Assembly: GCF_039971195.1 (NCBI RefSeq) | Contig: NZ_JBDWPJ010000034.1 | Coordinates: 1,887 to 65,886 of the forward strand | Length of the DNA stretch: 64,000 nt | Reading direction: 5' to 3' | DNA from: Pseudophaeobacter sp. | Lineage (GTDB): Bacteria > Pseudomonadota > Alphaproteobacteria > Rhodobacterales > Rhodobacteraceae | Part shown: in pieces, positions 1 through 64,000 of the stretch | Layout: each line of letters opens with the position of its first letter | Numbering within the stretch: the stretch's first letter is position 1 | The notes under the pieces: generated by a model | The model's input: only the letters and a program-made list of their open reading frames with translations | Database searches by the model: none | Told to the model about the DNA's origin: nothing | Translations under genes and position numbers: made by a program

Positions 1-3
1 CGG

Positions 4-744
4 ATGAATGCGCCGGAACGGTTAAACGCCCTCTCCGACGAGATGCTGGCCGCGCTGCAGGCCCAGATTGACAGCCTGATGGACGACCAGAGCATCAAGG
101 CGGTGATCCTCTCTGGAAATGGCAAAGCCTTTTGCGCCGGTCACGACATTCGTCAGATGACCGCCGGACGCGCCGCCGAAGATGGCGGGAAATCCTATTT
201 CGAAGGGCTATTTTCACGCTGCACTTCGGTGATGCTGGGCCTGCAACACCTGCCCCAGCCAGTGATCGCCCAGACCCATGGAATCGCCACCGCCGCCGGC
301 TGCCAGCTGGTGGCCTCCTGTGATCTTGCGATATCCAGCGAGGACTGTCGTTTTGGCGTCAATGGCGTCAATATCGGCCTTTTCTGCTCTACTCCGATGG
401 TGGCCCTGTCACGCACTATCCCGCGCAAACACGCCTTTGAACTGCTCACCACCGGTGACTTTATGTCAGCGCCACGTGCGGCAGAACTTGGCCTGATCAA
501 CCGCGCGGTGCCCGCCGACCGGTTGCAGACGGAAACCCGTGCCTTGGCGGAAAAAATCGCCGCTAAGCTCGGCGCTGCCGTCAAAGTGGGCAAAGAGGCC
601 TATTACCAGCAGCTTCAAATGCCCATTGAGGAGGCCTATGCCTATACCAGCGAGGTCATCGTAGAGAACCTTTTGCAGCGAGACACGGTCGAGGGCATGC
701 AGGCCTTTATCGAAAAAAGAAGCCCCGATTGGGAAAAATCCTGA
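4..744 (+). CDS. Enoyl-CoA hydratase/isomerase family protein (N-terminus probably begins before the window)
   Basis: Crotonase motifs: LNALS, GNGKAFCAGHD, GIATAAGCQLVASCDLA, FGVNGVNIGLFCSTP. Confidence 0.9.
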   Translation: MNAPERLNALSDEMLAALQAQIDSLMDDQSIKAVILSGNGKAFCAGHDIRQMTAGRAAEDGGKSYFEGLFSRCTSVMLGLQHLPQPVIAQTHGIATAAGCQLVASCDLAISSEDCRFGVNGVNIGLFCSTPMVALSRTIPRKHAFELLTTGDFMSAPRAAELGLINRAVPADRLQTETRALAEKIAAKLGAAVKVGKEAYYQQLQMPIEEAYAYTSEVIVENLLQRDTVEGMQAFIEKRSPDWEKS

Positions 745-829
745 ATTTTGTGAAAATTTTAGTCTTTGTTTACCATTCGGGATTTATTGTTTCTATATCG
801 GGCCTTTTAATCGGGGCAAGATAATGGCA

Positions 830-1025
830 AAGATTGGGCACGGGTTACGAACCAGCTTCTAACCCCGACACAATTTGGGCCGCTGCAGCGGAAGGTCCCT
901 CCAACCGGGAATCTCTCTCCCCGGGTGACATTCCCGCGCAGCGGCCCCAAATGCCCCCTCCTCCCCATCAATTTGCCAGAGGCGCCGTTGATTTTGGGAG
1001 TTTTCTGCGATCTGGTCGCAGATTT
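830..1025 (+). ncRNA. Candidate structured small RNA with CU-rich anti-Shine-Dalgarno motifs (boundaries approximate)
   Basis: Hairpins at 842-865, 873-952 and 1003-1021 (last followed by TTTGG); exact CCTCCTCCC at 957-965; no credible ORF in the interval. Confidence 0.4.
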
Positions 1026-1205
1026 GGAAACATTCCTTTTGCCTCCGGCTCATTGTTTCGCGCCATCCTAGACCAGGGCAAAAACGTCAGCGCGCCAGGT
1101 TTCAGAAACGTAGACCTGAACCTGCTGCCTTCTTTGTCCTCATTTGCCCCTTTCCCGCCACATTTGCCGCGCTGCATTGTTGCGTAAACCGCGCCCCTGC
1201 CCTAT

Positions 1206-2558
1206 TTGCCCCCCATGACACAAACATTGCATATCGTGGGCGGCGGCATGGCCGGGTCCGAGGCAGCCTGGCAGGCTGCGAATATGGGCGTAAAAGTGGT
1301 GATCCACGAGATGCGACCCAAAGTGGAAACCTTTGCCCATCAGACCGGCAATTTGGGCGAGATGGTCTGCTCCAACTCCTTCCGCTCTGACGATGACGAG
1401 CAAAACGCCGTTGGCCTCTTGCATTGGGAAATGCGCGCTGCCAATGGCGTCATCATGGCCACGGCCGAGGAACACCGTCTGCCCGCTGGCGGTGCCCTCG
1501 CCGTAGACCGCGAGCCCTTTGCCGAGACGGTCACGGCCAAGCTCAAGGCGCATCCAAATATCTCTGTTTCATACGAGGAGATCACCAGTCTGCCTGAGGA
1601 TGGCCACTGGATCTTTGCCACTGGTCCATTGACGTCCAGTGCTCTGGGCCAGGCCATTCAGCTTGAGACCGGCGCCGAGGCGCTGGCCTTCTTTGATGCC
1701 ATTGCGCCGATCATCTATGCCGAAAGCATCGATATGTCGAAGGCCTGGATGCAGTCGCGCTATGACAAGGGTGACACCGAGGAAGAGCGCACCGCCTACC
1801 TCAACTGCCCCATGACAGAAGCCCAATACGAGGGTTTCATCGACGCGCTATTGGCGGCAGACAAGACAGAATTCCACGAAGGCGAGACCGCCGGCTATTT
1901 TGACGGCTGCCTGCCGATCGAGGTTATGGCGGAACGTGGTCGCGAAACGCTGCGCTTTGGCCCGATGAAGCCCGTGGGCCTTACCAATCCGCATCAACCA
2001 GATGTCAAAGCCCATGCCGTGGTGCAGCTGCGCCGCGACAATGCACTTGGAACCCTGTTCAACATCGTCGGCTTCCAGACCAAGATGAAATACGGCGCCC
2101 AGACCGAGGTCCTGCGGATGATCCCAGGGTTGGAGGAGGCCAGCTTTGCCCGGCTTGGTGGTATTCACCGTAACACTTTCCTCAACTCCCCCACCCTGTT
2201 GGACGCTCAGATGCGGTTGAAATCCAAGCCGCATTTGCGTTTTGCAGGCCAGATCACCGGGGTGGAAGGCTATGTGGAAAGCGCCGCCATGGGGCTGCTT
2301 GCCGGTCGCATGGCCGCCGCCGAGATCCTCGGGCTGGAGCTGCCGACCGTACCACAGGATAGCGCCATGGGCGCCTTGATCCACCACATCACCGGCGGTG
2401 CCGAGGCCAAGACCTTTCAGCCGATGAACGTGAACTTTGGCCTATTCCAACCGGTCGAAGGCCTCAAAGGTGGCCGTCGCGGCCGCAAAGATCGCTACAA
2501 GGCCTATACCGATCGCGCCAAGGCAGCCTGGACCAAGTGGCTGGAAACCTTCGCCTGA
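1206..2558 (+). CDS. trmFO: Methylenetetrahydrofolate-tRNA-(uracil-5-)-methyltransferase TrmFO (start likely 1215)
   Basis: [15 protein letters not shown] motif, [45 protein letters not shown]. Confidence 0.95.
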
Positions 2559-2582
2559 ACCGCTAAAGAGAGGGCAGATCCT

Positions 2583-3506
2583 GTGACTTTCATTACCCGT
2601 TTCGCCCCCTCGCCCACCGGCCCTTTGCACCTGGGCCACGCCTATTCCGCCCTGTTGGCCCATGATATGGCAATGGAGCAGGGAGGCACATTCTTGCTCC
2701 GTATTGATGATCTGGATCAGTCCAGGTCGCGCTGTTCCTGGGAAACCCAGATCTATGAGGATCTGCACTGGCTCGGACTCTCCTGGCCAACGCCAGTGCG
2801 CAAACAATCCGCCTGTCAGGCAGATTATGATGAAGCCCTGGACGTGCTCTGGCGCAAAGGCTTGCTTTATCAATGCTCTTGCTCGCGCCGTGACATCAAA
2901 GAGGCTCAATCCGCGCCACAGGAGGGTGGGCTACAATTTGGGCCGGACGGGTTGATCTACCCGGGCACCTGCCGCCCGCAGACTCGCCCCTCCGGACAAC
3001 GCCCTAAAAACGTCACGCTCCGCTTGGATGTCGCCAAAGCACTTGCAGGCCACGACCTGCGCCCTCATTTCATCCAGCGCGCCGGAGAACGCCTAGACTT
3101 CTCATCCTTCATGGAAACCGGGCCGCACGCGAACACAGCGATAGAACAATATGAATTCACCTCAGAGTTCATTCTCAACCAAATCGGAGATTTTGTGGTC
3201 GCGCGCCAGAATATGGGCGCATCCTATCATTTGGCTGTGGTGGTCGACGATCAGGAACAGGGGGTGACACATGTCATCCGCGGCGCGGATCTTTTGGAAG
3301 CAACCATCATCCAGCTTCTCATTGGCTGGCTCCTTGACGATGAACTCTACCAATACTGGTCCCAGCCAGTCTACCACCACCACCGCCTGATCCGCGACGA
3401 TCAGGGCAAACGCCTGGCCAAACGCGATGATGCCCGTGCCATTGCCAAATACCGTACCGAGGGCGCCAGCCCGGCAGACATTCGCCAGCTTGTCGGCCTG
3501 GGCTAA
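2583..3506 (+). CDS. gluQ: Glutamyl-Q tRNA(Asp) synthetase
   Basis: RFAPSPTGPLHLGH (HIGH-like), YHLAVVVDD, RLAKRD (KMSKS-like); lacks the anticodon-binding domain. Confidence 0.9.
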   Translation: MTFITRFAPSPTGPLHLGHAYSALLAHDMAMEQGGTFLLRIDDLDQSRSRCSWETQIYEDLHWLGLSWPTPVRKQSACQADYDEALDVLWRKGLLYQCSCSRRDIKEAQSAPQEGGLQFGPDGLIYPGTCRPQTRPSGQRPKNVTLRLDVAKALAGHDLRPHFIQRAGERLDFSSFMETGPHANTAIEQYEFTSEFILNQIGDFVVARQNMGASYHLAVVVDDQEQGVTHVIRGADLLEATIIQLLIGWLLDDELYQYWSQPVYHHHRLIRDDQGKRLAKRDDARAIAKYRTEGASPADIRQLVGLG

Positions 3507-3523
3507 GTTCCAGCTCCCATCAT

Positions 3524-3554
3524 CATCTTTCTAAAAATATTCCCGCCGGCGGCA
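3524..3554. repeat. Intergenic repeat, copy A (REP-like)
   Basis: catctttctaaaaatattcccgccggcggca matches 59551-59581 at 28 of 31 positions. Confidence 0.7.
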
Positions 3555-3595
3555 GCGGCGCCCCGGGCGCCGCCCCCTTTTCTGAAAGCCGAAAC

Positions 3596-3973
3596 TCACG
3601 CCATCGGCGCCATTAGTTCCTGCTCTTCCCCATCCCGAACAGCCGTGTAAAAACATGTGCGGCGGTTGGTGTGACAGGCGGCTCCAACCTGATGTACCAG
3701 CGCCAGGAGGCAATCGCGGTCACAGTCCAGGCGCAGATCAACAAGCGTCTGCACATGGCCCGAGGTCTCTCCCTTGATCCAGAAGGACTGGCGAGAGCGG
3801 GACCAATAGGTCACCTTACCTGTCTCCAGCGTCTTGGCAACACTTTCAGCATTCATCCAGGCCATCATCAGCACTTCACCGCTGGCTTCGTCCTGGGCGA
3901 TACAGGGGATTAATCCGGCGGCATCATACTTCAGGCTATGGGGATCAAAGGACATGGTAAAAACCTTTTGCAT
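3596..3973 (-). CDS. hisI: Phosphoribosyl-AMP cyclohydrolase (start likely 3955)
   Basis: EVLMMAWMN, YWSRSRQSFWIKGETSGH, DCDRD, ACHTNRRTCF. Confidence 0.95.
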   Translation of the reverse strand: MQKVFTMSFDPHSLKYDAAGLIPCIAQDEASGEVLMMAWMNAESVAKTLETGKVTYWSRSRQSFWIKGETSGHVQTLVDLRLDCDRDCLLALVHQVGAACHTNRRTCFYTAVRDGEEQELMAPMA

Positions 3974-4032
3974 CTTGAATTTGCCTGCCTATGTATAGGG
4001 GAGAAACCCCAAGGGAAAGCCCGAGACAGCCC

Positions 4033-4485
4033 ATGTCCAGCGAAACTGACCTGATCAAACTCTACTCTGCCCGCATTCTGGCGCTGGCCGCAGATATCCC
4101 CCATCTCGACAGGCTGGACAGCCCGGATGCCACCGCCAAAAAACGCGCGCCGCTCTGCGGCTCCACGGTGACCGTTGACCTCACACTTGAGAATGGCCGG
4201 ATCACCGGCTTTGGCCAGGACGTCAAGGCCTGCGCTCTGGGGCAGGCCTCTGCTTCGGTGGTGGGGCAAAACATCATTGGACGCAACCTAAAGGAAGTTG
4301 AGACTGCACGCGATCAACTCAAGGACATGCTGATTTCAGACCAACCCGCCCCAAAGGCACCCTTTTCCGGGCTGGAAGTGCTTATTCCGGCACGAGAATT
4401 CAAAAACCGCCACGCTTCGATCCTACTGTGTCTCGAAGCCTGCCTGGAAGCCTTCAAGGCGGCCTCGCAGAAGAACTGCGCTTAA
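4033..4485 (+). CDS. IscU/NifU-N-like Fe-S scaffold family protein
   Basis: PLCGSTVTVDL, VKACALGQASAS, RHASILL pattern; start taken at MSSETDLIK. Confidence 0.8.
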   Translation: MSSETDLIKLYSARILALAADIPHLDRLDSPDATAKKRAPLCGSTVTVDLTLENGRITGFGQDVKACALGQASASVVGQNIIGRNLKEVETARDQLKDMLISDQPAPKAPFSGLEVLIPAREFKNRHASILLCLEACLEAFKAASQKNCA

Positions 4486-4508
4486 CCTCACCTTTATTTT
4501 AATCAAAT

Positions 4509-6005
4509 ATGCTGCCTCCCGTAAGTGTTATACGGGTTCAAAAGATGCAGCTAAATTCATCCCAATTGGAGCCGTCTCAGGACGGTGAGACGCCGCAGGA
4601 CGACAATGACGCCATGGCTCAGGCGGTGAACCCGCAATTGAACCAGTTGACCCAGGTCTCCTCCAAGCTCGGCTACGAGATTGTCGACATCGCCGGCTTT
4701 CTGGATCTGATGGACCAAAAATCCCAGGGACAGCTCTCGTCTCTGCAGGACCTCACCCGCGAAGCGGAACGAGTCATCTCCTCCAATGATCAGGTGCTCG
4801 ACACGATTCAAACGGTTTCGGTCACCACCGAAGAAACCCTCCAATCTGTTCAAACTTCCGTGAAATTTGTCCGCGACAATAGTGGGCGCAGTAAGGAGGT
4901 TGCCGAATGGGTCAACGATCTGGAAGAGCGCACCGACCAGATTGGTGAGACCGTAGACGCGGTCCGCAAGAACAACGAGATGATCACCAGCATTGCAGCC
5001 CAGGTGAACATCCTGGCGATCAATGCCAAGATCGAAGCCAGCCGTGCAGGCGATGCAGGCCGGGGCTTTGCCGTGGTGGCCGAGGCGATTAATGACCTGT
5101 CCAAACGCACCCAGACTGCGGCCAAGGAGATTGGCGACAACATCGAGAACCTCTCCAATTGGGTCACGCTGCTGCATGACGAAACCGTTGATGTGTCCCG
5201 GTCAGCGGAGAAAATCCTCGGCCAGGCCCGTGATACCGATACCTCGCTGCTCAGCATCGAAGAGAAGGCGACGGATGTGAACACTCAGACCTCGCGCATT
5301 CTGAAAGAAGCCGCGCAGGTGAAGGAAGCGGTCAGCAGTTTTGCCCCCAACATCAATCGCATCAGCAAATCCGTGCAAGAGACCACCACCGGCATTCACG
5401 ACACCCACACCCGGGTTGAAAACCTCATTGTCTCTTCCGAACAGCTGGTTCAGGGCACCGTTGCCTTGGGCGGGCAATCCGATGACAAACGCTTCATCTC
5501 TTATGCCAAGCAGGTCAGCAAACAGGTCAGCGCAATTTTCGAAGAGGCTTTGCGCACTGGAAAAATTGCCTCCAGCGCCCTGTTTGACAAAACCTACCGG
5601 CCCATTCCCGGCACCAACCCGGAACAGTTCACCACTGGCTTTTTGCCATTGACCGACACCATGCTGCCGCCCATCCTGGAAGCGGCTTTGGAATTTGATC
5701 CGCGCGTGGCCTTTTGTGCTGCGGTTGATACCAATGGGTACCTGCCAACCCACAACAAGATGTTCTCGCATCCGCAGAGCTCTGATCCGGATTGGAACAT
5801 GGGAAATTGCCGCAACAGGCGGATTTTTAACGACCGGGTTGGCCTTAAGGCTGGGCGCAACTCCGAAGCCTTCCTGATGCAGGTCTATCGTCGCGACATG
5901 GGCGGTGGCAATTTTGTCATGATGAAAGATCTCTCGGTGCCAATCTTTGTCGAGTCCCGCCATTGGGGCGGCATCCGCATGGGGCTTAAAACGACCGGTT
6001 CCTAA
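4509..6005 (+). CDS. Soluble methyl-accepting chemotaxis protein with C-terminal extra domain (true start may be 4546 or later)
   Basis: MCP hairpin tip [37 protein letters not shown]; no transmembrane segment. Confidence 0.88.
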
Positions 6006-6029
6006 TCCCCCTCCCCCCATGCCCTGCGG

Positions 6030-6073
6030 CCTGAAAAAAAAGCCGCCACACATCCGGGCAGATGGTGGCGGCA
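6030..6073 (-). terminator. Rho-independent terminator for a minus-strand transcript
   Basis: Minus strand gccgccaccatctgcccggatgtgtggcggc followed by a run of T. Confidence 0.75.
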
Positions 6074-6282
6074 GGAAATGCGTCTTCATGCGGGGATCAG
6101 ATGCGGCTTCCGGTTGATAGGCGCAACCGGCAGGATTTGGTACAGGCGGGACTCCTGTTCACATCAAGGATGTGGGCGCATCTGTCATAAAGACAGCAGG
6201 CAGTAATTCAGCAGTGTTTCAGGTCCTTACATGGGGATGGGCAGGTTGAGTTTCAAGAAACCCGGAATACAGGAAGCCAGGG

Positions 6283-6405
6283 TCACAAGAAGCCAGGCAG
6301 ATGCAGCGCAACAACCAGCATGACAATCAGCGCTGCAGCGCCCAGGGCATCCTGCAGCAGGGTGGATTGAGTATTGCTCAGCGTCGTCTTCAATTGCGTC
6401 ATCAT
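6283..6405 (-). CDS. Unannotated 40-aa small membrane protein MMTQLKTTLSNTQSTLLQDALGAAALIVMLVVALHLPGFL
   Basis: Hand-translated; GGAGAG RBS just upstream of ATG; one hydrophobic C-terminal helix; below the 60-aa cutoff of the ORF track. Confidence 0.72.
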   Translation of the reverse strand: MMTQLKTTLSNTQSTLLQDALGAAALIVMLVVALHLPGFL

Positions 6406-6508
6406 TGTCTTGCTCTCCGCTACTCTCTGTCAGGGTTCAGGCTTTCGCCGCGCCGCTCTTTGTCGGCCTTGTTGCTTATTTGTTCTCACTTTACGTCAGC
6501 TCTGTAAA

Positions 6509-6544
6509 GAACTTTTTGAGAACATTTGCGAACTTTATTGGAAC
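6509..6544 (-). promoter_or_regulatory. Two tandem alphaproteobacterial LexA (SOS) boxes
   Basis: GAAC-TTTTTGA-GAAC (6509-6523) and GAAC-TTTATTG-GAAC (6530-6544), both matching GTTC-N7-GTTC on the minus strand; degenerate third copy GTTG-N7-GTTC at 6471-6485. Confidence 0.82.
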
Positions 6545-6573
6545 CTGAACGAGGGTACGCGGAGAAGAACAGG

Positions 6574-10934
<4,361 letters not shown>

Positions 10935-11027
10935 TTATTCTCACTCTTGGTGATAAGATGCCACCGGCTTCAGGTCCAGAGAGGCAGAGGGAAGAAAACG
11001 CCGTTAACGGGCTCCAGGTTCAAAACA

Positions 11028-11052
11028 GCAAAAAACCCGCCGAAGCGGGTTC
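11028..11052 (-). terminator. Terminator downstream of ctrA
   Basis: Minus strand aacccgc-TTCG-gcgggtt followed by TTTT. Confidence 0.75.
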
Positions 11053-11186
11053 TTGTGAGCAGGTTCAAAACCGCCTGCATTAACCTTGATTTCACTATCC
11101 AAACATTCACCGAGAAGCAGCAAACCCAATCAGGGGTTGCCCAGGTTCTCTCCGGGCTGGGAGTGTCGTGATCAGACTCTGTCGTT

Positions 11187-11906
11187 TCAGGCGCCTACGG
11201 CCATCCGCTGACCGCCGGCCATCTGATCATCCTGCGGGTCCCGCAAAACATAGCCCCGGCCCCAGACTGTTTCGATGTAATTGTCGCCACCAGTTGCTGT
11301 GCTCAGCTTTTTGCGCAGCTTACAGATGAATACGTCAATGATCTTCAGTTCGGGCTCATCCATGCCGCCATAGAGGTGGTTCAGGAACATTTCTTTGGTC
11401 AGGGTCGTGCCCTTACGCAGGCTTAGCAGCTCCAGCATCTGGTATTCTTTGCCAGTGAGATGCACAGTCTTGCTGTCCACTTCCACGGTTTTGGCATCCA
11501 GATTAACCGCGATCTTGCCGGTCTTGATGATCGACTGCGAGTGACCTTTGGAGCGACGAATAATCGCGTGGATCCGTGCGACCAGCTCTTCACGGTGGAA
11601 AGGTTTGGTCAGGTAGTCATCGGCACCAAAGCCAAAGCCCTTGATTTTATTGTCGGTATCATCAGCGCCCGACAGGATCAGGATGGGCGTTTCGATACGT
11701 GCCATGCGCAGCTGACGCAGAACTTCGTGACCGTTCATATCCGGCAGGCCCAGATCAAGAAGGATCAGATCGTAGTCATAGAGCTTTGCAAGATCGATCC
11801 CTTCCTCACCAAGATCCGTCGAATAGACGTTCAGGTTTGCATGGGTTAGCATCAGCTCGATGCTTTTTGCTGTTGTTGGATCATCCTCGACCAGAAGAAT
11901 GCGCAT
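11187..11906 (-). CDS. ctrA: Response regulator CtrA
   Basis: [49 protein letters not shown]; synteny with sciP, mnmA and ligA. Confidence 0.97.
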
Positions 11907-11966
11907 GTTGTAAGTCTCCGCCTGTAACTGTTTCCCTTAGGTTGCGTTAACCCTGATGGAAAAAGG

Positions 11967-11981
11967 TTAATGGCCCGTTAC
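11967..11981. promoter_or_regulatory. CtrA-box-like site in the ctrA promoter region
   Basis: TTAA-TGGCCCG-TTAC (one mismatch to TTAA-N7-TTAA); TTAACC half-site at 11947. Confidence 0.55.
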
Positions 11982-12031
11982 CATAATCGTTAAATATCAA
12001 CTTTGACTCAAGTGTTCACTGAAAAAGAGCC

Positions 12032-12310
12032 TCAGAGTTTACGGTATTCTTTTAGTCGAGTGGTCTTCAAAGCCTCTTCTCCGTGGTCTGCCACGGCTGC
12101 AATCCAGCTGCGAAATTCCTCTTCGCTCAGGCCGTACCGTCGCAGGGCTTCGGTCTGTGGGAGCAGCCCATACAGCACGCCGCGCACCACCGCAGCCTTG
12201 CGCGACGCAACCCAGCGGCGGGTTGTTTCCGGCGGCAGGTCCGCGCGCGTCATCGTCGAGCCATCTGGCAATGTCACGGCACGAGGCCCCTCAACTTTCT
12301 TCAGGAACAT
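12032..12310 (-). CDS. sciP: SciP (DUF1153) small CtrA inhibitory protein
   Basis: TRADLPP, RRWVASRKAAVV, LKTTRLKEYR; position directly upstream of ctrA. Confidence 0.92.
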   Translation of the reverse strand: MFLKKVEGPRAVTLPDGSTMTRADLPPETTRRWVASRKAAVVRGVLYGLLPQTEALRRYGLSEEEFRSWIAAVADHGEEALKTTRLKEYRKL

Positions 12311-12460
12311 GCTCTACCCTTGTTCGCTTTGGTGATTTTCATCGGTCAACAACAGCATTTGTCCAGTCTAATTAAAGAGCGATGAACCTGCCCCCTTGAG
12401 AGTCTGTAGGATTTTCATATATTCTGCGACGCTTGCCCCCTTGATCTAAGGATTTGCCTT

Positions 12461-13606
12461 ATGGCGTTGGATATCGACACCCCGCTGAATTCTCTTGGCT
12501 TTGCCAAACCGCCCTCTGAAACCCGCGTGGTGGTGGCCATGTCCGGAGGCGTCGACAGTTCTGTTGTTGCCGCTTACTTGGCGGATCAAGGCTATGACGT
12601 GATCGGCGTGACCCTGCAGCTCTATGACCATGGGGCAGCCCTTGCCAAAAAAGGCGCCTGCTGTGCCGGCATCGATATCCATGATGCCCGCCGGGTTGCC
12701 GAAGAGCGTGGCTTCCCGCATTATGTGCTTGATTATGAGAACATCTTTAAGGATGCGGTGATTGATGAATTTGCCGACAGCTATCTGGCCGGCGCCACAC
12801 CGGTGCCCTGTATACGCTGCAATGAGCGGGTGAAGTTCAAGGATCTGCTGGAAACCGCCCGCGAGCTGGAGGCCGATTGCATGGCAACCGGTCACTACAT
12901 CCAGCGTAAAATGGGTGACATGGGGGCCGAATTGCACAGCGCCGAGGATGCGAATCGCGACCAAAGCTACTTTTTGTTCTCCACCACCCCGGAACAGTTG
13001 GACTATCTGCGATTCCCTCTGGGCCATCTGCCCTCCAAGGATGCCACCCGCGAGATGGCGGCCCAATACGGTCTGGCCGTGGCTGACAAACCCGACAGTC
13101 AGGACATTTGTTTTGTCCCGGATGGAAACTATACCTCGGTAATCGAGAAATTGCGTCCAGGTGCGGCAGAGCCGGGAGAGATCGTCCATGCCGACGGGCG
13201 AGTGCTTGGCAACCACACTGGGGTGATTCACTATACCATCGGCCAGCGTCGTGGCCTTGGCATTGGCGGGCTGACAGAGCCGCTTTATGTGGTGCGGCTG
13301 GATGTGGACAAAAAACAGGTGATTGTCGGTCCCAAAGAGCTGCTGGCCACCCGCACCATTCCCGTGCGTGAAATCAACTGGCTGGGGGATGAACCTTTTG
13401 AGAGTCGCAAGGAATGGAATGTTCTGGTCAAGGTGCGCTCGACCCGGCCACCGCGCGAAGCCATCATTCGCCCGCTCAGCGCGACCACTGCCGAGGTTGA
13501 ACTGCTGACGCCCGAAGAAGGCGTGTCGCCAGGTCAGGCCTGTGTATTCTATGAGGCAGACAGCAGCCGGATCTTTGGCGGCGGCTGGATCTGGCGTGGC
13601 TACTAG
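12461..13606 (+). CDS. mnmA: tRNA-specific 2-thiouridylase MnmA
   Basis: [54 protein letters not shown]. Confidence 0.97.
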
Positions 13607-13631
13607 GCGAGGGCCTAGATGAGAAAAAAGG

Positions 13632-14789
13632 CTAGAGGCGGTTCAACACCGCCCGGGCCGCCCTGAGTCCCGGCGCCTCGCCGCCCAGCCCCAGACGCTG
13701 CATGGTCACCGCCATCGCAGCTTTTTGCAGCTCCGGAGCCTTGGCCAGCGCGTCCAGCTCATGGGCAATCATCTCAGCTTCGCAATCCGGGCCAAGACAT
13801 TCCGGCACCACACGGGTCTCGCTCACCAGATTGACCAATGTCACCGTGTCGATCAGTGCCATGCGTTTCATGATCTGCCAGGTCAGCCATTGGAACCGAT
13901 AGGCTATCACCATTGGGGTGGCTGCAGCCGCCAGTTCCAGTGACACAGTGCCAGAGGCCGCCAGGGCCAGATCAGAAGCCGCAAAGGCCGCGCGTTTGAT
14001 CGCGGCAAAATCCTCTGCCTCATATGCCTTGGGGTCCAAAAACAGGGTATCTTCTGGCCATTCTTCCGCCTGAGCCCGCACAAGATCGGTCACCGGGGCG
14101 GCACAGGGTACCACGACGCGATGCTCCGGGTGAAAATGCTGGAAAGCCTGTAGTGCCTCACCAAAGATCGGGCCCAGCCGGGTCACTTCAGAGCGGCGCG
14201 AGCCGGGAAGCGCCAGGAGCAAAGGCGCCTGCCCGAGGTCAAACTGCGCGCGAAAACTGTCAATCTCTGCCGCAGTGGCCAAGGGTTCTGACACCACGGG
14301 ATGGCCGACAAAGTCACAGTCCATCCCAGCTGCTTCCATCAAAGGCGGTTCAAATGGCAAGAGCGCCAGCACTTGATCAATGCTTTTGGCCATCTTGACC
14401 GCCCGTTTTGGGCGCCAGGCCCAGACCGAAGGCGCCACATAGTGCACGGTGCGAATATTGCTGCCAGCTTTGACCATGCTGGCCACCCGCAACGAGAAAT
14501 CCGGGCTGTCGATGGTGATCAGCACATCCGGCTGCTGCGCAATGACTGCCTCTGCGGTCTCGCGAATGCGTCGTTTCAGATGGCGATACTTTGGCAGCAC
14601 CTCGGCCAGCCCCATGACCGACAATTCCTGCATTGGAAAGCGAGAGGCCAGCCCCTGCGCTTCCATCAGATCACCACCAATACCGTCAAAGGCCACATCC
14701 CGGCGCAGCTCCTTCAGTCCAGCCATCAAGGCGCCGCCCAGCCTGTCGCCAGAGGGCTCCCCTGCCAGGATAAAGACCTTCAGGCTCAC
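13632..14789 (-). CDS. lpxB: Lipid A disaccharide synthase
   Basis: AGEPSGD, LSVMGLAEV, IDSPDF, PSVWAWRP, LPGSRRSE, SGTVSLE. Confidence 0.96.
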   Translation of the reverse strand: MSLKVFILAGEPSGDRLGGALMAGLKELRRDVAFDGIGGDLMEAQGLASRFPMQELSVMGLAEVLPKYRHLKRRIRETAEAVIAQQPDVLITIDSPDFSLRVASMVKAGSNIRTVHYVAPSVWAWRPKRAVKMAKSIDQVLALLPFEPPLMEAAGMDCDFVGHPVVSEPLATAAEIDSFRAQFDLGQAPLLLALPGSRRSEVTRLGPIFGEALQAFQHFHPEHRVVVPCAAPVTDLVRAQAEEWPEDTLFLDPKAYEAEDFAAIKRAAFAASDLALAASGTVSLELAAAATPMVIAYRFQWLTWQIMKRMALIDTVTLVNLVSETRVVPECLGPDCEAEMIAHELDALAKAPELQKAAMAVTMQRLGLGGEAPGLRAARAVLNRL

Positions 14790-15574
14790 GAGCCGCGCAG
14801 CCAGAGAAACAACCCGAGGCGATCACAGGCAGCAATCACCTTGTCCTGTTCCAGGACAATCACGCCACCAGCTTCAAGAACGATACCAGAGAGGCCTGCT
14901 GCCGCCGCCAACTCAACCGTCTGCGGGCCAATGGTCGGCAGGTCGGCCCGGCGGTCCTGCCCCGGTTTAGGAGCCTTGAAGAGGATACCACCCTGACCGT
15001 CCGGACGATTGGCCAGGCTTTGCAGCATCCAATTGGTACCAAAGATGTTTTCAACGGCAATGGCTTGCCGGGCACGAATGGCGCAGCACTGGCCAATATC
15101 GGCAGCACTCATCGCCGCTACAACTTCGACACCGCGCGTCGCGTCTGCCTTGTCCAGCGCGCCGGGCTGCACCTGGGTCACAACGCCTTCTTCCATCAGA
15201 AGATCTGGCGCAACCTCATGGGCCGCGCGCAGAGAAAACCCGGCTTGTTCGATCACCCCCATGACGGCCCGCAGGGCGCCATCGTCGCCAGAGCCAAGGG
15301 CGGCCTGAATAACCGGAACCAAAGGCAGGGTCGCCGCATCAATTTGCGAGGGATCAACGGCAGGGCGGCGCACTGCGCCCGCCAGACAGACTTCGGTGAC
15401 GCCGGCCGATTTAAGCCGCGCCAGAAAACTGCCAAGATGTTCGATCCGAAAGGAAATCTCTGCATCTACGCAGTCAGGTTCGGCCCCCTCCATGGCGCAG
15501 ATCAGCGGTCGCTTGACCTGACGTTCAGACACTTCTTTGGGCAAGAGCCCGGTTCCTGCAATCACTGCAAGCAT
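14786..15574 (-). CDS. lpxI: UDP-2,3-diacylglucosamine pyrophosphatase LpxI
   Basis: IAGTGLLP start, DIGQ, KPGQDRRADLPTIG; located between lpxA and lpxB. Confidence 0.88.
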   Translation of the reverse strand: MLAVIAGTGLLPKEVSERQVKRPLICAMEGAEPDCVDAEISFRIEHLGSFLARLKSAGVTEVCLAGAVRRPAVDPSQIDAATLPLVPVIQAALGSGDDGALRAVMGVIEQAGFSLRAAHEVAPDLLMEEGVVTQVQPGALDKADATRGVEVVAAMSAADIGQCCAIRARQAIAVENIFGTNWMLQSLANRPDGQGGILFKAPKPGQDRRADLPTIGPQTVELAAAAGLSGIVLEAGGVIVLEQDKVIAACDRLGLFLWLRGS

Positions 15575-15578
15575 GGGA

Positions 15579-16373
15579 TCAGCCTCCGGGTGTCAGGAAG
15601 GAACGGTCGGTTTCGCCGGTGATAAAGGCAACGATTTCCTCGACATAAGCGCTCTCGGTCTCTTCGCCCAAACGCCGGGCCCGTTCCTGAAACGTGCCTT
15701 CGCCCTGGGCCAGCATCTGAAAGGCCGCCCGCAGGGCGGTAATGTCAGAGCGGGTCACCCCGCGCCGTTTCAGCCCCACAAGGTTGAGCCCGTCCAAGCC
15801 CCCCCTTGGGGCCTGCACCAGACCGTAAGGGATGACGTCATTGGTCACCATGGTCACCGCGCCAATGATGGCCCCACGACCAATGCGCACCCATTGATGC
15901 ACCCCGGACAGCCCGCCAATGATCACGTCATCTTCGAGCACGCAGTGGCCGGCGATGGCCGCAGAATTCACCACAATGACCCGATCGCCCACAATGGCAT
16001 CATGGGCCACATGGCAGCCCGCCATGAACAGCCCATCGTCGCCAATGCGGGTGACGCCGCCACCACCCTCGGTACCGGCATTAACCGTGACATGTTCCCG
16101 AATGCGGTTGCGCTGGCCAATAACTGTCCGGCTTTTTTCGCCCTGGAATTTGAGATCCTGTGGAATCTCACCAATCACCGCAAAAGAAAACACCACGGTT
16201 TCATCGCCAATCTCGCAGTCACCTGTGACAACCACGTGAGACTTCAGCTCTACCCGGTCGCCCAGCACCACATCGGGGCCAATATGGCAGAAAGGACCAA
16301 TCTTGCAGCCCTCGCCTAGGCTAGCCCCCTCTTCGATCACCGCACTGGGATGGATCTGGCTCATCTCACTCAA
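15579..16373 (-). CDS. lpxA: UDP-N-acetylglucosamine O-acyltransferase
   Basis: Hexapeptide repeats, [29 protein letters not shown]. Confidence 0.96.
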
Positions 16374-16834
16374 TCCTTTTGGACATCAACCATGGCGGTG
16401 AATTCGGCCTCAGCGGCGGTTTCACCTTCAACTGTGGCGATGCCTTTGAACTTGAAGATCTTACCACCGGGTTTGCCGCGCAGGATTTCCACTTTCATCT
16501 CCAGCACATCGCCCGGAATGACTTTGCGGCGGAATTTGCATTTGTCGATGTTCATGAAATAGATCAGCAGGTCGCGGTCGATCATATCCAAGGCTACGCC
16601 CAGCATGACCCCTGCAGTCTGCGCCATGGCTTCGACAATAGTCACCCCCGGCATGATCGGCGTGCCAGGGAAATGCCCCTGAAAATGCGGCTCGTTCATG
16701 GTGACATTTTTGATGCCCCGGGCAGACTGGATGCCGTCGATATCGACCACTTTGTCAACCAAAAGAAACGGGTAGCGATGTGGCAGGATGCGCTGGATCA
16801 GATGGATGTCGGCGCTTTGCAGATCAGCGGTCAT
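16370..16834 (-). CDS. fabZ: 3-hydroxyacyl-ACP dehydratase
   Basis: [30 protein letters not shown]. Confidence 0.96.
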
Positions 16835-16911
16835 GGCGGGTATCCTGTCATTGAAAGATTTAAGCTAGCCCTATCAACTGGGCTTCGCTGGGGCAAGCAT
16901 TGGCGCGGCGA

Positions 16912-17553
16912 TTACTCGTCCGGGCTCTCTGCCTGGGAAAGACCATCGCCAAGCACAGCGTCGATCCGGGCAATGGCCAGATCGGTGATATCCACCGCAT
17001 CGGCGCTCAGAAACACAGTCGAATGATCCAGAATGGCGCCGGTGCCGGTTTCGCGCATGATCCGTTCCAGAACCGGCAGCGAGGCAACAAAGAATTCACG
17101 CCTGGCTTGTTCTCCCAACTGGCTGATGTCGCGGAGTTTGGCATCCTGGGTAGCGCGTGTTTGCTGAACCTTACGATCAAAGGCATCTGCAAGGGTGCGA
17201 AAGGCGGCGGCTTCCATCGTGCTGCGCCGTTCGGTCAGCTCTTGTTCCTCGGCCCGCAGATCGGCCTCGATATTGCGGTTTTCAGCAGTAAGAACGGCAC
17301 CTTCCGCCTCGATCTCCTGCGCGATTCTTTGGCCAAAAAGGCTTTCGGAAAACAAGCGGTCCGGCTGAATAGTCAATAAGCCACTTTGCGGGGGGGCAGA
17401 TTGCACCTCTTCACCTAACTCAAATCCACCCGCGACCGGATTTTGCTGCGCCTGAACACTCGGAACAGGTGAGGTGATAGCAATAAGCGCCAGCCCGAAG
17501 GCCAGCGCTTGCTGCATTTTTGGAGGCAAAAATTTCGCCAGAAAGCTGTCCAC
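16912..17553 (-). CDS. OmpH/Skp family periplasmic chaperone
   Basis: Signal peptide, long helical body, AILD and DIT C-terminal motifs; directly downstream of bamA. Confidence 0.8.
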   Translation of the reverse strand: MDSFLAKFLPPKMQQALAFGLALIAITSPVPSVQAQQNPVAGGFELGEEVQSAPPQSGLLTIQPDRLFSESLFGQRIAQEIEAEGAVLTAENRNIEADLRAEEQELTERRSTMEAAAFRTLADAFDRKVQQTRATQDAKLRDISQLGEQARREFFVASLPVLERIMRETGTGAILDHSTVFLSADAVDITDLAIARIDAVLGDGLSQAESPDE

Positions 17554-17557
17554 CTGA

Positions 17558-19960
17558 TCAGAACCGCGCCTGCAGGGTCAAATCAAAGCTCTGTTCCTGG
17601 TCGAAATCCTCTTTTTTGAGGGCTTTGGTGAAGTTGAACCGCAAAGGTCCGAGACCGGTAGTCCACAGCAAAGAAAATCCAATCACATGACGGAAGGACC
17701 CATTCGCGCCAACGATGCTAGTGCTGCCTGCCGTGTTGACATCGTTCAACCCCCAAAGGTTGCCAACGTCATAGAATACGCCGCCGCGCAAGCCCAGTTC
17801 TTCTGGCAGACCAAGTGGGAACTCTGCATCAAACCTAGCCACAGCAAAAACATTGCCGCCAAGGAAATCATCATAATTGCCACCATCAGCACGGGCAGAA
17901 CGGTCCCGCGGGCCAATACCACCGGGCTCGAAGCCGCGCATAATGGATGGCGACAGAACAAAGCGATCAATCGATCGGCTGCTGCCATCGCCCATCCAGT
18001 TGAAAGTCCCGGCTTCAAAAGTGGCCCGCAGTGTCACTTCTTCATTAAGTATCATCTTTTGGGCGACAAACTTGGTGGTCGCCTTCAGATACTCATTGTC
18101 GCCGCCGATACCGGCATAGTCAGCCCCAACTTCAAACAGAAATCCCGCATTGGGGTTCAGGCCCGTGAGACGACTGTCATAGGCATAGGTTAGTCCCAGA
18201 ATACTGCTGCTGCGCTTGCCAAGAGCAATCTCGTTTTGCACAGTCGGCGCTGCTGCCGGATAGGTACCCCCAGTGTAACTCACATCACTGCGCTGGATCA
18301 TTTCCGACTGTTCCCAGGAATACCGCAACTGCAGGGAGGAATTCTCGTCAGTTTTAAAGGTCAGTGTTGGAGTCAGGAAGGCCCGCTTGGTGTCGTATTC
18401 AGAAAAACTCGAATCCGATTCTGACAGCCCCAAATCAAGGCTGAATCGCAAATCCCGTCCCAACAGATGTGGCTCAACGAACCCAAGGATATACTCGTCA
18501 GCCTCGGTTGCGGTTGCGATAGCGAAGGACAAACGCTGACCGCGGCCCAAGAAGTTGTTTTCCGTCAAGCCGATGGAAATACCAAAACCATCATTGACAG
18601 AGTAAGACCCACCTAGGCTCAACGACCCTGTTGGTTGTTCTTCGACATCGACATCGACAACAACCAAGCTCGGCGAGCTGCCTTCCCGCACATCCACATC
18701 CGAGTTAGAGAAGAATCCAAGAGCGCGAATACGCTCGGCTGTGCTGCGAATTTCCCGGGGATTGAAAGGATCGCCCTCAACCGTGCGGAATTTTTGGCGA
18801 ATGACCCTATCCAGGGTCGTAGTGTTACCTTCGATATCAATACGCTCAACAAAGACTCGCGGTCCACGTGTCAGCATGAATTCGATATCAAGCGTCAGGT
18901 CGCGATCATTGCGCGTGACCCGAGGTTCAACGCGCAAAAAGTCGATACCCTGGCGCAGGGCCAAGGTTTCCAGCCGTTCGATCTCTGCCTCAACTAGCGT
19001 TGGGGAATAGATCACCCCAGGCTTCACCTTCATGGCCGCGCGGAACACATCCGCATCTGCCTCAGAAACTTCGCTGGTGACCGAAATCTCGCCAAAGGAG
19101 AATTGCTGACCTTCAGAGACATCTACCACCAGGAAAACCGCATCCCGCTCACGCGTGACTTCGGCATTGGCGCTATTGACCTGGAAATCGACATAGCCGC
19201 GCGACAGGTAGAAATCGCGCAGGACCTGTTTGTCGAATTCGATACGCTCTTCGATCAGCGTGTCCTTGTTAATGAAAGCGCGTAACAAACCGGCCTGTTT
19301 GGTTTCCAGAACACGGCGCAGCCTGCGATCCGAATAAACTTGGTTGCCAATAAAGGAAACACGCTCAACTTCGGTGGTATCGCCTTCGGAGATTTCAAAA
19401 ACCAGATCTACCCGGTTATCACTGCGGCGAATAATCCGTGGGGTCACCCGCGAGGCCAGCCGCCCTTGGGCACCATAGGCCGCGGCGATGTTCGCTGCAT
19501 CCTGTTCAGCCTGCGCAGGATTGAATACTCGGCGCGGCGACGATTCGATGATCTCCGACAGATTCTCATCTTTGATCCGGCGGTTGCCTTCAAAGTTGAT
19601 TTTATTGATGGTCGGAAATTCGGTGACCTTGATGATCAGCGTATTACCACTCGGGACCAGCTCAACGCGCTCAAAAACACCGCTGTCGATGATGCTTTGA
19701 TAGGCATCATTGAGCGCCCCAGCACTGACCGATTTGCCCCGCTCGATGCCAGTATAGGCCACGATAGTTGAGCTTTGGATGCGCTGGTTGCCTTCAACCT
19801 TCACCGAATTGAACCGGTAGCTTTGTGCCTCGGCATATTGGGGTGACAGCCCCAATCCCAAAGTCACAGTCAAGGCGAGTACGGATACGCCCCGATACAA
19901 AATATTGGTGCGCTTAACACGCTCACCGCAGGATATGCCTGCGTTCTTGCCCCAAACCAT
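17558..19960 (-). CDS. bamA: Outer-membrane assembly factor BamA (start uncertain)
   Basis: POTRA motifs (VEGNQRI, INFEGNRRI, IDIEGNTTTLDRVIR), MRGF loop, C-terminal LQARF. Confidence 0.96.
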   Translation of the reverse strand: MVWGKNAGISCGERVKRTNILYRGVSVLALTVTLGLGLSPQYAEAQSYRFNSVKVEGNQRIQSSTIVAYTGIERGKSVSAGALNDAYQSIIDSGVFERVELVPSGNTLIIKVTEFPTINKINFEGNRRIKDENLSEIIESSPRRVFNPAQAEQDAANIAAAYGAQGRLASRVTPRIIRRSDNRVDLVFEISEGDTTEVERVSFIGNQVYSDRRLRRVLETKQAGLLRAFINKDTLIEERIEFDKQVLRDFYLSRGYVDFQVNSANAEVTRERDAVFLVVDVSEGQQFSFGEISVTSEVSEADADVFRAAMKVKPGVIYSPTLVEAEIERLETLALRQGIDFLRVEPRVTRNDRDLTLDIEFMLTRGPRVFVERIDIEGNTTTLDRVIRQKFRTVEGDPFNPREIRSTAERIRALGFFSNSDVDVREGSSPSLVVVDVDVEEQPTGSLSLGGSYSVNDGFGISIGLTENNFLGRGQRLSFAIATATEADEYILGFVEPHLLGRDLRFSLDLGLSESDSSFSEYDTKRAFLTPTLTFKTDENSSLQLRYSWEQSEMIQRSDVSYTGGTYPAAAPTVQNEIALGKRSSSILGLTYAYDSRLTGLNPNAGFLFEVGADYAGIGGDNEYLKATTKFVAQKMILNEEVTLRATFEAGTFNWMGDGSSRSIDRFVLSPSIMRGFEPGGIGPRDRSARADGGNYDDFLGGNVFAVARFDAEFPLGLPEELGLRGGVFYDVGNLWGLNDVNTAGSTSIVGANGSFRHVIGFSLLWTTGLGPLRFNFTKALKKEDFDQEQSFDLTLQARF

Positions 19961-20033
19961 CAGTATTTACCCGAAATTAATAGCAGCTTAACTCCGTGCG
20001 TACCGGGTTTGAGGGCGCTTGTCAAAACCAACA

Positions 20034-20067
20034 AAGAGGCACGCGGGCAGGAACCCGCGTGCCTCTA
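20034..20067 (-). terminator. Terminator hairpin between the small ORF and bamA
   Basis: agaggcacgcggg-ttcctg-cccgcgtgcctct followed by TTGTT on the minus strand. Confidence 0.75.
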
Positions 20068-20096
20068 GAAAATAAAAACTTAAACGGGTGTTGGAT

Positions 20097-20234
20097 TTAC
20101 AAAGAGACCAACCATGAGCCGAGCGTCAGAGACAGGAAAATAAGCGTGGCTGACAGCGCCCTATCCCAGTTCAGACGCAGCAATAGTGCAAACCCGTTTT
20201 CCGGTTCAGCCGGTAGTAGCATATGGCCTTGCAT
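20097..20234 (-). CDS. Unannotated 45-aa small membrane protein MQGHMLLPAEPENGFALLLRLNWDRALSATLIFLSLTLGSWLVSL
   Basis: Hand-translated; GGGAG RBS about 9 nt upstream; hydrophobic C-terminal helix; followed by a strong terminator. Confidence 0.62.
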   Translation of the reverse strand: MQGHMLLPAEPENGFALLLRLNWDRALSATLIFLSLTLGSWLVSL

Positions 20235-20443
20235 GACTGTTCACTCCCAGGTGCTGAGAGCAAAGAGGAGGAACCATCACAAATGGTTATCCCCCTCCCC
20301 GCTCGATAATGCAGATTACCAAAACACTAACGCGAGAATGTGGCACGAGTTTGGCGAAGCAGAAGCTGGCGCCAAACTCACTTTATTAGAGGCTGTGACC
20401 CCGCGTGACCCAAATGGCCTTCGGGGGACCGTCGCCGTTCCGA

Positions 20444-21793
20444 CTAGCAGAAAATATCGTTGCCCAAGGCAAAGACCATCAGCGACAGAATCATGGCGAT
20501 ACCGATGCTCATCAGGATCTGCACCGCGCGATCATTGGGCGGGCGCCCAACCACGGCCTCATAGGCGTAGAACACCAGATGGCCGCCATCCAGCGCCGGG
20601 ATGGGAAACAGGTTGAGCAAGCCCACAGCCGTCGACAAAACCGCAATAAAGCTGATGAAGCTGAGCGCGCCCTGGCTGGCAGTATCGCCAGAGGCTTTGG
20701 CAATGCCAATGGGGCCTGAAAGATTACAGGTGCTGATAGCGCCGGTGATCATATGGCCAAGGCCGGAAATCGAAGAGCTTATAACCCCCCAGACCTGACC
20801 TGTCCCGGTCGTCAGTGCTTCACCCAGCCCCATAGATTCGGTTGCATAGTCGACCAATTTGCCCCCGGTGATGCCAATCAGCCAGCGGCTGGCAAAACTG
20901 CCGTCTCCCTGGGGTAGATCCACACGGCGTGGTGACAGGGACACATCAAAGGACTCGCTGCCTCGTGTTACTTCCAAGGACAGCGGTGCGCCTTCGGTTG
21001 CTGCAACATGATCGACCAATTGTTTGAAGGCAAAAACCGGCTCTCCGTTGAGGCGCGAAATGAAATCCCCGCTTTGCAGGCCTGCGTCCGCAGCGGCACT
21101 GCGCGGCATTACCGTATCGATATAGGCAGGCGAGAAGTAGGTATCGGTGAGGGTCACCTCAGCGCCATCGCGCCGTACAAGGTATTCCAGAGTTGGAGAG
21201 AACGGCAGGGCTGCGTTGAACGCGACCCAGCCAGAGTTATCGCCGAGACCAGGCAGGGGAACCCCAGCAACCTCAATCAACTCATCACCTGGGCGCAGCT
21301 GGCTCTCAACGCCAGGAACCGGCACAACGGCCCCAACTGTCAGGGGATCGCGCACCGCACCCATAGAAAGCGCCAGGGCGGTAAAGACAGCAATCGACAT
21401 AATGAAGTTGAACACAGGCCCCGCCGCCACGGTTGCGGTCCGCGCCCACAGGGGCGCCCCATGCATGGTGCGGCGCAGCTGTACTGGATCCGCTGCTGCG
21501 GCCTCGACTACGGCGCTGTCCTTGCCCGAGGCGGCATCGGCGTCGCCCAGGAATTTCACATAGCCCCCAAAGGGAAGCGCAGCGATCTGCCATTTGGTGC
21601 CACGCTTGTCATAGCGGCTCCATAGCACCGGCCCGAAGCCAAGTGAGAACACCTCGGCATGGATGCCGGACCAGCGTCCGACAATATAGTGGCCATATTC
21701 ATGCACGGCCACAATGATGGAAAGGGCCACGACAAAACTGGCGATGGTGTAAACAAAACCGCCAAGCTGCGGGAGAACTGAGAGTAGGTCCAA
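20444..21793 (-). CDS. rseP: RIP metalloprotease RseP
   Basis: HEYGH, two PDZ-like segments, NLFPIPALDGGH. Confidence 0.95.
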   Translation of the reverse strand: MDLLSVLPQLGGFVYTIASFVVALSIIVAVHEYGHYIVGRWSGIHAEVFSLGFGPVLWSRYDKRGTKWQIAALPFGGYVKFLGDADAASGKDSAVVEAAAADPVQLRRTMHGAPLWARTATVAAGPVFNFIMSIAVFTALALSMGAVRDPLTVGAVVPVPGVESQLRPGDELIEVAGVPLPGLGDNSGWVAFNAALPFSPTLEYLVRRDGAEVTLTDTYFSPAYIDTVMPRSAAADAGLQSGDFISRLNGEPVFAFKQLVDHVAATEGAPLSLEVTRGSESFDVSLSPRRVDLPQGDGSFASRWLIGITGGKLVDYATESMGLGEALTTGTGQVWGVISSSISGLGHMITGAISTCNLSGPIGIAKASGDTASQGALSFISFIAVLSTAVGLLNLFPIPALDGGHLVFYAYEAVVGRPPNDRAVQILMSIGIAMILSLMVFALGNDIFC

Positions 21794-21797
21794 AACT

Positions 21798-22970
21798 TTA
21801 CCCTATATTGTGAGCCGTGACCGCATCGGCAGCCCTGCGCGCCATGTGGTCAATCTGGGTGACGTTATCAAGGGTCATTGCGGAATCAATAAGGCCGCTT
21901 TGCGACTCTATCTGATCCAGAACCCGGGCTGTGATCTCGGCCATATCGGTAAACCGGATGCGCCCGGCAATAAAATGATCAAGCGCGCGCTCCTTGGCGG
22001 CGTTAAAGACCGCCCCCATCAAGCCGCCGCGCTGCATCACCTGTTGCGCCTGCTCCAGCGCCGGATAGCGGAGCAGATCAGGCTTGCGGAAATTCAACTG
22101 GCCGATGGCGGCCAGGTCCAGTCGTTCTACTGGTAGGTCGCGCCGTTCGGGCCAGTGTAGCGCATAGCCAATGGCATGGCGCATATCCGGTGCGCCCAGA
22201 TGGGCCATCAAACCGCCATCCCGAAACCCCACGAGCGCGTGAACCAGGGATTCAGGATGCACCAAAACTTCGATCTGGCTTGGGTCAACACCAAAATACT
22301 CTCGGGTCTCAATCACTTCCAAAGCCTTGTTGAACATCGAAGCACTGTCGATGGTGATCCTTTGCCCCATGTCCCAATTGGGATGTGACGAGGCCTGCGC
22401 CAGACTCGCTCCTTTGAGATCCTCAACCGGCCAGTCGCGAAAGGCCCCGCCAGAGGCCGTGATGATGATCCGCTCCACCGCCGAGATCTCTTCGCCGACC
22501 AGTGCCTGAAACACCGCAGAATGTTCGCTATCGACCGGCAGCAGCCGCGCATTGTGGGTTTTCGCCGTCTGCAACAACAGCTTGCCAGCGCAGACCAGCG
22601 ATTCCTTGTTGGCAAGGGCCAGGCAGGCCCCCTGCTCCAGCGCTTTGAGCCCCGGCGCGAGGCCCGCAACGCCAACAATGGATGACATCACCCAATCCGC
22701 AGGCCGGGTAGCAGCCTCGATCAGGGCCTTCTGCCCTGCCGCAGCTTCGACAGAACTGCCACCAAGGGCTTGCCGCAGGGCGGGCAATTCATCCTCAAAG
22801 GCCGTCACCGCAAGATCAGCCTGCAAGGCAATCGCATCCGTCGCCAATTGCGCGATATTGCGTCCACCGGTCAAGGCCACAACATCATAGGCATCGGGCG
22901 CACGGGCGATCAGATCGATCGTGCTTTGACCAATGGAGCCAGTGGCGCCAAGAATAGAGATTTTCCGCAT
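21798..22970 (-). CDS. dxr: 1-deoxy-D-xylulose-5-phosphate reductoisomerase
   Basis: LGATGSIG, LANKESLV, PVDSEHSA, HPNWDMGQRITIDSASMFNKALE. Confidence 0.97.
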   Translation of the reverse strand: MRKISILGATGSIGQSTIDLIARAPDAYDVVALTGGRNIAQLATDAIALQADLAVTAFEDELPALRQALGGSSVEAAAGQKALIEAATRPADWVMSSIVGVAGLAPGLKALEQGACLALANKESLVCAGKLLLQTAKTHNARLLPVDSEHSAVFQALVGEEISAVERIIITASGGAFRDWPVEDLKGASLAQASSHPNWDMGQRITIDSASMFNKALEVIETREYFGVDPSQIEVLVHPESLVHALVGFRDGGLMAHLGAPDMRHAIGYALHWPERRDLPVERLDLAAIGQLNFRKPDLLRYPALEQAQQVMQRGGLMGAVFNAAKERALDHFIAGRIRFTDMAEITARVLDQIESQSGLIDSAMTLDNVTQIDHMARRAADAVTAHNIG

Positions 22971-22987
22971 GGTAGTCCCCTCTCAGG

Positions 22988-23770
22988 CTAGCCCAGAAAG
23001 GTGTAGAGAAACAGGAACATGGCGGCAGCACCCAACATGCCGTCAAAGCGGTCGAGCAAGCCACCGTGACCAGGAATCAAAGCGCTGGAATCCTTGACGC
23101 CTGTCTGGCGTTTCAGCGCGCTTTCGGCGATATCGCCGGCCTGGCTCGCCATGGAAACGGCAACGGAAGCCAGCACCAAGCCCAGCCCCATATTCATGTA
23201 AAGCGCAAAACCCGCTCCAATGAGGGCGGCAGCTACCCAACCAGCGGAGGTACCTGACCAGGTTTTCTTTGGGCTGATGCGGGGCCAGAACTTGGGACCG
23301 CCAAAGGTTTTGCCAGCAAAATAGCCCGCAACATCGGTGGCAATCACCACCACGATCAGCCACAGCAACCAGCTGGCACCCAGCCCATTGCGCATCCAGA
23401 TAAAACTGTAGCCCGCAAGCACGATCCACAGGGCAAAGAGCGCAAACCGGTTCCTGGCTTGTTCAGCAACCAGCACCCAGCCCAGAACCACCGGCAGCAC
23501 AAGCAGCGCCAAACCCAGCCCCATGGGCAGGAACCCCGCCACCAGAACCACCAAACAGGTCACTACGCCAAGCTGCACCGCAGTTCCATAGCGGCGCGGC
23601 GCCAGCATCTGGGCAAGTTCCCAAGCCATACCACCACAGCACAGGGCAATGACAAGGTTGAACGCAACACCGCCGAGCCAGATCGCTAGGATGCCCACCG
23701 CCGCCATAACTAGGGCGCTAATCAACCGAGGCATAAGATCGCCCCAACGTCCTGTTTGCCCCTGGGTCAT
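22988..23770 (-). CDS. cdsA: Phosphatidate cytidylyltransferase
   Basis: DVAGYFAG, ISPKKTWSG, GDIAESALKR, KDSSALIPGHGGLLDRFD; start at 23770 overlaps the uppS stop (ATGA). Confidence 0.95.
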   Translation of the reverse strand: MTQGQTGRWGDLMPRLISALVMAAVGILAIWLGGVAFNLVIALCCGGMAWELAQMLAPRRYGTAVQLGVVTCLVVLVAGFLPMGLGLALLVLPVVLGWVLVAEQARNRFALFALWIVLAGYSFIWMRNGLGASWLLWLIVVVIATDVAGYFAGKTFGGPKFWPRISPKKTWSGTSAGWVAAALIGAGFALYMNMGLGLVLASVAVSMASQAGDIAESALKRQTGVKDSSALIPGHGGLLDRFDGMLGAAAMFLFLYTFLG

Positions 23771-24525
23771 GTCTTTACCGCTCCAAACCGGCGATCTCGG
23801 CTGCCAAACTTGCGACACAGGCGCCCCAGTTCTTCGGCGGTAAAATCAGGCCAAAGCGTATCGATGAATTCATATTCCGCATAGGCTGACTGCCAGAGCA
23901 AGAAGTTTGAAATCCGCGCCTCCCCGCTGGTGCGGATCACCAAATCCGGATCCGGAAGCACATGGGTATCCAAATAGCGCGGCAGAGTTTCTTCATCCAC
24001 ATCCTCAGGACGCAACCGGCCCTCCGCCACATCCTGCGCCAGACGTTTGGTGGCGCGGGCCACTTCGTCCCGCCCACCATAGTTCAACGCAATGGTTAGA
24101 TGGGTGCCATCATTTTGTTCGGTCTCATGCTCCAGCTCATCCATCAGCTGCACAAGCTTGGCATCCAGCCGCAGTCGGTCGCCAATAAATCGGACCCGCA
24201 CATTCTGAGCCGCCAGGGCCTTCATCTCTTTGGAGATGTAGCGCCGAAACAGGCTCATCAGGCCAGAGACTTCGACTTGAGTCCGCTTCCAGTTTTCCGT
24301 GGAAAAAGCAAATATTGTGAGATATTTGACCCCAAATTCAGGACAGGATTCAACCACTTCCCGCACCCTTTGGGCGCCGGCATGATGGCCAAACAGGCGG
24401 GGTCGCCCCCGCGCCTGTGCCCAGCGACCATTGCCATCCATAATGATGGCAACATGGCGGGGACCTGCCTGCGCCTGCCCCTCTGACGCGTCCTTTTCAT
24501 AACATGTATCGGTATCACTGGGCAT
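23767..24525 (-). CDS. uppS: Undecaprenyl diphosphate synthase
   Basis: HVAIIMDGNGRWA, AFSTENWKR, ALNYGGR, IRTSGEARISNFLLWQ. Confidence 0.97.
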   Translation of the reverse strand: MPSDTDTCYEKDASEGQAQAGPRHVAIIMDGNGRWAQARGRPRLFGHHAGAQRVREVVESCPEFGVKYLTIFAFSTENWKRTQVEVSGLMSLFRRYISKEMKALAAQNVRVRFIGDRLRLDAKLVQLMDELEHETEQNDGTHLTIALNYGGRDEVARATKRLAQDVAEGRLRPEDVDEETLPRYLDTHVLPDPDLVIRTSGEARISNFLLWQSAYAEYEFIDTLWPDFTAEELGRLCRKFGSRDRRFGAVKT

Positions 24526-24533
24526 AAAGCGGG

Positions 24534-25097
24534 TCAGACCTGCATGATTTCTGCCTGCTTGTTCTCAAGCGCATCATCAACAGCCTTGATCATCGCATCG
24601 GTCAGATCCTGCACCTCGGATTCCCAGAATTTCTGGTCATCTTCGGACATGCCATCGGCCTTGGCCTTTTTGATCTGGTCCATGCCATCGCGGCGCACAT
24701 TGCGGATCGAGACGCGGCCATGTTCCGCATATTGCCCGGCAACCTTGCCCAGCTCGCGGCGGCGCTCTTCGTTCAGCTCAGGGATCGGCAACATGATAAT
24801 GGTGCCATTGAGCTGAGGGTTGATGCCAAGGCCGGAATTGCGGATGGCCTTTTCAACCGGTCCTACCAAGGCCTTATCCCATACATTGATGGTAACCATG
24901 CGCGGCTCTGGCACATTCACTGTGCCAACCTGGTTGATCGGCGTCATCGAGCCATAGGCCTCGACCATCACCGGTTCCAGCATCGAGCCAGAGGCCCGGC
25001 CGGTGCGCAAAGACGCAAATTCGGTTTTTAGATTCGCCATCGCGCCATCCATGCGGCGCTTCAGATCGTCGGTATCCAGTTCAAAATCGTCAGACAT
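24534..25097 (-). CDS. frr: Ribosome recycling factor
   Basis: [23 protein letters not shown]. Confidence 0.97.
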
Positions 25098-25365
25098 ACT
25101 ACTCTCTCCCCTGACTTGAGGCAGTCTTTGTTCTGCTCATAAGCCATTGGTCCACCAATGTATAGCGATCATGACATGGATTTCAGAGCAGCTTTGCCGA
25201 CCTAGGTACCCCCGGCGCGCCGTTTATGCAAAGCGGTCACAGACAAAATTGCGCGCGACGGCCAGAACCATCACGCGCAGAATTTTGGGGTCCAGGGGGG
25301 ACCTGGGCACCACCGAAATAGAGCAATTCTCCCGGCTTTTACGTCCTGTAAAGGGTGCTGAGGTT

Positions 25366-25399
25366 AGGTTAATCCACTCAAGTGACAGCGGTGTGACAG
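25366..25399 (-). promoter_or_regulatory. Pho-box (PhoB-type) promoter pointing toward frr
   Basis: Minus strand CTGTCAC-ACCG-CTGTCAC (25399-25382), then exactly 10 nt, then -10-like TAACCT (25371-25366). Confidence 0.62.
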
Positions 25400-25445
25400 T
25401 TGGGAAAGCAATTGCGCGCTGTCAGCACGGACCAGGTCGCGCATT

Positions 25446-26192
25446 TCAGCCTTCGACCTTGGTATAGGTGCCTTTACCAGCCAGAATTCCGCGGAACCCA
25501 CCGGGTTCATCCAGTGAGAATACGATGATCGGAAGGTTGTTATCGCGTGCCAGCGCAATGGCCGAGGCATCCATCACCCCAAGACGTTTGGCCAGAACAT
25601 CGTCAAAGCTGACATTGTCATAGCGTTTGGCATCGGCGTGTTTTTCCGGGTCCTTGTCGTAGACACCATCAACCTTGGTGCCCTTGAAGATCACTTCACA
25701 GCCCATTTCATTGGCTCGCAGGGTCGCGGCGGTATCTGTAGTGAAATAGGGGTTACCCGTGCCAGCGGCAAAGATGCAGACCCGCTTTTTCTCCAGGTGG
25801 CGTACCGCACGGCGGCGGATGTAGGGCTCGCAGACCTGATCCATGGGAATCGCCGAGATCACCCGGCAGAACACGCCGAGATCTTCAAGCGCGCTCTGCA
25901 TCGCCAGAGCGTTCATCACGGTCGCCAGCATGCCCATATAATCGGCAGTGGTGCGTTCCATTCCCTGGGCGGCCCCGGACAGGCCACGGAAGATATTGCC
26001 GCCACCAATCACCATGCAGATCTCAACACCCATGTCATGCACGGTTTTGACTTCGCGGGCGATGCGCTGAACGGTGGGCGGATTGAGGCCAAAGCCCTGA
26101 TCCCCCATCAAAGCCTCACCTGAAATTTTTAGCATGACACGGTTATAGGTAGCGTCTGGAACAGTCTCCAGCGTTTCAAGATCAAGGGGCAT
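25446..26192 (-). CDS. pyrH: UMP kinase
   Basis: [43 protein letters not shown]. Confidence 0.97.
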
Positions 26193-26292
26193 GTTGCGCT
26201 CCGGCAGATGAGGGGGTTAGTTTGCGCGGCAAAATGGAGCAAAATGGAACGGGATTCAATGCAGGCTGACCGCTTTCGCAGCTGTTTCTCAT

Positions 26293-27201
26293 TTGCTTTT
26301 GGCACAAACCCTCAAACCCGCGAACGGATCTCATATGCTGTTGCCCGACATTGACCCGGACAAACCCGTTTTGCTGGCCGGTCCTACGGCCTCGGGGAAA
26401 TCCTCTTTGGCGATGGAAATCGCGGAAAAACAAGGGCGTGTGATCGTCAATGCCGATGCCAGTCAGATCTATGACTGTTGGCGTGTGGTGACCGCCCGCC
26501 CTTCGCTAGAGGATGAGCAACAGCTGCCGCACCGCCTTTATGGTCATGTCCGATTTGATGAGCAATATTCCGCAGGCCATTGGCTGCGCGAGGTCAAATC
26601 CCTACTGGCAGGCCCCGAGAGGCTGATAATTGTTGGCGGAACCGGGCTCTACTTCTCCACCCTTACCGAGGGGCTTGCGGAAATCCCCCCCACTCCGGCA
26701 GAGATTCGCTTGCAGGGGGACGCCCTGACGTTGGCCAGCCTCTTGGCGGAATTGGACAGTGAGACCGCCACGCGGATTGATCTGCAGAACCGGGCCCGCG
26801 TGCAGCGCGCCTGGGAGGTTTTGCAAGCAACAGGGCGTTCACTGGCCAATTGGCAGGATGACACCCCCGCGCCGGTTCTGCCACTGCATGCCTGCACCCC
26901 CCTGGTAATGCAAAGCCCCAAGGACTGGCTGGAGCCAAGGATCCGTCAAAGGTTTGATTTGATGCTGCAGCAGGGCGCCCTAGAGGAAGTCGAAGCCATG
27001 CAGAGCCGCTATGACCCGAACCTCCCCTCCTGCAAGGCAATTGGGGTGCCGGAACTCAAGGGTTATACCGACGGTGCGCTGTCGCTGGACGAGGCGCGCG
27101 AGCAGGCCTCTATCTCCACACGCCGCTATGCAAAACGACAACGCAGTTGGTTTCGCTCAAGAATGAAGCAATGGCACTGGCTCGACGGTGGTCACCTCTG
27201 A
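26293..27201 (+). CDS. miaA: tRNA dimethylallyltransferase (start likely 26335)
   Basis: [36 protein letters not shown]. Confidence 0.95.
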
Positions 27202-27325
27202 CAGAGGTCCCTGTAGAAAAACTCATATAGAACACCCTAAAGTCAGATAGTTACATGAAGGATTCCATGGGATTTCCCAGCACACCCCGAATTAGGTAGA
27301 TTTCAAAAACCCAATACACGCTACA

Positions 27326-28213
27326 GTGGAACTTGCCCGAATCAAAGATTCATGCGCCTTTGGTCTCAAAGTAAAACTAGAAAAAAGTTCTCACTATTCC
27401 ATGCCCTTTGACCCGAACCCAACCGAAGAAATCCAAATTGTGCCGCTATCCAGGCTGGCGACAGATGGTGTGTGGCAAACGGAATTGGCCCATGATCGCG
27501 CAGAGCATCTGCTGATCTGGGTAACCCGTGGTCAGGGACGGATGATGATGGAGGGCAAACAACGCGGCTTTAGTACCCATAACGCCATGTTTTTCCCGGC
27601 GCGGTCGCTTTGGTCGGTGGAATTTGGCCGCCAATGTATCGGCCAGGCCCTGCGTATTCCGGTCTCTGCCCCGGTTGCCACACCGGACAAACCTCTGCAC
27701 CTGAAGATCTCCGAAGCGCGCGAACAAGCGCAATTGAACGCCCTACTGGAAGCGATGATGCAAGAGCAAATGGGCCATCCAGCGCTTTGGCGTCGGGCCT
27801 TGCAGTCCTACAGTGAGTTGATCAGCATTCAACTGCGCCGCCTGCCGCCCTCGGGACCGCTGCCGCCAAAACGGCCAACAGCCGCGCGGCGGCTGTCGCT
27901 GGCCTATTGCGAGAGGGTCAGCCAGTATTATGACACCCGCGCCACCATGGCAGATCACGCCGCTGCATTGAATGTGACGCCAACCCATCTGACGCGGGTG
28001 TGCAAATCGGAAACCGGCAAAACCGCAGCCGCCCTGCTGACCGAACGCCAGCTCCATGCCGCGCGTAGTCTTTTGGTCTATTCAACGATGAGCATGCGCG
28101 ACATCGCAGACAGTATCGGCTTTGGCAGCGCCGCCTATTTCACCAGGTTCATCACCCAGCACACCGGCCAAACCCCAAGCACATTGCGAAAATCCTCCCG
28201 CACAGCGGCCTGA
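27326..28213 (+). CDS. AraC family transcriptional regulator (start likely 27401)
   Basis: Cupin-like N-domain; C-terminal double HTH ending IADSIGFGSAAYFTRF. Confidence 0.9.
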   Translation: MELARIKDSCAFGLKVKLEKSSHYSMPFDPNPTEEIQIVPLSRLATDGVWQTELAHDRAEHLLIWVTRGQGRMMMEGKQRGFSTHNAMFFPARSLWSVEFGRQCIGQALRIPVSAPVATPDKPLHLKISEAREQAQLNALLEAMMQEQMGHPALWRRALQSYSELISIQLRRLPPSGPLPPKRPTAARRLSLAYCERVSQYYDTRATMADHAAALNVTPTHLTRVCKSETGKTAAALLTERQLHAARSLLVYSTMSMRDIADSIGFGSAAYFTRFITQHTGQTPSTLRKSSRTAA

Positions 28214-28332
28214 CCCCTCGCCCACAAAAAAGAAGCCTGCTGCAGCCAGATCCGGCCGTAGCAAGATGAGCGCCACTGCCTCACGACTCAGCAATTCCCA
28301 TCGCCTTTGGAGTTAAATGGGATCCGGGCAGA

Positions 28333-28352
28333 ACTGGGCACAAGTGCCCAGT
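28333..28352. promoter_or_regulatory. Perfect 9-2-9 inverted repeat upstream of the ABC operon (operator or hairpin)
   Basis: ACTGGGCAC-AA-GTGCCCAGT. Confidence 0.4.
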
Positions 28353-28591
28353 CCGGGAACACCCCGTCGCTCGCCTATGGGCTTTGTGACAAAGCCGACA
28401 CCAAAAATGTCGCTTTTCAACCCCGTATGGCCGATTCTGTGCATTGACCTCCTCCCGGAACTAGGGCCGAATGGAGGGGACCAAAAGGCACCAAGCCAAA
28501 ACCGCATCGTTTCTGGCGCAAGAACCGGGAACATATTGGCAATGTCCAAATGGGGCAACACGCCCCAGCGGTACACCAAAGGGAGACCCAA

Positions 28592-30259
28592 ATGACCAAA
28601 GATTCCACCACATCAGATCAGATCCACTGGGCCGCAAAAATGCACGCCAGCGAAGTGCTCGAAGGCAAGCTGGATCGCCGCGAGTTCCTGGCTCGCGCCA
28701 CCGGGCTGGGCGTCAGCGCTGCTGCTGCCTATGGCCTGCTTGGCCTGACAGCCCCAGCTGCACAGGCGGCGACCGACATGAAATCCGGCGGCACCCTACG
28801 GGTGCAAATGGAAGTACGCCCGCTGAAGGATCCGCGCACCTATGACTGGTCGCAAATGGCCAACCAGACCCGCGGTACAAACGAATACCTTGTTGAATAC
28901 AACAACGATGGCTCCATCCGCGGCATGTTGCTCGAGAGCTGGGAAGTCAATGCGGACGCCACCGTTTACACGCTGAATGTCCGCAAAGGCGCGACCTGGA
29001 ACAATGGCGACGCCTTCACCGCCGAAGATGTTGCCCGCAACATTACCGGCTGGTGCGACAAGGGCCTCGAAGGCAACTCCATGGCGGGTCGCTTTGCTAC
29101 GCTGATCGACGCCGAGACCAATGTCGCGGTCGAGGGCGCCATCGAAGTTGTGGATGACCACACGGTGCGCCTCTCCTTGCCTGGTCCGGATATCTCGCTG
29201 ATTGCCGGCATGGCGGATTACCCCGCTGCGATCATGCACTCCAGCTTCCAAACCGGTGATTTCACAAAAAATGTAGGCACTGGCCCCTATCTGCTCTCCA
29301 CCTTGGAAGTGGGCGTCAAAGCCGTGCTGGAGCGCAATGCCGATCACACATGGTGGGGCGATGCAGTCTATGGCACGCCCGCGCTGGACCGGATCGAGTA
29401 TATCGATTTTGGCACTGATCCTTCCTCGTGGTTGGCGGCGCTGGAATCCGATGAAGTCGATATGCTCTATGAATCCGTTGGTGAGTTCATCGATGTGATG
29501 GACGGGCTGGGCTATACTAAGTCCGAGGTTGTCACCATGGCGACCGTCGTTGTGCGTCCCAATCAACTGGCTGAAGTTGACGGCAAAATGCCCTATGCGG
29601 ACAAACGCGTGCGTCAGGCGATTCAGATGGCCGTCGACAATTCTGTCTGCCTCGAGCTTGGCTATGGCAACCGGGGACAGGCGGCCGAGAACCACCATGT
29701 TGGCCCCATCCATCCAGAATACGCCGAACTACCACCGCAGAAATACGACCCGGAAGCCGCGCGAGCCCTGATGGAAGAAGCAGGCATGATGGATTTTGAA
29801 CATGAGATCATGTCGATTGACGATGACTGGCGCAAAAACACCACCGACGCAGTTGCAGCCCAGCTGCGCGATGCCGGGTTCAAGGTAAAGCGGACGGTTC
29901 TGCCCGGCAGCACCTTCTGGAATGATTGGGCAAAATACCCCTTCAGCTCCACCAACTGGAACCCACGCCCCTTAGGGGTTCAGGTGCATGCGCTGGCCTA
30001 TCGTTCCGGTGAAGCCTGGAACGAATTTGGCTGGGCCAATGACGAGTTTGACGCCCTGCTGACTGAGGCCCTGGCCATTGCCGATGCGGACAAGCGTCGC
30101 GAAGTGATGAAAAAGATGGAGATGATCATTCAGGAAGAGGGTGTCACCATCCAGCCCTACTGGCGGTCGCTCTATCGTCATATGCGCGAAGGCGTTGCCA
30201 ATGCGGATATGCACGTGACCTTTGAACATCACCATTACAAATGGGGTTGGTCGGCCTAA
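28592..30259 (+). CDS. Peptide/nickel-type (family 5) ABC substrate-binding protein with Tat signal
   Basis: LDRREFL twin-arginine motif; family 5 signature [27 protein letters not shown]; GGGAG RBS. Confidence 0.9.
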
Positions 30260-30280
30260 GGCTTACCAACAAATCCCTTA

Positions 30281-30313
30281 CCCTGAGCCGCAGGCCTCAC
30301 CTGCGGCTCAGGG
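30281..30313 (+). other. Intercistronic stem-loop after the binding-protein gene
   Basis: CCCTGAGCCGCAGG ... CCTGCGGCTCAGGG perfect 14-bp stem, a common mRNA-stabilising arrangement in ABC operons. Confidence 0.6.
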
Positions 30314-30382
30314 CAGCCAAAAACAACAACGGCGCGCCGCGATGGCAGCGCTGGTTTTGACGCCAGACTGACAGGGAACCCT

Positions 30383-31435
30383 ATGGGATTGTTCATTCTA
30401 CGCCGAACGGGCGTGATGATCCTGACGGCGCTATGCCTGACGTTCATCGTTTTCACGCTAACCAATTTGTATCCAAACCTGGAAAAGCTCGCCAAGACTC
30501 AGGGCAATTTTCGGATGACCGATGAAGCCGTCTCCAGCTGGCTTGCCAAAAACGGATACAGCCAGCCCATGGCGGTCAAATACGGCCAATGGCTCGGAGT
30601 GCTGCCGGGGTGGACACTGGAGGGTGAAGACGGAACAACCGGCCGCTGCATCAACGGCACTGTCAGCCCATCGGAAGCCGCCGAGGCCTCAAGTTTTTGC
30701 GGCATTTTGCAAGGCGACTGGGGCCATTCCACGGTTTTGCAAAAGGATGTTGCCAGTGTTGTCTGGCAACGCCTTGGCTATACGCTGCGGTTGATGGGCT
30801 GGGTTTTGCTGTTGATGGTGCCCTCGGCGTTGATAATCGGCGTGCTCGCGGGCATGCGCGAAGGGTCCGTGACCGACCGGAGTCTTTCTACCGTTTCGAT
30901 CCTGTCTACCGCCACGCCTGAATATGTCTCTGGCGTGGTTTTTATCGCCATTTTCACCTCTTCCACCGTTGGGTTGAAGTGGTTCAAAGGCTCTGCCACC
31001 GCCGCCACCGAGAACCCGACCTTTGAGAATTTCTTTCTGCCGGTTTTGACCATTGCGCTTTATGGCATGGGGTATATCGCCCGGATGACCCGCGCCTCGA
31101 TGACCGAGGTGATGACAGCGCAGTATATTCGCACTGCCCGGCTCAAAGGCGTCAGCTTCCCCAAGATCGTGCTGAAACACGCGCTGCGCAATGCGCTGAT
31201 CGCGCCCTTCACAGTGATCATGTTGCAGTTCCCCTGGTTGCTCAATGGCGTCGTCATTGTCGAAACCCTGTTTAATTACAAAGGCTTTGGCTGGATTCTG
31301 GTGCAGGCCGCCGGCAATAACGATATTGAGCTACTGCTGGCCATTTCGGTGGTCTCGGTCTTTGTCGTGCTCTTGACCCAGCTGATCTCGGATATCGGCT
31401 ACGTCTTTCTCAACCCCCGCATTCGCATCTCATAA
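30383..31435 (+). CDS. ABC permease, DppB/OppB type
   Basis: EAA-like loop YIRTARLKG, HALRNAL, VIVETLF, LISDIGYVFLNPRIR. Confidence 0.92.
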   Translation: MGLFILRRTGVMILTALCLTFIVFTLTNLYPNLEKLAKTQGNFRMTDEAVSSWLAKNGYSQPMAVKYGQWLGVLPGWTLEGEDGTTGRCINGTVSPSEAAEASSFCGILQGDWGHSTVLQKDVASVVWQRLGYTLRLMGWVLLLMVPSALIIGVLAGMREGSVTDRSLSTVSILSTATPEYVSGVVFIAIFTSSTVGLKWFKGSATAATENPTFENFFLPVLTIALYGMGYIARMTRASMTEVMTAQYIRTARLKGVSFPKIVLKHALRNALIAPFTVIMLQFPWLLNGVVIVETLFNYKGFGWILVQAAGNNDIELLLAISVVSVFVVLLTQLISDIGYVFLNPRIRIS

Positions 31436-31450
31436 CGGAAGGAGACAGAC

Positions 31451-32893
31451 ATGGATCCCCTCAGCTGGACCGGCCAGATTGCCTTCCTCACGCCTTTTCT
31501 CCTGCTCGCCCTAGGGCTTTTGGCCCTCTCCATATTGGTCTGGATGCTAATCAGCATTCTGGTGCCGGAAAACCGGGCCATTCAAAACAATGGCGACAGC
31601 CTGCGCCTCAGCTCCAGCCCGCGCGATTTTGCCGCCCAGGCGGTGAAAATATCCTTTATCGGCACAGCTGTTGTGGTCTTGGCCTATCTGTTGCTCGGCC
31701 TCGCGCTGGGTACCAATGCGGGTATTTTCGGGGCCCTGGCGCAGCGGTTCTTGCCGGTCTGGATTGTCCTTGTGTTGCTGTTTGCGCTGTCCATCGGTTT
31801 CAAGCGAGACCTCGGTCTGTATGGAAAACTCTTTGACAGCCCGATTGGCATGATCGGTTTTGCCTTGGTGATGTTCTGGGTTTTTACCGGGGTCTTTGGG
31901 GCTTTTGACATGATCATCACCCATGACCCCCTGGCGCAGCTTTCCGGTCTGAAGAACAAGGTCCCCGGAACCCCATTGCGCAACCCCGAAGACGGCGAGT
32001 TTCAGTGGTACCTATTGGGCGGCGACAACCTGGCCCGCGACGTCTTTAGCCGCATGGTCAAAGGCGCCTGGGAAGTGGTGCGCATTGCGCCGCTTGCCAC
32101 GCTGTTTGCCTTCATGGCCGGTATCACTCTTGGGCTGCCTGCGGGCTATTTTGGCGGACGGCTGGATACCTTGTTGTCCTTCCTCGCCAACCTGATCCTG
32201 GCCTTCCCGGTGATCTTGCTGTTCTATCTGCTGGTTACCCCAGAAATCGTCGCCACCGGACTACCGCAATATATGGCGGCGGTGCTCTTTGCCTTCCCGC
32301 TGGTGTTCTTTGCAGTTTTGATCAATGCCCGGTTTCGCACCCAGCCGGAAAAAAACTATCTCTGGCTTGGGGCGGTCCTGGTGCCGATGTTGATCCTTTA
32401 TCTGCTGGTGGTAAGCGACCCCGGATCCATGCTGGATATCCTGCCTGCGGCTCTGGACGTGATCGATATTCCAGGCGGCATTCTGGTGGTTTTTGTCTCG
32501 GTGGTCTTTGTGAACTCCCCCACGGTGTTTCGGATCGTGCGGGGGCTGGCGATGGATATCAAAACCCGAGACTACGTGGCCGCAGCTCAGACCCGCGGTG
32601 AACGGCCCTGGTATATCATGCTCTGGGAGGTGCTGCCCAATGCCCGCGGACCGCTGATCGTCGATTTCTGCCTGCGCATTGGTTATACTACCATCCTTTT
32701 GGGGACCCTGGGTTTCTTTGGCCTTGGCCTGCCCCCGGAAAGCCCGGATTGGGGCTCCACCATTAATGAAGGGCGCAAACTCTTGTCGATCTATCTGCAC
32801 CCTGCCCTGCCCCCGGCCATTGCCTTGTTGAGCCTGGTATTGGGGTTGAACCTGCTGGCCGATGGGCTGCGCGAAGAGAGCTTGAAAGATTAA
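31451..32893 (+). CDS. ABC permease, DppC/OppC type with extra transmembrane segments
   Basis: LGGDNLARDVFSR, DYVAAAQTRGE, EVLPNARGP, PDWG. Confidence 0.9.
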   Translation: MDPLSWTGQIAFLTPFLLLALGLLALSILVWMLISILVPENRAIQNNGDSLRLSSSPRDFAAQAVKISFIGTAVVVLAYLLLGLALGTNAGIFGALAQRFLPVWIVLVLLFALSIGFKRDLGLYGKLFDSPIGMIGFALVMFWVFTGVFGAFDMIITHDPLAQLSGLKNKVPGTPLRNPEDGEFQWYLLGGDNLARDVFSRMVKGAWEVVRIAPLATLFAFMAGITLGLPAGYFGGRLDTLLSFLANLILAFPVILLFYLLVTPEIVATGLPQYMAAVLFAFPLVFFAVLINARFRTQPEKNYLWLGAVLVPMLILYLLVVSDPGSMLDILPAALDVIDIPGGILVVFVSVVFVNSPTVFRIVRGLAMDIKTRDYVAAAQTRGERPWYIMLWEVLPNARGPLIVDFCLRIGYTTILLGTLGFFGLGLPPESPDWGSTINEGRKLLSIYLHPALPPAIALLSLVLGLNLLADGLREESLKD

Positions 32894-32906
32894 TCCGAAC
32901 TGGAGG

Positions 32907-32957
32907 GTGCGGGGGCCAGCCCCCGGACCCCCGGGATATTTGAGGCCAAATGAAAGG
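32907..32957. repeat. Intergenic repeat, more distant member of the REP-like family
   Basis: Reverse complement reads ctttcatttggcctcaaatatcccgggggtccgggggctggcccc, sharing the cat...aaatat(t)ccc core and GC-rich hairpin with 3524 and 59551. Confidence 0.45.
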
Positions 32958-32996
32958 TCCCAGTACCTTTTGACGCCTCAACAGGGAGACAGGAAG

Positions 32997-35084
32997 ATGA
33001 GCAAACTAGCGGATTATGACGGACCTATTCTGGAAATTGACAAGTTATCGATTTCCTTTTTCACCCGGCTCAGGGAAATCCCGGCAGTGATGGATTTTTC
33101 GGTCTCTGTACAGCCGGGCGAAGCCGTCGGACTGGTTGGCGAGTCTGGCTGTGGAAAGTCCACCGTGGCGCTTGGGGTGATGCAGGACCTGGGCAAAAAC
33201 GGCCGTGTTGTTGGCGGATCGATCAAGTTCAAGGGGCGCGATCTGGCTGAGATGTCAGCAGAAGAACTCCGCGATGTGCGCGGCAACGAGATCGCCATGA
33301 TCTACCAGGAGCCTATGGCCAGCCTGAACCCTGCGATGAAAATCGGGCGTCAGTTGATGGAAGTGCCGATGATCCACGAAGGGGTCAGCGAGAAAGAGGC
33401 TTATAAGCGCGCGCTGGAAGTGGTCACCGATGTGCGGCTCCCCGATCCGGAGCGAATGTTAAATTCTTATCCGCACCAACTCTCTGGCGGCCAGCAGCAG
33501 CGGATTGTCATCGCCATGGCACTGATGTCCAAACCCGCCCTGCTGATCCTGGATGAGCCGACAACGGCGCTGGATGTGACGGTAGAGGCGGCCGTGGTCG
33601 AACTGGTCAAGGATCTGGGCAAGAAATACGGCACCTCGATGCTCTTCATCAGCCATAACCTGGGGCTCATCCTTGAGACCTGTGATCGGCTTTGTGTGAT
33701 GTATTCCGGCGAGGCGGTTGAACGGGGATCGATTGCCGAGGTGTTTGATGAGATGCAGCACCCCTATACGCAGGCCTTGTTCCGCTCGATCCCTTTGCCC
33801 AGTGCCGACAAAAATGCCCAGCCGCTGGTGGCGATCCCTGGCAACTTCCCGCTGCCGCACGAACGTCCCAAGGGCTGTAACTTTGGACCGCGCTGCGATT
33901 ATTTTGAGGCCGGGCGCTGCGACATCAGTGAGATCGAAATGGTGGATGTGGCAGGAAATGACCGCCATGCCACCCGCTGTTTGCGACCCAAGGAGATCGA
34001 TTGGAACGCGCCGGTCACGCTGGGTGCGCAGAAGGAAAAGACCGAGCCGGGCGAAGTTGTGCTCAAGATGGAGAACCTCAAGAAATACTATGAGGTGGCC
34101 GCCAATGCCCTCTTTGGGGGCGGCGCAACCAAGGTTGTCAAAGCCAATGAAACCTTGAGTTTTGAGGCGCGCGAGTCTGAAACCCTGGCCATTGTGGGCG
34201 AGTCTGGCTGTGGCAAATCCACCTTTGCCAAGGTTCTGATGGGATTGGAAACCGCCACCGAAGGGGAGATCCTGTTGGATGGGGCAAACATCGAGCAGAT
34301 CCCTATTGAGGAACGCAACACCAAAACCGTCTCCGATGTGCAGATGGTGTTTCAGAATCCCTTTGATACGCTCAATCCCTCGATGACCGTAGGACGCCAG
34401 ATCATTCGGGCGCTGGAGATCTTTGACGTGGGCAACAGTGATCGTGAACGCCGGGAGCGCATGCTGGAGCTGCTGGATCTGGTCAAACTGCCCCGCGCCT
34501 TTGCGGATCGGATGCCACGGCAGCTCTCGGGTGGACAAAAACAACGGGTTGGCATTGCCCGCGCCTTTTCGGGCGGGGCCCGGATCGTGGTGGCGGATGA
34601 GCCGGTCTCGGCATTGGATGTATCGGTTCAAGCGGCGGTGACTGATCTGCTGATGGAAATCCAGCGCAAGGAAAAGACCACGCTTTTGTTCATCAGCCAT
34701 GATCTATCGATTGTGCGTTACCTTAGCGATCGGGTGATGGTGATGTACCTGGGCCATGTGGTGGAACTGGGCGATACCGATCAGGTCTTTGCGCCGCCCT
34801 ATCACCCCTATACCGAAGCCCTGCTGAGCGCGGTGCCGATTGCCGACACCTCGGTGGAGAAGGAACATATCGTGCTGGAAGGGGATATCCCCTCAGCCAT
34901 GGATCCGCCTCCTGGCTGCCCGTTCCAGACCCGTTGTCGCTGGAAAGGCGAAGTCCCCGGCGGGCTGTGTGAGACCGAGGTGCCGCCGACGCGGAAATTG
35001 GAGGCGGCGCATCAGATCAAATGCCATCTCAGCGATGAGGTTCTGCAGCGCATGTCGCCCGTGATAAAGATCGCCGCTGAATAG
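32997..35084 (+). CDS. Fused dual-domain ABC ATPase (DppD-DppF type)
   Basis: Two GESGCGKS Walker A, LSGGQ and DEP motifs, two oligoHPY tails with Cys clusters. Confidence 0.95.
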   Translation: MSKLADYDGPILEIDKLSISFFTRLREIPAVMDFSVSVQPGEAVGLVGESGCGKSTVALGVMQDLGKNGRVVGGSIKFKGRDLAEMSAEELRDVRGNEIAMIYQEPMASLNPAMKIGRQLMEVPMIHEGVSEKEAYKRALEVVTDVRLPDPERMLNSYPHQLSGGQQQRIVIAMALMSKPALLILDEPTTALDVTVEAAVVELVKDLGKKYGTSMLFISHNLGLILETCDRLCVMYSGEAVERGSIAEVFDEMQHPYTQALFRSIPLPSADKNAQPLVAIPGNFPLPHERPKGCNFGPRCDYFEAGRCDISEIEMVDVAGNDRHATRCLRPKEIDWNAPVTLGAQKEKTEPGEVVLKMENLKKYYEVAANALFGGGATKVVKANETLSFEARESETLAIVGESGCGKSTFAKVLMGLETATEGEILLDGANIEQIPIEERNTKTVSDVQMVFQNPFDTLNPSMTVGRQIIRALEIFDVGNSDRERRERMLELLDLVKLPRAFADRMPRQLSGGQKQRVGIARAFSGGARIVVADEPVSALDVSVQAAVTDLLMEIQRKEKTTLLFISHDLSIVRYLSDRVMVMYLGHVVELGDTDQVFAPPYHPYTEALLSAVPIADTSVEKEHIVLEGDIPSAMDPPPGCPFQTRCRWKGEVPGGLCETEVPPTRKLEAAHQIKCHLSDEVLQRMSPVIKIAAE

Positions 35085-35141
35085 CGGCGGCTCAGCCTGG
35101 TTGGAACACCCAAGTAGGCTCGAGGCTAAACGGCAGTTGGA

Positions 35142-36299
35142 TCAATCATCCAGCATGTGCTCGTGGCGTTGATCGGTCAGGGTTCTGAGGAAGGCGACCA
35201 ACGCATCCATCCGGCGGTCATCCAGGGCTGGGCCATGGGTTAGCTCCTTGACCGATAGCGTGCCCGGCACCGGTGGCGCGCCCCAGATCTCTTGCGTTTC
35301 GGGGTTAATCCTGGCGGCCTCGGCCTTGCTGTTGAATTGGTTGTAAAACAACACAACTGTGCGCAGGTTCTGGAACACGCCATTGTGCATATAGGGACTG
35401 GTCACTGCTACATTGCGCAGGGTCGGCGTGCGGAATTTGCCGCGCTGCGCCGGATCGTTGACCTTGGGGTTTGCCAAAAGCCCGTCATCGACAAAATCCG
35501 CCGCCATGCCAGCCTCTTGCACCACTGCCGGATTGCGGGGAACGCCGATGTTATGGAAGCTGTAGTCGCTAAAAGTCTCTTGCGCGCCCATCGGGCTGCT
35601 GCGCAGCTGATGGCATTGATTACAATTGGTAAACTGCTCTGAGAAGAACAGGGTGCGGCCCAGCTCCTCTTCTTTGGTGAACTCTTCCTTGCCGGCCAGG
35701 TAACGGTCATATTTGCTGTCAAAGGGCGCAAAAACAGCGCTGCGTTCAAAGGCGGCAATGGCCTGGGTCATGGCGGTGAACCCGTGCTCCGCCTCCTCCA
35801 GAACGCCTGCAGCAAACAGAGCATCAAAGCGCTGTACATAACTGGGATCCTCCTGCAGCCGCTGAACCAGCATGGCTTTGTTTGGTAGCCCCATTTCAAT
35901 GGGGTTCAGCGGTGGACCTCCGGCCTGTTCCGCCAAATCCGCAGCACGCCCATCCCAGAACAGCCCACCAACCCAGTCGCCATCCTCCGCCTGATGGAAG
36001 GCTGGGATAAAGGACGCATAGGACGCAGTTGGCGCGTTCCGGTTGCCCAAAGAGCTGCCATCATCGCCCAGCGAGAAGGCCCCCTCCGCCGAACGGCGCG
36101 GATCACTAAATCCGGCTTCGGGATCATGGCAGCTTGCACAGGATTGGCTGCGGTTGAGCGACAGGTTTTCATCGTGAAAAAGCGCCTCTCCCAGGGCCTC
36201 CATCGGAGACAGGGCCTGTTGCGCAAAGCCATCCGAACAAGAAAGGGCCAGCGCCGCAAGGGCTGCAGAGGTGAAACAAAGGGGCTTGGTCTTGTGCAT
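35142..36299 (-). CDS. Di-heme cytochrome c peroxidase / MauG family
   Basis: Signal peptide; two CXXCH sites (CASCH, CNQCH); GNRNAPT, FWDGRA, GKFRTPTLRNV, PYMHNG. Confidence 0.9.
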   Translation of the reverse strand: MHKTKPLCFTSAALAALALSCSDGFAQQALSPMEALGEALFHDENLSLNRSQSCASCHDPEAGFSDPRRSAEGAFSLGDDGSSLGNRNAPTASYASFIPAFHQAEDGDWVGGLFWDGRAADLAEQAGGPPLNPIEMGLPNKAMLVQRLQEDPSYVQRFDALFAAGVLEEAEHGFTAMTQAIAAFERSAVFAPFDSKYDRYLAGKEEFTKEEELGRTLFFSEQFTNCNQCHQLRSSPMGAQETFSDYSFHNIGVPRNPAVVQEAGMAADFVDDGLLANPKVNDPAQRGKFRTPTLRNVAVTSPYMHNGVFQNLRTVVLFYNQFNSKAEAARINPETQEIWGAPPVPGTLSVKELTHGPALDDRRMDALVAFLRTLTDQRHEHMLDD

Positions 36300-36357
36300 A
36301 AAGGGCTCCGGGGAAAACGGCTATGCCTGTAATTCCCCGAAACCCATAGGGTGATCT

Positions 36358-36371
36358 TTGACTTAGCGCAA
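36358..36371. promoter_or_regulatory. FNR/Dnr-like box upstream of the peroxidase
   Basis: TTGAC-TTAG-CGCAA, 59-72 bp upstream of the ATG; imperfect match to TTGAT-N4-ATCAA. Confidence 0.42.
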
Positions 36372-36451
36372 TTTCCGATTAAAAAAATCAGGAATATCAC
36401 CCCCCACTCCCACAGTGGTTTAGCTGGTGTAGCGCCACAAGGGATCTGTGG

Positions 36452-36826
36452 TCAGCTCAGCAACAGGACCACGATCATCAGGAGGTTCATCGAGGCAAAC
36501 TGCATGAGCCAGGGATGTTTGCGGCTACGCAGCGCTGCAAAGACTGCCATGCCAATGGACACCAACAAGCCAAGACTTGCCAAGCCGCCGCCAATCAGAC
36601 CTGCAAGCCCCGTATCCGGCCCCCAGGGGGATCCAGGCAGGATCATACCCTTGAGGCCAAATCCGATGAGAATGCCCAGAATTGCCCCCAGCAGGGTTGC
36701 TCCGACGCTGCGGGCCTGTGCCATGCCACGTCCCCCCAGGACGCTATCAATCACTTCATGTGTCGGCACCGCTCCTGGTGTCCATTGAATGCGCTCGAGC
36801 CGGTCATCAAAGCTTCTGCTGGTCAC
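36452..36826 (-). CDS. Hypothetical membrane protein, about 124 aa with three predicted TM helices
   Basis: AGGAGG RBS precedes GTG at 36826; three Gly/Leu-rich hydrophobic segments. Confidence 0.75.
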   Translation of the reverse strand: MTSRSFDDRLERIQWTPGAVPTHEVIDSVLGGRGMAQARSVGATLLGAILGILIGFGLKGMILPGSPWGPDTGLAGLIGGGLASLGLLVSIGMAVFAALRSRKHPWLMQFASMNLLMIVVLLLS

Positions 36827-36875
36827 GTGAATTCCTCCTGAAATCGAGGGCAATTTCATAAAATATTAAGGCCGA

Positions 36876-36931
36876 TTAATGGCAGGTTAAGGAAGTTAAC
36901 AGGGCATTAGGGAAGATTACTCATATCTTAA
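36876..36931. promoter_or_regulatory. CtrA binding sites
   Basis: Perfect TTAA-TGGCAGG-TTAA (36876-36890); TTAC-TCATATC-TTAA (36917-36931); additional TTAA half-sites. Confidence 0.7.
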
Positions 36932-37049
36932 CGGGGGACTCCTAGGCACGGGCCTTTTGCGGGTCCACAAAGGCTAAAGCAACAGGCAACGACGGCCACT
37001 CCCAGCCAGTCCCTCCACAGATAGACAAGCGAGGTGGACAGTCGGAAAG

Positions 37050-37643
37050 TCAGCTGCCCCAGATCTTGGTCACGTAGTTCTGGGTCTCTTTGTACGGGGG
37101 GATGCCACCATATTTTCGCACTGCCTGCGGACCGGCATTATAGGCCGCCAGCGCCAAGCGCCAGGAGCCAAATTTGCGGAACTGTTTGGACAGGTAGCGC
37201 GCGCCCCCTTCGAGGTTTTGTTTGGGAATTGAAGGATCAACCCCAAGCCGACGGGCGGTGGCAGGCATCAGCTGTGCAAGGCCAAGCGCGCCTTTGTGGG
37301 ATTCCGCATTTGGATCCCAGTTGCTCTCTTGCTGGACCAGGCGCAGGAACAGATCTTCGGGCACACCATGTTTTCGTGCGGCCTGACGCGCCATCATCAG
37401 ATACTCACCCCGGTAGCTGCCTGTGTAGCGCGGCGAGACCGAGGTGACACTGGGGATCGCATTGGGCTGAAGGCGGGCGGAGTCTTCATATTGCTGCGCC
37501 GCACGGGTATCCAGAACCCGTGTATGGGCGGCAAACAGATCGCGCCGGTTCTTTGTGCTGAACATATCGGCGGTTGCAACGGTGGCCAGCCCCAGGCTAC
37601 CCCCATAAATCACGCTAATGATGCCAAATGTCAGTGACCGCAT
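37050..37643 (-). CDS. Soluble lytic transglycosylase (SLT domain)
   Basis: [48 protein letters not shown]. Confidence 0.92.
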
Positions 37644-37914
37644 TGCTGGCCCCCACCCCTTACACTCGCAGAAAACTTTTCGCGACTATAGCCAAACTGA
37701 CATCAAATGGAAGCAATCTGCTTCACTGCCCTGCCCTGCTAAGGTTGATCGGCGTGGCTTCGCCGAAAGTCCGCAGTTCCCGGACCGCCAGAGGGGTGCT
37801 TTCCACGCCGGGCGCAGGTCTATACTGTGCCCCGAAACCCCGGCGATGGGATTCGTTTGATCCCCGTCGCGCCCCGCACATAGACAACCAAGAAAAGAAT
37901 AAGGACGGATCCCC

Positions 37915-38433
37915 ATGGCCGGCTCAGTCAACAAAGTCATCCTCATCGGCAACCTGGGACGCGACCCGGAAGTGCGGTCGTTTCAAAACGGCGGCAAAGT
38001 CTGCAATCTGCGCATTGCGACCTCGGAAAACTGGAAAGACCGCAACACGGGTGAGCGCCGCGAGCGCACCGAATGGCATTCAGTTGCAATCTTCAGCGAA
38101 GGCCTGGTTCGCGTTGCTGAGCAATATCTCCGCAAGGGTTCCAAGGTCTATATCGAAGGCCAACTGCAGACCCGCAAATGGCAGGACCAAAGCGGCAATG
38201 ACCGCTATTCTACCGAAGTTGTTTTGCAGGGCTTTGGCTCCACCCTGACCATGCTGGACGGCCGCGGTGAAGGCAGCGGCGGCGGTGGATTTGGCGGTGG
38301 CCAGGACAGCGGCGGCAGCTACGGTGGTGGTGGTGGCTACGACAGCGGCCCACAGCAAGGCGGCGGTGGCGGTTTTGGCGGCGGCTCCAGCGGCCCGTCG
38401 CACAACATCGACGACGACGAAATCCCGTTCTGA
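37915..38433 (+). CDS. ssb: Single-stranded DNA-binding protein
   Basis: [21 protein letters not shown], Gly-rich linker, DDEIPF tail. Confidence 0.97.
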
Positions 38434-38568
38434 GGGTAGTAACTTCTAAATCGTAGATTTTTGAACGATAGCTATCTGTAAGGCAATGAGAACCTCATCA
38501 AAGATGTATAATTTTGAGGTTGATAAACCCACGTAATTCCGGAACCAATCAATTATGTAGATTTTTGA

Positions 38569-38745
38569 TTGGTTTCGGATCAGGTACTCATACAGCGCAT
38601 TTCCACTCTCATCAGTGGCGAACGGTTCAGCTACCTCGAAGGTGAAGACAATTTGCCAGACTATTGGTCAACGCTCTTTGTCACTGTTAAGCTGCGCTCC
38701 AAGCTCTCACAGAATACTATTTTGAGCGTACTTGGCGCTCTATGA
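38569..38745 (+). pseudogene. Putative N-terminal stub of a tyrosine recombinase/integrase
   Basis: TTG-start frame reads MVSDQVLIQRISTLISGERFSYLEGEDNLPDYWSTLFVTVKLRSKLSQNTILSVLGAL*; SGERF..L...P..W.TLF...LR....NTI resembles genomic-island integrase N-termini (recalled pattern, unverified). Confidence 0.45.
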
Positions 38746-38871
38746 ACACTTCACTCTCAAGAGTTCTGAGGCTGAAAAAAGTTTGAATGTCCGGAAATCG
38801 GATGATGTGATTTCTATGCGAATCCACCACCCACACAGTATCTCGGCTTTGGAAACCGTTAGCTCACATCA

Positions 38872-38916
38872 ACAAAAAAGCAGGATGAGTGTAGCAACTC
38901 GCTTCCTGTTTTTTGT
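38872..38916. terminator. Bidirectional terminator-like hairpin just outside the IS3 end
   Basis: acaaaaaagcagga ... tcctgttttttgt. Confidence 0.5.
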
Positions 38917-38963
38917 CGGAAAAACTGGACCTGTCGCGCATTTGTGCCGCCCCAGGTGCTCGT

Positions 38964-39546
38964 TTAGGCCACTTTCCGTTCAAAAGTGACGGGGCTTTTC
39001 CAGCCTAATGCTGAGTGGCCGCAGCGCGGATTGTAAAAGCCGTTTATGTATTCGAAGATTGCCATCTCAGCTTTGCGTCCTGTCTCCCAAGGATATCGCC
39101 GGATCAGCTCTGCCTTGATCGTCTTGAAGAAGGTCTCAACAGCCGCATTATCGTAGCAATTACCTTTGCCAGACATCGATACCTTGAACCCGTGCTGGCG
39201 CAGGATTTTCTGATAGTCATGAGAGCAGTATTGCGACCCGCGATCCGTGTGGTGGATGCAGCCTCTGGGCCGTGTTCTGAACGCAATGGCTAATTTCAAC
39301 GCCCTTATCGCCAGGTCCCGTTTCATCCGATTGCTGACCGCCCAGCCAATGACACGGCGTGAATGCAAGTCCCGGATCACAGCAAGATACAGCCATCCCT
39401 CACGGGTCCACACATAGGCGATGTCACCGGCCCATTTCTGGTTGGGTTCGGAAAGCACGCAGACCACATGCGCTGACGCCGACAACATTGCAAAGTCGGT
39501 TGGCCGGAAAGTCAGACCTGTGTTCTTCGGTAAACCCAAATCTCAT
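38964..39546 (-). pseudogene. IS3 OrfB (rve/DDE) with in-gene deletion and frameshift
   Basis: Frame starting at ATG 39546 (MRFGFTEEHRSDFPANRLCNVVGVS) jumps to PNQKWAGD in another frame; HTDRGSQY and CYDNAAVETFFKTIKAE retained. Confidence 0.85.
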
Positions 39547-39839
39547 TGCTTTAGGCCTGCGAAGAACTGGGTGGCCTTTTTTAAGATTTCCCTCTCCTCC
39601 TTGAAGAGCCGGATCTCACGTCGAAGTCGATCATTCTCTTCGGCGAGGCTCAGATCCTCTTTCGACACCACATCTGTGTCCTGATGGGCTGTGATCCATT
39701 TGTTCAAAGGCGACATTCCGACACCCAAATCATCAGCACCCTGCTTACGCGTAGGCCCGCTGGTCAGCGCGATACGCACCGTATCATGGCGGAATTTGTC
39801 CGTCCGTTTCTGTCCCACAGCCCGTCTCCTTTGCTGCAA
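39543..39839 (-). CDS. IS3 OrfA (HTH); true start probably downstream of 39839
   Basis: ADDLGVGMSPLNKW, ENDRLRREIRLFKEEREILKKATQFF. Confidence 0.85.
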   Translation of the reverse strand: MQQRRRAVGQKRTDKFRHDTVRIALTSGPTRKQGADDLGVGMSPLNKWITAHQDTDVVSKEDLSLAEENDRLRREIRLFKEEREILKKATQFFAGLKQ

Positions 39840-39877
39840 TAAATGCTATCAAAGGAGCGGCATCAAACCGCGACAGG

Positions 39878-40186
39878 TCAAGTTCTATGGATCTTCAGGT
39901 GGGTCGCTTCAATCATTAGTGTGCCTGTTGCATCGCCTTGAGCGGCCAGTACGGTCAGGATGCGTGCAAAGACGCCCATCTGGGACCATCGCGCCCATCG
40001 GTTGTAAAGCGTCTTATATGGCCCATAATCTGATGGAGCGTCTCGCCAGCGCAAGCCATTGCGAATGACATGGATGATGCCACTGAGAACCTTTCGGTCG
40101 CCAGCACGAGCAACACCATGTGGCTTTGGGAACATATGCTTGATGCGGTTGAGACGCTCTGGATTGAGCCAGAACAGATGCGACAT
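39878..40186 (-). pseudogene. IS5-family (IS427-like) transposase N-terminal fragment, cut at the IS3 end
   Basis: DRKVLSGIIHVIRNGLRWRDAPSDYGPYKTLYNRWARWS, LMIEATHLKIHRT; ends where the IS3 terminal repeat begins. Confidence 0.82.
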
Positions 40187-40391
40187 GGATAATCCTCCTG
40201 GCGCACACGAAACACGTTAAATGGGTGAATGGAATCGACTATCGCAAGGGCCGCTATACTTCGCGATCCAGTCATCCGACAAAAAGAGTCAGATGACGGC
40301 GCTGAGCCCAAAATTGACATTGCCTAGCATTCTTGAATAGCTGTTCGGACGCCATATTCTTTGCCCAAAATGCCTTTAGGAGTTCTCACTA

Positions 40392-41011
40392 ATGATTGAT
40401 CCGGTCGGTTAATGTCGGTTGGCATTGCATTTTTTGTTGTGGCTGCTTCTCCGGGCCCCGCAACTTTGGCAGCGGCGACTGTTTCCATGAGTTCTGGTAG
40501 AAGCAACGGGCTTCGTTTCGGTATGGGGTTGTCGGTCGGATTGGCTTTCTGGGGACTGGTTGCGGCCACAGGCGTGGGAGCCGTTTTACAGGCGTCGACA
40601 TATGCCCTAACGGCTCTCAAGGTCTTTGGCGGCGGATATCTCTTATGGCTTGCCTTCAAAACTGCCCGATCTGCCTGTGAAAAGACGCCACCCATGACGC
40701 CACAGGAGGCAAACGGGAGATGGTTCAAACGCGGGCTCATCCTAAATCTATCAAACCCTAAAGCTGTTGTCGCTTAGATGTCGACGCTTTCCTTGGGATT
40801 GGGGGATGGTGATGGGGTTTGGCAGGTGGCGCTGGCCACATCAATTTGCGTGGCACTGGGTTTCTTTATCTACTTTGTTTACGCAGTCACTTTTTCCTTG
40901 CCTAGAGCAATGAGTGGCTACGCGCGGGTCCGCAAATGGGTCGATGGCGCGGTCGCTGGTCTCTTCGCCATTGCGGGGGTGGGCCTTTTGCGATCAGCAT
41001 TCAGCAAGTAA
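40392..41011 (+). pseudogene. LysE/RhtB family exporter pseudogene
   Basis: SPGP, GGGYLLWLA and NPKAVVA motifs; in-frame TAG at 40775-40777 at the usual Trp position; apparent 1-bp frameshift between ATG 40392 and ATG 40412. Confidence 0.82.
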
Positions 41012-41156
41012 AAAGCGAAAAGCCCGCTTCGTCCGCAACCCGGTCATAGCAGTGTTTTCTGCCGGTGTCTGTTCTGGATCAAAGCAGCCGTTGACGCTGC
41101 GACCTGTTTATAGGTCCAGAGCCTAGGCAAGGCGCAAACCCTGCGATCAAAATTTG

Positions 41157-41187
41157 AAAAGGGCTGGCATTCGCCAGCCCTTTTTTG
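41157..41187. terminator. Bidirectional terminator
   Basis: aaaagggctggc-attc-gccagcccttttt. Confidence 0.75.
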
Positions 41188-41293
41188 ATGCGCTCAAATC
41201 GCATATTTTTCAGGTCTCCCCAGATGCCCTGGCAGCGGGCCTCCCCAACCACTTCATCTCTGCACCCTGCCCCGATTGACCTAGGTCTAGGTC

Positions 41294-42214
41294 TTAGGTG
41301 GTGGAAACGATCCATTCTGGGCGGATGCCGCATTTGACGATATAGTGCGCGACATTGTGGCCGCGAAACAGCCCGTGATCGGTGATCAGGACCGTGCCAA
41401 TGCCCACAGCTGCCCCACCCAGCACATCCGTGTGCAGGGTATCACCCACCATGGCAATACGCCCTTCGTCGATTCCCTGCAGCCGGGCCAGCGCTGCCTC
41501 AAAGGCGTTGCAAAAGGGTTTTCCGTAAAACTGCGCCTCTCCGCCAGTACGCTCAGTGATCTGATGAGCAATCAAGCCTGGCTCAATCGACAGGCCGGTT
41601 TCGCGCGGTGCCACCAGGTCAGGATTGGCCACGATCAGTGGCCTTGGGTTCTCTTCGAGAGCGGAAGTTAGAGCCTCCGTGTCTGCATCACTCCAACGCG
41701 CCGACGACAACAGCAGAAAACCAGCAGCACTGCGCAGCAGTTCCATGTCATCAGCCAGCTGTTTGATCCGCGCTGTTTTGGGCGCATCGCTGAAATCATC
41801 GCCTTCAGCAGCGGCAGCGGCCCAGATCCCGCCATCCTGCAATTGCGGCAGATTTGCAAAGGCCACATCGCGGCTGGAAACCACCTCTTCGGCCTGAAAG
41901 TCAAAGCCAAGCCGGTGATACTTTGCCAGAATTTCAGCGCGGGTGTAGCTGGCGGCATTGGTCAGAACCACCAGCCGCTTGCCCGCAGCGCGAAGCATGG
42001 CCATACGCTCAACCGCGCCCTCAATAGCAGTCTCGCCGCGATTCAAGACGCCAAAGGCATCCAGAATATAGGCGTCATAGTCACCCATTGTATCGCCCAG
42101 ATCTTGCCCGGTCTGACTGCGGCTGGCAAAGACTGCGGGAGGCAGGACAGATCGCACAGATTCATATCTGTTAAAGGCCCAATTGGTATCGATCATCTTT
42201 CCACTTTCATGCAA
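41294..42214 (-). CDS. HAD-superfamily class IIA hydrolase with atypical motif I (DAFGVL)
   Basis: Motifs LDAFGVLN, LTNAAS, NPD, GKP, MVGDTLHTDVLGG. Confidence 0.88.
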   Translation of the reverse strand: MHESGKMIDTNWAFNRYESVRSVLPPAVFASRSQTGQDLGDTMGDYDAYILDAFGVLNRGETAIEGAVERMAMLRAAGKRLVVLTNAASYTRAEILAKYHRLGFDFQAEEVVSSRDVAFANLPQLQDGGIWAAAAAEGDDFSDAPKTARIKQLADDMELLRSAAGFLLLSSARWSDADTEALTSALEENPRPLIVANPDLVAPRETGLSIEPGLIAHQITERTGGEAQFYGKPFCNAFEAALARLQGIDEGRIAMVGDTLHTDVLGGAAVGIGTVLITDHGLFRGHNVAHYIVKCGIRPEWIVSTT

Positions 42215-42318
42215 ATGCCGACCCGTTGGGGCGGCGATCTGGTCTTTGTTTCACTTTCTCAAGACACCATTTCCCGGCGTGGCACAAGGCAGGGAGATCT
42301 TGAGGTCCTGGGTATTGG

Positions 42319-43131
42319 TTACAGGATCTTTTTGCGCAGGTAAGAAGACACAACCTCGCCAAAGACCACCAAAGCCAGGATGGTCAAAAGCACCATGGAG
42401 ACCTCAGGCCAGTTGAAGGTATCAATTGCGCCTTGCAGGATCATGCCAATACCGCCAGCACCAACCAACCCCAGCACGGTGGATTCCCGAAGGTTGATGT
42501 CCCAGCGCAGGATTGCCACGGCAAAGAAGGCCGGCATCACTTGTGGAACAATGGCATAGAGCACAATCTTGAAGCGGGAGGCCCCGCAGGCCTCCAGCGC
42601 CTCCACCGGCTTCTGGTCAATTTCCTCGATTGCCTCACCCAGCAACTTACCCAGAAACCCGATGGAACGGAACATGATCGCCACAATGCCCGCCACGATC
42701 CCAGGTCCAAAAATGGCCACGAACAGAAGCGCCCAGATGATGGTATTGACTGAGCGCGACGAGACCAGAATGAACCTCCCAATCCAGAGCGCGATACGGT
42801 TTGGCGTGGTGTTCTGCGCCGAGATATAGGCCACCGGCAGGGAGACAACCACGGCAATCATTGTGGCCAGGGTGGCGATATTCACCGTCTGCCAGATCGC
42901 CTCCAGAATTGAAGGTAGATTGCGCGGGTCCGGTGGCATCATCCGGGCAAACAGATCCCCCATCTGATTGGGCGCGTCCCAGACCCACTCCCAGATCACA
43001 TTGATGCTGCTCAGCGCCCAGGCCACCACCAAGAGGGTGAGCGCGAGACCACCATAGCGCATCAGGCGCTGGCGCAGGGTGAAACGGGACCAATGGTCCA
43101 GGGTTTGTTGCAGAGGTTGAGTGCTCATCAC
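42319..43131 (-). CDS. PhnE/PtxC-type ABC permease
   Basis: GFLGKLLGEAIEEID, RWDINLRESTVLGLVGAGGIG. Confidence 0.9.
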   Translation of the reverse strand: MMSTQPLQQTLDHWSRFTLRQRLMRYGGLALTLLVVAWALSSINVIWEWVWDAPNQMGDLFARMMPPDPRNLPSILEAIWQTVNIATLATMIAVVVSLPVAYISAQNTTPNRIALWIGRFILVSSRSVNTIIWALLFVAIFGPGIVAGIVAIMFRSIGFLGKLLGEAIEEIDQKPVEALEACGASRFKIVLYAIVPQVMPAFFAVAILRWDINLRESTVLGLVGAGGIGMILQGAIDTFNWPEVSMVLLTILALVVFGEVVSSYLRKKIL

Positions 43132-43918
43132 GCGATCCGCTTTCTGATAAATCCGCTCACCGCCTCAGAGATGAGGATCACCCCAACGATGACCATAGTG
43201 ATGGCGAGGGCAAAATCGTAGTCATAGCGGCCAAAGGCATTGGCCAGCGTCGCGCCAATGCCACCTGCCCCGACAATGCCCACCACAGCAGAGGCCCGCA
43301 GGTTGCTGTCCAACTGGTAGATCCCCAGTCCCACAAGACGGGGCATGATCTGCGGCAGCACCGCATAGGCCAATGTCACGATATAGCCCGCCCCAGCAGC
43401 GCGCATGGCTTCGACTTGGCCAAAATCGATTTCTTCGATCCGTTCCGCCAGCAGTTTGGCGACGAACCCAATGGAATAGACCACCAGGGTAAGCGCCCCG
43501 GCAAAGGGGCCAAAGCCTACTGCCTTCACAAAGATGATGGCGACAATCACCGGGTGGAAACTGCGCGCCACAATGATGATGCCACGGCCCAAAAGATAGA
43601 TCGGTTTGATGGCAATATTGCCTGCCGCCATAAAGGCCAAAGGCACCGACAATAGAATCCCCCCAACGGTGGCCAGGATGGCGATTTTCAGGCTTTCGAG
43701 GAAACCATCAATCATCAAGCCGGACCGCTCAAAACTGGGAGGAAAGGCGCCGCTGAAAATCCGCTGCGCGCGGCTCATCCCGTCCGACACCCGTTCCCAG
43801 TCAATCGGCAAGGTCGCCAGGGTGAAGATGAAATAGAGCGCAACTGCGCCGTAAAGACCTAACCGTATCAACGGGTTGGCGATGAAGGGCGGTTTACGCC
43901 AGCTGCCTTTTGCCTGAC

Positions 43919-43922
<4 letters not shown>
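43128..43922 (-). CDS. PhnE/PtxC-type ABC permease, second copy
   Basis: GFVAKLLAERIEEID, NLRASAVVGIVGAGGIG. Confidence 0.9.
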
Positions 43923-44692
<770 letters not shown>

Positions 44693-44836
44693 GGTGGTCT
44701 TTCGGAATTTGCGCGAGGGCAAAGCAACAGCAAGTTGCCGATACAGGTATAAGCACAGCAACAGGCGCAGGCCGGTACCGGGACGCAGAAGTACACGGCC
44801 GACGCTGTAGCCGACCGTGCTTTTGGCGGGGCTAGG

Positions 44837-45820
44837 TTACTTCCCGGCGAGGCCCTGAGGTGTGTATTCCACCCCGTTGGACTTCTGGATCTGGCGGATG
44901 ACCGCCCACTGATCCTGATAGGTGATCGGGATGAACTTGCTTACACCTGCGAATTCTTCACCTAGTTTTGTGCCTTCAAATTCAAAGGTAAAGAAGGCTT
45001 CCTTAATCTTGGCAGCGAGCTCAGGATCAAGGTTGTGGGCGACGTTGAACGAGGTCGTGGGGAAAGGATCACTCTCCCAGATCTTACGAACATCAGCCGT
45101 GTCATACAGCCCACGCTCGGCCATGCGATCCACCACTTCGGAGGCCACTGGCGCCGCGTCGTAATCGCCTGCAACCACGCCCAGCATCGACTGGTCATGG
45201 GAGCCGGAATAAACCACTTCGTAGTCCTTGTCGGGCTCAACACCCAGTCCGGGGAACAGTGCCCGTGGCGCCTGATTGCCAGAGTTGGAGGTTGGCGAGG
45301 TATGGGCCACACGGCGACCGGCCAAATCCCCAACGGATTTGATATCACTGTCGGCCTGGGTAAAGACCTGCAGCTTGTAGCCAAACTGGCCATCCTCGGC
45401 GCCCATGATGGCAAAGGGCACGGCTCCAGCCAAGTTGACCGCAAAGGGGGTTGGCCCGGTTGAGAAACCCGCCACATGCAGGCGGCCCGAACGCATGGCT
45501 TCAACTTCGGCTGAATTAGACTGCACGGCAAAGAACTGAACATCCTTGCCGGTCACACCTTCCAGGTGTTCGATGAAGGGAGCCCAGATATCGGCATAGA
45601 CCGCCGGGTCCTCAACCGGAGTATAGGCAAAGACCAGAGTGTCCGGATTGCTCAACTTGGCCGGATCAGTGGGGGTATCCGCCACCAGATCGCCATTGGC
45701 GTCACAATAAAGCACGTCCAGCGCGCCCCTCTCGGCACAGTCTTCGGCGGCAGAGGCTGCAAATGTGCTCGCAGTCAGAATGCCCAGTGCCCCAGCGGCA
45801 CGGGTGATGAATTTTGTCAT
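44837..45820 (-). CDS. PhnD/PtxB-type substrate-binding protein
   Basis: Signal peptide, HTSPTSNSG anion-binding loop, GSHD; N-terminal CxxRGxLDxxYCD extension. Confidence 0.88.
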   Translation of the reverse strand: MTKFITRAAGALGILTASTFAASAAEDCAERGALDVLYCDANGDLVADTPTDPAKLSNPDTLVFAYTPVEDPAVYADIWAPFIEHLEGVTGKDVQFFAVQSNSAEVEAMRSGRLHVAGFSTGPTPFAVNLAGAVPFAIMGAEDGQFGYKLQVFTQADSDIKSVGDLAGRRVAHTSPTSNSGNQAPRALFPGLGVEPDKDYEVVYSGSHDQSMLGVVAGDYDAAPVASEVVDRMAERGLYDTADVRKIWESDPFPTTSFNVAHNLDPELAAKIKEAFFTFEFEGTKLGEEFAGVSKFIPITYQDQWAVIRQIQKSNGVEYTPQGLAGK

Positions 45821-45923
45821 GTTGTCCTCCCTAAAAACGCCGACCTCCGGATCCCTAACCCACAGGTTCGACGCTGACCTCATCACGATAGGAGGTCGCT
45901 TTGCCGTGACGCGAGCCGCGTCG

Positions 45924-45962
45924 TGTTAACGAAACCGCCAAAACTGCGGTTTAATGTTAACA
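45924..45962. promoter_or_regulatory. Dyad-symmetric element in the divergent promoter region
   Basis: TGTTAAC-G-AAACCGC-caaaact-GCGGTTT-AAT-GTTAACA. Confidence 0.45.
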
Positions 45963-46079
45963 GTATTACAATCCCCGTCACATCCTCTTAAAATCTGGCA
46001 GGATTTGCTTCACTGAAGCAAAGGGGCTGATCAACACCGGCCCCCAATAGTACGCAGGATGTGGCAGGAGGAGGGTTGC

Positions 46080-46802
46080 ATGCAGGCAGGGAGGTCCGAG
46101 CCGCTCATCGCCATTGTGGACGATGACGCAGATGTACGTGACACGCTTTCTGCCTTGATGCGCGAAAGCGGTTTTGACGCGATCTGCTGTGCAGATATAG
46201 CTGCTTTCCTGGCGCTTGGAGATCCGCCTCAGGTGGATCTGGCGCTGATCGATCTGCGCCTGCGCGGTGAAAGCGGGCTGACGCTGGCCATCCACATACG
46301 GGAACGCTACGAAATCCCCATTGTCATGCTCACCGGTGTAGGGGATGAAATCGACAAGATCATCGGTCTGGAGACCGGGGCCGATGACTACATGATCAAG
46401 CCTTTCAACCCCCGTGAACTAGTAGCCCGGATACGCGCGGTGCTGCGCCGCTATGGCCATGGCACCGCCAAACCCAGCGCCTCCCCCGGCAAAGAAATCC
46501 ACTTTGGCCCCATGCGCATTGATGTACCGTCGCGCCGATTGCTGGATGCGGTCGGCGAAGAGATCCCGCTGACCAATGCCGAATACCGGTTGTTGGAATA
46601 CTTTGCCCGCAATCCTAACCGGGTCATCCCGCGCCCAGAACTGCTGGAAGAGCTGGGCTCGGATATGCAGCGCTATGTGGACCGGACCATTGATGTGCTG
46701 ATTTTGCGCCTGCGTCGCAAGATCGAAGCCACCCCGTCCAAACCAGTGCACCTGCAGACCCGCAGGGCGCAGGGCTATATCTTCCACCTGGCACCAAACT
46801 GA
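46080..46802 (+). CDS. OmpR-family response regulator
   Basis: IVDDD, LIDLRL, GADDYMIKPFNPREL, RTIDVLILRLRRKIE; GGAGGAGG RBS. Confidence 0.93.
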   Translation: MQAGRSEPLIAIVDDDADVRDTLSALMRESGFDAICCADIAAFLALGDPPQVDLALIDLRLRGESGLTLAIHIRERYEIPIVMLTGVGDEIDKIIGLETGADDYMIKPFNPRELVARIRAVLRRYGHGTAKPSASPGKEIHFGPMRIDVPSRRLLDAVGEEIPLTNAEYRLLEYFARNPNRVIPRPELLEELGSDMQRYVDRTIDVLILRLRRKIEATPSKPVHLQTRRAQGYIFHLAPN

Positions 46803-46807
46803 AGCCC

Positions 46808-49321
46808 ATGATCCCTGCCCTCCGCCACCTCAGCGTTCGATTTCGCCTCACTGCCGCCCTCGCCGTGCTCTTTTGCCTGATGTTGCTGGTCAGCCTCATC
46901 GGATTGCGGGTATTGAACCGGACGGAGTTCTGGATGAACACCCTGCATCAAGACACCCTGGCAGAGGTCTCTGACGCGCTGAACCTGTCCCGCCTCTCAG
47001 CCGATCTCGCCACCTCGGCCCCGTTTCTATATGCGCTGTTTCCCCCCTTTCAGCTGGAACAGGAATCTCAGGACGTGCTGGAGACCCTCCGAAAGATAGA
47101 ATCCCAGGCCCAAGGAGAGCCCGCCCTGGATCTGCCACTGGCCAGGCTGCGGCTGGCGATTGACGATCTGACCACGGCCCTCGTACCACAGACCGCCCGC
47201 AAGGCCGATCTCGTGGCAATTGATCGTGGTCTTGAGCGGTTGAACCAACGGGCCCGGCGGCAGGCAGGCGATACCTCTCGCCCGCTGGCGGAGCGCGAGA
47301 TCTGGACTGGGCTGCAACAGCTGACCGCCAGCGCCATAGGTGCCGTGCGGGCCAATGCGCTGATTGAACTGGGGGAATTCTCGCGTCGATATGCCCAGGC
47401 CAGAGCGGCCCTTCAGCCGAAACTCTTGCCTCCGCTACGCGCCACCTTTGACGAGATCGACAGGGTACTAAGCCGCAGCGAAGGCCTGTTTGTGCTCAAA
47501 CACAAGGAAATTGCCGCCCAGCTGGATGCGGAAAACGCCCTGTATCGCATCCGGCAAGAGGCCAGCCGGATCACCCGTTTTGCCGAAGACAAAGTGGCCC
47601 AAGCCGAGGCTCGGCTGTCGCAGGCGAGGGCCGAGACATCAAACAATCTCAGCATCGCCAAAAACTGGTTTCTGGCCCTCACCCTGATGAGCCTCTTGGT
47701 GGCGATCAGCTCTTCGCAGTATGTCTCGCGCTATGTGGCCGGCAATCTGCAACGCATCGCTGAAGCCATGCGCCGATTGGCGGCCGGCAACCATCGCGCT
47801 GATCTGCCCAAGGGGCCAAAATCCACGGATGAAATTGGCCAGCTGTTCGCCGCCTTTGCGGTGTTTCGTGAAAACGCCCGCAAACTGGACCGGCGCACCA
47901 GCCAGATCCGACACCAGAACGCGCTCTTTTCACGGGTGTTTCGCAATATCACCGATGGAGTGGCGATCACTTCTGCCCAGGGTGAGATCGAGGCCGAAAA
48001 CGACAATCTACGCCAGCTGCTCCGGCTTCCCCCCGCTCCAAAGGGACACCAGGTCCCAATCCCGATGCTGATGGCGCAGTCCACTTTCTCCCCCCGGGCC
48101 AGCGCCGACGAGCCGGGCGGTTTTGAAGAGTTTACCGACCCCTCCGGCAATGTGCTGGAGCTGCGCCATTCGCCCTTGCCGGATGGCGGCGCTGTCTGGC
48201 TGCTGTCGGAAACCACGGAACGCAAAAAGGTCGAAGAGCGATTGGAAGAAATCCGCAGGGTGGAGACCCTGGGCAAGGTTTCCGGTGAAATCGCCCATGA
48301 TTTTGGCAATATCCTCTCCAGTATATCTGGCAATCTTCACCTGCTCGAAAGCGCTGAACCTGCGCAGTCACAACATTTTCGCGCCCGCATCCGCTCTGCG
48401 GTTGACTTGGGTGTTTCCCTGACAGAACGGCTCTTGGCCTTTGCGCGCAAACAGCATCTGGAACCGCAGGTTACTGATATCGGCCAATTGATCGACGGAA
48501 TGGTCGACCTGCTGGAAATCGCCCTGCCCGGGGAGGTCACCCTCCAGTATCAAGCACCAGAGCAGCCGGTTCTGGCGCGGGTGGATCCCGGACAGCTGGA
48601 AAGCGCGGTGCTCAACCTCTGTGTCAATGCCGGGCAGTCGATTGAGGGCGCTGGTACTGTGACCCTGACGGTACGAGATGATCATGGCGCGCGACTTACC
48701 ATTCAAGACAGCGGCGCGGGCATGAGTCCGGAAGTTTTGCGCCGCGCCACCGAGCCCTTCTTCACCAATCGCGCTGATGGCAGTGGCACCGGACTTGGGC
48801 TCTCCATGGTAGATGGGTTTGTTCATCAGTCCGGTGGCCAGTTGTTGCTCAACTCGCGGGTGGTACCGCCAAACCAAGGGACAGCCGTGACTTTGCAGTT
48901 TCCTGCCCTCAGAACAGAGCATGACGGTGCCGCGCTCGTCTCTAGCCCCGGATCCGCACTGGTGGTGGATGACGATCCAGCCTCCCTCGCCTCTGCCTCG
49001 AAAGCTCTCGAACAGCTGGGATATGCGGTGACACAGGCAACAAGCTTCCATCAGGGGCTGGACCAGCTTGAAAACCTGTCCAGGCCGGATCTCATCCTAA
49101 GCGATCTCAATCTGGACAGCGGTGCCTCTGGCTGGGAGTTGTTGATACACGGCCATGACCTGCACCCAGCCTGTCAGCTGGCGCTGATGTCCACGCGGGA
49201 AAACCCAATCGTGCCCAGCGAGTTAAGCGCGATATCTAACCTCAGCATCCTCACCAAACCCTTAGGTGAGGATGAGGTGAAACAGCTCCTCCTCACCGCA
49301 AATCAAAATGGTAAGCCTTAG
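46808..49321 (+). CDS. Hybrid sensor histidine kinase (TM, helical periplasmic domain, TM, HAMP, PAS-like, HisKA, HATPase, REC)
   Basis: AHDFGNIL H-box, LNLCVNA N-box, DSGAGM, GTGLGLS, C-terminal VVDDD receiver. Confidence 0.92.
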   Translation: MIPALRHLSVRFRLTAALAVLFCLMLLVSLIGLRVLNRTEFWMNTLHQDTLAEVSDALNLSRLSADLATSAPFLYALFPPFQLEQESQDVLETLRKIESQAQGEPALDLPLARLRLAIDDLTTALVPQTARKADLVAIDRGLERLNQRARRQAGDTSRPLAEREIWTGLQQLTASAIGAVRANALIELGEFSRRYAQARAALQPKLLPPLRATFDEIDRVLSRSEGLFVLKHKEIAAQLDAENALYRIRQEASRITRFAEDKVAQAEARLSQARAETSNNLSIAKNWFLALTLMSLLVAISSSQYVSRYVAGNLQRIAEAMRRLAAGNHRADLPKGPKSTDEIGQLFAAFAVFRENARKLDRRTSQIRHQNALFSRVFRNITDGVAITSAQGEIEAENDNLRQLLRLPPAPKGHQVPIPMLMAQSTFSPRASADEPGGFEEFTDPSGNVLELRHSPLPDGGAVWLLSETTERKKVEERLEEIRRVETLGKVSGEIAHDFGNILSSISGNLHLLESAEPAQSQHFRARIRSAVDLGVSLTERLLAFARKQHLEPQVTDIGQLIDGMVDLLEIALPGEVTLQYQAPEQPVLARVDPGQLESAVLNLCVNAGQSIEGAGTVTLTVRDDHGARLTIQDSGAGMSPEVLRRATEPFFTNRADGSGTGLGLSMVDGFVHQSGGQLLLNSRVVPPNQGTAVTLQFPALRTEHDGAALVSSPGSALVVDDDPASLASASKALEQLGYAVTQATSFHQGLDQLENLSRPDLILSDLNLDSGASGWELLIHGHDLHPACQLALMSTRENPIVPSELSAISNLSILTKPLGEDEVKQLLLTANQNGKP

Positions 49322-49327
49322 CAGGGG

Positions 49328-50449
49328 TCAGGCCTGGGCGCAGTCTTTCAGCGCATCCTTCAGCACCGACAAAACCACTTCTTTGGGAACATCTGCGGTG
49401 ACAAACGCCTCCCCGATACCGCGCGCCAGAATGAACTTCAGCTGCCCATCCACCACTTTTTTATCCTGCCCCATCAGCCCCAAAAGCGCGTCAGCATTCG
49501 GGAGCGCGCCCTCAATATCACAGAGGTCGGTCTTCATGCCCATCTCTTTGAGATGCGCCCGCACCCGGCTTGGGTCTTCCTGACTGCATAGCCCTAGCCG
49601 GGACGACAGCTCAAAAGCCAGCGCGCAGCCAATGGCGACACCCTCGCCGTGCAGCAGCCGGTCAGAATAGCCCGTGGCCGCTTCCAAGGCGTGGCAAAAG
49701 GTATGACCCAGGTTGAGCAGTGCCCGGTCGCCTTGTTCGGTCTCATCGCGTTCGACGATATCCGCCTTCATCTGCACTGAATGCGCTACGGCCTCAACCC
49801 GTGCAGCCATATCGCCTTCTGCCAATTTTGGCCCCATCTCTTCGAGCCAGGCAAAGAACGCCGCGTCCCCCAACAGCCCATATTTGACCACTTCGCCATA
49901 ACCTGCGAGAAAATCCCGCGCTGTGAGGGTGCCAAGAATTTCAGAATCCGCCAACACCAGGGTGGGCTGGTGAAAGGCGCCGATCAGGTTCTTGCCCTGA
50001 GGCGCATTGATGCCGGTCTTACCCCCAACCGAGCTATCCACCTGCGCCAACAGGGAGGTGGGGATTTGAATGAACCGCACGCCCCGTCGCAGGACCGAGG
50101 CAGCAAACCCGGCCAGATCGCCAATCACACCGCCGCCAAAAGCGACAACCACATCGTTGCGCTCGACCTTTTGCTCCAGGAGCCATTCCACCGCGCGGCT
50201 GAACTGCGGCCAAGCCTTGGTGGATTCCCCGGCGGGCAGGGCCAGCGAGACCATTTCGATCCCAGCTTTGGCCAACCCACTGCGCAGGCTCTCCAGATGT
50301 AACGCTGCAACGTTTTCGTCCGTCAGCACCGCAACGCGTGGCCGGTTTAGGAAGGGTGCGATCCGCGCGCCCACCTCCTGCAACAGCCCTGGCCCAATCA
50401 CCACATCATATTCGCGCCCCTCCAGGGGGACATGCACGATACGTTCCAT
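49328..50449 (-). CDS. aroB: 3-dehydroquinate synthase
   Basis: GGGVIGDLAG, PTSLLAQVDSSVGGKTG, GKNLIGAFHQP, LNLGHT, LLHGE. Confidence 0.97.
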   Translation of the reverse strand: MERIVHVPLEGREYDVVIGPGLLQEVGARIAPFLNRPRVAVLTDENVAALHLESLRSGLAKAGIEMVSLALPAGESTKAWPQFSRAVEWLLEQKVERNDVVVAFGGGVIGDLAGFAASVLRRGVRFIQIPTSLLAQVDSSVGGKTGINAPQGKNLIGAFHQPTLVLADSEILGTLTARDFLAGYGEVVKYGLLGDAAFFAWLEEMGPKLAEGDMAARVEAVAHSVQMKADIVERDETEQGDRALLNLGHTFCHALEAATGYSDRLLHGEGVAIGCALAFELSSRLGLCSQEDPSRVRAHLKEMGMKTDLCDIEGALPNADALLGLMGQDKKVVDGQLKFILARGIGEAFVTADVPKEVVLSVLKDALKDCAQA

Positions 50450-50451
50450 CT

Positions 50452-51039
50452 TCAGCTCTCCAACACATCGGGGCGAGACTTCAAGGCATCCAGCACCCGG
50501 TCAACCATTTCCTCAATCGAGGCCTGCCCATCCGAGATCACCGCCAGATCCGCCTTGGCATAGAGCGGCACCCGCGCCGCGTAGAGCTCTGACAGGGTGG
50601 CGCGGGGGTCTGCTGTTTTCAGCAAGGGGCGCGTGTCGCGATGGCGCACCCGGTTCCACAGCACCTCAAGATCTGCCTGTAGCCAGATCGAGGCGCCGTT
50701 GCGGGTAATGGTCTCGCGATTCTCTGCCGCCAGAAAGGCACCGCCGCCGGTCGATAGCACGCCACACTCTTCGGTCAGCAGCCGGGAAATCACCTGACGT
50801 TCTTTAAGGCGAAAGAAGGCCTCACCGTCACGGGCAAAAATCTCAGGGATCGTCATATTGGCAGCAGATTCGATCTCGTGATCGCTGTCCAGAAAAGGCA
50901 CATCCAATCGCGCAGCCAGGGCACGGCCCACGGCGGTCTTGCCTGCCCCCATCATGCCCACCATTACAATGGTTTTTTTCAGCCGTCCTGGCCCCGGAGG
51001 TGTGGCATCCACCTCGGTCATTTGCTCTTTTTCGCTCAT
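50452..51039 (-). CDS. aroK: Shikimate kinase
   Basis: GMMGAGKT, DSDHEIE, GEAFFR, STGGG, RPLL. Confidence 0.96.
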   Translation of the reverse strand: MSEKEQMTEVDATPPGPGRLKKTIVMVGMMGAGKTAVGRALAARLDVPFLDSDHEIESAANMTIPEIFARDGEAFFRLKERQVISRLLTEECGVLSTGGGAFLAAENRETITRNGASIWLQADLEVLWNRVRHRDTRPLLKTADPRATLSELYAARVPLYAKADLAVISDGQASIEEMVDRVLDALKSRPDVLES

Positions 51040-51120
51040 TCTTCAGTGAATGACGTGATATTGCAAAAAAGGCCATATATAAGTTGTTCAAAATACAAAG
51101 AAGCAGGCAATAGGTGTGCA

Positions 51121-51270
51121 ATGGGGCGACTGATCAAATACCTTCTCATTTTTGCGGTTCTAGCAGCGCTGGGGCTGGTGGCCTATGCCTACCTAGGCCC
51201 CTGGTTTGGAGCGGATTTTAGCGTTCCGTTGCAGGAACAACGCATACCGGTTGTGCTAGATGCAGATTAA
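51121..51270 (+). CDS. 49-aa single-pass membrane protein MGRLIKYLLIFAVLAALGLVAYAYLGPWFGADFSVPLQEQRIPVVLDAD
   Basis: ATG at 51121 inside the 50878 frame; positive N-terminus plus hydrophobic helix; overlaps the next start. Confidence 0.7.
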   Translation: MGRLIKYLLIFAVLAALGLVAYAYLGPWFGADFSVPLQEQRIPVVLDAD

Positions 51271-52906
51271 ACAGCGCCAAAATCCAGCATTAAGGGTCTT
51301 TACTTTTGCGTTTTATATCAGCACCTTAAGCGCGACAATCGCTCTGGCCCAGGCACCTCTCACGGTGATCGATTGGCTTGGGCAGCCTGACGATACCGCG
51401 CCTTTGCCCAGCACGGTCCTGCTGGAGCCGCCCGTCACCGGCAGTGCCAGCCAGCCGCAAGTTACCGTGACACCACTGCAGGCGCTTTTGCCCCCCATTG
51501 GGCTGGTTGCCCCTTCAGCGACAGGCCTGCCGGTCGATCTGTGGCGCGGCAGTGACCCCGGCACGATTGCCGATCTTATTCTCTCGGTCTCGGTGCAGGG
51601 CAATCCGGCAATGCAGTCGCTTTTGTTCACGCTATTGCTGTCAGAAAGCCGCCCGCTCAAAGCCGAAGGCGATGCGGTTTTGCTGGCGCGGCTGGATCGC
51701 CTGATTACCCTGGGCGCGACGGACCCGGCGCAGGCCCTGGTAGAGCAGGCTAGCCCCACCGCTACGCCGGCGCGGTTTCGACGCTGGTTTTTCACCGCTC
51801 TGCTGAGCGGCGACGAAGATCGTGTTTGCGCTGCCCTGGTGGCCGCGCCCTATCTGGCGCCTGACTACCGCGCCCGCATTTTCTGCGCCGCGCGACGTGG
51901 CGATTGGCCCACGGCCGCCCTGATGTTGGAATCCGCCCATGCGTTGGAGCTTTTGCCTCAGGATCAGTTGAACCTGTTGGATCGTTTTCTGAACCCGGAC
52001 ATCTTTGAGCTCGCTCCGCCCCTGCCCTTGCCGGACAGGCCTGACCCGCTGACCTTCCGTCTTTATGAGGCCATTGGCGAACGTCTGCCCACAGCCCCCC
52101 TGCCGCGGGCTTTTTCTGCTGCCGACCTGCGCGATATTGCTGGGTGGAAAGCCCAGCTTGAGGCTTCCGAACGCCTGACCCGCGCCGGGGCGCTTAACCC
52201 CAATCAGCTGTTGGGGCTCTACACGGATCGCAGCCCTGCTGCCTCTGGCGGTGTTTGGGACCGGGTGTCAGCGCTGCAGAATTTTGAGGCCGCGCTTAAC
52301 AGCGGCAATAGCGATGCGGTTGCCAATGCACTGCCCGCCGTCTGGCAAGCGATGCAGCAGGCCGGCCTAGAAGTGGGCTTTGCCGATCTGTTCTCCACCC
52401 AGCTAGCGCGGTTCAGTTTCACCGGTGAAGCCGCTGAACTGGCCTGGCGTATTCGCCTCCTGGCCCCAACCTATGAGATCGCCTCTCATAGCCTGCCCAG
52501 TGACACCCCAGAAAATACATTCCTTGCAGCTCTGGCCCAGGGCACACCGGGCAATCCGGGCAGCAATATCTCTTTGAATTCCGATGACGCAGCCACGACT
52601 GTCCAATCCGAAAGAGAGACCAGCGCAACCCCTTCGGCCCGCAGCCAGCAGCGCGGTCCCTCCCCTTTGGCCGGATCAATCCTCAAGGGGTTTGAGGAAG
52701 AGGCAGAGGTGCCACCAAAAATCCGGGCTCTGCTGGACAATGGTCAGTTGGGCGAGGCTATTTTGCGCACCATGGACCTGTTTGCCCGCGGGGCGCAGGG
52801 CAACCTTGGCGACCTGAGCAAGGCGCTTGCGGCTCTGCGGGCGGTTGGGCTGGAAGACACCGCGCGCCGCGCCACCCTGCAGTTGATGCTACTGGGGCGG
52901 GGCTGA
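51260..52906 (+). CDS. Hypothetical exported, largely helical protein
   Basis: Signal peptide ending ALAQA; Ala/Leu-rich helical pattern; abuts xerD. Confidence 0.75.
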   Translation: MQIKQRQNPALRVFTFAFYISTLSATIALAQAPLTVIDWLGQPDDTAPLPSTVLLEPPVTGSASQPQVTVTPLQALLPPIGLVAPSATGLPVDLWRGSDPGTIADLILSVSVQGNPAMQSLLFTLLLSESRPLKAEGDAVLLARLDRLITLGATDPAQALVEQASPTATPARFRRWFFTALLSGDEDRVCAALVAAPYLAPDYRARIFCAARRGDWPTAALMLESAHALELLPQDQLNLLDRFLNPDIFELAPPLPLPDRPDPLTFRLYEAIGERLPTAPLPRAFSAADLRDIAGWKAQLEASERLTRAGALNPNQLLGLYTDRSPAASGGVWDRVSALQNFEAALNSGNSDAVANALPAVWQAMQQAGLEVGFADLFSTQLARFSFTGEAAELAWRIRLLAPTYEIASHSLPSDTPENTFLAALAQGTPGNPGSNISLNSDDAATTVQSERETSATPSARSQQRGPSPLAGSILKGFEEEAEVPPKIRALLDNGQLGEAILRTMDLFARGAQGNLGDLSKALAALRAVGLEDTARRATLQLMLLGRG

Positions 52907-53872
52907 ATGTCGGCTCCGCGGGATGATCTCCAGTGGATCTCCACCTTTCTGGAGGCCCAGGCAGCGGAGGCCGGGGCCGCGCGCAACACGCTGTTAGCCT
53001 ATGGGAGGGACCTGAAGGATGCCGCCGCCTGGCTGTCGCATCGCCAAGGGGATTTTGCGAAGGCCAGTCGCGGCGATGTCGAGGCCTATCTGATCAATTG
53101 CGACGCCGAGGGACTATCACAAGCAACGCGGGCGCGGCGTCTTTCAGCACTGCGTCAACTCTATCAATTTGCCTTTGAAGAAGGCTGGCGCAACGACAAC
53201 CCGGCGATCCAGATCAAAGGACCGGGCCGGGCCAAGAAACTACCCAAGACCTTAGAGGTGATCGAGGTCGATCGCCTTTTGGAAGCCGCCCGCCAGACAG
53301 GACGCAAACCAGAAGACCGCCTGCGCAACACCTGCCTGATGGAGCTACTCTATGCCACCGGCATGCGGGTGAGCGAGCTGGTCTCACTGCCGGTGACGGC
53401 GGCGCGGGGCGATCCCAATATGCTCCTGGTGCTTGGCAAGGGCGGCAAAGAGCGCATGGTGCCGCTCTCTCCGCCAGCGCGGGAGGCGCTGCGGGTCTGG
53501 CTACAGATCTGGGACGAAGCCGAGGCCGCGCGTCAGGCCAAGGGCAAGCCCAGTACAAAATTCCTGTTTCCGTCTCGCGGCAAAGACGGCCATCTGACCC
53601 GGCACTGGTTCTATTTGCTGATCAAAGAGCTGGCGGTGACCGGCGGGGTGGATCCGCAAAAAGTGACGCCGCATACCCTGCGCCATGCCTTTGCCACCCA
53701 TCTGCTGGCCAATGGCGCTGATCTGCGTGCCATTCAGGCCCTGCTGGGCCATGCTGATATTGCCACCACCGAAATCTACACCCATGTTCTGGACGCCCGG
53801 CTGAGCGAGCTGGTGCTGGAGCACCACCCCCTCGCGCGTTCGACGATCAAGGACCGCCAAGACGAGCAGTAG
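52907..53872 (+). CDS. xerD: Tyrosine recombinase XerD
   Basis: LYATGMRVSELV, GKGGKERMVP, TPHTLRHAFATHLL, LLGHADIATTEIY. Confidence 0.92.
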   Translation: MSAPRDDLQWISTFLEAQAAEAGAARNTLLAYGRDLKDAAAWLSHRQGDFAKASRGDVEAYLINCDAEGLSQATRARRLSALRQLYQFAFEEGWRNDNPAIQIKGPGRAKKLPKTLEVIEVDRLLEAARQTGRKPEDRLRNTCLMELLYATGMRVSELVSLPVTAARGDPNMLLVLGKGGKERMVPLSPPAREALRVWLQIWDEAEAARQAKGKPSTKFLFPSRGKDGHLTRHWFYLLIKELAVTGGVDPQKVTPHTLRHAFATHLLANGADLRAIQALLGHADIATTEIYTHVLDARLSELVLEHHPLARSTIKDRQDEQ

Positions 53873-53978
53873 CCAGCCCCCTGCCCGGCGTTTTGCAGAC
53901 TGGCCCCGCAACGAGGCTTGTCTGGCAGGCCACTGCAGCCCATAACAAACAGCAACACAAACTGAATTTGGACCCACC

Positions 53979-55289
53979 ATGGACACCGCCCAAACCGTTT
54001 TGGACAGCGCATTCTGGATCTCAGCCGGGGCAATCCTGCTTCTTTTGGTGCTCTCTGCCTTCTTCTCCGGCTCAGAGACCGCCCTGACGGCGGCCTCGCG
54101 CGGTAAGCTGCGCACCCAGGCCGACAAGGGATCGCGCGGGGCACAGCGGGCGCTGGATGTCACCGAAGACAGCGAACGGCTGATCGGCTCGGTCCTTTTG
54201 GGCAACAACCTGGTCAATATTCTGGCTACCTCTTTGGCAACGGCGCTGCTGACCCGCGCATTTGGCGAGAGCGGTGTTGCCTTTGCCACCCTGGTGATGA
54301 CCCTTCTGGTGCTGATCTTTGCTGAGGTCCTGCCCAAGACCTATGCGATCTCCAATGCCGAAAAAGCCGCTTCGGCTGTGGCGCCAGTGATTGGGCTTTT
54401 GGTGACTGTTCTGGCCCCCATCGTGGCGGCGGTCCGGTTTCTGGTGCGCGGCATTTTACGGCTCTTTGGGGTTAAGATCGACCCGGACAGCCATATCATG
54501 GCAATGCGAGAAGAAATCGCCGGGGCGCTACATCTGGGCCATTCCGAAGGCGTGGTGGAAAAGGAAGACCGCGACCGGATTCTGGGCGCGCTGGACCTGT
54601 CGGATCGTTTTGTCGAAGAGATCATGCTGCACCGTTCACATATCCAGATGATTGATGCGGATGCAGAACCGGCGGATATTCTGGAACAATGCCTGACCTC
54701 GCCCCATACTCGCCTGCCGGTTTTCAAAACTGAGCCAGAAAACATCATCGGCATTGTCCATGCCAAGGACCTGCTGCGCGAGATGTACGCCCAGATCGGT
54801 GGCCCCGAAGGCGACGCCAGCGCGCTGGCCAAGTTTGAGATCACCACAGTGGCCAAGCCTCCCTATTTTGTGCCGGAGACCACCACCCTGGACGATCAAA
54901 TGCGGCAATTCCTGCGGATGCGCAGCCATTTTGCCCTGGTGGTGGATGAATACGGCGCCCTGCAGGGGCTGATCACGCTCGAAGACATCCTGGAAGAAAT
55001 CGTGGGTGAAATCACCGATGAATTTGATCCGGCGGAGCAATCGCTGGTGAAGATGGAGGCCGATGGCAATTACATCGTCGAAGGCGCCACCACCATTCGC
55101 GACTTGAACCGTGCCACCGACTGGAACCTGCCCGATGAAGAGGCCAATACTATCGCCGGGCTGGTCATCCACGAGGCGCAGATGATCCCCACCATAGGCC
55201 AGGTGTTTTCGTTCCACGGCTTTCGCTTTGAGGTCACCGCCCGCGAGGGCAACCGGATCACCGCTTTCAAAGTTCGTCCCCTGACATGA
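53979..55289 (+). CDS. HlyC/CorC (CNNM/DUF21-CBS-CorC) transporter
   Basis: SAFFSGSETAL, EVLPK, HTRLPV, VVDEYG, TLEDILEEIVGEI. Confidence 0.92.
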   Translation: MDTAQTVLDSAFWISAGAILLLLVLSAFFSGSETALTAASRGKLRTQADKGSRGAQRALDVTEDSERLIGSVLLGNNLVNILATSLATALLTRAFGESGVAFATLVMTLLVLIFAEVLPKTYAISNAEKAASAVAPVIGLLVTVLAPIVAAVRFLVRGILRLFGVKIDPDSHIMAMREEIAGALHLGHSEGVVEKEDRDRILGALDLSDRFVEEIMLHRSHIQMIDADAEPADILEQCLTSPHTRLPVFKTEPENIIGIVHAKDLLREMYAQIGGPEGDASALAKFEITTVAKPPYFVPETTTLDDQMRQFLRMRSHFALVVDEYGALQGLITLEDILEEIVGEITDEFDPAEQSLVKMEADGNYIVEGATTIRDLNRATDWNLPDEEANTIAGLVIHEAQMIPTIGQVFSFHGFRFEVTAREGNRITAFKVRPLT

Positions 55290-56908
55290 GCCGCGCTGCG
55301 CAATGGTTTGACCAGATTGTTCTGGACCTGCTGCGGCAATTGCGCTGGAGCTTTCTGCCGCCGCTGCTGATCTATTTTGCCTATGGGGTGCAGGGTCTTA
55401 CTTCGGTGGCCAGCACCTTTTTTGTCAAAGAATACCTCGACCTGGAGGCCGCCTTTCTGGCCGGTTTGGCCTTTTGGGTTGGACTGCCCTGGGCCTTGAA
55501 GATGCCACTGGGACATCTGGTCGATCTGATCTGGCGGTGGAAATACCTGCTGATCCTGCTTGGCGCCGTGCTGATGGCCGCGAGCTATGGCATCATCGCC
55601 GGACTACTGATTTCCCCCGAGGCGATGCTTCGGATCATGCCCGCCAATGCCTGGTATGTGACCTCGGCCCTTTTGGCGCCCTGTGGCTTTGTGCTGCAGG
55701 ATATTGTCGCCGATGCCATGTCGGTGGAGGCGATCCCGCATCAAAGGCCGGATGGCAGCAGTTTCTCCGCTGACGAGTCTCGCGTCATGCACACCACCAT
55801 GCAGACCCTGGGCCGGATCACCCTGATTGGCGGTTTCAGTGCGGCTGCCGCGATGAATGTCTGGCTGTTTGATGGTGCTGATGCACTGCCGCAGACTGAG
55901 AAAGGCGCGCTTTATGCGCAGATCTATCTGCTGGCCCTTATGGTGCCCTTGCTTTCGCTCACCGGCATCGCCGTCGCCCTGTTGCAGCGAACGCAAATGG
56001 GGGCACGGCTGCGCAAACTGGGGCTGAGCGGCGCAGAAATCCAAAGCCGCCTGACCCTGCCCCGCGATCCGGTCACGGTGAACTGGTGGTACTTCATCGG
56101 CGGCGGCGCCTTTGTGGCGCTCTCTCTTGGGGTTGGTCTCAGCGACGTTCCCCAGTCGCAGGAGCTGGTCTTTGCCGGCTCAATGTTGATCGTCCTCTTA
56201 CTGATGCGCCAGTTGATCAAATCGCTGGCTCCCGCGCAGGCCCGCGCCCTGATCGGCACTGCCATCATCATCTTTGCCTATCGCGCCACGCCGCTGAATG
56301 GCGCAGCCGCCTCTTGGTTCGAAATTGACGTGCTTGGGTTTGATCCGCAATTTCTTTCAGTGCTCTCCCTGATCTCGTCCTTGCTGACCCTGTCTGGCAT
56401 GGTGCTGCTACGACCGCTGATTGCCAATAACACCATCGCCTGGATCATCACCTTTCTCGCCCTCACCGAAGCGGTTCTGAGCCTGCCCAACATCGGCCTC
56501 TACTACGGTATGCATGAATGGACCGCCGCAATGACCGGCGGGGTGGTGGATGCGCGTTTTATCGCGCTGGTGGATACAGCAGTGGAATCGCCGCTGGGAC
56601 AGATCGCCATGATCCCAATGCTGGCCTGGATTGCCCGCAACGCCCCCAGCAACCTCAAAGCCACCTTCTTTGCCGTTATGGCCTCCTTCACCAATCTGGC
56701 GCTCTCCGCCTCAAGTCTGGGTACCAAATACCTCAACCAGATCTTTCTGGTCACACGCGAGGTCAAGGACAGCTCTGGCGAGGTACTTACCCAAGCGGAT
56801 TACAGCAGCCTTGGGATGTTGTTGATCACCGTTGCGCTGTTAAAACTGGCGATCCCGCTCGTCACGGTCCTTCTGGTGCAAATGAGCCCTCTGCACAGCT
56901 CAGACTAA
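55286..56908 (+). CDS. BT1 (folate-biopterin transporter)-like MFS protein
   Basis: About 12 TM segments, PWALKMPLGHLVD, QDIVADAMSVE, ATFFAVMASFTNL; ATGA overlap with the corC-type gene. Confidence 0.65.
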   Translation: MSRAAQWFDQIVLDLLRQLRWSFLPPLLIYFAYGVQGLTSVASTFFVKEYLDLEAAFLAGLAFWVGLPWALKMPLGHLVDLIWRWKYLLILLGAVLMAASYGIIAGLLISPEAMLRIMPANAWYVTSALLAPCGFVLQDIVADAMSVEAIPHQRPDGSSFSADESRVMHTTMQTLGRITLIGGFSAAAAMNVWLFDGADALPQTEKGALYAQIYLLALMVPLLSLTGIAVALLQRTQMGARLRKLGLSGAEIQSRLTLPRDPVTVNWWYFIGGGAFVALSLGVGLSDVPQSQELVFAGSMLIVLLLMRQLIKSLAPAQARALIGTAIIIFAYRATPLNGAAASWFEIDVLGFDPQFLSVLSLISSLLTLSGMVLLRPLIANNTIAWIITFLALTEAVLSLPNIGLYYGMHEWTAAMTGGVVDARFIALVDTAVESPLGQIAMIPMLAWIARNAPSNLKATFFAVMASFTNLALSASSLGTKYLNQIFLVTREVKDSSGEVLTQADYSSLGMLLITVALLKLAIPLVTVLLVQMSPLHSSD

Positions 56909-57050
56909 TCACAAACGGGCTGCCTTGCCGGCCAGACAGCTCCCGCCGGCAAGGCAATTGCCGGGCAGCGACCAGCCGTGTCGCTTTTTGACTGGACTAC
57001 TGTTCACTTCTGTCCAGAATAAAGAAAAGCCTCATTCAGGGAGAAGCCTC

Positions 57051-59468
57051 ATGAAGACCACTACACGTGTGGCCGTGATCGGCGGCGGTGTCGTCGGCTG
57101 TTCGGTTCTGTACCATCTGACCAAACTGGGCTGGTCTGACGTCATGCTGTTGGAACGCTCCGAGCTCACCTCCGGCTCCACCTGGCACGCGGCTGGTGGG
57201 TTTCATACGCTCAATGGCGATACCAATATGGCCGCCCTGCAGGGCTATACGATCAAGCTCTACCGCGAGCTGGAAGAGATCACCGGCATGTCCTGCGGGC
57301 TGCACCATGTCGGCGGAATCACCCTGGCAGACAATCAGGAACGCTTTGACATGATGAAGGCAGAGCGTGCCAAGCACCGTTTCATGGGGCTGGAGACCGA
57401 AATCGTCAGCCCCGAGGAAATTGCCAAGATCGCCCCGGTGACCAATATCAACGGCATCGTGGGCGGGCTTTATGATCCTCTGGACGGACACCTTGATCCC
57501 TCTGGCACCACCCATGCCTATGCCAAGGCGGCCCGCATGGGTGGCGCCACAATCGAGACCCACACCAAAGTTATCGAGACCAACCAGCGCCCCGATGGTT
57601 CCTGGGATGTGGTCACCAACAAAGGCACCCTTCACGCTGAACATATCGTCAATGCCGGCGGGCTTTGGGCACGCGAAGTCGGCGCCATGGCTGGTGTCTA
57701 CTTCCCGCTGCACCCGATGGAACACCAATATATCGTCACCGACGAGGTGCCAATGATTGCCGAGATCATCGACGGCGGTGGTGAGCACCCCCATGTGATG
57801 GATCCCGCAGGCGAGAGCTATCTGCGCCAGGAAGGCCGGGGGCTGTGCATTGGGTTCTACGAACAGCCCTGCAAACCCTGGGCGGTGGATGGCACCCCCT
57901 GGAGTTTTGGCCATGAACTCCTGGGCGACGACTTTGACAAGATCGAAGCATCTATTGATTTTGCCTACAAACGCTTCCCCGCGCTCGAAGCCGCCGGGGT
58001 GAAATCCGTAATCCATGGTCCTTTCACCTTTGCCCCCGATGGCAACCCGCTGGTCGGCCCGGTGCCTGGCATGCGCAACTACTGGTCCGCCTGTGGGGTC
58101 ATGGCCGGCTTTAGCCAGGGCGGCGGTGTCGGCCTGATGCTGGCACAATGGATGATCGAGGGCGAACCCGAACGCGACACCATGGCACTGGACTGCGCCC
58201 GCTACGGAGATTGGATTACCCCTGGCTACACCCTGCCCAAAGTGATTGAAAACTACCAGAAGCGCTTCTCCATCGCCTACCCCAACGAAGAGCTGCCCGC
58301 TGCGCGCCCCTTCCGCACCACTCCGATGTACGACATCTTTGACAAAATGGGCGCAGTCTGGGGGCAGCAGTACGGCTTGGAAGTCCCCAATTACTTTGCC
58401 AAAGCAGATGAGCCCCGCTATGAGACCCCCTCTTTCCGCCGTTCCAACGCCTTTAAGGCCACCGCCCGCGAGGTGAGGACCGTTCGCGAAGCGGTTGGTA
58501 TCAATGAGGTTCACAACTTTGGCAAGTATCAGGTCAGCGGCCCCGACGCCCGCGCCTGGCTCGATCGGATCATGGCAGGCCGGGTGCCCCAGCCAGGTCG
58601 CATCAGCCTCACGCCGATGCTTTCGCCCAAGGGACGGTTGATCGGCGATTTCACCATCTCCTGCCTCAGCGAGGAAGACTTTCAGCTCACCGCTTCTTAC
58701 GGGGCGCAGGCCTACCACATGCGCTGGTTCCTGCAGCATCAGCAGGGCAAGGTGGACATCAAAAACATTTCCGACACCCGCAATGGCTTCCAGATTGCCG
58801 GGCCTAAGGCGCGCGAAGTGCTGCAGGCCTGCACCCGGCAGGATCTGTCAGATATGCGTTTCATGGATCTGCGGCAGATGACAGTCGGCATGACAGACTG
58901 TCTGGTGCAACGGGTGAGCTACACCGGCGATCTCGGCTACGAGATCTACTGCGATCTTCCCAGTCAGCGCAGCCTCTGGGACTGCCTGTGGCAAGCAGGC
59001 CAGGCCCATGGCATGAAACCCTTTGGCATGCGGGCGATGATGTCGCTGCGGCTGGACAAATTCTTTGGCTCCTGGCTGCGCGAATACTCCCCCGATTACA
59101 CCGCAGCTGAAACCGGGTTGGACCGTTTTATCTCCTTCAAGAAAACTACCAGTTTCATCGGCCGTGCCGAGGCCGAGGCCGAGCGCGAGACAGGCCCCTC
59201 CCGCAGGCTCTGCGCCTTTGAGGTCGAGGCCACAGACGCCGATGTCATCGCCTATGAACCGATTTCGATCAACCGTGAGGTCGTTGGTTTTTGCACCTCG
59301 GGGGGCTATTCGCACCATGCGCAAAAATCCATCGCGCTGGGCTTTGTGCCCAGCTCTCAGGTCCGGCCTGGCCTGGAGGTTGAGATCGAAATCCTAGGCG
59401 AAATGCACCGGGCAAAACTGATCACAGAGCCGCTCTTTGACGCCGATGGCGCCCGCATGCGCGGCTAA
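57051..59468 (+). CDS. GcvT-family FAD-dependent oxidoreductase (dimethylglycine/sarcosine dehydrogenase-like)
   Basis: IGGGVVG, SGSTWHAAG, FAPDGNPLVG, SYTGDLGYEIY, SLRLDK. Confidence 0.92.
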   Translation: MKTTTRVAVIGGGVVGCSVLYHLTKLGWSDVMLLERSELTSGSTWHAAGGFHTLNGDTNMAALQGYTIKLYRELEEITGMSCGLHHVGGITLADNQERFDMMKAERAKHRFMGLETEIVSPEEIAKIAPVTNINGIVGGLYDPLDGHLDPSGTTHAYAKAARMGGATIETHTKVIETNQRPDGSWDVVTNKGTLHAEHIVNAGGLWAREVGAMAGVYFPLHPMEHQYIVTDEVPMIAEIIDGGGEHPHVMDPAGESYLRQEGRGLCIGFYEQPCKPWAVDGTPWSFGHELLGDDFDKIEASIDFAYKRFPALEAAGVKSVIHGPFTFAPDGNPLVGPVPGMRNYWSACGVMAGFSQGGGVGLMLAQWMIEGEPERDTMALDCARYGDWITPGYTLPKVIENYQKRFSIAYPNEELPAARPFRTTPMYDIFDKMGAVWGQQYGLEVPNYFAKADEPRYETPSFRRSNAFKATAREVRTVREAVGINEVHNFGKYQVSGPDARAWLDRIMAGRVPQPGRISLTPMLSPKGRLIGDFTISCLSEEDFQLTASYGAQAYHMRWFLQHQQGKVDIKNISDTRNGFQIAGPKAREVLQACTRQDLSDMRFMDLRQMTVGMTDCLVQRVSYTGDLGYEIYCDLPSQRSLWDCLWQAGQAHGMKPFGMRAMMSLRLDKFFGSWLREYSPDYTAAETGLDRFISFKKTTSFIGRAEAEAERETGPSRRLCAFEVEATDADVIAYEPISINREVVGFCTSGGYSHHAQKSIALGFVPSSQVRPGLEVEIEILGEMHRAKLITEPLFDADGARMRG

Positions 59469-59550
59469 GCCAGCCAATTTTCACAAGATTTCCGCCCCCT
59501 AAACGGCCGGGGGCGAGTATCTTGCCGCTTTTTCGCTGGCCCTCCCCCCT

Positions 59551-59581
59551 CATCTTTCCCAAAATATTCCCGCCGGAGGCA
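59551..59581. repeat. Intergenic repeat, copy B (REP-like)
   Basis: catctttcccaaaatattcccgccggaggca, 28 of 31 identical to 3524-3554. Confidence 0.7.
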
Positions 59582-59616
59582 TCCGACCTGGCAGCTTGAC
59601 ACCACGGGAGTATTTC

Positions 59617-60204
59617 ATGAGCACAATCGCAATTCTTCTCCTCGCAGCCGGATCCTCCTCGCGGATGGGAGATCGGGACAAGCTGATGGAGGAAGTAGAT
59701 GGGGAGAAGCTGCTCACACTGATCTGTCGGCGCGCTGCTCTGACCGGGCTGCCTTGCCTTGTGACCGTGCCTTCTCTGTCTCATCCACGGGTTTCAGCCA
59801 CCGGCACCGCCCGCTTGATTGAGGTGCCAGATGCAGCCGAAGGCATGGCCGCCTCCATTCGCACAGGCGTGGCAGCCCTGCCCGCGGACACTGATGCGGT
59901 GATGATCCTGCCCTGCGACATGCCAGAGCTGGAAGCCCAGGATCTGTCGCATCTGGCGGCACATTTTCACGACGCTGACAGCCCGGTTCTGCGGGCAACC
60001 TCAGAAAATGGCACCCCTGGTCACCCGGTACTGTTTCCACGGCGCTGCTTTGCGGCGTTACGGCAGATCACCGGCGACCAAGGCGCGCGGGCAGTGCTGA
60101 AATCCCAAGACGTACAATTGATCGCCCTGCCCAGCCAGCGCGCGGTCACCGATCTCGACACGCCCGAGGCCTGGGCTCAATGGCGTGCAACCCGCGCAGT
60201 CTGA
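59617..60204 (+). CDS. MocA/MobA-like nucleotidyltransferase
   Basis: LAAGSSSRMG..DKL, EGMAASIRTG, PCDMP, PGHPVLF, GDQGAR, DLDTPE. Confidence 0.88.
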   Translation: MSTIAILLLAAGSSSRMGDRDKLMEEVDGEKLLTLICRRAALTGLPCLVTVPSLSHPRVSATGTARLIEVPDAAEGMAASIRTGVAALPADTDAVMILPCDMPELEAQDLSHLAAHFHDADSPVLRATSENGTPGHPVLFPRRCFAALRQITGDQGARAVLKSQDVQLIALPSQRAVTDLDTPEAWAQWRATRAV

Positions 60205-60227
60205 AATCGGATTCAAACTCCTGTTTC

Positions 60228-60271
60228 AAAACAACAACGGGCAGACCCCTGCGGCTCTGCCCGTTGTTTTT
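60228..60271. terminator. Bidirectional terminator between convergent genes
   Basis: acaacgggcaga ... tctgcccgttgt flanked by A and T runs. Confidence 0.8.
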
Positions 60272-60291
60272 GATCTGCGTTTTTTGCTGAC

Positions 60292-63200
60292 TCAGTGCAC
60301 CAGCAGGCGGGCCTCATGGCGTTTCAGCGAACGGCGGGCAGAGCTGTAGGCTTCACGGCCTTCTTCCGATTTCAGCTCGGGGAAGATCTCATAGACCTCG
60401 TTGCGCTGGGCATTGTCCAGGCCACGCAGGGTCTGATCACCAGGCTGGAAGCTCTCGGTCCAGGCGCCATCTGACAGCACAACCTCGTGCTGGTCGAACA
60501 TGAAGTGGATATAGGTGACCGTACTGGTCTTTACCGCGTCCACACCGGCAAGGCCGGTCAGATGTTTGGCCGCAACCAGAACTTCGCGGTCTTCAAAATA
60601 GAGCGCAGTCTTGTCATTGGCCACCAGCACCCGGTGATTGGGGCTAACCATCATGTCACGCTCTGGCAGACCATTGCCCAGGGCGCCTTCGCGGATCAGG
60701 ATCGGCTGAAGATGCTCGGCCTTTTTCAGATCCGCAGTTTCGAGGCTGCGCTTGCCCAACCAGCGAATGGCCTGAATGCCGTTGTCGCGGGTGATGATGC
60801 GATCGCCAGCCACAAGATCTTCAACCCGGCGTTCGCCTTCAGGCGTTGCGATCAGCGTTCCCGGTGTGAAACAGGGCACAATGACGTTTTCAATCTCATA
60901 GAAATTGGCCGTGCCAGTCACTGCGCCGCCAGCATCCAGGAAGGTGACAGTACCGTTTTCGGGGTTGGTGGGGTCATATTCCACCTCGAGGGTGCCACCG
61001 GGGTTTTGCGCCTCGGCCACGCCACGCAGGTCCAGCACGTCAATGTCGCTGTCATCGGCATCTTCGCCACCAAACACGGTATCGCTTTGGCTGATGCCAG
61101 TGATGGTATCAGATCCGGTGCCGCCCAGAACGGAATCGGTGCCATTGCCAGCGCCGAGATCAATCTCATCCAGACCAGCACCGCCGCTCAGCACGTCGTC
61201 GCCCTGCCCACCAAGGATGGTGTCATCGCCTTCGCCACCGGTCACAGTGTCGTTGTCGATGCCAGCATCGATCATATCGTTGCCAGTGCCACCCGAGATC
61301 AGGTCATTGTCGTCCTGACCATAGATCACATCATCGCCAGCACCGCCGTCGATGGTATCCATGCCATTGGTGGGATCGGGATCAACCGGACGGCCATCCG
61401 AGCCATCATCGGTGATGTTCAACCCATCGGGGAAGGCCGGATCCAACCCGCCATAGATGGTATCGCTGCCTTCACCACCGAGCAGAACGTCAGAGCCTTC
61501 GCCACCGGTGATCAGGTCATCCTCGGTGCCGCCATCGATGGTATCGTCATCGATGCCACCATCTATGGTATCCATGCCCGCGCCACCTGCGATCAGGTCG
61601 TTGTCGTCGCCGGTCGAGATCAGGTCATTGCCGGCGCCACCATCGACGGTGTCGCGATCATTGAAGGGATCAGGATCCGCAGGCACAAAAGGAATGTTTG
61701 GTGTGGTGCCGGTATAGCCGTCAAAACCACGATCTGGCAGCGGAATTGGATCACCAGAAGAGGTGTCGATGACGTCATCACCGTCACCACCGACAACACT
61801 GTCGGACCCGTCCCCGCCTTCGATGGTGTCATCGCCGTCACCACCATCCAGGGTGTCATCGCCATCGCCACCGATCAACGAGTCTTCGCCATCGTTGCCA
61901 ACCAGGACGTCATCGCCATCGCCACCATCCAGGGTATCATTCCCCGGCACGATAGTGGTCGGAGTTCCCAGCGCGTCAAAATAGACATCGCTGACAACAA
62001 CGCTGCTGTTGATGGCGCCATCCTGCGTATGGGTGATCACAATCGAGGACACCGGGCCAGGGATTGTCACCAGCATTGAGGTGTCAGGATTGTCATCGCT
62101 GGTAAAGGTATCGTCATCCTTTGCCGAGGCTGTATCATAGCCAGCAATCGCGTCAGTGTCTTCCATGGTCAAGCCAGGGCCACCGGCCAGGTTCACCACA
62201 ACCGGGTTCCCATCGGCATCAAAGGCGGTGATCATCACGGCGCTATCAGCGTCGATATCGCTGACACGGAACGATACATCCCCAACGGGATCAGAGAAAT
62301 CGAGCTGATAGTCAGCGGTGCTGCCATCCGAGCTCACATCCGCATTCAGCCCGCTTTGCGGATCTGCCGCACTACCGCCGGTGTTGATATTGCCCACAAA
62401 CTGGGACACGTCCGTGAATTCTGTGCCGGTATCGCCAGAGCTGCTGGAGACCGAGAAATCAACAGTGACGGATCCGGTATCCTGCGAAAACCCGCCCGAG
62501 AGATCATCGCCCGGATCTACAGGATCACCGCCATCCGGATCAGGGGCAAGATCCCACTGGAACACTTCGCGCGTACCACCATCACTGAGGCCAGGAACAT
62601 CAGTGTCCCCCTGCAGCACGTCATTGCCTTCGCCGCCGACCAAGCTGTCGGAGCCGCTGCCACCATGCACGGTATCGTCACCTTCGCCTGCCTGAACGGT
62701 ATCATCCCCGGCACCGGCATTGACCAGATCATCATCCGGGCCGTCTGCGGGGTTGATGGCGTCATCGTTATCGATGCGGTCGCCTTCGGGATCACCAAGA
62801 TAGGCCGTGTCGATCAGATCATCGCCTGCGGTGCCTTCCACAATACCGTCCAAGCCACCACCGTTGATCTGAACAACATTGTCGTCCAGCACAGCCACAT
62901 AATCGATACCACCGTCAAAAGAATTGCCGCCGTCACCATCAGCACCAATGACAAAACTATCTTCGCCATCCGCAGCAACATCTAGCGACATGCCCACAAC
63001 ATCGTCACCAGTTGTATAGGTTGTTCCCTGGGTGGTGTTTTCCACCACCAGCGAGACGCCACCTGGGCTCCAGCCATAGGTAACGGTCACCACATCGCCA
63101 GAAACAAAAAAGCCCGGCGCGGTTTCAAAGGCGACCGAATTGCCACCATCCGCATGGCTTAACTGTACTGTGCCGTCCTCGGTCACCCGGATAACAAAGT

Positions 63201-63525
63201 TCTCACCATCCGCGTCATCCTCAGAGGACAGGCCGCGGCTAACAACCGTCTGATCGCCTACGCCCGGATAGGCATTGGCCTTAAAGGAAGTGATTACCGT
63301 GCCGGTCGTAAGGTCAAAAGGATCATCATTGTCGCCCGCCACGTTGAACTGGCTGCCATCGCCGTTGCCCAGCATCCAGCCACCGGCGAAGCTCGCGCCG
63401 CCAGCCGCAGTACCATCCTGCGCGATGCCATCGCCAAGACCACTGTCATCGCTGGTGTAGCCGTCACGAAAGTCCCACAGCCCAATCAGATTGGCCGAAT
63501 ACGGATTGTCAAAATTGTCAGCCAT
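60292..63525 (-). CDS. 1077-aa RTX/Ca-binding repeat protein with N-terminal ConA/LamG-like domain and C-terminal Hint (Hint_2/BIL-type) domain
   Basis: Many GGxGxD repeats; VPCFTPGTLIATPEG, VEDL..GD.I.T.DNG, SPNHRVL, DQHEVVLSDGAWTES; catalytic Cys at residue 885 (codon 60871-60873). Confidence 0.92.
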   Translation of the reverse strand: MADNFDNPYSANLIGLWDFRDGYTSDDSGLGDGIAQDGTAAGGASFAGGWMLGNGDGSQFNVAGDNDDPFDLTTGTVITSFKANAYPGVGDQTVVSRGLSSEDDADGENFVIRVTEDGTVQLSHADGGNSVAFETAPGFFVSGDVVTVTYGWSPGGVSLVVENTTQGTTYTTGDDVVGMSLDVAADGEDSFVIGADGDGGNSFDGGIDYVAVLDDNVVQINGGGLDGIVEGTAGDDLIDTAYLGDPEGDRIDNDDAINPADGPDDDLVNAGAGDDTVQAGEGDDTVHGGSGSDSLVGGEGNDVLQGDTDVPGLSDGGTREVFQWDLAPDPDGGDPVDPGDDLSGGFSQDTGSVTVDFSVSSSSGDTGTEFTDVSQFVGNINTGGSAADPQSGLNADVSSDGSTADYQLDFSDPVGDVSFRVSDIDADSAVMITAFDADGNPVVVNLAGGPGLTMEDTDAIAGYDTASAKDDDTFTSDDNPDTSMLVTIPGPVSSIVITHTQDGAINSSVVVSDVYFDALGTPTTIVPGNDTLDGGDGDDVLVGNDGEDSLIGGDGDDTLDGGDGDDTIEGGDGSDSVVGGDGDDVIDTSSGDPIPLPDRGFDGYTGTTPNIPFVPADPDPFNDRDTVDGGAGNDLISTGDDNDLIAGGAGMDTIDGGIDDDTIDGGTEDDLITGGEGSDVLLGGEGSDTIYGGLDPAFPDGLNITDDGSDGRPVDPDPTNGMDTIDGGAGDDVIYGQDDNDLISGGTGNDMIDAGIDNDTVTGGEGDDTILGGQGDDVLSGGAGLDEIDLGAGNGTDSVLGGTGSDTITGISQSDTVFGGEDADDSDIDVLDLRGVAEAQNPGGTLEVEYDPTNPENGTVTFLDAGGAVTGTANFYEIENVIVPCFTPGTLIATPEGERRVEDLVAGDRIITRDNGIQAIRWLGKRSLETADLKKAEHLQPILIREGALGNGLPERDMMVSPNHRVLVANDKTALYFEDREVLVAAKHLTGLAGVDAVKTSTVTYIHFMFDQHEVVLSDGAWTESFQPGDQTLRGLDNAQRNEVYEIFPELKSEEGREAYSSARRSLKRHEARLLVH

Positions 63526-64000
63526 CTCGTTCTCCTTGTCGGCCTGCAGCCGCTTGAAACTCGCCCCATGGATCGAAGCGCACAGTCCGAAAAAACCAAC
63601 CGCCCCCAGGAACGGTCAAAAATCTCTTGCCTGAATATGGGAGAGTGCTTTCAGCTCTTGTTCACCAAACGGCCAATACTGGCTGCGCAAAAGCGCAGGC
63701 CACGATAGCGGTCGAACAGGTGGTCTGTCGGGACCAGAAGGACGGTTCATACGTGAAGGCAGTTCACGTGGTGCAAAAGGCAGCTTTGCGCCAAAACCGT
63801 CCTCTGAAACAGACCAGAGAAAAAGTTACCCCCCAAATGGGCAAGTTAATGAATAGCTGATAGAGGTAGCTCAACAAAGAGGAAAAACTTTCAGAAGTTT
63901 TAATAAAAACTGGATTCGCCCCCTGAGAGGCCCCCTGTTGGCGCCGTGTTTCATAGGCAAATCCGCCCTATTGTTCTCCGCTTTTCCGCAATAGCGCAGC

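Follow-up and report, generated by a model that had tools for sequence, protein, structure and literature searches.

A probable SOS unit behind recG in Rhodobacteraceae, joining a predicted tail-anchored membrane peptide to a conserved structured RNA

Introduction

The described systems that come closest to the locus studied here can be arranged as follows: (i) SidA of Caulobacter crescentus; (ii) TisB/IstR-1 and DinQ/AgrB of Escherichia coli; (iii) YneA, SosA, ChiZ and DivS of Gram-positive bacteria; (iv) the multi-box SOS operators of Rhodobacter sphaeroides; and (v) regulatory RNAs derived from 3'-UTRs. The locus itself lies behind recG in 64,000 nucleotides of Pseudophaeobacter sp. DNA, and the whole of this stretch is hereafter called the window.

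SidA is a 29-aa, SOS-induced protein of the inner membrane which acts on FtsW, FtsI and FtsN (PMC4211646). It and the present protein are both very small alphaproteobacterial proteins of the inner membrane (a location that is predicted in the present case), and both have a LexA-type box in the promoter. The present protein differs from SidA in its length of 40 aa, its 19-residue polar N-terminal half, its position behind recG and the structured RNA tail of its message. An earlier note on this DNA had taken the analogy with SidA as architectural only, and so it stands: the hidden Markov model (HMM) of the protein family, used in place of a direct alignment to SidA, revealed no sequence relationship and had no match in other families among 401 genomes across the class.

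TisB/IstR-1 and DinQ/AgrB also combine a single-helix membrane peptide behind LexA or LexA-type sites with long structured untranslated parts (for DinQ, PMC3567139). In contrast to them, the locus described here is strongly conserved and single, with no antisense or complementary sRNA locus, no paralogue and no patchy spread.

The Gram-positive proteins YneA, SosA, ChiZ and DivS have extracytoplasmic domains. They are likewise small membrane proteins, unrelated to one another, each of which serves its lineage as a LexA-controlled means of stalling the septum (PMC4211646); a link between YneA and FtsW has been described (PMC13396833). All of them are longer than the present protein, which ends with its membrane helix.

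In R. sphaeroides, recA and lexA reportedly have multi-box SOS operators, according to the Barbe laboratory. The present operator resembles them in having several GTTC-N7-GTTC-type repeats around one promoter, an arrangement with counterparts at this genome's own recA (GTTC-N7-GGTC, then GAAC-N7-GAAC) and lexA (GAAC-N7-GAAC-N6-CAAC). It differs in that its two conserved boxes are mutually inverted and about 23 bp apart, and in that the downstream box nearly always ends in CAAC, not GAAC.

SorX of R. sphaeroides is an example of a regulatory RNA derived from a 3'-UTR. As in RNAs of this kind, a structured RNA with exposed pyrimidine-rich motifs directly follows the coding region here, and one terminator is common to both. 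The RNA tail described below differs from them in that it belongs to no Rfam family.

SulA is confined to the gammaproteobacteria and SidA was described from Caulobacter (PMC4211646). No description of an SOS-induced division inhibitor or small membrane effector was found in the literature for the Rhodobacterales, the order to which the models Cereibacter and Rhodobacter belong as well as the roseobacters, which are abundant in the sea. The unit reported here probably represents a family-wide variant of the theme of SOS-controlled small membrane proteins, with an added RNA domain.

The Small Gene Behind recG

The gene and its upstream neighbour occupy the following positions of the window:

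6574-8664, minus strand: recG, identified by the Pfam domains DEAD, Helicase_C, RecG_wedge and RecG_dom3_C.

6406-6470, minus strand: 5' leader with the Shine-Dalgarno sequence GGAGAG at 6413-6418; its length and sequence vary among genera.

6283-6405, minus strand: gene of 40 codons with the product MMTQLKTTLSNTQSTLLQDALGAAALIVMLVVALHLPGFL, recognized by its open reading frame (ORF), its homologues and its substitution pattern.

The 40-codon ORF with a GGAGAG ribosome-binding site downstream of recG, to which the earlier note had drawn attention, is thus present as described. By sequence reading, its ATG corresponds to positions 6403-6405 of the minus strand, and the stop codon of recG (TAG) to positions 6574-6576. 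Downstream of the unit lies a convergent gene (4509-6005, plus strand) with a methyl-accepting chemotaxis signalling domain. The statement that the ORF is unannotated holds in part: some genomes at NCBI (of Pseudophaeobacter, Phaeobacter, Aquicoccus and Parasedimentitalea) list the homologue as a "hypothetical protein". Neither Pfam nor NCBIfam has a family that matches the 40-aa peptide.

A protein search retrieved 18 homologues with 59-93% identity to the 40-aa product. When one genome per genus of Rhodobacteraceae was searched, the HMM of these homologues matched in 249 of 301 genera; there was a single match in nearly every matching genome, and one fixed locus in the loci examined. A broader HMM, applied to 401 genomes from across the class, had all its matches within Rhodobacteraceae, and no paralogue of the ORF was found in the present genome. 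The 3' end of recG lies upstream of the small ORF in all 30 loci compared (30 genera) and in 78 of 80 named roseobacters. In the same 30 loci, the ORF always starts with ATG, placed 6-9 nt after a GGAG-type Shine-Dalgarno sequence, and encodes 39-45 aa.

The genera without a match do not necessarily lack the gene. Among 16 of them in which recG was located, 10 keep a divergent small membrane ORF right after recG, with the same operator layout and the same design: (i) a basic N-terminal part; (ii) the motif (E/D)-D-x-x-G; (iii) a hydrophobic run; and (iv) L-P-G. Taken together with the 249 matches, these divergent units bring the true occupancy to near nine genera in ten.

Selection on the ORF is clearly purifying at the protein level, as judged from 24 copies of forty codons. 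In these, mean pS was 0.65 (saturated) versus a mean pN of 0.27, with a median dN/dS of 0.23, and the entropies of the first, second and third codon positions were 0.85, 0.50 and 1.35, the third positions being the most variable. Since selection acts on the protein, the peptide itself appears to be functional, and it is virtually certain that the small ORF is a real gene. The C-terminal H-L-P-G was also considered as a conserved RNA motif (CUGCCUG). This was ruled out by the free variation of the Leu, Pro and Gly third positions: all Pro codons and many Leu codons are in use, and hence H-L-P-G is kept as protein and not as nucleotide sequence.

By prediction, the product is a small inner-membrane protein. 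Averaged over 19 residues, its Kyte-Doolittle hydropathy reaches about 2.0-2.3 between residues 15 and 40. Lys and Arg occur exclusively in its N-terminal half, and AlphaFold2, run with the family alignment, models one helix at residues 2-39 (mean pLDDT 79.5). In each of the 13 sequences with a placeable motif, the C-terminus follows the Asp of D-x-x-G at a distance of 21 or 22 residues. At the level of structure prediction, these features point to a tail-anchored protein that crosses the membrane once, with its N-terminus inside and virtually nothing of its tail in the periplasm. The residues D19, G22, L26, L30, L34 and P37 are invariant or nearly so, a pattern which suggests a specific helix-helix partner.

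The Structured RNA Tail

Downstream of the stop codon, the unit continues with three further elements:

6208-6282, minus strand: a 75-nt spacer which, in this lineage, sets off the RNA core from the stop codon; delimited by alignments.

6072-6207, minus strand: conserved structured RNA core, recognized by a covariance model, with a closing stem (P1) around hairpins, and with exposed UGCCU-type motifs.

6033-6072, minus strand: intrinsic terminator GCCGCCAC...GTGGCGGC followed by T9, recognized by sequence and fold.

The conserved structured RNA after the ORF is an observation of the present analysis and had no place in the earlier note. Of 30 loci, 29 have a strong terminator behind the ORF, and in 27 of these it lies 160-241 nt past the stop codon. 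The sequence between stop codon and terminator is conserved, with the motifs UUUCUGCCUGCG, CCUGUCCCA, CUGCCUGUCC and UGCCUCA. In 26 other aligned genera, the RNA starts anywhere from directly after the stop codon to about 40 nt past it.

The covariance model was built from 12 sequences (a subset alignment). With strict filters, 38 of 151 genera had a match, exactly one in each genome, which lay immediately 3' of the ORF wherever coordinates were compared; with laxer filters, the model matched 37 of 53 loci. Its match in the window, at 6072-6207, is the only one in this genome. In the model-fitted alignment, 89.6% of the cells pair and 17 of the 19 modelled pairs have compensatory changes. Changes on both sides of a pair occur in 99 cells, versus 24 in shuffles and 8-30 with slid partners; this alignment leans towards its own model, but the margin over the controls is large. 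A third hairpin, outside the model, has stems (GGGGC/GCCCC, GGACC/GGTCC, CCGGTTG/CAACCGG and others) that vary freely under a conserved YGCCU(C) loop. RNAalifold, applied to plain MAFFT alignments of the tail, recovered the terminator alone. The window's own tail folds into the same architecture, at -67.8 kcal/mol and with a z-score of -5.67.

An Rfam search (cmscan) of positions 5500-7000 at E<=1 returned only anti-hemB, whose 17 bits fall short of the gathering score of 49.5, and hence no family match. Whole-message folds suggested that the ribosome-binding site might be sequestered by the 3' end of the ORF or by the RNA tail. This arrangement was rejected after a sliding duplex test, in which no consistent partner emerged: only 4 of 27 loci had their best window close to the stop codon, and the z-scores averaged -0.4.

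The RNA tail may stabilize the message or act as a small RNA. Repeated C/U-rich single-stranded motifs together with a terminator are typical of base-pairing sRNAs, and both are present here. One alternative to be weighed is that the locus serves mainly to produce a regulatory RNA under SOS control, either freed from the 3' end or with a dual function, whose exposed UGCCU-type motifs would pair with purine-rich ribosome-binding regions of other messages, the peptide being secondary or unrelated. The RNA core is single-copy, is supported by covariation and is retained to the limit of what the model detects; it follows the ORF directly in the cases whose coordinates were compared, and its start, G-UUUCUGCC, is only a few nucleotides past the stop codon in most genera. 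The purifying selection on the protein, however, speaks against a peptide of secondary importance, and in the window itself the motifs are weaker, the first hairpin loop having no CUGUCCC. An RNA as the main product is in consequence regarded as unlikely.

The Operator and its Probable Reading by LexA

Between recG and the leader, the following elements can be distinguished:

6509-6570, minus strand: six same-strand GTTC tetramers, found by sequence reading and by a genome-wide count of their density.

6530-6544, minus strand: upstream perfect LexA-type box GTTCCAATAAAGTTC; lineage-specific; 14.8 bits, rank 37 genome-wide.

6509-6523, minus strand: ORF-proximal perfect LexA-type box (box 1) GTTCTCAAAAAGTTC; family-wide; 15.7 bits, rank 28.

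6503-6508, minus strand: TTTACA, a conserved -35-like hexamer abutting box 1 (putative assignment).

6488-6493, minus strand: TAAAGT, a -10-like hexamer with the alignment-conserved pattern nAAnAT.

6471-6485, minus strand: inverted LexA-type element, reading GAACAAATAAGCAAC on the strand of the ORF, with one core mismatch; 16.3 bits, rank 25.

The GTTC array begins just past the stop codon of recG, with tetramers at 6567-6570, 6547-6550, 6541-6544, 6530-6533, 6520-6523 and 6509-6512. Across the 4.17-Mb genome, only one other stretch (C21:678) is as dense as these six GTTC in 62 bp, and none is denser. The window contains 3 matches to GTTC-N7-GTTC versus 1.44 expected, and two of them are located here, 21 bp apart.

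Anchored alignments define a conserved module, GTTC-N6-[GTTCT(C/T)A(A/T)AAAGTTC]-TTTACA-N9-nAAnAT-GAGAACAAA-N4-CAAC-AAA. Its core layout, [GTTC-N7-GTTC]-TTTACA-N15-[GAGAAC-N7-CAAC] directly after recG, is conserved in 50 genera and in 80 named genomes of roseobacters (Pseudophaeobacter, Phaeobacter, Leisingera, Ruegeria, Tritonibacter, Sedimentitalea and Sulfitobacter among them). Box 1 is perfect in 48 of the 50 genera (all 30 close ones and 18 of 20 more distant ones, the two exceptions having one mismatch) and in 79 of the 80 named genomes. The inverted element, in the form GAAC-N7-[C/G]AAC and nearly always ending in CAAC, is likewise present in 79 of these 80. It sits within the invariant block TGAGAACAAA and is one of the two best-conserved parts of the module. 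The boxes and the small ORF are, at the level of sequence, conserved together across Rhodobacteraceae, a joint conservation which the earlier note had named as a point to be checked along with purifying selection on the ORF.

Several of that note's statements on the boxes need to be qualified. Both perfect boxes exist on the minus strand, but as a pair they are a peculiarity of few genomes: at the position of the upstream box most relatives have GTTC-N6-GTTC, and only 5 of the 80 named roseobacters have two perfect N7 boxes. What had been called a degenerate third box is indeed there, with a single mismatch; it is, however, inverted with respect to the other two and highly conserved. The distance of about 100 bp between boxes and ORF becomes 118 nt when measured from the 5' end of box 1 to the ATG. 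The description of the unit as tightly repressed is not supported, as one of the two perfect boxes is lineage-specific and the sites score in the middle range on the genome's own SOS matrix.

This matrix was trained on the recA, lexA, uvrA, uvrD, radA, xthA and imuA operators of the genome, with the present locus excluded. GTTC-N7-GTTC is the published LexA motif of the alphaproteobacteria (PMC3323433), as the earlier note had correctly stated, and it has 83 matches in this genome. The same type of box stands just upstream of recA, lexA, an imuA-like gene, radA, uvrD, uvrA and xthA, the products of the box-bearing genes having been identified by eye from their translations; the matrix also recovers sites before genes read by eye as RuvC, ImuB and DnaE2. 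The three sites of the locus, all within 75 bp, rank 25th, 28th and 37th of about 8 million positions. Their scores of about 15-16 bits are mid-range, versus 21-27 bits for canonical operators, and the second half-site of box 1 is AAGTTC where the canonical one is TTGTTC or ATGTTC.

Two further comparisons within the genome point to LexA. Arrays of three tetramers with N7 and then N6 spacing are found genome-wide only at lexA, at xthA and at this locus, and the third element, TGAGAACAAATAAGCAACA, is nearly identical to the imuA operator TGAGAACAAATAGCGAACA.

The GTTC repeats might instead be read by another direct-repeat binder (with 10-11-bp spacing) or be mere promoter architecture, the peptide then being a housekeeping subunit of a membrane complex, expressed constitutively or by read-through from ligA-recG. 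The middling matrix scores would fit such a view, as would the mixed N6/N7 spacings, which resemble response-regulator arrays, a near-CtrA box, TCAA-N7-TTAA(C), beside the third element in 41 of 110 loci, and the fact that sequence reading revealed no terminator between recG and the ORF. The spacer of box 1 (TCAAAAA or TCATAAA) is, moreover, far more conserved than LexA spacers elsewhere, to a degree for which LexA binding by itself does not account, and some other factor may also read this DNA besides LexA. Nevertheless, the restriction of the N7/N6 arrays to lexA and xthA, the near identity of the third element with the imuA operator and the drift of the flanks around a GTTC-N7-GTTC core that stays perfect in 48 of 50 genera make a control without LexA quite improbable. 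LexA control of the unit, as far as sequence can tell, is considered likely.

The promoter can be read in two ways. In divergent genera, the first box is directly followed by TTGACA, TTGACT or TTGACC, by which TTTACA is marked as the putative -35; among the relatives, TTTACA, TTGACT, TTGATC and TTGCTT occur at this position. Both hexamers are flanked by the boxes, and a box covers a core promoter element under either promoter reading, if these sequence-based assignments are right. TTTACA and nAAnAT as the two halves of one sigma-70 promoter were ruled out by their spacer of 9 nt, and in the alignment there is no TATAAT-like sequence 16-18 nt past TTTACA. A simple promoter scan gave a single weak site, located inside the leader (6433-6404).

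Proposed Mode of Action

According to the preferred explanation, positions 6033-6570 of the minus strand would form one transcription unit of the SOS (LexA) regulon, specific to Rhodobacteraceae. In undamaged cells, LexA dimers would occupy direct-repeat boxes at both sides of the core promoter, one box abutting the -35-like TTTACA and the inverted one lying over the -10/start region, and would thus block the initiation of transcription and possibly also read-through from recG. Upon DNA damage, the RecA-stimulated self-cleavage of LexA would free the promoter. The product would be an RNA of about 440 nt with two parts: (i) the message of a 40-residue protein, whose basic N-terminal half would be cytoplasmic and whose final 22 residues, with the invariant D-x-x-G Asp as the first of them, would form a tail-anchored membrane segment; and (ii) a structured 3' domain with exposed UGCCU-type motifs, followed by the terminator. 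The protein might bind a membrane partner and delay division during repair, as SidA does in Caulobacter, while the RNA tail would either stabilize the message or be released as a regulatory small RNA.

Taken as a whole, this explanation (a LexA-controlled Rhodobacteraceae unit with tail-anchored peptide, RNA tail and division delay) is on balance held to be probable, if narrowly. The peptide is a strong candidate for the damage-induced membrane effector of the Rhodobacteraceae. That it acts as a division brake is a tentative proposal, made by analogy only, since the peptide has no sequence similarity to any characterized inhibitor; no link to division genes was found either.

A further alternative is a type I toxin of the TisB/DinQ kind, in which an SOS peptide in the inner membrane would lower the proton-motive force and lead to dormancy, the RNA holding the message in an inert form before its processing. 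Such a toxin would have two features that are present here, namely a small, hydrophobic peptide of one helix preceded by LexA-type boxes and a message with a long, highly structured untranslated part, and DinQ is a LexA-controlled toxic peptide with a single transmembrane segment and antisense sRNAs (PMC3567139). But the present gene has a single copy, is inherited vertically and keeps its place behind recG in the loci examined (30 of 30 genera and 78 of 80 named genomes); it has no paralogue, and the space upstream is occupied by recG. The best complementary match to the unit elsewhere in the genome is 18 nt long (E 0.027), which is at chance level, and the sliding duplex test disclosed no consistent partner that would sequester the ribosome-binding site. 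A constrained overlapping antisense RNA is not indicated either: synonymous changes have reached saturation, and the leader differs among genera. Finally, the polar motif T-L-L-Q-D-A-x-G is conserved, which points to a specific partner more than to generic damage to the membrane. For these reasons, the half of the earlier analogy that invoked TisB and DinQ fits poorly, a toxin is judged unlikely, and a division brake like SidA appears, by analogy, the better guess.

Beyond the preferred explanation, the SOS-controlled transcript might carry two coupled effectors peculiar to Rhodobacteraceae, namely a tail-anchored protein that stalls division and a 3'-released RNA whose repeated UGCCU motifs re-programme the translation of other messages. 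This is a speculative extension and rather unlikely; if true, it would represent a recG-tied protein-plus-RNA module of the DNA-damage checkpoint, of a kind not described in any bacterium.

In any case, the unit offers a concrete and easily tested candidate, with 123 nt of coding sequence, a presence in about nine genera in ten and a defined operator. It also provides an RNA structure with strong covariation that is held by no database, and a compact natural example for the direct-repeat action of LexA on the multi-box operators of alphaproteobacteria.

The literature search retrieved no paper on the small gene, on its box sequences, or on LexA binding or damage induction at this site. The recG gene of some alphaproteobacteria, on the other hand, "appears to be regulated by LexA" (PMC3323433), and one may conjecture that this remark refers to the same site, credited to the neighbouring gene.

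LexA-type sites in the same genome

SOS operators in this genome are multi-box (contigs C61:28871-28907, C217:17190-17215 and C20:11634-11659). They include the following arrangements:

recA operator: GTTC-N7-GGTC, then an inverted GAAC-N7-GAAC 9 bp on
lexA operator: TTGACA-N17-TAGAAC with GAAC-N7-GAAC-N6-CAAC
xthA operator: GTTC-N7-GTTC-N6-GTTC

The window contains a third GTTC-N7-GTTC, which the SOS matrix (trained on classical SOS operators of the same genome) does not place among its 45 best-scoring sites:

23450-23464, +, third GTTC-N7-GTTC of the window, GTTCCTGGCTTGTTC

LexA-type sites that score 20-23 bits on this matrix also adjoin genes outside the classical SOS set (C155:17911, C211:4577, C182:12571, C64:1333, C151:5514, C156:33029 and C151:25079). 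Among the genes beside them, all assigned by eye, are an ArsR-family regulator, a cytochrome P450-like gene, a B12-binding-domain protein and a 93-aa ORF. These are possible extra members of the LexA regulon.

Genes around the small gene

The 40-codon small gene is flanked by:

8661-10919, -, ligA
6574-8664, -, recG
4509-6005, +, gene of a 498-aa protein with a methyl-accepting chemotaxis signalling domain

The genes ligA and recG overlap by 4 bp (8661-8664). No terminator was seen between recG and the small gene, either by scanning or by reading that stretch, which means that read-through from a ligA-recG operon may feed the small gene as well.

On the other side, the chemotaxis-domain gene is convergent, running towards the small gene's terminator. 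Its signalling domain is restricted to residues 157-287, and the about 200 C-terminal residues have no family match. The same neighbour occurs in only 5 of 30 genera.

Spacer and leader of the small gene

Between the stop codon and the conserved structured RNA core lies the following insertion:

6208-6282, -, 75-nt insertion

In the 26 other aligned genera this gap is at most about 40 nt long and may be missing altogether; the tail in the window therefore starts unusually far from the ORF.

In 41 of 110 orthologous loci (L004-L009, L016, L019, L028 and others), the third LexA-type element overlaps at its end with TCAA-N7-TTAA(C), a motif that lies about 30-60 nt 5' of the small gene's ATG and is absent from the leader in the window (6406-6470). 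The motif differs from the CtrA box TTAA-N7-TTAAC by one mismatch and may point to a cell-cycle (CtrA) input in Ruegeria/Leisingera-type lineages.

Follow-up and report, generated by a model that had tools for sequence, protein, structure and literature searches.

Small RNAs that are embedded in the 3' UTR of a gene, are transcribed from a promoter of their own and share a terminator with the upstream mRNA are known from enterobacteria, DapZ and MicL being two examples. In Bacillus, PhoP mediates the induction of the 3' UTR small RNA PhoS when phosphate is scarce (PMC11522486). EsrL of E. coli was reported as a small RNA controlled by phosphate and PhoB; its status is disputed, and ChIP-seq in K-12 detected no binding of PhoB at esrL (PMC10294691). 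S. meliloti also has small RNAs that respond to phosphate, but those tested showed no evident PhoB site (PMC2573895, PMC8829014). The known phosphate response of roseobacters consists of proteins, i.e., Pst, phosphatases, nucleotidases and PlcP-driven lipid remodelling (PMC4796936). Our literature search, the coverage of which was incomplete, found no PhoB-dependent small RNA described for roseobacters, and small RNAs under direct PhoB control are scarce in the literature searched. Marine roseobacters often face phosphate scarcity.

We examined the gap between pyrH and frr in Pseudophaeobacter sp., within a stretch of 64,000 nucleotides of contig NZ_JBDWPJ010000034.1 (hereafter the window, to which coordinates without a contig label refer). 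A first-pass annotation of this DNA had proposed a Pho-box promoter in the gap, aimed either at frr-uppS-cdsA-dxr or at a hidden small RNA. The gene names that it used for frr, uppS, cdsA and dxr hold, based on the open reading frame (ORF) list and on family models for pyrH and frr. The gene order is frr-uppS-cdsA-dxr-rseP with frr first, and all of these genes lie on the minus strand, as does pyrH; the ATG of frr is at 25097 (minus). In our best reading, which we hold with a probability of roughly 0.6, the promoter would serve a PhoB-activated non-coding RNA of ~119 nt in the pyrH 3' region and would not be a promoter of the frr operon. The features on which the comparison rests are the following.

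25446..26192, minus strand: coding sequence of pyrH (UMP kinase), the gene 5' of the gap (ORF list; TIGR02075 pyrH_bact, 325.7 bits, above cut-off).
25098..25445, minus strand: pyrH-frr gap, 348 nt.
25400..25445, minus strand: stretch from the pyrH stop to the Pho box, 46 nt, with no convincing terminator.
25382..25399, minus strand: Pho box CTGTCAC-ACCG-CTGTCAC, two 7-bp direct repeats with an 11-bp period in the -35 position.
25367..25372, minus strand: -10 element TTAACC (genus consensus YTANNN), 9 nt past the box, placed by an anchored ungapped alignment.
25359, minus strand: predicted transcription start, an A, placed by geometry, 23 nt past the 3' end of the box.
25241..25359, minus strand: candidate small RNA of ~119 nt with a branched 5' domain, a C-rich hairpin and a terminator; both ends are predicted.
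25289..25303, minus strand: C-rich hairpin GGUCCCCCCUGGACC (stem GGUCC/GGACC, loop CCCCU), near-invariant in sequence.
25250..25279, minus strand: intrinsic terminator stem-loop of 13 bp with a loop of 4 (terminator scan; -26.3 kcal/mol, z -5.71).
25241..25249, minus strand: tract AAUUUUGUCU past the terminator stem, directly 3' of the stem-loop.
25159..25165, minus strand: likely -10 element of frr, CTATACA within GATCGCTATACAT, ~68 nt before the ATG.
25098..25158, minus strand: conserved frr leader, recognized from alignments, holding CCAATGGCTTATGAG (25150..25136) and the ribosome-binding site GGGGAGAG.
24534..25097, minus strand: frr (ribosome recycling factor; ORF list; TIGR00496 frr, 186.1 bits, above cut-off).

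The first-pass annotation had described CTGTCAC-N4-CTGTCAC with an 11-bp period, and the motif is present exactly in that form at 25399..25382 on the minus strand. Searches in S. meliloti have used the consensus CTGTCAT-N4-CTGTCAT (Yuan et al. 2006, cited in PMC2573895). The perfect form CTGTCAY-N4-CTGTCAY has this single occurrence in the whole genome of 4,167,555 bases, where ~0.10 would be expected on both strands by arithmetic from base composition (GC 0.587). A scan of the window with up to 2 mismatches was not significant, with 1 match against 0.36 expected from shuffles. The box stands in the -35 place, no good TTGACA being present, and a sigma-70 consensus scan of 24900..25600 found no promoter. 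As for the -10 element, TAACCT (25371..25366, minus) had been named, 10 nt past the box and separated from it by TTGAGTGGAT; its letters and place were right, but alignment with relatives favours TTAACC, one base earlier and therefore at 9 nt. The start that had been predicted near 25359, ~260 nt before frr, agrees with the geometry of the box and leaves 262 nt to frr. Mapped starts in S. meliloti lie 22–25 nt downstream of those PhoB boxes that overlap the -35 region (PMC3616915), and the 23 nt between the end of the box and the predicted start fit this range. BLAST similarity to relatives opens at 25358–25362, adjoining the predicted start, and extends to the terminator. In every respect that can be judged at the level of sequence, the site resembles PhoB-activated promoters, as the annotation had suggested.

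To place the box in its genomic context, we surveyed the Pho genes of the same genome. A phoR-pstSCAB-phoU-phoB cluster is present on contig C62, and the kinase beside phoB/phoU/pstSCAB is a PAS kinase. PhoB scores 344.3 bits, above the curated cut-off, and its recognition helix TVDVHIGRLRK is close to that of E. coli PhoB. The genome was then scanned with a weight matrix built from the orthologous boxes and pstS. The best independent match, CTGTCAT-TTAG-CTGTTAT at C156:22908, is located 44 nt before a gene encoding a secreted, Tat-signal-bearing cpdB-type 2',3'-cyclic-nucleotide phosphodiesterase/3'-nucleotidase (NF006938, 549 bits), and is followed after 9 nt by ATAATT, so that its spacing to the -10 is the same as that of the pyrH-frr box. 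The pstS box (C62:8205) consists of three phased repeats, TTGTCAT-ACAG-CTGTTAC-ATAG-CCGTCAC. The next-best matches to the motif after the pyrH-frr box are thus those before pstS and the secreted nucleotidase gene, which indicates that the motif marks Pho genes in this Pseudophaeobacter sp. genome. Lower-scoring matrix matches were found before hpf, arsM, uvrC, an L,D-transpeptidase-like gene and others, and are too weak to serve as controls; plcP, sought as an additional positive control, was not located. The assignment of the box to PhoB appears well supported by sequence. The genome encodes at least 8 OmpR-family regulators, and the box could bind some other member of that family.

Comparison within the GTDB genus revealed that 12 genomes share the box, the 9-nt spacer and a YTANNN -10 element, all in the same position. 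The first half-site is CTGTCAY across these genomes, with the variants ATGTCAT, ACGTCAT, CTATCAT and CTTTCAT, while the second occurs in relatives as CTGATAC, GTGTTAC, CTGTTAC, GTGTCAC and CTGACAT. In all 12, four free bases separate the half-sites, exactly nine lie between box and -10, and the C/T-T-A of the -10 is conserved (12/12). The distance from the -10 to A/G-GCAYC is 7–9 nt in 10 genomes of the genus; in the other two cases, G314 and G312, ~22 nt lead from the -10 to GGCACC. When information content was computed over 9 non-redundant genus genomes, the two half-sites reached 1.7 and 1.6 bits per position and the -10 reached 1.2, with only 0.3–0.5 bits per position in flanks and spacers. 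As far as sequence alone can tell, this conservation pattern is the footprint of a functional activator-dependent promoter. It also bears on the simplest alternative, that the motif is a chance match without function. The count of matches with up to 2 mismatches in the window, being at shuffle level, would suit a chance origin; the perfect form is nevertheless unique in the genome, and the orthologous place and fixed geometry in 12 genomes exclude chance for practical purposes, leaving this explanation extremely improbable.

Outside the genus the picture differs. In the 80 closest frr loci from named genomes, no Pho box was found in the gap within 2 mismatches, bar one doubtful GC-rich match; in the closest relative, L005, a box with 3 mismatches became clear only once the alignment was anchored. 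Among the same 80 loci, the distal part of the gap could be aligned with just two, that of Phaeobacter sp. 11ANDIMAR09 (L005; Frr 98% identical) and that of a metagenome-assembled genome (MAG). Conservation of the box before frr across roseobacters, which had been put forward as a check, was borne out in the 12 genus genomes, while no relative outside the genus has one.

The stretch between the predicted start and the end of the terminator folds well. The minimum free energy of the 119 nt is -48 kcal/mol, with a z of -3.6 against shuffles, and an alignment of 11 homologues yielded a consensus fold of 33 pairs. These are distributed over five helices, namely a closing stem, a pair of inner hairpins (of which one bears a conserved GAAUUG loop), the GGUCC/GGACC hairpin and the terminator. 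Compensatory changes on both sides were observed at 10 of the 33 pairs. In the MAFFT alignment 94.8% of cells were paired, compared with 35–45% when the partners were slid, and the covariation score was 0.30 against 0.07–0.11 in the slid controls. The fold is backed by covariation. The terminator stem is itself kept with compensatory changes, namely U-A/U-G/C-G at one pair and G-C/G-U/A-U at another. The alternative that the conserved stretch encodes a small protein was rejected, as starts, frames and stops vary among the 11 homologues and the indels are not multiples of three. The annotation's second option, a hidden small RNA, fits these data, with conservation reaching from one or two bases around 25359 to the terminator and no conserved frame; its headline, the frr operon, is the option that is not favoured, on grounds given below.

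Within the element, the hairpin GGUCCCCCCUGGACC has exactly the same letters in 8 of 11 aligned sequences, the exceptions being G306, which is one C shorter, and G314 and G312, which differ. In G309 the C-rich hairpin reads GGUCCCCUCGGACC. This near-invariance suggests a sequence-specific role, e.g., as a pairing seed, and the hairpin is a candidate seed or anti-Shine-Dalgarno region. Potential targets were searched with a rough gene caller of our own (3,786 genes) and without an accessibility model. When two segments of the RNA were compared with all start regions by RNAduplex under these settings, the ranking was unspecific. The number of 8-mers complementary to the C-rich hairpin at translation start regions, again from rough gene calls, was 19 against 26 expected, i.e., there was no enrichment. 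The top individual match, GGGGGGACC, covers the ribosome-binding site of a secreted-protein gene on contig C94; it is one match and a lead at most. By eye, this secreted protein has a LysM-like N-terminal motif.

To determine how widely the element is distributed, a covariance model of it (R1) was run on 15 genomes of the genus and on 250 other genera of the family. Exactly one copy was found in 14 of the 15 genus genomes, always between pyrH and frr, and the sole genome without a match is only 57% complete. The 250 other genera gave a single marginal match of 26 bits, and the 80 named frr loci gave nothing besides L005 and L006. The latter is a MAG (G303) in which the promoter is absent and the loop is changed, with a degenerate body and the terminator directly after pyrH. 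Another genome, G307, has a different body before the same terminator. These two deviations imply that the element is dispensable or fast-evolving. A BLAST search with the whole gap across 300 genera found only the frr-proximal leader in common.

The position of the element directly behind pyrH raises the question of how the pyrH mRNA ends. The 46 nt from the pyrH stop to the box have a folding energy of -11.7 kcal/mol (z -0.10 against shuffles), and the equivalent stretch in relatives (17–102 nt) is mostly without a GC hairpin followed by a U run. Since no convincing terminator occurs between the pyrH stop and the box, the hairpin at 25279..25250 probably also ends the pyrH mRNA, and the terminator would be common to both transcripts. 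In the arrangement that we consider likely, the small RNA lies within the 3' region of pyrH, is transcribed from a phosphate-controlled promoter of its own and uses the same terminator as the pyrH mRNA.

The same facts can be read in another way, in which the element is merely the pyrH 3' UTR with its terminator, and the site for PhoB or another OmpR-family protein is inert or acts on pyrH, e.g., as a roadblock or as a repressor of read-through. The lack of an earlier terminator is compatible with that view, as is G303, which without the promoter still has a degenerate body and terminator directly after pyrH; moreover, many E. coli PhoB sites are transcriptionally inert (PMC10294691). An inert site, however, would not hold its half-sites, the 9-nt spacing and the YTA of the -10 in 12 genomes amid drifting spacers. 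The branched 5' domain with its compensatory changes and the invariant C-rich hairpin exceed the needs of a terminator, and conservation sets in at the predicted start site instead of at the pyrH stop. We therefore regard this reading as unlikely and retain the PhoB-activated small RNA as the better account.

Downstream of the terminator, frr has a likely -10 element of its own. This element, CGCTATACA, ~68 nt before the ATG, is conserved in many genera that lack the RNA. Of 80 related loci, 62 had a match to GCTATACA with at most 1 mismatch in the 130 nt upstream of frr, with a peak at 67–69 nt; a few of these matches are look-alikes located in the 3' end of pyrH. Several genera that lack both box and RNA, among them Leisingera, Ruegeria, Epibacterium, Tritonibacter and Salipiger, have GCTATACA 67–70 nt before the frr ATG, which implies a conserved promoter or leader belonging to frr itself. 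Within the genus, the 80–230 nt that separate the terminator of the RNA from the frr promoter show no conservation. By eye, further hairpins and a T run were seen between the RNA and the frr promoter in G313.

These observations bear on the headline of the first-pass annotation, a Pho promoter aimed at frr-uppS-cdsA-dxr. In its fuller form, this explanation holds that the box drives a second, phosphate-regulated promoter of the operon, and that the 119 nt are a leader with an attenuator hairpin, through which starvation would raise or tune ribosome recycling and lipid-carrier synthesis. Promoter and operon are co-oriented with no gene between them, and the C-rich hairpin shows partial complementarity to the G-rich ribosome-binding site of frr. 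The U tract past the hairpin is short (AAUUUUGU), so that read-through into frr is possible. Against this, the intervening 13-bp GC-rich terminator is strong and conserved (z -5.7), and the -10 of frr persists in genera that lack the box, none of the relatives outside the genus having a Pho box upstream of frr. The stretch that a leader would have to cross is the unconserved one, terminator-like by eye in G313, and the frr start region was an unremarkable duplex partner, at the 27th percentile in the scan with rough gene calls and no accessibility model. A phosphate-regulated promoter for the frr operon is consequently not favoured, and we consider it improbable.

Under the small-RNA reading, we infer the following course of events. 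Upon phosphate limitation, phosphorylated PhoB would bind both CTGTCAC repeats, which stand in for a -35 element, and would recruit RNA polymerase to the weak -10 TTAACC. Transcription would start near 25359 and would mostly halt at the 13-bp GC-rich hairpin and its U tract (25279..25241), the exact 5' and 3' ends being predicted positions. The resulting RNA, made from an internal promoter in the pyrH 3' region, would fold into the branched 5' domain, the near-invariant GGUCC-CCCCU-GGACC hairpin and the terminator. It would most likely act in trans, pairing with putative targets through a candidate anti-Shine-Dalgarno seed in the C-rich hairpin; hfq is encoded in the genome. Transcription of frr would start from the gene's own conserved promoter, which lies past the terminator.

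A further extension of this model can be offered tentatively, although we regard it as doubtful. The RNA might be a two-input small RNA, forming the RNA arm of the roseobacter Pho regulon, supplied constitutively as the tail of the pyrH mRNA and additionally from the PhoB promoter upon phosphate exhaustion; its C-rich hairpin would block the ribosome-binding sites of several mRNAs and so cut phosphorus-costly protein synthesis or membrane functions at the post-transcriptional level. If that were true, the vicinity of frr-uppS-cdsA would reflect a link of phosphate status to the ribosome and phospholipid economy. Irrespective of this extension, the locus offers a clean, testable case, combining the best Pho box of the genome, a fixed geometry, an invariant hairpin and natural promoter-loss variants. 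It illustrates, within the scope of one genus, how the gain of a regulator's binding site at the terminator of a housekeeping gene may give rise to a regulatory RNA.

The comparison with described systems places the element among several known designs. Like the Pho-box promoters of E. coli (pstS/phoA) and S. meliloti (pstS/phoC/phoX), the pyrH-frr promoter has two 7-bp CTGTCAY repeats that are 4 bp apart, stand in the -35 place and precede a weak -10 by ~10 bp; it differs in that it would drive a predicted non-coding RNA instead of a phosphate-acquisition gene. With regard to RNA families, a scan of 24000..27000 against Rfam 15 returned no family at E ≤ 1. AbcR1/2 (alpha-r15) and cuckoo/alpha-r14 (PMC3712013, PMC4615179) are alike in their length of ~100–150 nt, an intrinsic terminator and an exposed C-rich hairpin able to pair with G-rich ribosome-binding sites, whereas the pyrH-frr RNA has another type of promoter and a one-genus range. 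Moreover, it has one UCCCCCCU hairpin, unlike the repeated CCUCCUCCC loops of cuckoo/alpha-r14. Membership in the latter family, which takes at least two hairpins with CCUCCUCCC loops, was rejected, as the RNA has a single C-rich hairpin, no CCUCCUCCC and no Rfam match; membership in AbcR was rejected on the Rfam result.

In its proposed design as a PhoB-controlled small-RNA gene, the element is similar to EsrL, which is gammaproteobacterial and unrelated in sequence. The design also resembles that of PhoS of Bacillus velezensis and B. subtilis; PhoS, however, belongs to another phylum, is regulated by PhoP and lies in the phoPR 3' region, while the pyrH-frr RNA follows pyrH, a gene outside the Pho regulon, and has no sequence or structural relation to it. 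The arrangement is also that of DapZ and MicL, with a promoter just past or within the end of the upstream gene and a dedicated transcription factor, the sharing of the terminator at pyrH being deduced only from the absence of an earlier one. Set beside these systems, the pyrH-frr RNA appears best supported as a new, genus-restricted small RNA, controlled by a transcription factor and standing outside all Rfam families.

Sites resembling the Pho box of the candidate small RNA's promoter were found elsewhere in the source genome, all of them outside the window, both before phosphate genes and before genes of other kinds:

Contig C62, 8016-8310: pstS promoter with three phased repeats, TTGTCAT-ACAG-CTGTTAC-ATAG-CCGTCAC
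Contig C156, 22908-22925: box of a cpdB-type gene, CTGTCAT-TTAG-CTGTTAT, 9 nt, then ATAATT
Contig C24, 11140-11157: Pho-box-like site, ACGTCAC-AGCG-CTGTTAC, 9 nt, then CTAGCG
Contig C7, 5478: weaker Pho-box-like repeats, 130 nt upstream of a gene for an HPF-like ribosome hibernation factor
Contig C91, 12923: weaker Pho-box-like repeats, 108 nt upstream of an arsenite-methyltransferase-like gene

The pstS gene is part of a phoR-pstSCAB-phoU-phoB cluster. The box on C156 lies 44 nt upstream of a cpdB-type 2',3'-cyclic-nucleotide phosphodiesterase/3'-nucleotidase carrying a Tat signal, and this nucleotidase is likely a member of the Pho regulon in the source organism. The C24 site, identical in geometry to the small-RNA promoter, is located ~80 nt upstream of an HNH-endonuclease-like ORF and falls within a long open frame on the opposite strand. 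The HPF-like (C7) and arsenite-methyltransferase-like (C91) identities were assigned from N-terminal sequences only.

The conserved C-rich hairpin of the small RNA was matched to a gene start on contig C94 (minus-strand offset 3859, outside the window), where the ribosome-binding site CCCTGGGGGGGACCACATG is exactly complementary to the hairpin over 9 nt (GGGGGGACC vs GGUCCCCCC). The product is a secreted protein of 360 aa with an N-terminus that appears LysM-like by eye. This ribosome-binding site is the best single predicted partner of the hairpin, although it is a lone match.

Strong conservation was also seen in the frr-proximal region (window 25098-25190, minus strand; GAAATCC..TCATGATCGCTATACAT..CCAATGGCTTATGAG..AAGACYGCCTCAAGTCAGGGGAGAG), and in many Rhodobacteraceae genera a GCTATACA -10 element lies 67-70 nt upstream of the frr ATG. 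The CCAATGGCTTATGAG block of the frr leader is invariant.

One open frame covers both the non-coding RNA and its promoter:

Window 25147-25467, plus strand: 106-codon open frame, antisense to the gap and the 3' end of pyrH

As a gene this frame is without support, and it is therefore very likely spurious.

Two deviating genomes of the same genus both retain the terminator. In G303, a MAG, it stands directly 3' of pyrH, the Pho-box promoter being lost and the C-rich loop altered; in G307 the RNA body is different and shorter, with CCUUCCCC, and just half a box lies upstream. As natural variants, both are useful for establishing when the RNA arose or was lost.

Follow-up and report, generated by a model that had tools for sequence, protein, structure and literature searches.

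A probable glycerol phosphate uptake locus of Pseudophaeobacter sp. with a linked HAD-family hydrolase and a putative dedicated two-component switch

The closest described system to the locus considered here is GpxBACD, an importer of glycerol-1-phosphate (G1P) as well as glycerol-3-phosphate (G3P) (Wang et al., PNAS Dec 2025, PMC12718374). In Phaeobacter sp. MED193, GpxB binds G1P with a Kd of 2.5 uM and G3P with a Kd of 1.0 uM, and the joint loss of gpxB and ugpB abolishes growth on either compound (PMC12718374). The first of these ligands, sn-glycerol-1-phosphate, is the backbone of archaeal lipids. The same paper does not name or discuss a HAD gene, regulator, kinase or operator, and says that regulation remains for study (PMC12718374). 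As far as the literature searched shows, the parts played by the HAD enzyme and the two-component system considered below are still undescribed.

The window analysed, a stretch of 64,000 nucleotides from Pseudophaeobacter sp., contains the seven genes of the module, and these were verified on the strands given by the first-pass annotation, with an operon divergent from an OmpR regulator and a hybrid kinase. On the minus strand lie the gpxB binding protein gene (44837-45820; 327 aa with signal peptide; PF12974/TIGR01098; PhnT family, TC 3.A.1.9), a gpxA-type, PhnC-like ABC ATPase (43919-44761; TIGR02315, 313.9 bits), two PhnE-like permeases (permease 1, 43128-43922, TIGR01097, 261.5 bits; permease 2, 42319-43131, TIGR01097, 302 bits) and a HAD-IIA hydrolase (41294-42196; 300 aa; TIGR01459, 109.5 bits with the cut-off at 103.75). 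The stop of permease 1 falls inside the gene that follows it, as would fit translational coupling, and no terminator-like site was found between permease 2 and the HAD gene. On the plus strand are an OmpR/PhoB-family response regulator (46080-46802; 240 aa; Response_reg and Trans_reg_C domains) and a hybrid histidine kinase (46808-49321; 837 aa; assigned by domain search). Two starts were corrected, that of gpxB to the ATG at 45820 behind GGGAGGA, the GTG at 45886 being rejected, and that of the HAD gene to the ATG at 42196, giving 300 aa, which matches the length of its homologues; the regulator most likely starts at the ATG at 46080, behind GGAGGAGGG.

The binding protein shares 91% identity with MED193 GpxB and 51% (E 9e-95) with the crystallised GpxB of Marinobacter (PDB 9LF9/9LFB). 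All nine of the GpxB ligand residues are present (T121, G122, Y148, S178, N179, S180, H208, R232 and T256), each of them kept in 75-78 of 78 homologues, and the ATPase is 92% identical to its MED193 orthologue, MED193_19454. Judged by these sequence relationships, binding protein, ATPase and permeases very probably make up GpxBACD, a high-affinity ABC importer for sn-G1P and sn-G3P. The first-pass annotation had called the module undescribed, a description that no longer fits the transporter core, published in December 2025 (PMC12718374), whereas its expectation that the cargo would be a specific phosphate ester rather than a phosphonate was in essence correct. No evidence for the binding protein points to the phosphoramidates or activated phosphonates also suggested as cargo; only for the HAD enzyme do such compounds retain a minor likelihood.

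In this regard, a plain phosphonate or phosphite importer of the PhnCDE/PtxABC type, with its cargo processed by the C-P lyase encoded elsewhere in the genome and with the HAD gene and two-component system as bystanders, is a most improbable reading of the locus. Such a reading could draw on the automatic annotation of the binding protein (phosphate/phosphite/phosphonate-binding), on the PhnC and PhnE equivalog models, above cut-off for the ATPase and permeases, and on PhnJ (C-P lyase), encoded on another contig of the same genome. The binding protein, however, reaches only 141 bits with the PhnD equivalog model, the cut-off of which is 261, and places Arg232 and Thr256 where PhnD has its Glu/Asp pair for 2-AEP; GpxB is also without the aromatic cap found in PtxB and HtxB (PMC12718374). 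Moreover, its 91% identity is to a protein with measured G1P and G3P binding, and a separate, canonical phnCDEE set, the binding protein of which is only 26% identical to that of the module, sits on another contig. Within the module itself no C-P lyase, phnWX, phnYZ or ptxD genes were found, as had been claimed from the first. The linkage of the HAD gene to gpx and ugp operons, which is far beyond chance, argues in the same direction.

This linkage was surveyed in an even sample of one genome per genus (151 genera, 48 gpxB loci) and in a close set of 78 related loci. The HAD gene lies directly 3' of permease 2 in 36 of the 78 close loci, and in the even sample 27 of the 48 loci have an orthologue behind the permeases; over the 151 genomes the co-occurrence with gpx has an odds ratio of 12 (Fisher p 2e-10), such that the conserved association anticipated between hydrolase and transporter is significant. 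Linkage to either gpx or ugp operons is seen in 30 of 53 loci carrying a HAD orthologue. Where the gene is absent from the gpx locus, an orthologue terminates lysR-ugpBAEC-GDPD-HAD operons in six of ten genomes, and the UgpB of such operons scores 817 bits against the G1P/G3P-binding UgpB structure 9lff; runs of gpxBACD-HAD-ugpB occur in 3-4 genera. Some gpx loci without the HAD gene adjoin a phosphatase of another type (His_Phos_1, Cof-type HAD or PAP2). The enzyme is not obligatory, since about half of the gpx loci are without it and, among 30 genomes checked that have a HAD-less gpx locus, 17 contain no homologue (E <= 1e-20), 10 contain an orthologue at 42-78% identity and three only a distant paralogue at 34-35%.

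Structurally, the HAD enzyme, which is TIGR01459-like, has the NagD-type fold of small-molecule phosphatases (AF2 model, pLDDT 96), with 2hx1 as best structural match and with Rv1692 and PGP, both glycerol-phosphate phosphatases, among the other matches. The nucleophile Asp and motifs II-IV are kept, but motif I reads D-A-F-G-V, in which the Asp+2 general acid is missing, and the pattern D-A-[F/Y/W]-G-V is shared by all 43 HAD orthologues, by a paralogue in the same genome and by 2hx1. Because the whole TIGR01459-like clade is without Asp+2, the enzyme would be expected to hydrolyse alkyl phosphates, glycerol phosphate among them, only slowly if no residue of the cap takes its place; E205 and D193, both invariant, would be candidates. 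No member of the clade with a published activity was found in the literature searched; JGI automatic names for some homologues include 'glycerol-1-phosphatase' and 'glycerol 3-phosphatase-2'. The proposal that the enzyme is a cytoplasmic glycerol-phosphate phosphatase feeding GlpK and GlpD stands at about an even chance.

It is possible, although distinctly less likely, that the enzyme belongs to glycerol phosphate metabolism without being a simple phosphatase, acting either as a C1/C3 phosphomutase (G1P to G3P) or as a hydrolase of some activated by-product that carries a good leaving group (an acyl-phosphate, P-N compound or pyrophosphate-type compound). The latter is the chemistry that a HAD enzyme lacking Asp+2 would be expected to perform, and the fold is also near that of LHPP (TM 0.72/0.80), a NagD-family enzyme that itself has no Asp+2 and acts on P-N and pyrophosphate bonds; moreover, gpx/ugp linkage fixes the pathway of the enzyme and leaves its chemistry free. 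A mutase too, however, would need a general acid/base, and beta-phosphoglucomutase keeps Asp+2, while an activated phosphoryl compound is not an obvious product of G1P/G3P import. At other gpx loci this position is occupied by unrelated true phosphatases, so that the need in common appears instead to be phosphate release. GlpK is available to re-phosphorylate the glycerol.

Turning to the two-component system, the regulator and kinase are not PhoBR, because both fall under all curated equivalog cut-offs; the regulator lies under every NCBIfam one (PhoB model, 164.9 against 296.2). It keeps the acidic pocket and the Asp that accepts the phosphoryl group, along with the conserved Lys of KPF, and its identity across the 56 loci carrying the two-component system is 68-92%. 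The kinase runs in the order TM1, a periplasmic sensor of ~250 aa, TM2, HAMP, PAS, HisKA, HATPase and C-terminal receiver, with no HPt domain found, and its kinase and receiver part resembles VirA-like kinases (NF010411, E 2.9e-50). An AF2 model of residues 1-310 (pLDDT 87.5) is all-helical, with the sensor as a double four-helix bundle, for which Foldseek returned PilJ, the TorS sensor (3o1h, TM 0.54/0.61) and McpS at weak E-values (~1e-3 to 1e-2), helical bundles being folds that match easily.

Between the two transcription units lies a conserved candidate operator (45925-45969, minus strand; phylogenetic footprint, 25 loci), which on the gpxB strand reads GTAATACT-GTTAAC (45969-45956), with GTTAAC repeated 31 nt downstream (45930-45925). 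It is upstream of both genes, at 105-149 nt from the gpxB ATG and ~110-155 nt from that of the regulator. Of the 56 loci that have the two-component system, 52 contain the composite motif, with a constant box spacing of 31-32 nt, as against none of the 22 that lack the system; the exact form of the motif occurs once in the 4.17-Mb genome. Columns of the intergenic alignment conserved as CTCGC (-35 region) and CTA(TCG) (-10 region) probably represent the gpxB core promoter (45886-45916, minus strand), a placement that would put the proximal GTTAAC box near -48. No Pho-box-like site was found in the module promoter at <= 4 mismatches, nor, at <= 3, in the sequence upstream of gpxB from 76 related loci, in line with the original reading of the promoter. 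The site at 25382 which that reading had offered as a clear Pho box does exist (CTGTCAC-N4-CTGTCAC, 25382-25399, between the housekeeping genes pyrH and frr), but is a doubtful yardstick since the window holds five matches at <= 3 mismatches against 4.6 expected by chance.

Further evidence comes from the proteomics of MED193, an orthologous strain and not the source organism, in a medium of only partly defined phosphate status: the transporter proteins MED193_19449, MED193_19454 and MED193_19459, together with MED193_19469 and MED193_19439, are up on G1P and on G3P when compared with glycerol (PMC12718374, Table S1). MED193_19469 is the orthologue of the HAD enzyme (72% identical) and MED193_19439 that of the kinase. 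The log2FC values are 7.1 for the ATPase MED193_19454 on G1P, 3.8 and 3.7 for the HAD protein on G1P and G3P, respectively, and 1.9-2.7 for the kinase on G1P/G3P (PMC12718374, Table S1). The suggestion that the pathway is substrate-induced and usable for carbon is thereby upheld, the MED193 orthologue being induced during growth on the substrate as sole carbon source (PMC12718374).

It is rather improbable that the two-component system is a mere neighbour which answers to something other than glycerol phosphate, for instance to phosphate status, to stress of the envelope or, via PAS, to redox. It is true that the orthologous pair is absent from most gpx-bearing genera (present in 2 of 46 in the even sample), and that paralogous regulator/kinase pairs adjoin other importers; the anticipated linkage to the transporter holds only in a single gpx subclade (56 of the 78 close loci). 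Those 56 loci, however, span at least 18 named genera and at least two families, and all retain the divergent arrangement. The sensor domain is conserved to the same degree as the kinase core (40-76% identity), and the candidate operator, unique in the genome, co-occurs strictly with the pair; that no Pho box was found, and that the kinase itself is induced by G1P and G3P in MED193, count likewise.

The module is patchily distributed, as was surmised: gpx was found in 46 of the 151 genera sampled, some copies being on plasmids, and the flanks differ in every relative. Here aroB/aroK flank the kinase, whereas the 8-kb flanks of all 78 related loci are without these genes. The supposed integration scar, adjoining the HAD end, proved to be a decayed mobile-element patch (38434-41010) which after ssb contains IS3 orfB/orfA fragments (38964-39839), an IS5-family fragment (39878-40186) and, broken by an in-frame stop, the gene of a LysE exporter (40412-41010).

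Overall, the module probably serves to take up and use glycerol phosphates, and the OmpR regulator and hybrid kinase are likely, with good confidence, to form a dedicated, Pho-independent and substrate-responsive switch. The kinase would sense external glycerol phosphate via its periplasmic double four-helix bundle, either directly (as McpS) or through docked, ligand-loaded GpxB (as TorS/TorT and VirA/ChvE), and would phosphorylate the regulator, which on binding the GTAAYAYT-GTTAAC ... GTTAAC candidate operator would activate gpxBACD-HAD and, probably, its own operon. The co-transcribed HAD enzyme may then dephosphorylate imported G1P (and G3P) in the cytoplasm to phosphate and achiral glycerol, from which GlpK and GlpD (both encoded in the genome; GlpK, 674.7 bits) would give G3P and then DHAP. 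The glycerol route would 'reset' the handedness of G1P; no dehydrogenase for G1P is evident in the genome, the only candidates found being aroB and two Fe-ADH-type genes of ~420 aa.

How, then, does the module compare with known systems? GpxBACD of MED193 and of Marinobacter sp. DSM 11874 is the orthologous operon, with the same order of binding protein, ATPase and two permeases and no difference in the transporter core; the MED193 locus likewise has the HAD gene and two-component system. UgpBAEC-UgpQ of E. coli, which takes up glycerol-3-phosphate and glycerophosphodiesters, and UgpB of MED193 (PDB 9LFF) handle the same substrates (G3P, plus G1P for MED193 UgpB), and the ugp operon of several roseobacters has the HAD orthologue as its last gene. 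The ugp binding protein, however, belongs to family CUT1, unrelated to the PhnT-family GpxB, and E. coli ugp is PhoB-controlled, whereas in the module no Pho box was found and the two-component system is probably a dedicated one. The importers of phosphonates and reduced phosphorus, PhnCDE/C-P lyase and PtxABC/HtxBCDE, share TC 3.A.1.9 with the module, the binding pocket of which is adapted to a diol tail, with Arg/Thr where those importers have Glu/Asp or an aromatic cap, and the operon of which has no catabolic C-P enzyme. Rv1692 of M. tuberculosis (PDB 4I9F/4I9G) and mammalian PGP/G3PP (7PO7) have the same NagD-type fold with C2 cap (TM 0.64-0.68) at 22-25% identity, the HAD enzyme here belonging to the uncharacterised TIGR01459/2hx1 clade with an aromatic residue for Asp+2. 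TorS/TorT/TorR has a similar all-helical periplasmic double-bundle sensor, although the present kinase, unlike TorS, is without HPt, and VirA/ChvE/VirG similarly pairs a kinase bearing a C-terminal receiver with an OmpR-family partner; neither sensor is related to that of the module at the sequence level. By analogy with these two systems, GpxB, encoded next door, might hypothetically deliver the signal by docking to the kinase. UhpABC and PgtABC control organophosphate transporters of another class (MFS antiporters) and belong to other sensor and regulator families (NarL or NtrC type), but in both an external phosphate ester, and not phosphate starvation, induces its own importer via a dedicated two-component system.

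The seven genes are arranged in two divergent units, as the first-pass annotation had them, with some of their starts corrected here. On the reverse strand, a PF12974/TIGR01098 binding protein (44837-45820, with its start corrected to the ATG at 45820 behind GGGAGGA) is followed by a PhnC-type ATPase (43919-44761), two PhnE-type permeases (43128-43922 and, as permease 2, 42319-43131) and a HAD-IIA hydrolase (41294-42196), for which correction of the start to the ATG at 42196 gives a protein of 300 amino acids that matches the length of its homologues. No convincing terminator is found in the 122-nt spacer that separates permease 2 from the HAD gene. On the forward strand lie an OmpR-family regulator (46080-46802, start corrected, probably to the ATG at 46080 behind GGAGGAGGG) and a hybrid histidine kinase of 837 amino acids (46808-49321). 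The module is flanked on one side by ssb and a decayed mobile-element patch (38434-41010) made up of IS3 orfB/orfA fragments, an IS5-family (DUF4096) fragment and a broken LysE exporter gene, and on the other by aroB-aroK. The patch begins with an AT-richer stretch after the ssb stop codon, and the LysE gene has an in-frame stop at ~40776. On the far side, between aroK and xerD, an ORF of 548 amino acids (51260-52906) has no Pfam match at E ≤ 0.001. DHQ synthase and sn-glycerol-1-phosphate (G1P) dehydrogenase are related superfamily members. The aroB-like gene (49328-50449) was considered as a G1P dehydrogenase and rejected, as it scores as a true AroB, is paired with aroK and does not occur in the flanks of any of the 78 related loci.

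The binding protein matches the Marinobacter GpxB structures 9LF9/9LFB with an E-value of 9e-95 (51% identity to 9lf9) and is 91% identical to GpxB of Phaeobacter sp. MED193 (locus L012). GpxBACD was named as an ABC importer of G1P and sn-glycerol-3-phosphate (G3P) following its discovery by proteomics of G1P-grown MED193 (Wang et al., PNAS, December 2025, PMC12718374), in the study that also reported these structures. All seven residues that bind the phosphate head of the ligand (Thr111, Gly112, Tyr138, Ser168, Asn169, Ser170 and His199 in 9LF9 numbering) are kept in the window protein, where they are T121, G122, Y148, S178, N179, S180 and H208, and these are identical in 78/78 homologues. 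The diol-tail ligands Arg223 and Thr247 (9LF9 numbering) correspond to R232 and T256, with Arg in 78/78 homologues and Thr in 75/78, the remaining three having Ser. In other words, all nine ligand-contacting residues are identical in the window protein and are kept in 75-78 of the 78 homologues. It is at the positions of this Arg and Thr that the 2-AEP binder PhnD has Glu177 and Asp205. The binding protein reaches 141.2 bits against the PhnD equivalog TIGR03431, below the cut-off of 261.1, and neither phnGHIJKLM nor any other C-P-cleaving enzyme is linked to the operon within the window. The genome has its own PhnJ on contig C69 and a canonical phnCDEE on contig C10, the binding protein of which is 26% identical to the one described here. 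Taken together, the structural match, the identity to MED193 GpxB, the ligand residues, the sub-PhnD score and the separate phnCDEE and PhnJ make the importer a GpxBACD orthologue and not a phosphonate system. Micromolar binding of G1P and G3P, and induction by these substrates, have been measured in orthologues. GpxB has a Kd of 2.5 µM for G1P and 1.0 µM for G3P, and a gpxB ugpB double mutant does not grow on either compound (PMC12718374). The earlier proposals of a non-phosphonate pathway and of a specific phosphate ester as substrate are thus both upheld, the ester being G1P/G3P from the orthology with GpxB. The description of the module as undescribed is out of date for the transporter, the identity of which has been in print since the publication of GpxBACD in December 2025.

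The gpxB promoter of the window has no Pho box (two 7-bp direct repeats with an 11-bp period, E. coli consensus) at ≤4 mismatches, and none is found at ≤3 mismatches to the same consensus upstream in 76 related loci. As a yardstick for this absence, the first-pass annotation had taken a clear Pho box at 25382, which proves an unconvincing control. This direct repeat, CTGTCAC-N4-CTGTCAC (25382-25399, reverse strand), has two mismatches to the E. coli Pho box and is flanked by pyrH (25446-26192) and frr (24534-25097), with the housekeeping cluster frr-uppS-cdsA-dxr-rseP downstream of it. Moreover, the window holds five matches at ≤3 mismatches where 4.6 are expected by chance.

That the system is induced by its substrate, and that the compound is used as a carbon source, had been anticipated and accords with the data on the MED193 orthologue (PMC12718374). 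In Table S1 of that study, which is proteomics of the orthologous strain and not of the window's organism, the 'uncharacterized protein MED193_19469' has a log2FC of 3.84 on G1P and 3.68 on G3P, and the 'histidine kinase MED193_19439' of 1.92 and 2.74, respectively; in the glycerol control the transporter makes up 0.00% of the proteome (PMC12718374). Exact-sequence look-up gives MED193_19469 as the HAD gene of L012, which is 72% identical to the window HAD, and the accession of the L012 hybrid kinase is, by tag arithmetic, the one expected for MED193_19439. In a close orthologue, therefore, both accessory parts are induced together with the transporter. In its main text the paper is silent on hydrolases, phosphatases, kinases and regulators, and its conclusion defers regulation to further study (PMC12718374). 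In the literature searched, the MED193 locus tags returned nothing relevant outside the PNAS paper, such that the HAD and two-component roles appear as accessory functions of the gpx locus that are not yet in print.

The association of the HAD gene with glycerol-phosphate import extends well beyond this genome. In 36 of the 78 loci retrieved with the binding protein, permease 2 is immediately followed by an orthologue on its strand, and gpx loci both with and without the two-component system have one. Among 151 genomes sampled evenly, with each genus of the family represented once, 46 have gpxB, 51 have the HAD orthologue and 33 have both (odds ratio 12, Fisher p 2e-10), with the HAD gene at a fixed 2.45-2.64 kb after gpxB in 27 of 48 gpxB loci. 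Most telling is its placement in genomes with a HAD-less gpx locus, where in six of ten cases a lysR-ugpBAEC-GDPD-HAD operon ends with an orthologue (45-86% identical). UgpB from these operons reaches 817 bits against 9LFF, the UgpB of MED193, which binds G1P and G3P (PMC12718374). Counted over the even sample, 30 of the 53 HAD orthologues adjoin gpx, ugp or both. These two are, to our knowledge, the only known G1P/G3P importers. The order gpxBACD-HAD-ugpB is found in three or four further genera. Same-strand runs of this kind, in which the HAD gene sits between both importers, are seen at G072:C1:2128694-2134381, G111:C3:212486-218251 and G169:C4:207383-213114 (genome, contig and positions). 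A second operon resembling gpx, with a HAD gene of its own, is present in one Roseibium genome, and some HAD-less gpx loci have a phosphatase of a different type (histidine phosphatase, Cof-type HAD or PAP2) beside gpxB. In loci without the regulator-kinase pair, the gene divergently upstream of gpxB encodes a histidine phosphatase in Halomonas (L059:7126-7803), a Cof-type HAD in Nitratireductor (L057:6905-7768), a PAP2 phosphatase in Roseovarius (L070:6987-7757) and a DeoR/GlpR-like regulator in Modicisalibacter (L061:6877-7719). Conservation of both accessory parts with the transporter, on which the earlier proposal depended, is only partial, as the HAD gene is strongly, though not universally, linked and the regulator-kinase pair is linked in one subclade.

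At 109.5 bits, just over the cut-off of 103.75, the HAD protein is a borderline member of the TIGR01459 HAD-IIA hypothetical equivalog. Its AF2 model (pLDDT 96) has the C2-cap NagD fold, with 2hx1 as the best match (TM 0.81/0.85), the other top matches being PLP phosphatase, the glycerol-phosphate phosphatase Rv1692, NagD, LHPP and mouse PGP. HAD motifs I-IV are present as the nucleophile D46, T79-N80, K226 and G251-D252...D257, and are invariant in 30 orthologues. The general acid/base at Asp+2 is absent, this position being Phe in the window HAD and in 2hx1, and one of F, Y and W throughout the orthologues. A TIGR01459-like paralogue in the same genome (contig C80:1090-1833, 26% identical) has the motif I D-L-W-G-C, with Trp at Asp+2. 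The whole TIGR01459-like clade is therefore without this residue. Residues of the kinds found in polyol-binding sites (Trp, Arg, Glu, Asp and Asn) are invariant in the cap, and one of them could, we infer, act as a substitute acid. GlpK and GlpD are both encoded in the genome, in which no G1P dehydrogenase is evident. The most economical reading, and one to which we would give an even chance, is that the HAD acts in the cytoplasm as a glycerol-phosphate phosphatase. Its products would be phosphate and achiral glycerol, the latter to be converted to G3P by GlpK, such that G1P would gain entry to bacterial metabolism. A different chemistry in the same pathway, either a 1,3-phosphomutase or the hydrolysis of an activated phosphoryl compound, is rather unlikely. 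In the literature searched, no activity is published for the TIGR01459-like clade, and nothing relevant was found on bacterial G1P phosphatases. If a phosphatase or other activity were shown for this HAD, it would be the first for the TIGR01459/2hx1 clade and would reveal HAD catalysis without the canonical Asp+2.

The patchy distribution that had been suspected is borne out, since the aroB/aroK flank is found in 0/78 relatives and copies of the module occur on plasmids (L021/L022 and L054). Loci L021 and L022 are two HAD-less copies on one 242-kb plasmid of Arenibacterium sp. LLYu02, in which the kinase is perhaps disrupted, as the matches span just 60-72% of the query. A roseobacter-type gpx locus with pair and HAD and a 91% identical binding protein also stands in a record under the name of the actinobacterium Nocardioides marinus (L011); this assembly is probably mislabelled or contaminated. 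In each of two genera, a gpxB copy is interrupted by internal stops and looks like a pseudogene, at G043:C6:50436-51344 (two TGA and one TAA) and at G102:C39:1201-2160 (one TGA).

Of the 78 close loci, 56 have the divergent regulator-kinase pair, and these are spread over at least 18 named roseobacter genera together with Roseibium/Labrenzia and Lentilitoribacter; in the even genus sample, an orthologous kinase is restricted to this genome and a single further one. The pair marks one gpx subclade. Alignment of the intergenic regions reveals a footprint, TGTAAYAYT-GTTAACA, with a second GTTAACA 31-32 nt downstream, in otherwise diverged sequence, followed after the second box by conserved CTCGC and CTA, which would fit a -35/-10 pair. 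The composite motif is in 52/56 loci with the pair and 0/22 without. Within the genome the exact motif occurs once (45956-45969, with the second GTTAAC box at 45925-45930). The single one-mismatch match elsewhere falls inside a xanthine-dehydrogenase-type coding region on contig C123, and a spaced variant is on C49, such that the genome scan for the operator gives no evidence of a larger regulon. An inverted repeat between the GTTAAC boxes, AAACCGC-N7-GCGGTTT, was rejected as part of the site, as it is not kept in relatives. The pair is probably a dedicated, Pho-independent activator that would answer external glycerol phosphate and probably also regulate its own expression.

The periplasmic domain of the kinase is conserved as well as its catalytic core, at 40-76% identity, and is modelled as a double four-helix bundle (pLDDT 87.5). 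The nearest solved folds by Foldseek are PilJ, TorS and McpS, with weak E-values that give the fold class only and are not taken as evidence of homology to TorS. The ligand would either bind the bundle directly or be delivered by GpxB, in the way of TorT and ChvE. Paralogous pairs with unchanged domain order (kinase 38-41% and regulator 59-66% identical) are found in other roseobacter genera (L111-L115), divergent from PhnS2/PhnU2/PhnT2-like ABC importers that score under the 2-AEP equivalog cut-offs, which suggests a sensor family, each member with its own organophosphorus importer.

A more tentative proposal brings the two accessory parts together, in that the HAD may supply the missing intracellular G1P step while the hybrid kinase senses external glycerol phosphate through docked, ligand-loaded GpxB, in the manner of TorS/TorT. 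The HAD would then be either a G1P-capable phosphatase, resetting chirality via glycerol and GlpK, or a 1,3-phosphomutase yielding G3P directly, and the kinase would belong to a wider roseobacter two-component family, each member with an organophosphorus ABC importer. If this were true, two undescribed functions would complete the newly found bacterial recycling route for archaeal lipid backbones. We know of no earlier report of a sensor of external glycerol phosphate; the kinase would be the first. The matter has some reach, as some 5-10% of cells in the surface ocean are reported to have GpxB-type importers (PMC12718374), and thousands of roseobacter entries under the label 'phosphate/phosphite/phosphonate ABC transporter substrate-binding protein' are glycerol-phosphate binders, the scoring of which as phosphonate transporters would mislead marine surveys. 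Two questions are left by PMC12718374, namely the regulation of gpx and the fate of G1P inside a bacterium with G3P-adapted enzymes. For each, the locus and its relatives provide a testable candidate: a two-component system with a defined operator, and a co-induced HAD that travels with both G1P/G3P importers.

With respect to known signalling systems, the regulator has a receiver and a winged-helix output domain (Pfam) and retains the acidic pocket, the phospho-acceptor Asp and the KPF Lys, and the kinase has HisKA, HATPase and receiver domains (Pfam); neither reaches any curated equivalog cut-off, those for PhoB and PhoR included. The kinase has no Hpt match and ends 10 residues past its receiver domain. 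It differs in this from the TorS-type phosphorelay kinases, being without their C-terminal HPt, and is instead built as VirA is, with a terminal receiver and no HPt.

Follow-up and report, generated by a model that had tools for sequence, protein, structure and literature searches.

The window, a 64,000 nt stretch of the Pseudophaeobacter sp. contig NZ_JBDWPJ010000034.1, carries on its minus strand the genes of an ABC importer followed by a gene encoding a HAD hydrolase, and divergently on the plus strand a two-component system. Residue numbers refer to the 300 aa form of the HAD protein and conservation counts to an alignment of 112 family members at 29-77% identity.

41157..41180, minus strand: GC-rich hairpin GGGCTGGC-GAAT-GCCAGCCC followed by TTTT, read directly from the sequence
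41294..42196, minus strand: gene for a 300 aa HAD-IIA hydrolase orthologous to MED193_19469; its product is a candidate glycerol-phosphate phosphatase of the cytoplasm
41426..41443, minus strand: D252 to D257 of motif IV (G-D252-T-L-H255-T-D257), the Mg-binding acidic pair plus a His conserved in the subfamily
41519..41521, minus strand: motif III Lys226, in G-K-P; K in 112/112
41957..41962, minus strand: motif II T79-N80; T/S in 112/112, N in 112/112
42044..42061, minus strand: motif I D46-A47-F48-G49-V50-L51; nucleophile Asp kept, Asp+2 replaced by Phe, from sequence reading and alignment
42319..43131, minus strand: second permease of the Gpx (PhnE-type) ABC importer; TIGR01097 PhnE, 302 bits; 95% identity to the MED193 gene
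43128..43922, minus strand: first permease of the Gpx ABC importer; TIGR01097, 261.5 bits; 88% identity to MED193
43919..44692, minus strand: ATPase of the Gpx ABC importer; TIGR02315, 313.9 bits; 93% identity to MED193; start set at the ATG giving 257 aa, which matches homologue lengths
44837..45820, minus strand: gpxB, periplasmic G1P/G3P-binding protein with a PhnD-type fold; 91% identity to MED193 GpxB
46059..46802, plus strand: divergent OmpR-type response regulator; Pfam Response_reg and Trans_reg_C
46808..49321, plus strand: hybrid histidine kinase, orthologue of MED193_19439, with HAMP, PAS, HisKA, HATPase_c and receiver domains

An open frame at 41294..42214 on the minus strand was confirmed in the window. 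Translation of the HAD gene almost certainly starts from the ATG at 42196, since nearly all homologues, as well as the database protein P0002, which is 100% identical to the window HAD, have the resulting length of 300 aa. The hairpin downstream of the gene is a probable intrinsic terminator ending the operon; its T-run consists of 4 T only, and for this reason a terminator consensus scan did not list it.

The ‘phosphonate’ importer is, by its sequence, orthologous to GpxB and the partner proteins of GpxB in Roseobacter/Phaeobacter sp. MED193. The Gpx system of this strain imports glycerol-1-phosphate (G1P) and glycerol-3-phosphate (G3P), its GpxB binding G1P with a Kd of 2.5 uM and G3P with a Kd of 1.0 uM (Wang et al. 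PNAS 2025, PMC12718374). Both the Gpx transporter and Ugp, the second importer of these compounds, bind G1P and G3P, and a gpxB ugpB double mutant did not grow on either of them (PMC12718374). The window binding protein matched PDB 9LF9/9LFB, in which the GpxB of Marinobacter is in complex with G1P and G3P, at an E value of 9e-95, and in the alignment all nine ligand residues of the GpxB crystal structure (T111, G112, Y138, S168, N169, S170, H199, R223 and T247, as listed in PMC12718374) were matched. Phosphonate, phosphite and hypophosphite were rejected as cargo, as PtxB, HtxB and E. coli PhnD only reached E values of 1e-24 to 1e-10, compared to 9e-95 for GpxB.

The HAD gene is the fifth and last gene of the gpx operon, which comprises GpxB, the ATPase, two permeases and the HAD. 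A gap of about 120 bp precedes it in the window, compared to often less than 30 bp or even overlapping frames in other genomes; this gap leaves space for separate regulation. The divergent arrangement of the response regulator is common to Leisingera, Salipiger and MED193. No phnW, phnA or C-P lyase genes were present in the operon, and the only neighbours of the HAD gene are transporter and regulator genes. An exact look-up identified MED193_19469 as the 300 aa HAD protein encoded right after the second permease. It shares the DAFGVLN motif and the seven-gene locus with the window HAD, and at 72% identity the two are orthologues. In MED193, this protein showed a log2 fold change relative to glycerol of 3.84 on G1P and 3.68 on G3P, i.e. 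about 13- to 14-fold, and the histidine kinase MED193_19439 was likewise induced by both compounds (PMC12718374). In the supplementary table of that study MED193_19469 is given only as ‘uncharacterized protein’, the words phosphatase and hydrolase do not occur in the paper, and no enzyme for intracellular G1P is named there (PMC12718374).

The HAD protein includes the Pfam domains Hydrolase_6 and Hydrolase_like and passes the NCBIfam models TIGR01460 (HAD subfamily IIA with C2 cap, NagD-like; 107.4 bits, cut-off 100.15) and, narrowly, TIGR01459 (HAD-SF-IIA-hyp4; 109.5 bits, cut-off 103.75). Since this pass is narrow and a relative from a polyol context, L064, stays below the TIGR01459 cut-off with 94.5 bits, the model scores place the branch at the edge of TIGR01459. 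The LHPP/HDHD2-type model TIGR01458 (HAD-IIA-hyp3), covering P-N and PPi hydrolases, was clearly failed (57.3 bits, cut-off 175.95), and no PhnX model occurred among the 16 NCBIfam matches with E values up to 0.01. All top fold matches of the AlphaFold2 model (pLDDT 97.5) are HAD-IIA structures, the best being PDB 2HX1 (TM 0.81/0.86), followed by pyridoxal-phosphate (PLP) and phosphoglycolate phosphatases; the LHPP structure 2X4D is also among the matches. The fold thus is that of a HAD-IIA protein, with a Rossmann-like core and an alpha/beta C2 cap, and not that of the C1-cap PhnX, to which the preliminary description had likened the enzyme.

The same description had reported that motif I reads D-A-F-G-V-L and lacks the second Asp while motifs II to IV are intact, and our alignments bear this out. 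HMMER alignments placed D46 on the nucleophile of 4jdp/3qgm (yiiDiDGV) and F48 exactly on Asp+2 of the solved D-x-D enzymes; 7po7, also aligned, is a catalytic-site variant (NcDGVL). Among the 112 family members, position 48 is occupied by F in 76, Y in 29, W in six and S in one, and in none by D or E. In the same alignment D46, T/S79, N80, K226 and D257 are present in 112/112 sequences, D252 in 111/112 and H255 in 101/112. Within a set of 120 close homologues, Phe was found at position 48 in every one. As judged from these alignments, loss of Asp+2 with an intact scaffold is far beyond chance and not a local oddity. Both the paralogue encoded in the same genome and the majority of the HAD-IIA genes sampled from Pseudomonadota read D-x-W. 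An aromatic residue in place of Asp+2 marks the entire TIGR01459-like clade as an ancient signature. This implies that acid/base catalysis cannot be canonical and would have to use another group. His255 was considered as a substitute acid/base. His is also found at this position in 2HX1 and in the paralogue of the genome, but among 30 HAD-IIA genes from 120 Pseudomonadota genomes the D-x-W proteins carried M, R, E, V, A, P or I and five DAF/DAY proteins D, E or T at this site. Because no link between the His and the type of motif I emerged in this sample, His255 was rejected as the sole answer and kept as one of several candidates.

The best sequence match among solved structures is likewise 2HX1 (E value 3e-20), a structural genomics entry without assigned function described as ‘possible sugar phosphatase, HAD superfamily’ from Cytophaga hutchinsonii. 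Its motif I DAFGVL and motif IV GDTLHTD are identical to those of the window HAD, but overall identity is only about 27% and the host belongs to the Bacteroidota. The TIGR01459 family, represented by the host paralogue on contig C80 and the Brucella suis structure 6NQ4, falls under the same NCBIfam model and has an aromatic residue at Asp+2. The host paralogue (about 30% identity) reads D-L-W-G-C-V-H-N-G, with Trp instead of Phe and His in place of Asn52 of the window HAD. In contrast to the subfamily of the window HAD, this D-x-W branch is not transporter-linked and does not conserve the His of motif IV. Pyridoxal-phosphate phosphatase (chronophin) and phosphoglycolate phosphatase share with the window HAD the fold, the C2 cap and motifs II to IV, including N-P-D and G-D-x-x-x-T-D, but possess Asp at Asp+2 where the window HAD has Phe; mouse phosphoglycolate phosphatase (DGVLWRGE) carries Trp four residues later, where the window HAD has Asn. 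The glycerol-3-phosphate phosphatase Rv1692 of Mycobacterium tuberculosis (PDB 4I9F/4I9G) is a HAD-IIA protein and a fold match, although distant in sequence (E value 1e-8), and the yeast enzymes Gpp1/Gpp2 belong to a different HAD subclass. These enzymes catalyze the reaction that we propose for the window HAD, and they carry the canonical D-x-D. In the literature searched we found no paper describing 2HX1, no paper on the function of the D-x-aromatic HAD-IIA family including TIGR01459 and 2HX1, and no enzyme assay for any member of the HAD family.

Among 45 gpxB-positive Rhodobacteraceae genomes, one per genus, the HAD gene is located on the same contig within 5 kb of gpxB in 26, and a strong homologue is missing from 12, implying that it is not obligatory for the Gpx transporter. 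Among 83 named loci, the gene lies directly 3’ of the second permease gene in 18 and 3’ of ugpBAEC-GDPD (ugpBAEC-ugpQ operons) in 7-9, and a Na/Pi cotransporter-family gene comes next after it in several of the latter. The largest share of the relatives, about 35-40 of the 83 loci, resides in a different, polyol-type cluster encoding an SDR, an SIS isomerase and a G1P-dehydrogenase-like protein, so that the substrate range of the family may exceed glycerol phosphate. In the HAD tree, gpx-linked and ugp-linked members are intermixed in one clade (99% SH-aLRT), with the Tritonibacter HAD from a ugp context being sister to the Pseudophaeobacter HAD from the gpx context. Other contexts of the family carry LysR or SorC regulators instead of the kinase. 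Four close relatives from Celeribacter and Shimia-like genomes have no transporter nearby; their neighbours are unrelated genes, e.g. molybdopterin enzyme accessory genes and peptidases, and offered no clue to function. Nearly every Rhodobacteraceae genome sampled also encodes D-x-aromatic paralogues without transporter linkage. The preliminary description had named a DxF motif shared by many unlinked homologues of known activity as a finding that would count against it; the D-x-aromatic family is indeed very large and includes unlinked paralogues, but no known activity was reported in the literature searched.

Two kinds of apparent gene fusions were discarded. The GDPD-HAD fusion P0232 was not accepted as Rosetta-stone evidence, since a 52 aa fragment of the HAD C-terminus lies behind the gene and the assembly is probably frameshifted; it was counted merely as one more ugp-GDPD-HAD neighbourhood. 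Open frames of 580-590 aa do not represent permease-HAD fusions, as the two tblastn matches lie in different frames.

On the basis of context, induction and orthology, we favour the assignment of the last gpx-operon gene as a cytoplasmic, Mg-dependent HAD-IIA glycerol-phosphate phosphatase (EC 3.1.3.21 type) feeding glycerol kinase, and consider this reading somewhat probable. Since the transporter is the GpxB orthologue and the MED193 orthologue of the HAD is induced by G1P and G3P, the likely substrate is an ordinary alkyl phosphomonoester. In the proposed route, the divergent two-component system would control the gpx operon, and sn-glycerol-1-phosphate and sn-glycerol-3-phosphate would be taken up by the transporter. 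Acting as a Mg-dependent aspartyl-phosphotransferase with a C2 cap, the HAD would strip off the phosphate to yield achiral glycerol and Pi, followed by conversion of glycerol to G3P by glycerol kinase and oxidation of G3P by GlpD. Such a route would make ‘wrong-handed’ archaeal G1P a source of carbon and phosphorus without a G1P dehydrogenase. The host genome encodes a glycerol kinase (674.7 bits) and a GlpD-type DAO_C domain, and no G1P dehydrogenase scored above cut-off in it. Moreover, no further catabolic enzyme was induced on G1P or G3P relative to glycerol-grown cells (PMC12718374), as expected if the pathway joins glycerol catabolism. Proton transfer might be provided by the phosphate proton or a hydroxyl of the substrate itself, or by N52, H255 or E205, and a long-lived phospho-enzyme may contribute; the preliminary description had likewise offered another residue as a source of acid/base catalysis. 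Several points run counter to a phosphatase: an alkyl phosphate has a poor leaving group, for which Asp+2 is normally needed, making the reaction mechanistically awkward, and dephosphorylation followed by re-phosphorylation of G3P costs ATP; the gpxB-positive genomes without a strong HAD homologue, the many relatives in the polyol-type cluster and the gap of about 120 bp before the gene also count against it.

Hydrolysis without a dedicated pathway step is also conceivable, although we regard it as rather unlikely: the HAD could be a broad small-polyol- or sugar-phosphate phosphatase serving as an overflow valve against build-up of G1P, G3P or related phosphates under full induction of the importer. 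Many HAD-IIA enzymes are promiscuous, and the occurrence of the family in three transporter-linked contexts including the polyol cluster, together with its absence from a quarter of the gpx-positive genomes, would fit such a function. However, the tight operon linkage with frequently minimal gaps or overlapping frames, the 13- to 14-fold co-induction and the interchange of near-identical HADs between two G1P/G3P importers indicate a dedicated role.

A dedicated role could also be fulfilled without release of phosphate if the HAD were a phosphomutase or stereo-inverting phosphotransferase, moving the phosphate of G1P to Asp46 and from there to the other primary hydroxyl of the cap-held glycerol to give G3P. 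Glycerol is prochiral, so that a 1-to-3 phosphate shift interconverts the enantiomers. The water-activating residue is lost family-wide while every phosphate and Mg ligand is kept, and a missing general base would shield the phospho-enzyme from water; in P-type ATPases, Thr at the Asp+2 position protects the phospho-enzyme in this way. Induction of the HAD orthologue on G1P is in line with a mutase, and the proteome compared to glycerol-grown cells fits it as well as the phosphatase route. On the other hand, known HAD mutases such as beta-phosphoglucomutase and phosphomannomutase retain Asp+2, as transfer between hydroxyls in both directions needs acid/base help, the recurrent Na/Pi cotransporter-family gene directly downstream suggests that free Pi is made, and the operon encodes no bisphosphate-forming partner. 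Conversion by a mutase therefore appears improbable, and equally improbable is the broader proposition that a non-canonical mechanism with a phospho-aspartate shielded from water is common to all D-x-aromatic HAD-IIA proteins, among them the D-x-W paralogue that is near-universal in Alphaproteobacteria, with the gpx member acting as a glycerol-phosphate 1,3-phosphomutase from G1P to G3P. If the mutase reading were true, the enzyme would be a ‘lipid-divide’ stereo-converter turning archaeal G1P directly into bacterial G3P, rather than a phosphatase.

Slightly less probable still is the unusual leaving group (C-P, P-N or acyl-phosphate) proposed in the preliminary description, or more generally chemistry other than alkyl-phosphate hydrolysis, on a substrate whose leaving group can depart unprotonated (phosphonate having an electron sink, phosphoramidate, acyl phosphate or pyrophosphate). 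Substrates of this kind are indeed used by HADs that lack Asp+2, namely PhnX, which carries Ala at this position, and LHPP, a member of the same IIA subclass, which carries Ser. The fold matches include LHPP (2X4D), and by sequence the transporter falls in the phosphonate-uptake family. Its ligands are now known, however, and are no phosphonates, so that the proposal lost its support once the transporter proved orthologous to a G1P/G3P importer and the MED193 HAD to be induced by these compounds. PhnX resembles the window HAD in being a HAD-superfamily enzyme without Asp+2, but has a C1 cap, a Schiff-base Lys and PhnW as partner, whereas the NCBIfam scan of the window HAD listed no PhnX model and reached only 57 bits for TIGR01458 (cut-off 176), and its operon is devoid of phnW, phnA and C-P lyase genes. 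Furthermore, the ugp-GDPD context yields G3P. Least probable of all is a catalytically dead or very slow HAD serving as a glycerol-phosphate-binding regulator, for instance in feedback on the adjacent histidine kinase or the transporter, for although pseudo-phosphatases commonly arise via loss of the acid/base residue and a dedicated two-component system adjoins the operon, the invariance of nucleophile, Lys and Mg ligands across hundreds of diverged sequences goes beyond the needs of mere binding, the family also occurs beside LysR or SorC regulators where the kinase is absent, and the HAD has no interaction domain.

G1P is the backbone of archaeal lipids, and its import by marine bacteria has been demonstrated only recently. 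The HAD gene closes the operons of both G1P/G3P importers known so far and is co-transcribed and co-induced, which makes the HAD the obvious candidate for intracellular G1P processing. Confirmation of its role as a glycerol-phosphate phosphatase would complete the first bacterial route for recycling of the lipid backbone of archaea and provide a marker gene for ocean surveys. Knowing what one branch acts on in the cell would also make a large HAD-IIA clade, with structures solved and its function blank, experimentally tractable, and would offer a direct test of alkyl-phosphate turnover by a HAD enzyme without the general acid/base.

The open frame at 41294..42214 on the minus strand, proposed in the preliminary description to encode a HAD hydrolase, is real. 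It opens with TTG, and an ATG preceded by a purine-rich stretch lies 6 codons on at 42196; a start there yields a protein of 300 aa, as long as nearly all homologues and as P0002, a database protein of 100% identity. A GC-rich hairpin with a T-run is located 3' of the gene. The protein matched Hydrolase_6 and Hydrolase_like in Pfam, and in NCBIfam TIGR01460 (HAD subfamily IIA; 107.4 bits versus a cut-off of 100.15) and, in a narrow pass, TIGR01459 (109.5 bits versus 103.75). An AlphaFold2 model built on 112 sequences was very confident (pLDDT 97.5, pTM 0.93), and its best structural matches were all C2-cap HAD-IIA enzymes, with PDB 2HX1 first. Score and fold both assign the protein to HAD-IIA. 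Structurally closest to it is 2HX1 from Cytophaga hutchinsonii, itself a structural genomics entry without assigned function, which carries the identical motifs DAFGVL and GDTLHTD. Identity with PhnX was rejected (different cap, no model match, no PhnW), as was an LHPP-type identity (57 bits versus a cut-off of 176).

Motif I is D46-A-F48-G-V-L. In HMMER alignments with solved HAD-IIA phosphatases, F48 fell exactly on the second Asp of the D-x-D motif (Asp+2), the general acid/base, with motifs II (T79-N80), III (K226) and IV (D252...D257) intact, which bears out the earlier observation of a motif I variant lacking this residue. In this one defining feature the protein departs from canonical HAD phosphatases. 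Phe occupied the Asp+2 position in 120/120 close homologues, and in the top 150 representatives of clusters at 50% identity, drawn from a set of 1.8 billion proteins, all readable forms of motif I had F, Y or W and none had D, a few doubtful regular-expression matches aside. In a curated alignment of 112 full-length members (29-77% identity) the column comprised F 76, Y 29, W 6 and S 1; D46, T/S79, N80, K226 and D257 were invariant and D252 was kept in 111/112. Moreover, 22 of the 30 best HAD-IIA genes from 120 sampled Pseudomonadota genomes were devoid of Asp+2 (17 W, 5 F or Y), which leaves just 8 with D-x-D. Within this family absence of Asp+2 is the rule, not the exception. As F, Y and W prevail across the relatives, the loss is ancient and marks a very large clade without assigned function. 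The mechanistic puzzle raised before is therefore genuine, but it is common to the whole D-x-aromatic clade and not special to this gene. Our literature search yielded no publication dealing with TIGR01459, 2HX1 or this variant of motif I.

A paralogue with Trp at Asp+2 (motif I D-L-W-G-C-V-H-N-G) is encoded on another contig of the same genome (C80; L001:973-1848, minus strand), and matches of this D-x-W kind (about 30% identity) occurred in nearly all of 150 Rhodobacteraceae genera sampled. Inspected by eye, the paralogue is flanked by a MaoC-like dehydratase ORF on one side and, on the other, by a DHH-family ORF resembling family II pyrophosphatase.

Upstream of the HAD gene, on the same strand, lie genes for two PhnE-type permeases, a PhnC-type ATPase and a PhnD-type binding protein, with genes for an OmpR-type regulator and a hybrid histidine kinase divergent from them. 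The binding protein fell short of the PhnD equivalog cut-off (141 bits versus 261). By far its best match among solved structures was 9LF9/9LFB (E 9e-95), compared to E 1e-24 or worse for PtxB, HtxB and E. coli PhnD. The 9LF9/9LFB structures represent GpxB of Marinobacter sp., which binds sn-glycerol-1-phosphate (G1P, the archaeal lipid backbone) and sn-glycerol-3-phosphate (G3P) (Wang et al., PNAS 2025, PMC12718374); all nine GpxB ligand residues named in that paper were matched in our alignment. The corresponding locus of Roseobacter/Phaeobacter sp. MED193, the principal organism of the same study, has the same seven genes in identical order (L043), with identities of 91% for the binding protein, 93% for the ATPase, 88% and 95% for the permeases, 85% for the regulator, 68% for the kinase and 72% for the HAD protein. 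GpxB has micromolar affinity for G1P and G3P and binds other C3 phosphates poorly, UgpB of MED193 likewise binds both compounds, and a gpxB ugpB double mutant grew neither on G1P nor on G3P (PMC12718374). The GpxB match, the orthology with MED193 and these published data identify the "phosphonate transporter" of the window as a G1P/G3P importer. Since the transporter ligand is now known, the unusual leaving group initially suggested for the hydrolase is unsupported.

Between the regulator gene and gpxB, at about 45920-45960, we noted a near-perfect palindrome (GTTAAC-ATT-AAACCGC ... GCGGTTT-C-GTTAAC), which is a candidate for the operator used by the G1P/G3P-responsive two-component system. 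Leisingera and MED193 differ from the window in the region downstream of this operon. A single in-frame TAG at 40775-40777 interrupts a LysE-family exporter gene (40412-41011, plus strand), whose two halves match the N- and C-terminal portions of Pfam's LysE model; the gene has probably become a pseudogene recently. Just past it, at 38964-40186, are remnants of insertion sequences (an IS3-type integrase core and DUF4096 of the IS4/IS5 type).

The words "phosphatase" and "hydrolase" are both absent from the text of PMC12718374. Its Table S1, however, lists an "Uncharacterized protein MED193_19469" right after three transporter proteins, with log2 fold changes versus glycerol of 3.84 on G1P and 3.68 on G3P; kinase MED193_19439 was raised as well, and MED193_19469 was the only locus protein induced besides transporter and kinase. 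By exact-sequence look-up, the 300-aa HAD protein that MED193 encodes 3' of its second permease was identified as "hypothetical protein MED193_19469" (EAQ47405.1). This ties the Table S1 entry to the HAD orthologue, which is thus produced together with the importer on either glycerol phosphate. No glycerol-phosphate dehydrogenase or kinase was raised versus glycerol-grown cells (PMC12718374), as expected if the pathway merges with glycerol catabolism.

To assess linkage, one sample of 150 Rhodobacteraceae genera was compared for both HAD and GpxB. Besides the window's own genome, 45 genomes had a GpxB homologue. A strong HAD homologue was found less than 5 kb away on the same contig in 26 of these and elsewhere in the genome in 5; in 2 further ones linkage was split by contig ends or disrupted, and 12 had nothing beyond the D-x-W paralogue or, at the threshold applied, no match at all (G125). 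In these 12, which include G095, G087, G012, G080, G086, G114, G125 and G129, another enzyme must handle imported G1P. The order permease-permease-HAD was seen in 19/29 loci (1.5-kb flanks), often with gaps below 30 bp.

Among 83 named loci from species-representative genomes, the HAD gene was directly 3' of the second Gpx permease in 18, and 3' of ugpBAEC and a GDPD (UgpQ-type) phosphodiesterase gene in 7 to 9, several of the latter having a Na/Pi cotransporter-family gene next. In a maximum-likelihood tree from a quick search the window protein fell into a clade of 22 (99% SH-aLRT) with 12 gpx-linked, 5 ugp-linked and 5 unlinked genes, in which the ugp-linked Tritonibacter protein was sister to a gpx-linked Pseudophaeobacter protein, both about 75% identical to that of the window. 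As UgpB binds G1P and G3P too, the substrate common to both contexts is glycerol phosphate. After a called 586-aa "GDPD-HAD fusion" (P0232; L037:7001-8919) comes a 52-aa fragment from the C-terminus of HAD, and the call most likely reflects a frameshifted long-read assembly of two adjacent genes. Locus L050, labelled Nocardioides marinus DP1N28-1, carries a complete roseobacter-type gpx-HAD locus with about 90% protein identity to the window; this assembly is probably contaminated or mislabelled, horizontal transfer seeming less likely.

In about 35-40 of the 83 loci (L057-L117) the HAD gene ends a third, different cluster, exemplified by Rhodobacter kunshanensis:
L064:1016-9888, SorC regulator, CUT1 ABC transporter with MalK-like ATPase, G1P-dehydrogenase-like protein, HxlB-like (SIS) isomerase, GolD/DthD-type (SDR) dehydrogenase and HAD.
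For its 448-aa Fe-ADH_2 protein the best-scoring match was NAD(P)-dependent G1P dehydrogenase, although at 148 bits it stayed below cut-off. The cluster looks like an undescribed polyol or polyol-phosphate pathway, and its pairing of HAD-IIA with a G1P dehydrogenase is reminiscent of AraL/AraM of Bacillus subtilis.

The most economical reading is that the HAD protein is a cytoplasmic glycerol-phosphate phosphatase; the literature search found no assay of any family member. Imported G1P (and G3P) would be hydrolysed to glycerol and Pi, and glycerol would be converted to G3P by glycerol kinase. The window's genome encodes a glycerol kinase (674.7 bits, well above cut-off), a GlpD-type domain and UgpB, and a search of it for G1P dehydrogenase found none (best match 34 bits, aroB). 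For a bacterium, the simplest means of using the archaeal enantiomer is a route via achiral glycerol, and the Na/Pi-family gene 3' of HAD in several loci agrees with release of free Pi. With an alkyl phosphate as substrate, absence of Asp+2 would become harder, not easier, to explain, because the alkyl leaving group is poor and the phospho-aspartate still needs hydrolysis. His255 (G-D-T-L-H-T-D) is kept in 101/112 members and in 2HX1, but was ruled out as general replacement since the D-x-W branch and some DAF/DAY relatives do not conserve it. Conservation in the 112-member alignment makes N52 (103/112; His in the D-x-W branch), E205 (94/112), R109 and D193 candidates for this role; the proton may also come from the phosphate of the substrate itself or from a hydroxyl nearby. 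An enzyme that excludes water and shifts the phosphate between the glycerol ends, converting G1P to G3P, is in our view very improbable: HAD mutases known so far retain Asp+2, and the Pi-transporter neighbour speaks against it.

What is new here is the link of the HAD gene to the already published G1P/G3P import locus, whose transporter part has been on record since December 2025. As the unstudied, co-induced fifth gene of this locus, the putative phosphatase gene is the leading candidate for the step that would start recycling of the archaeal lipid backbone inside the cell.
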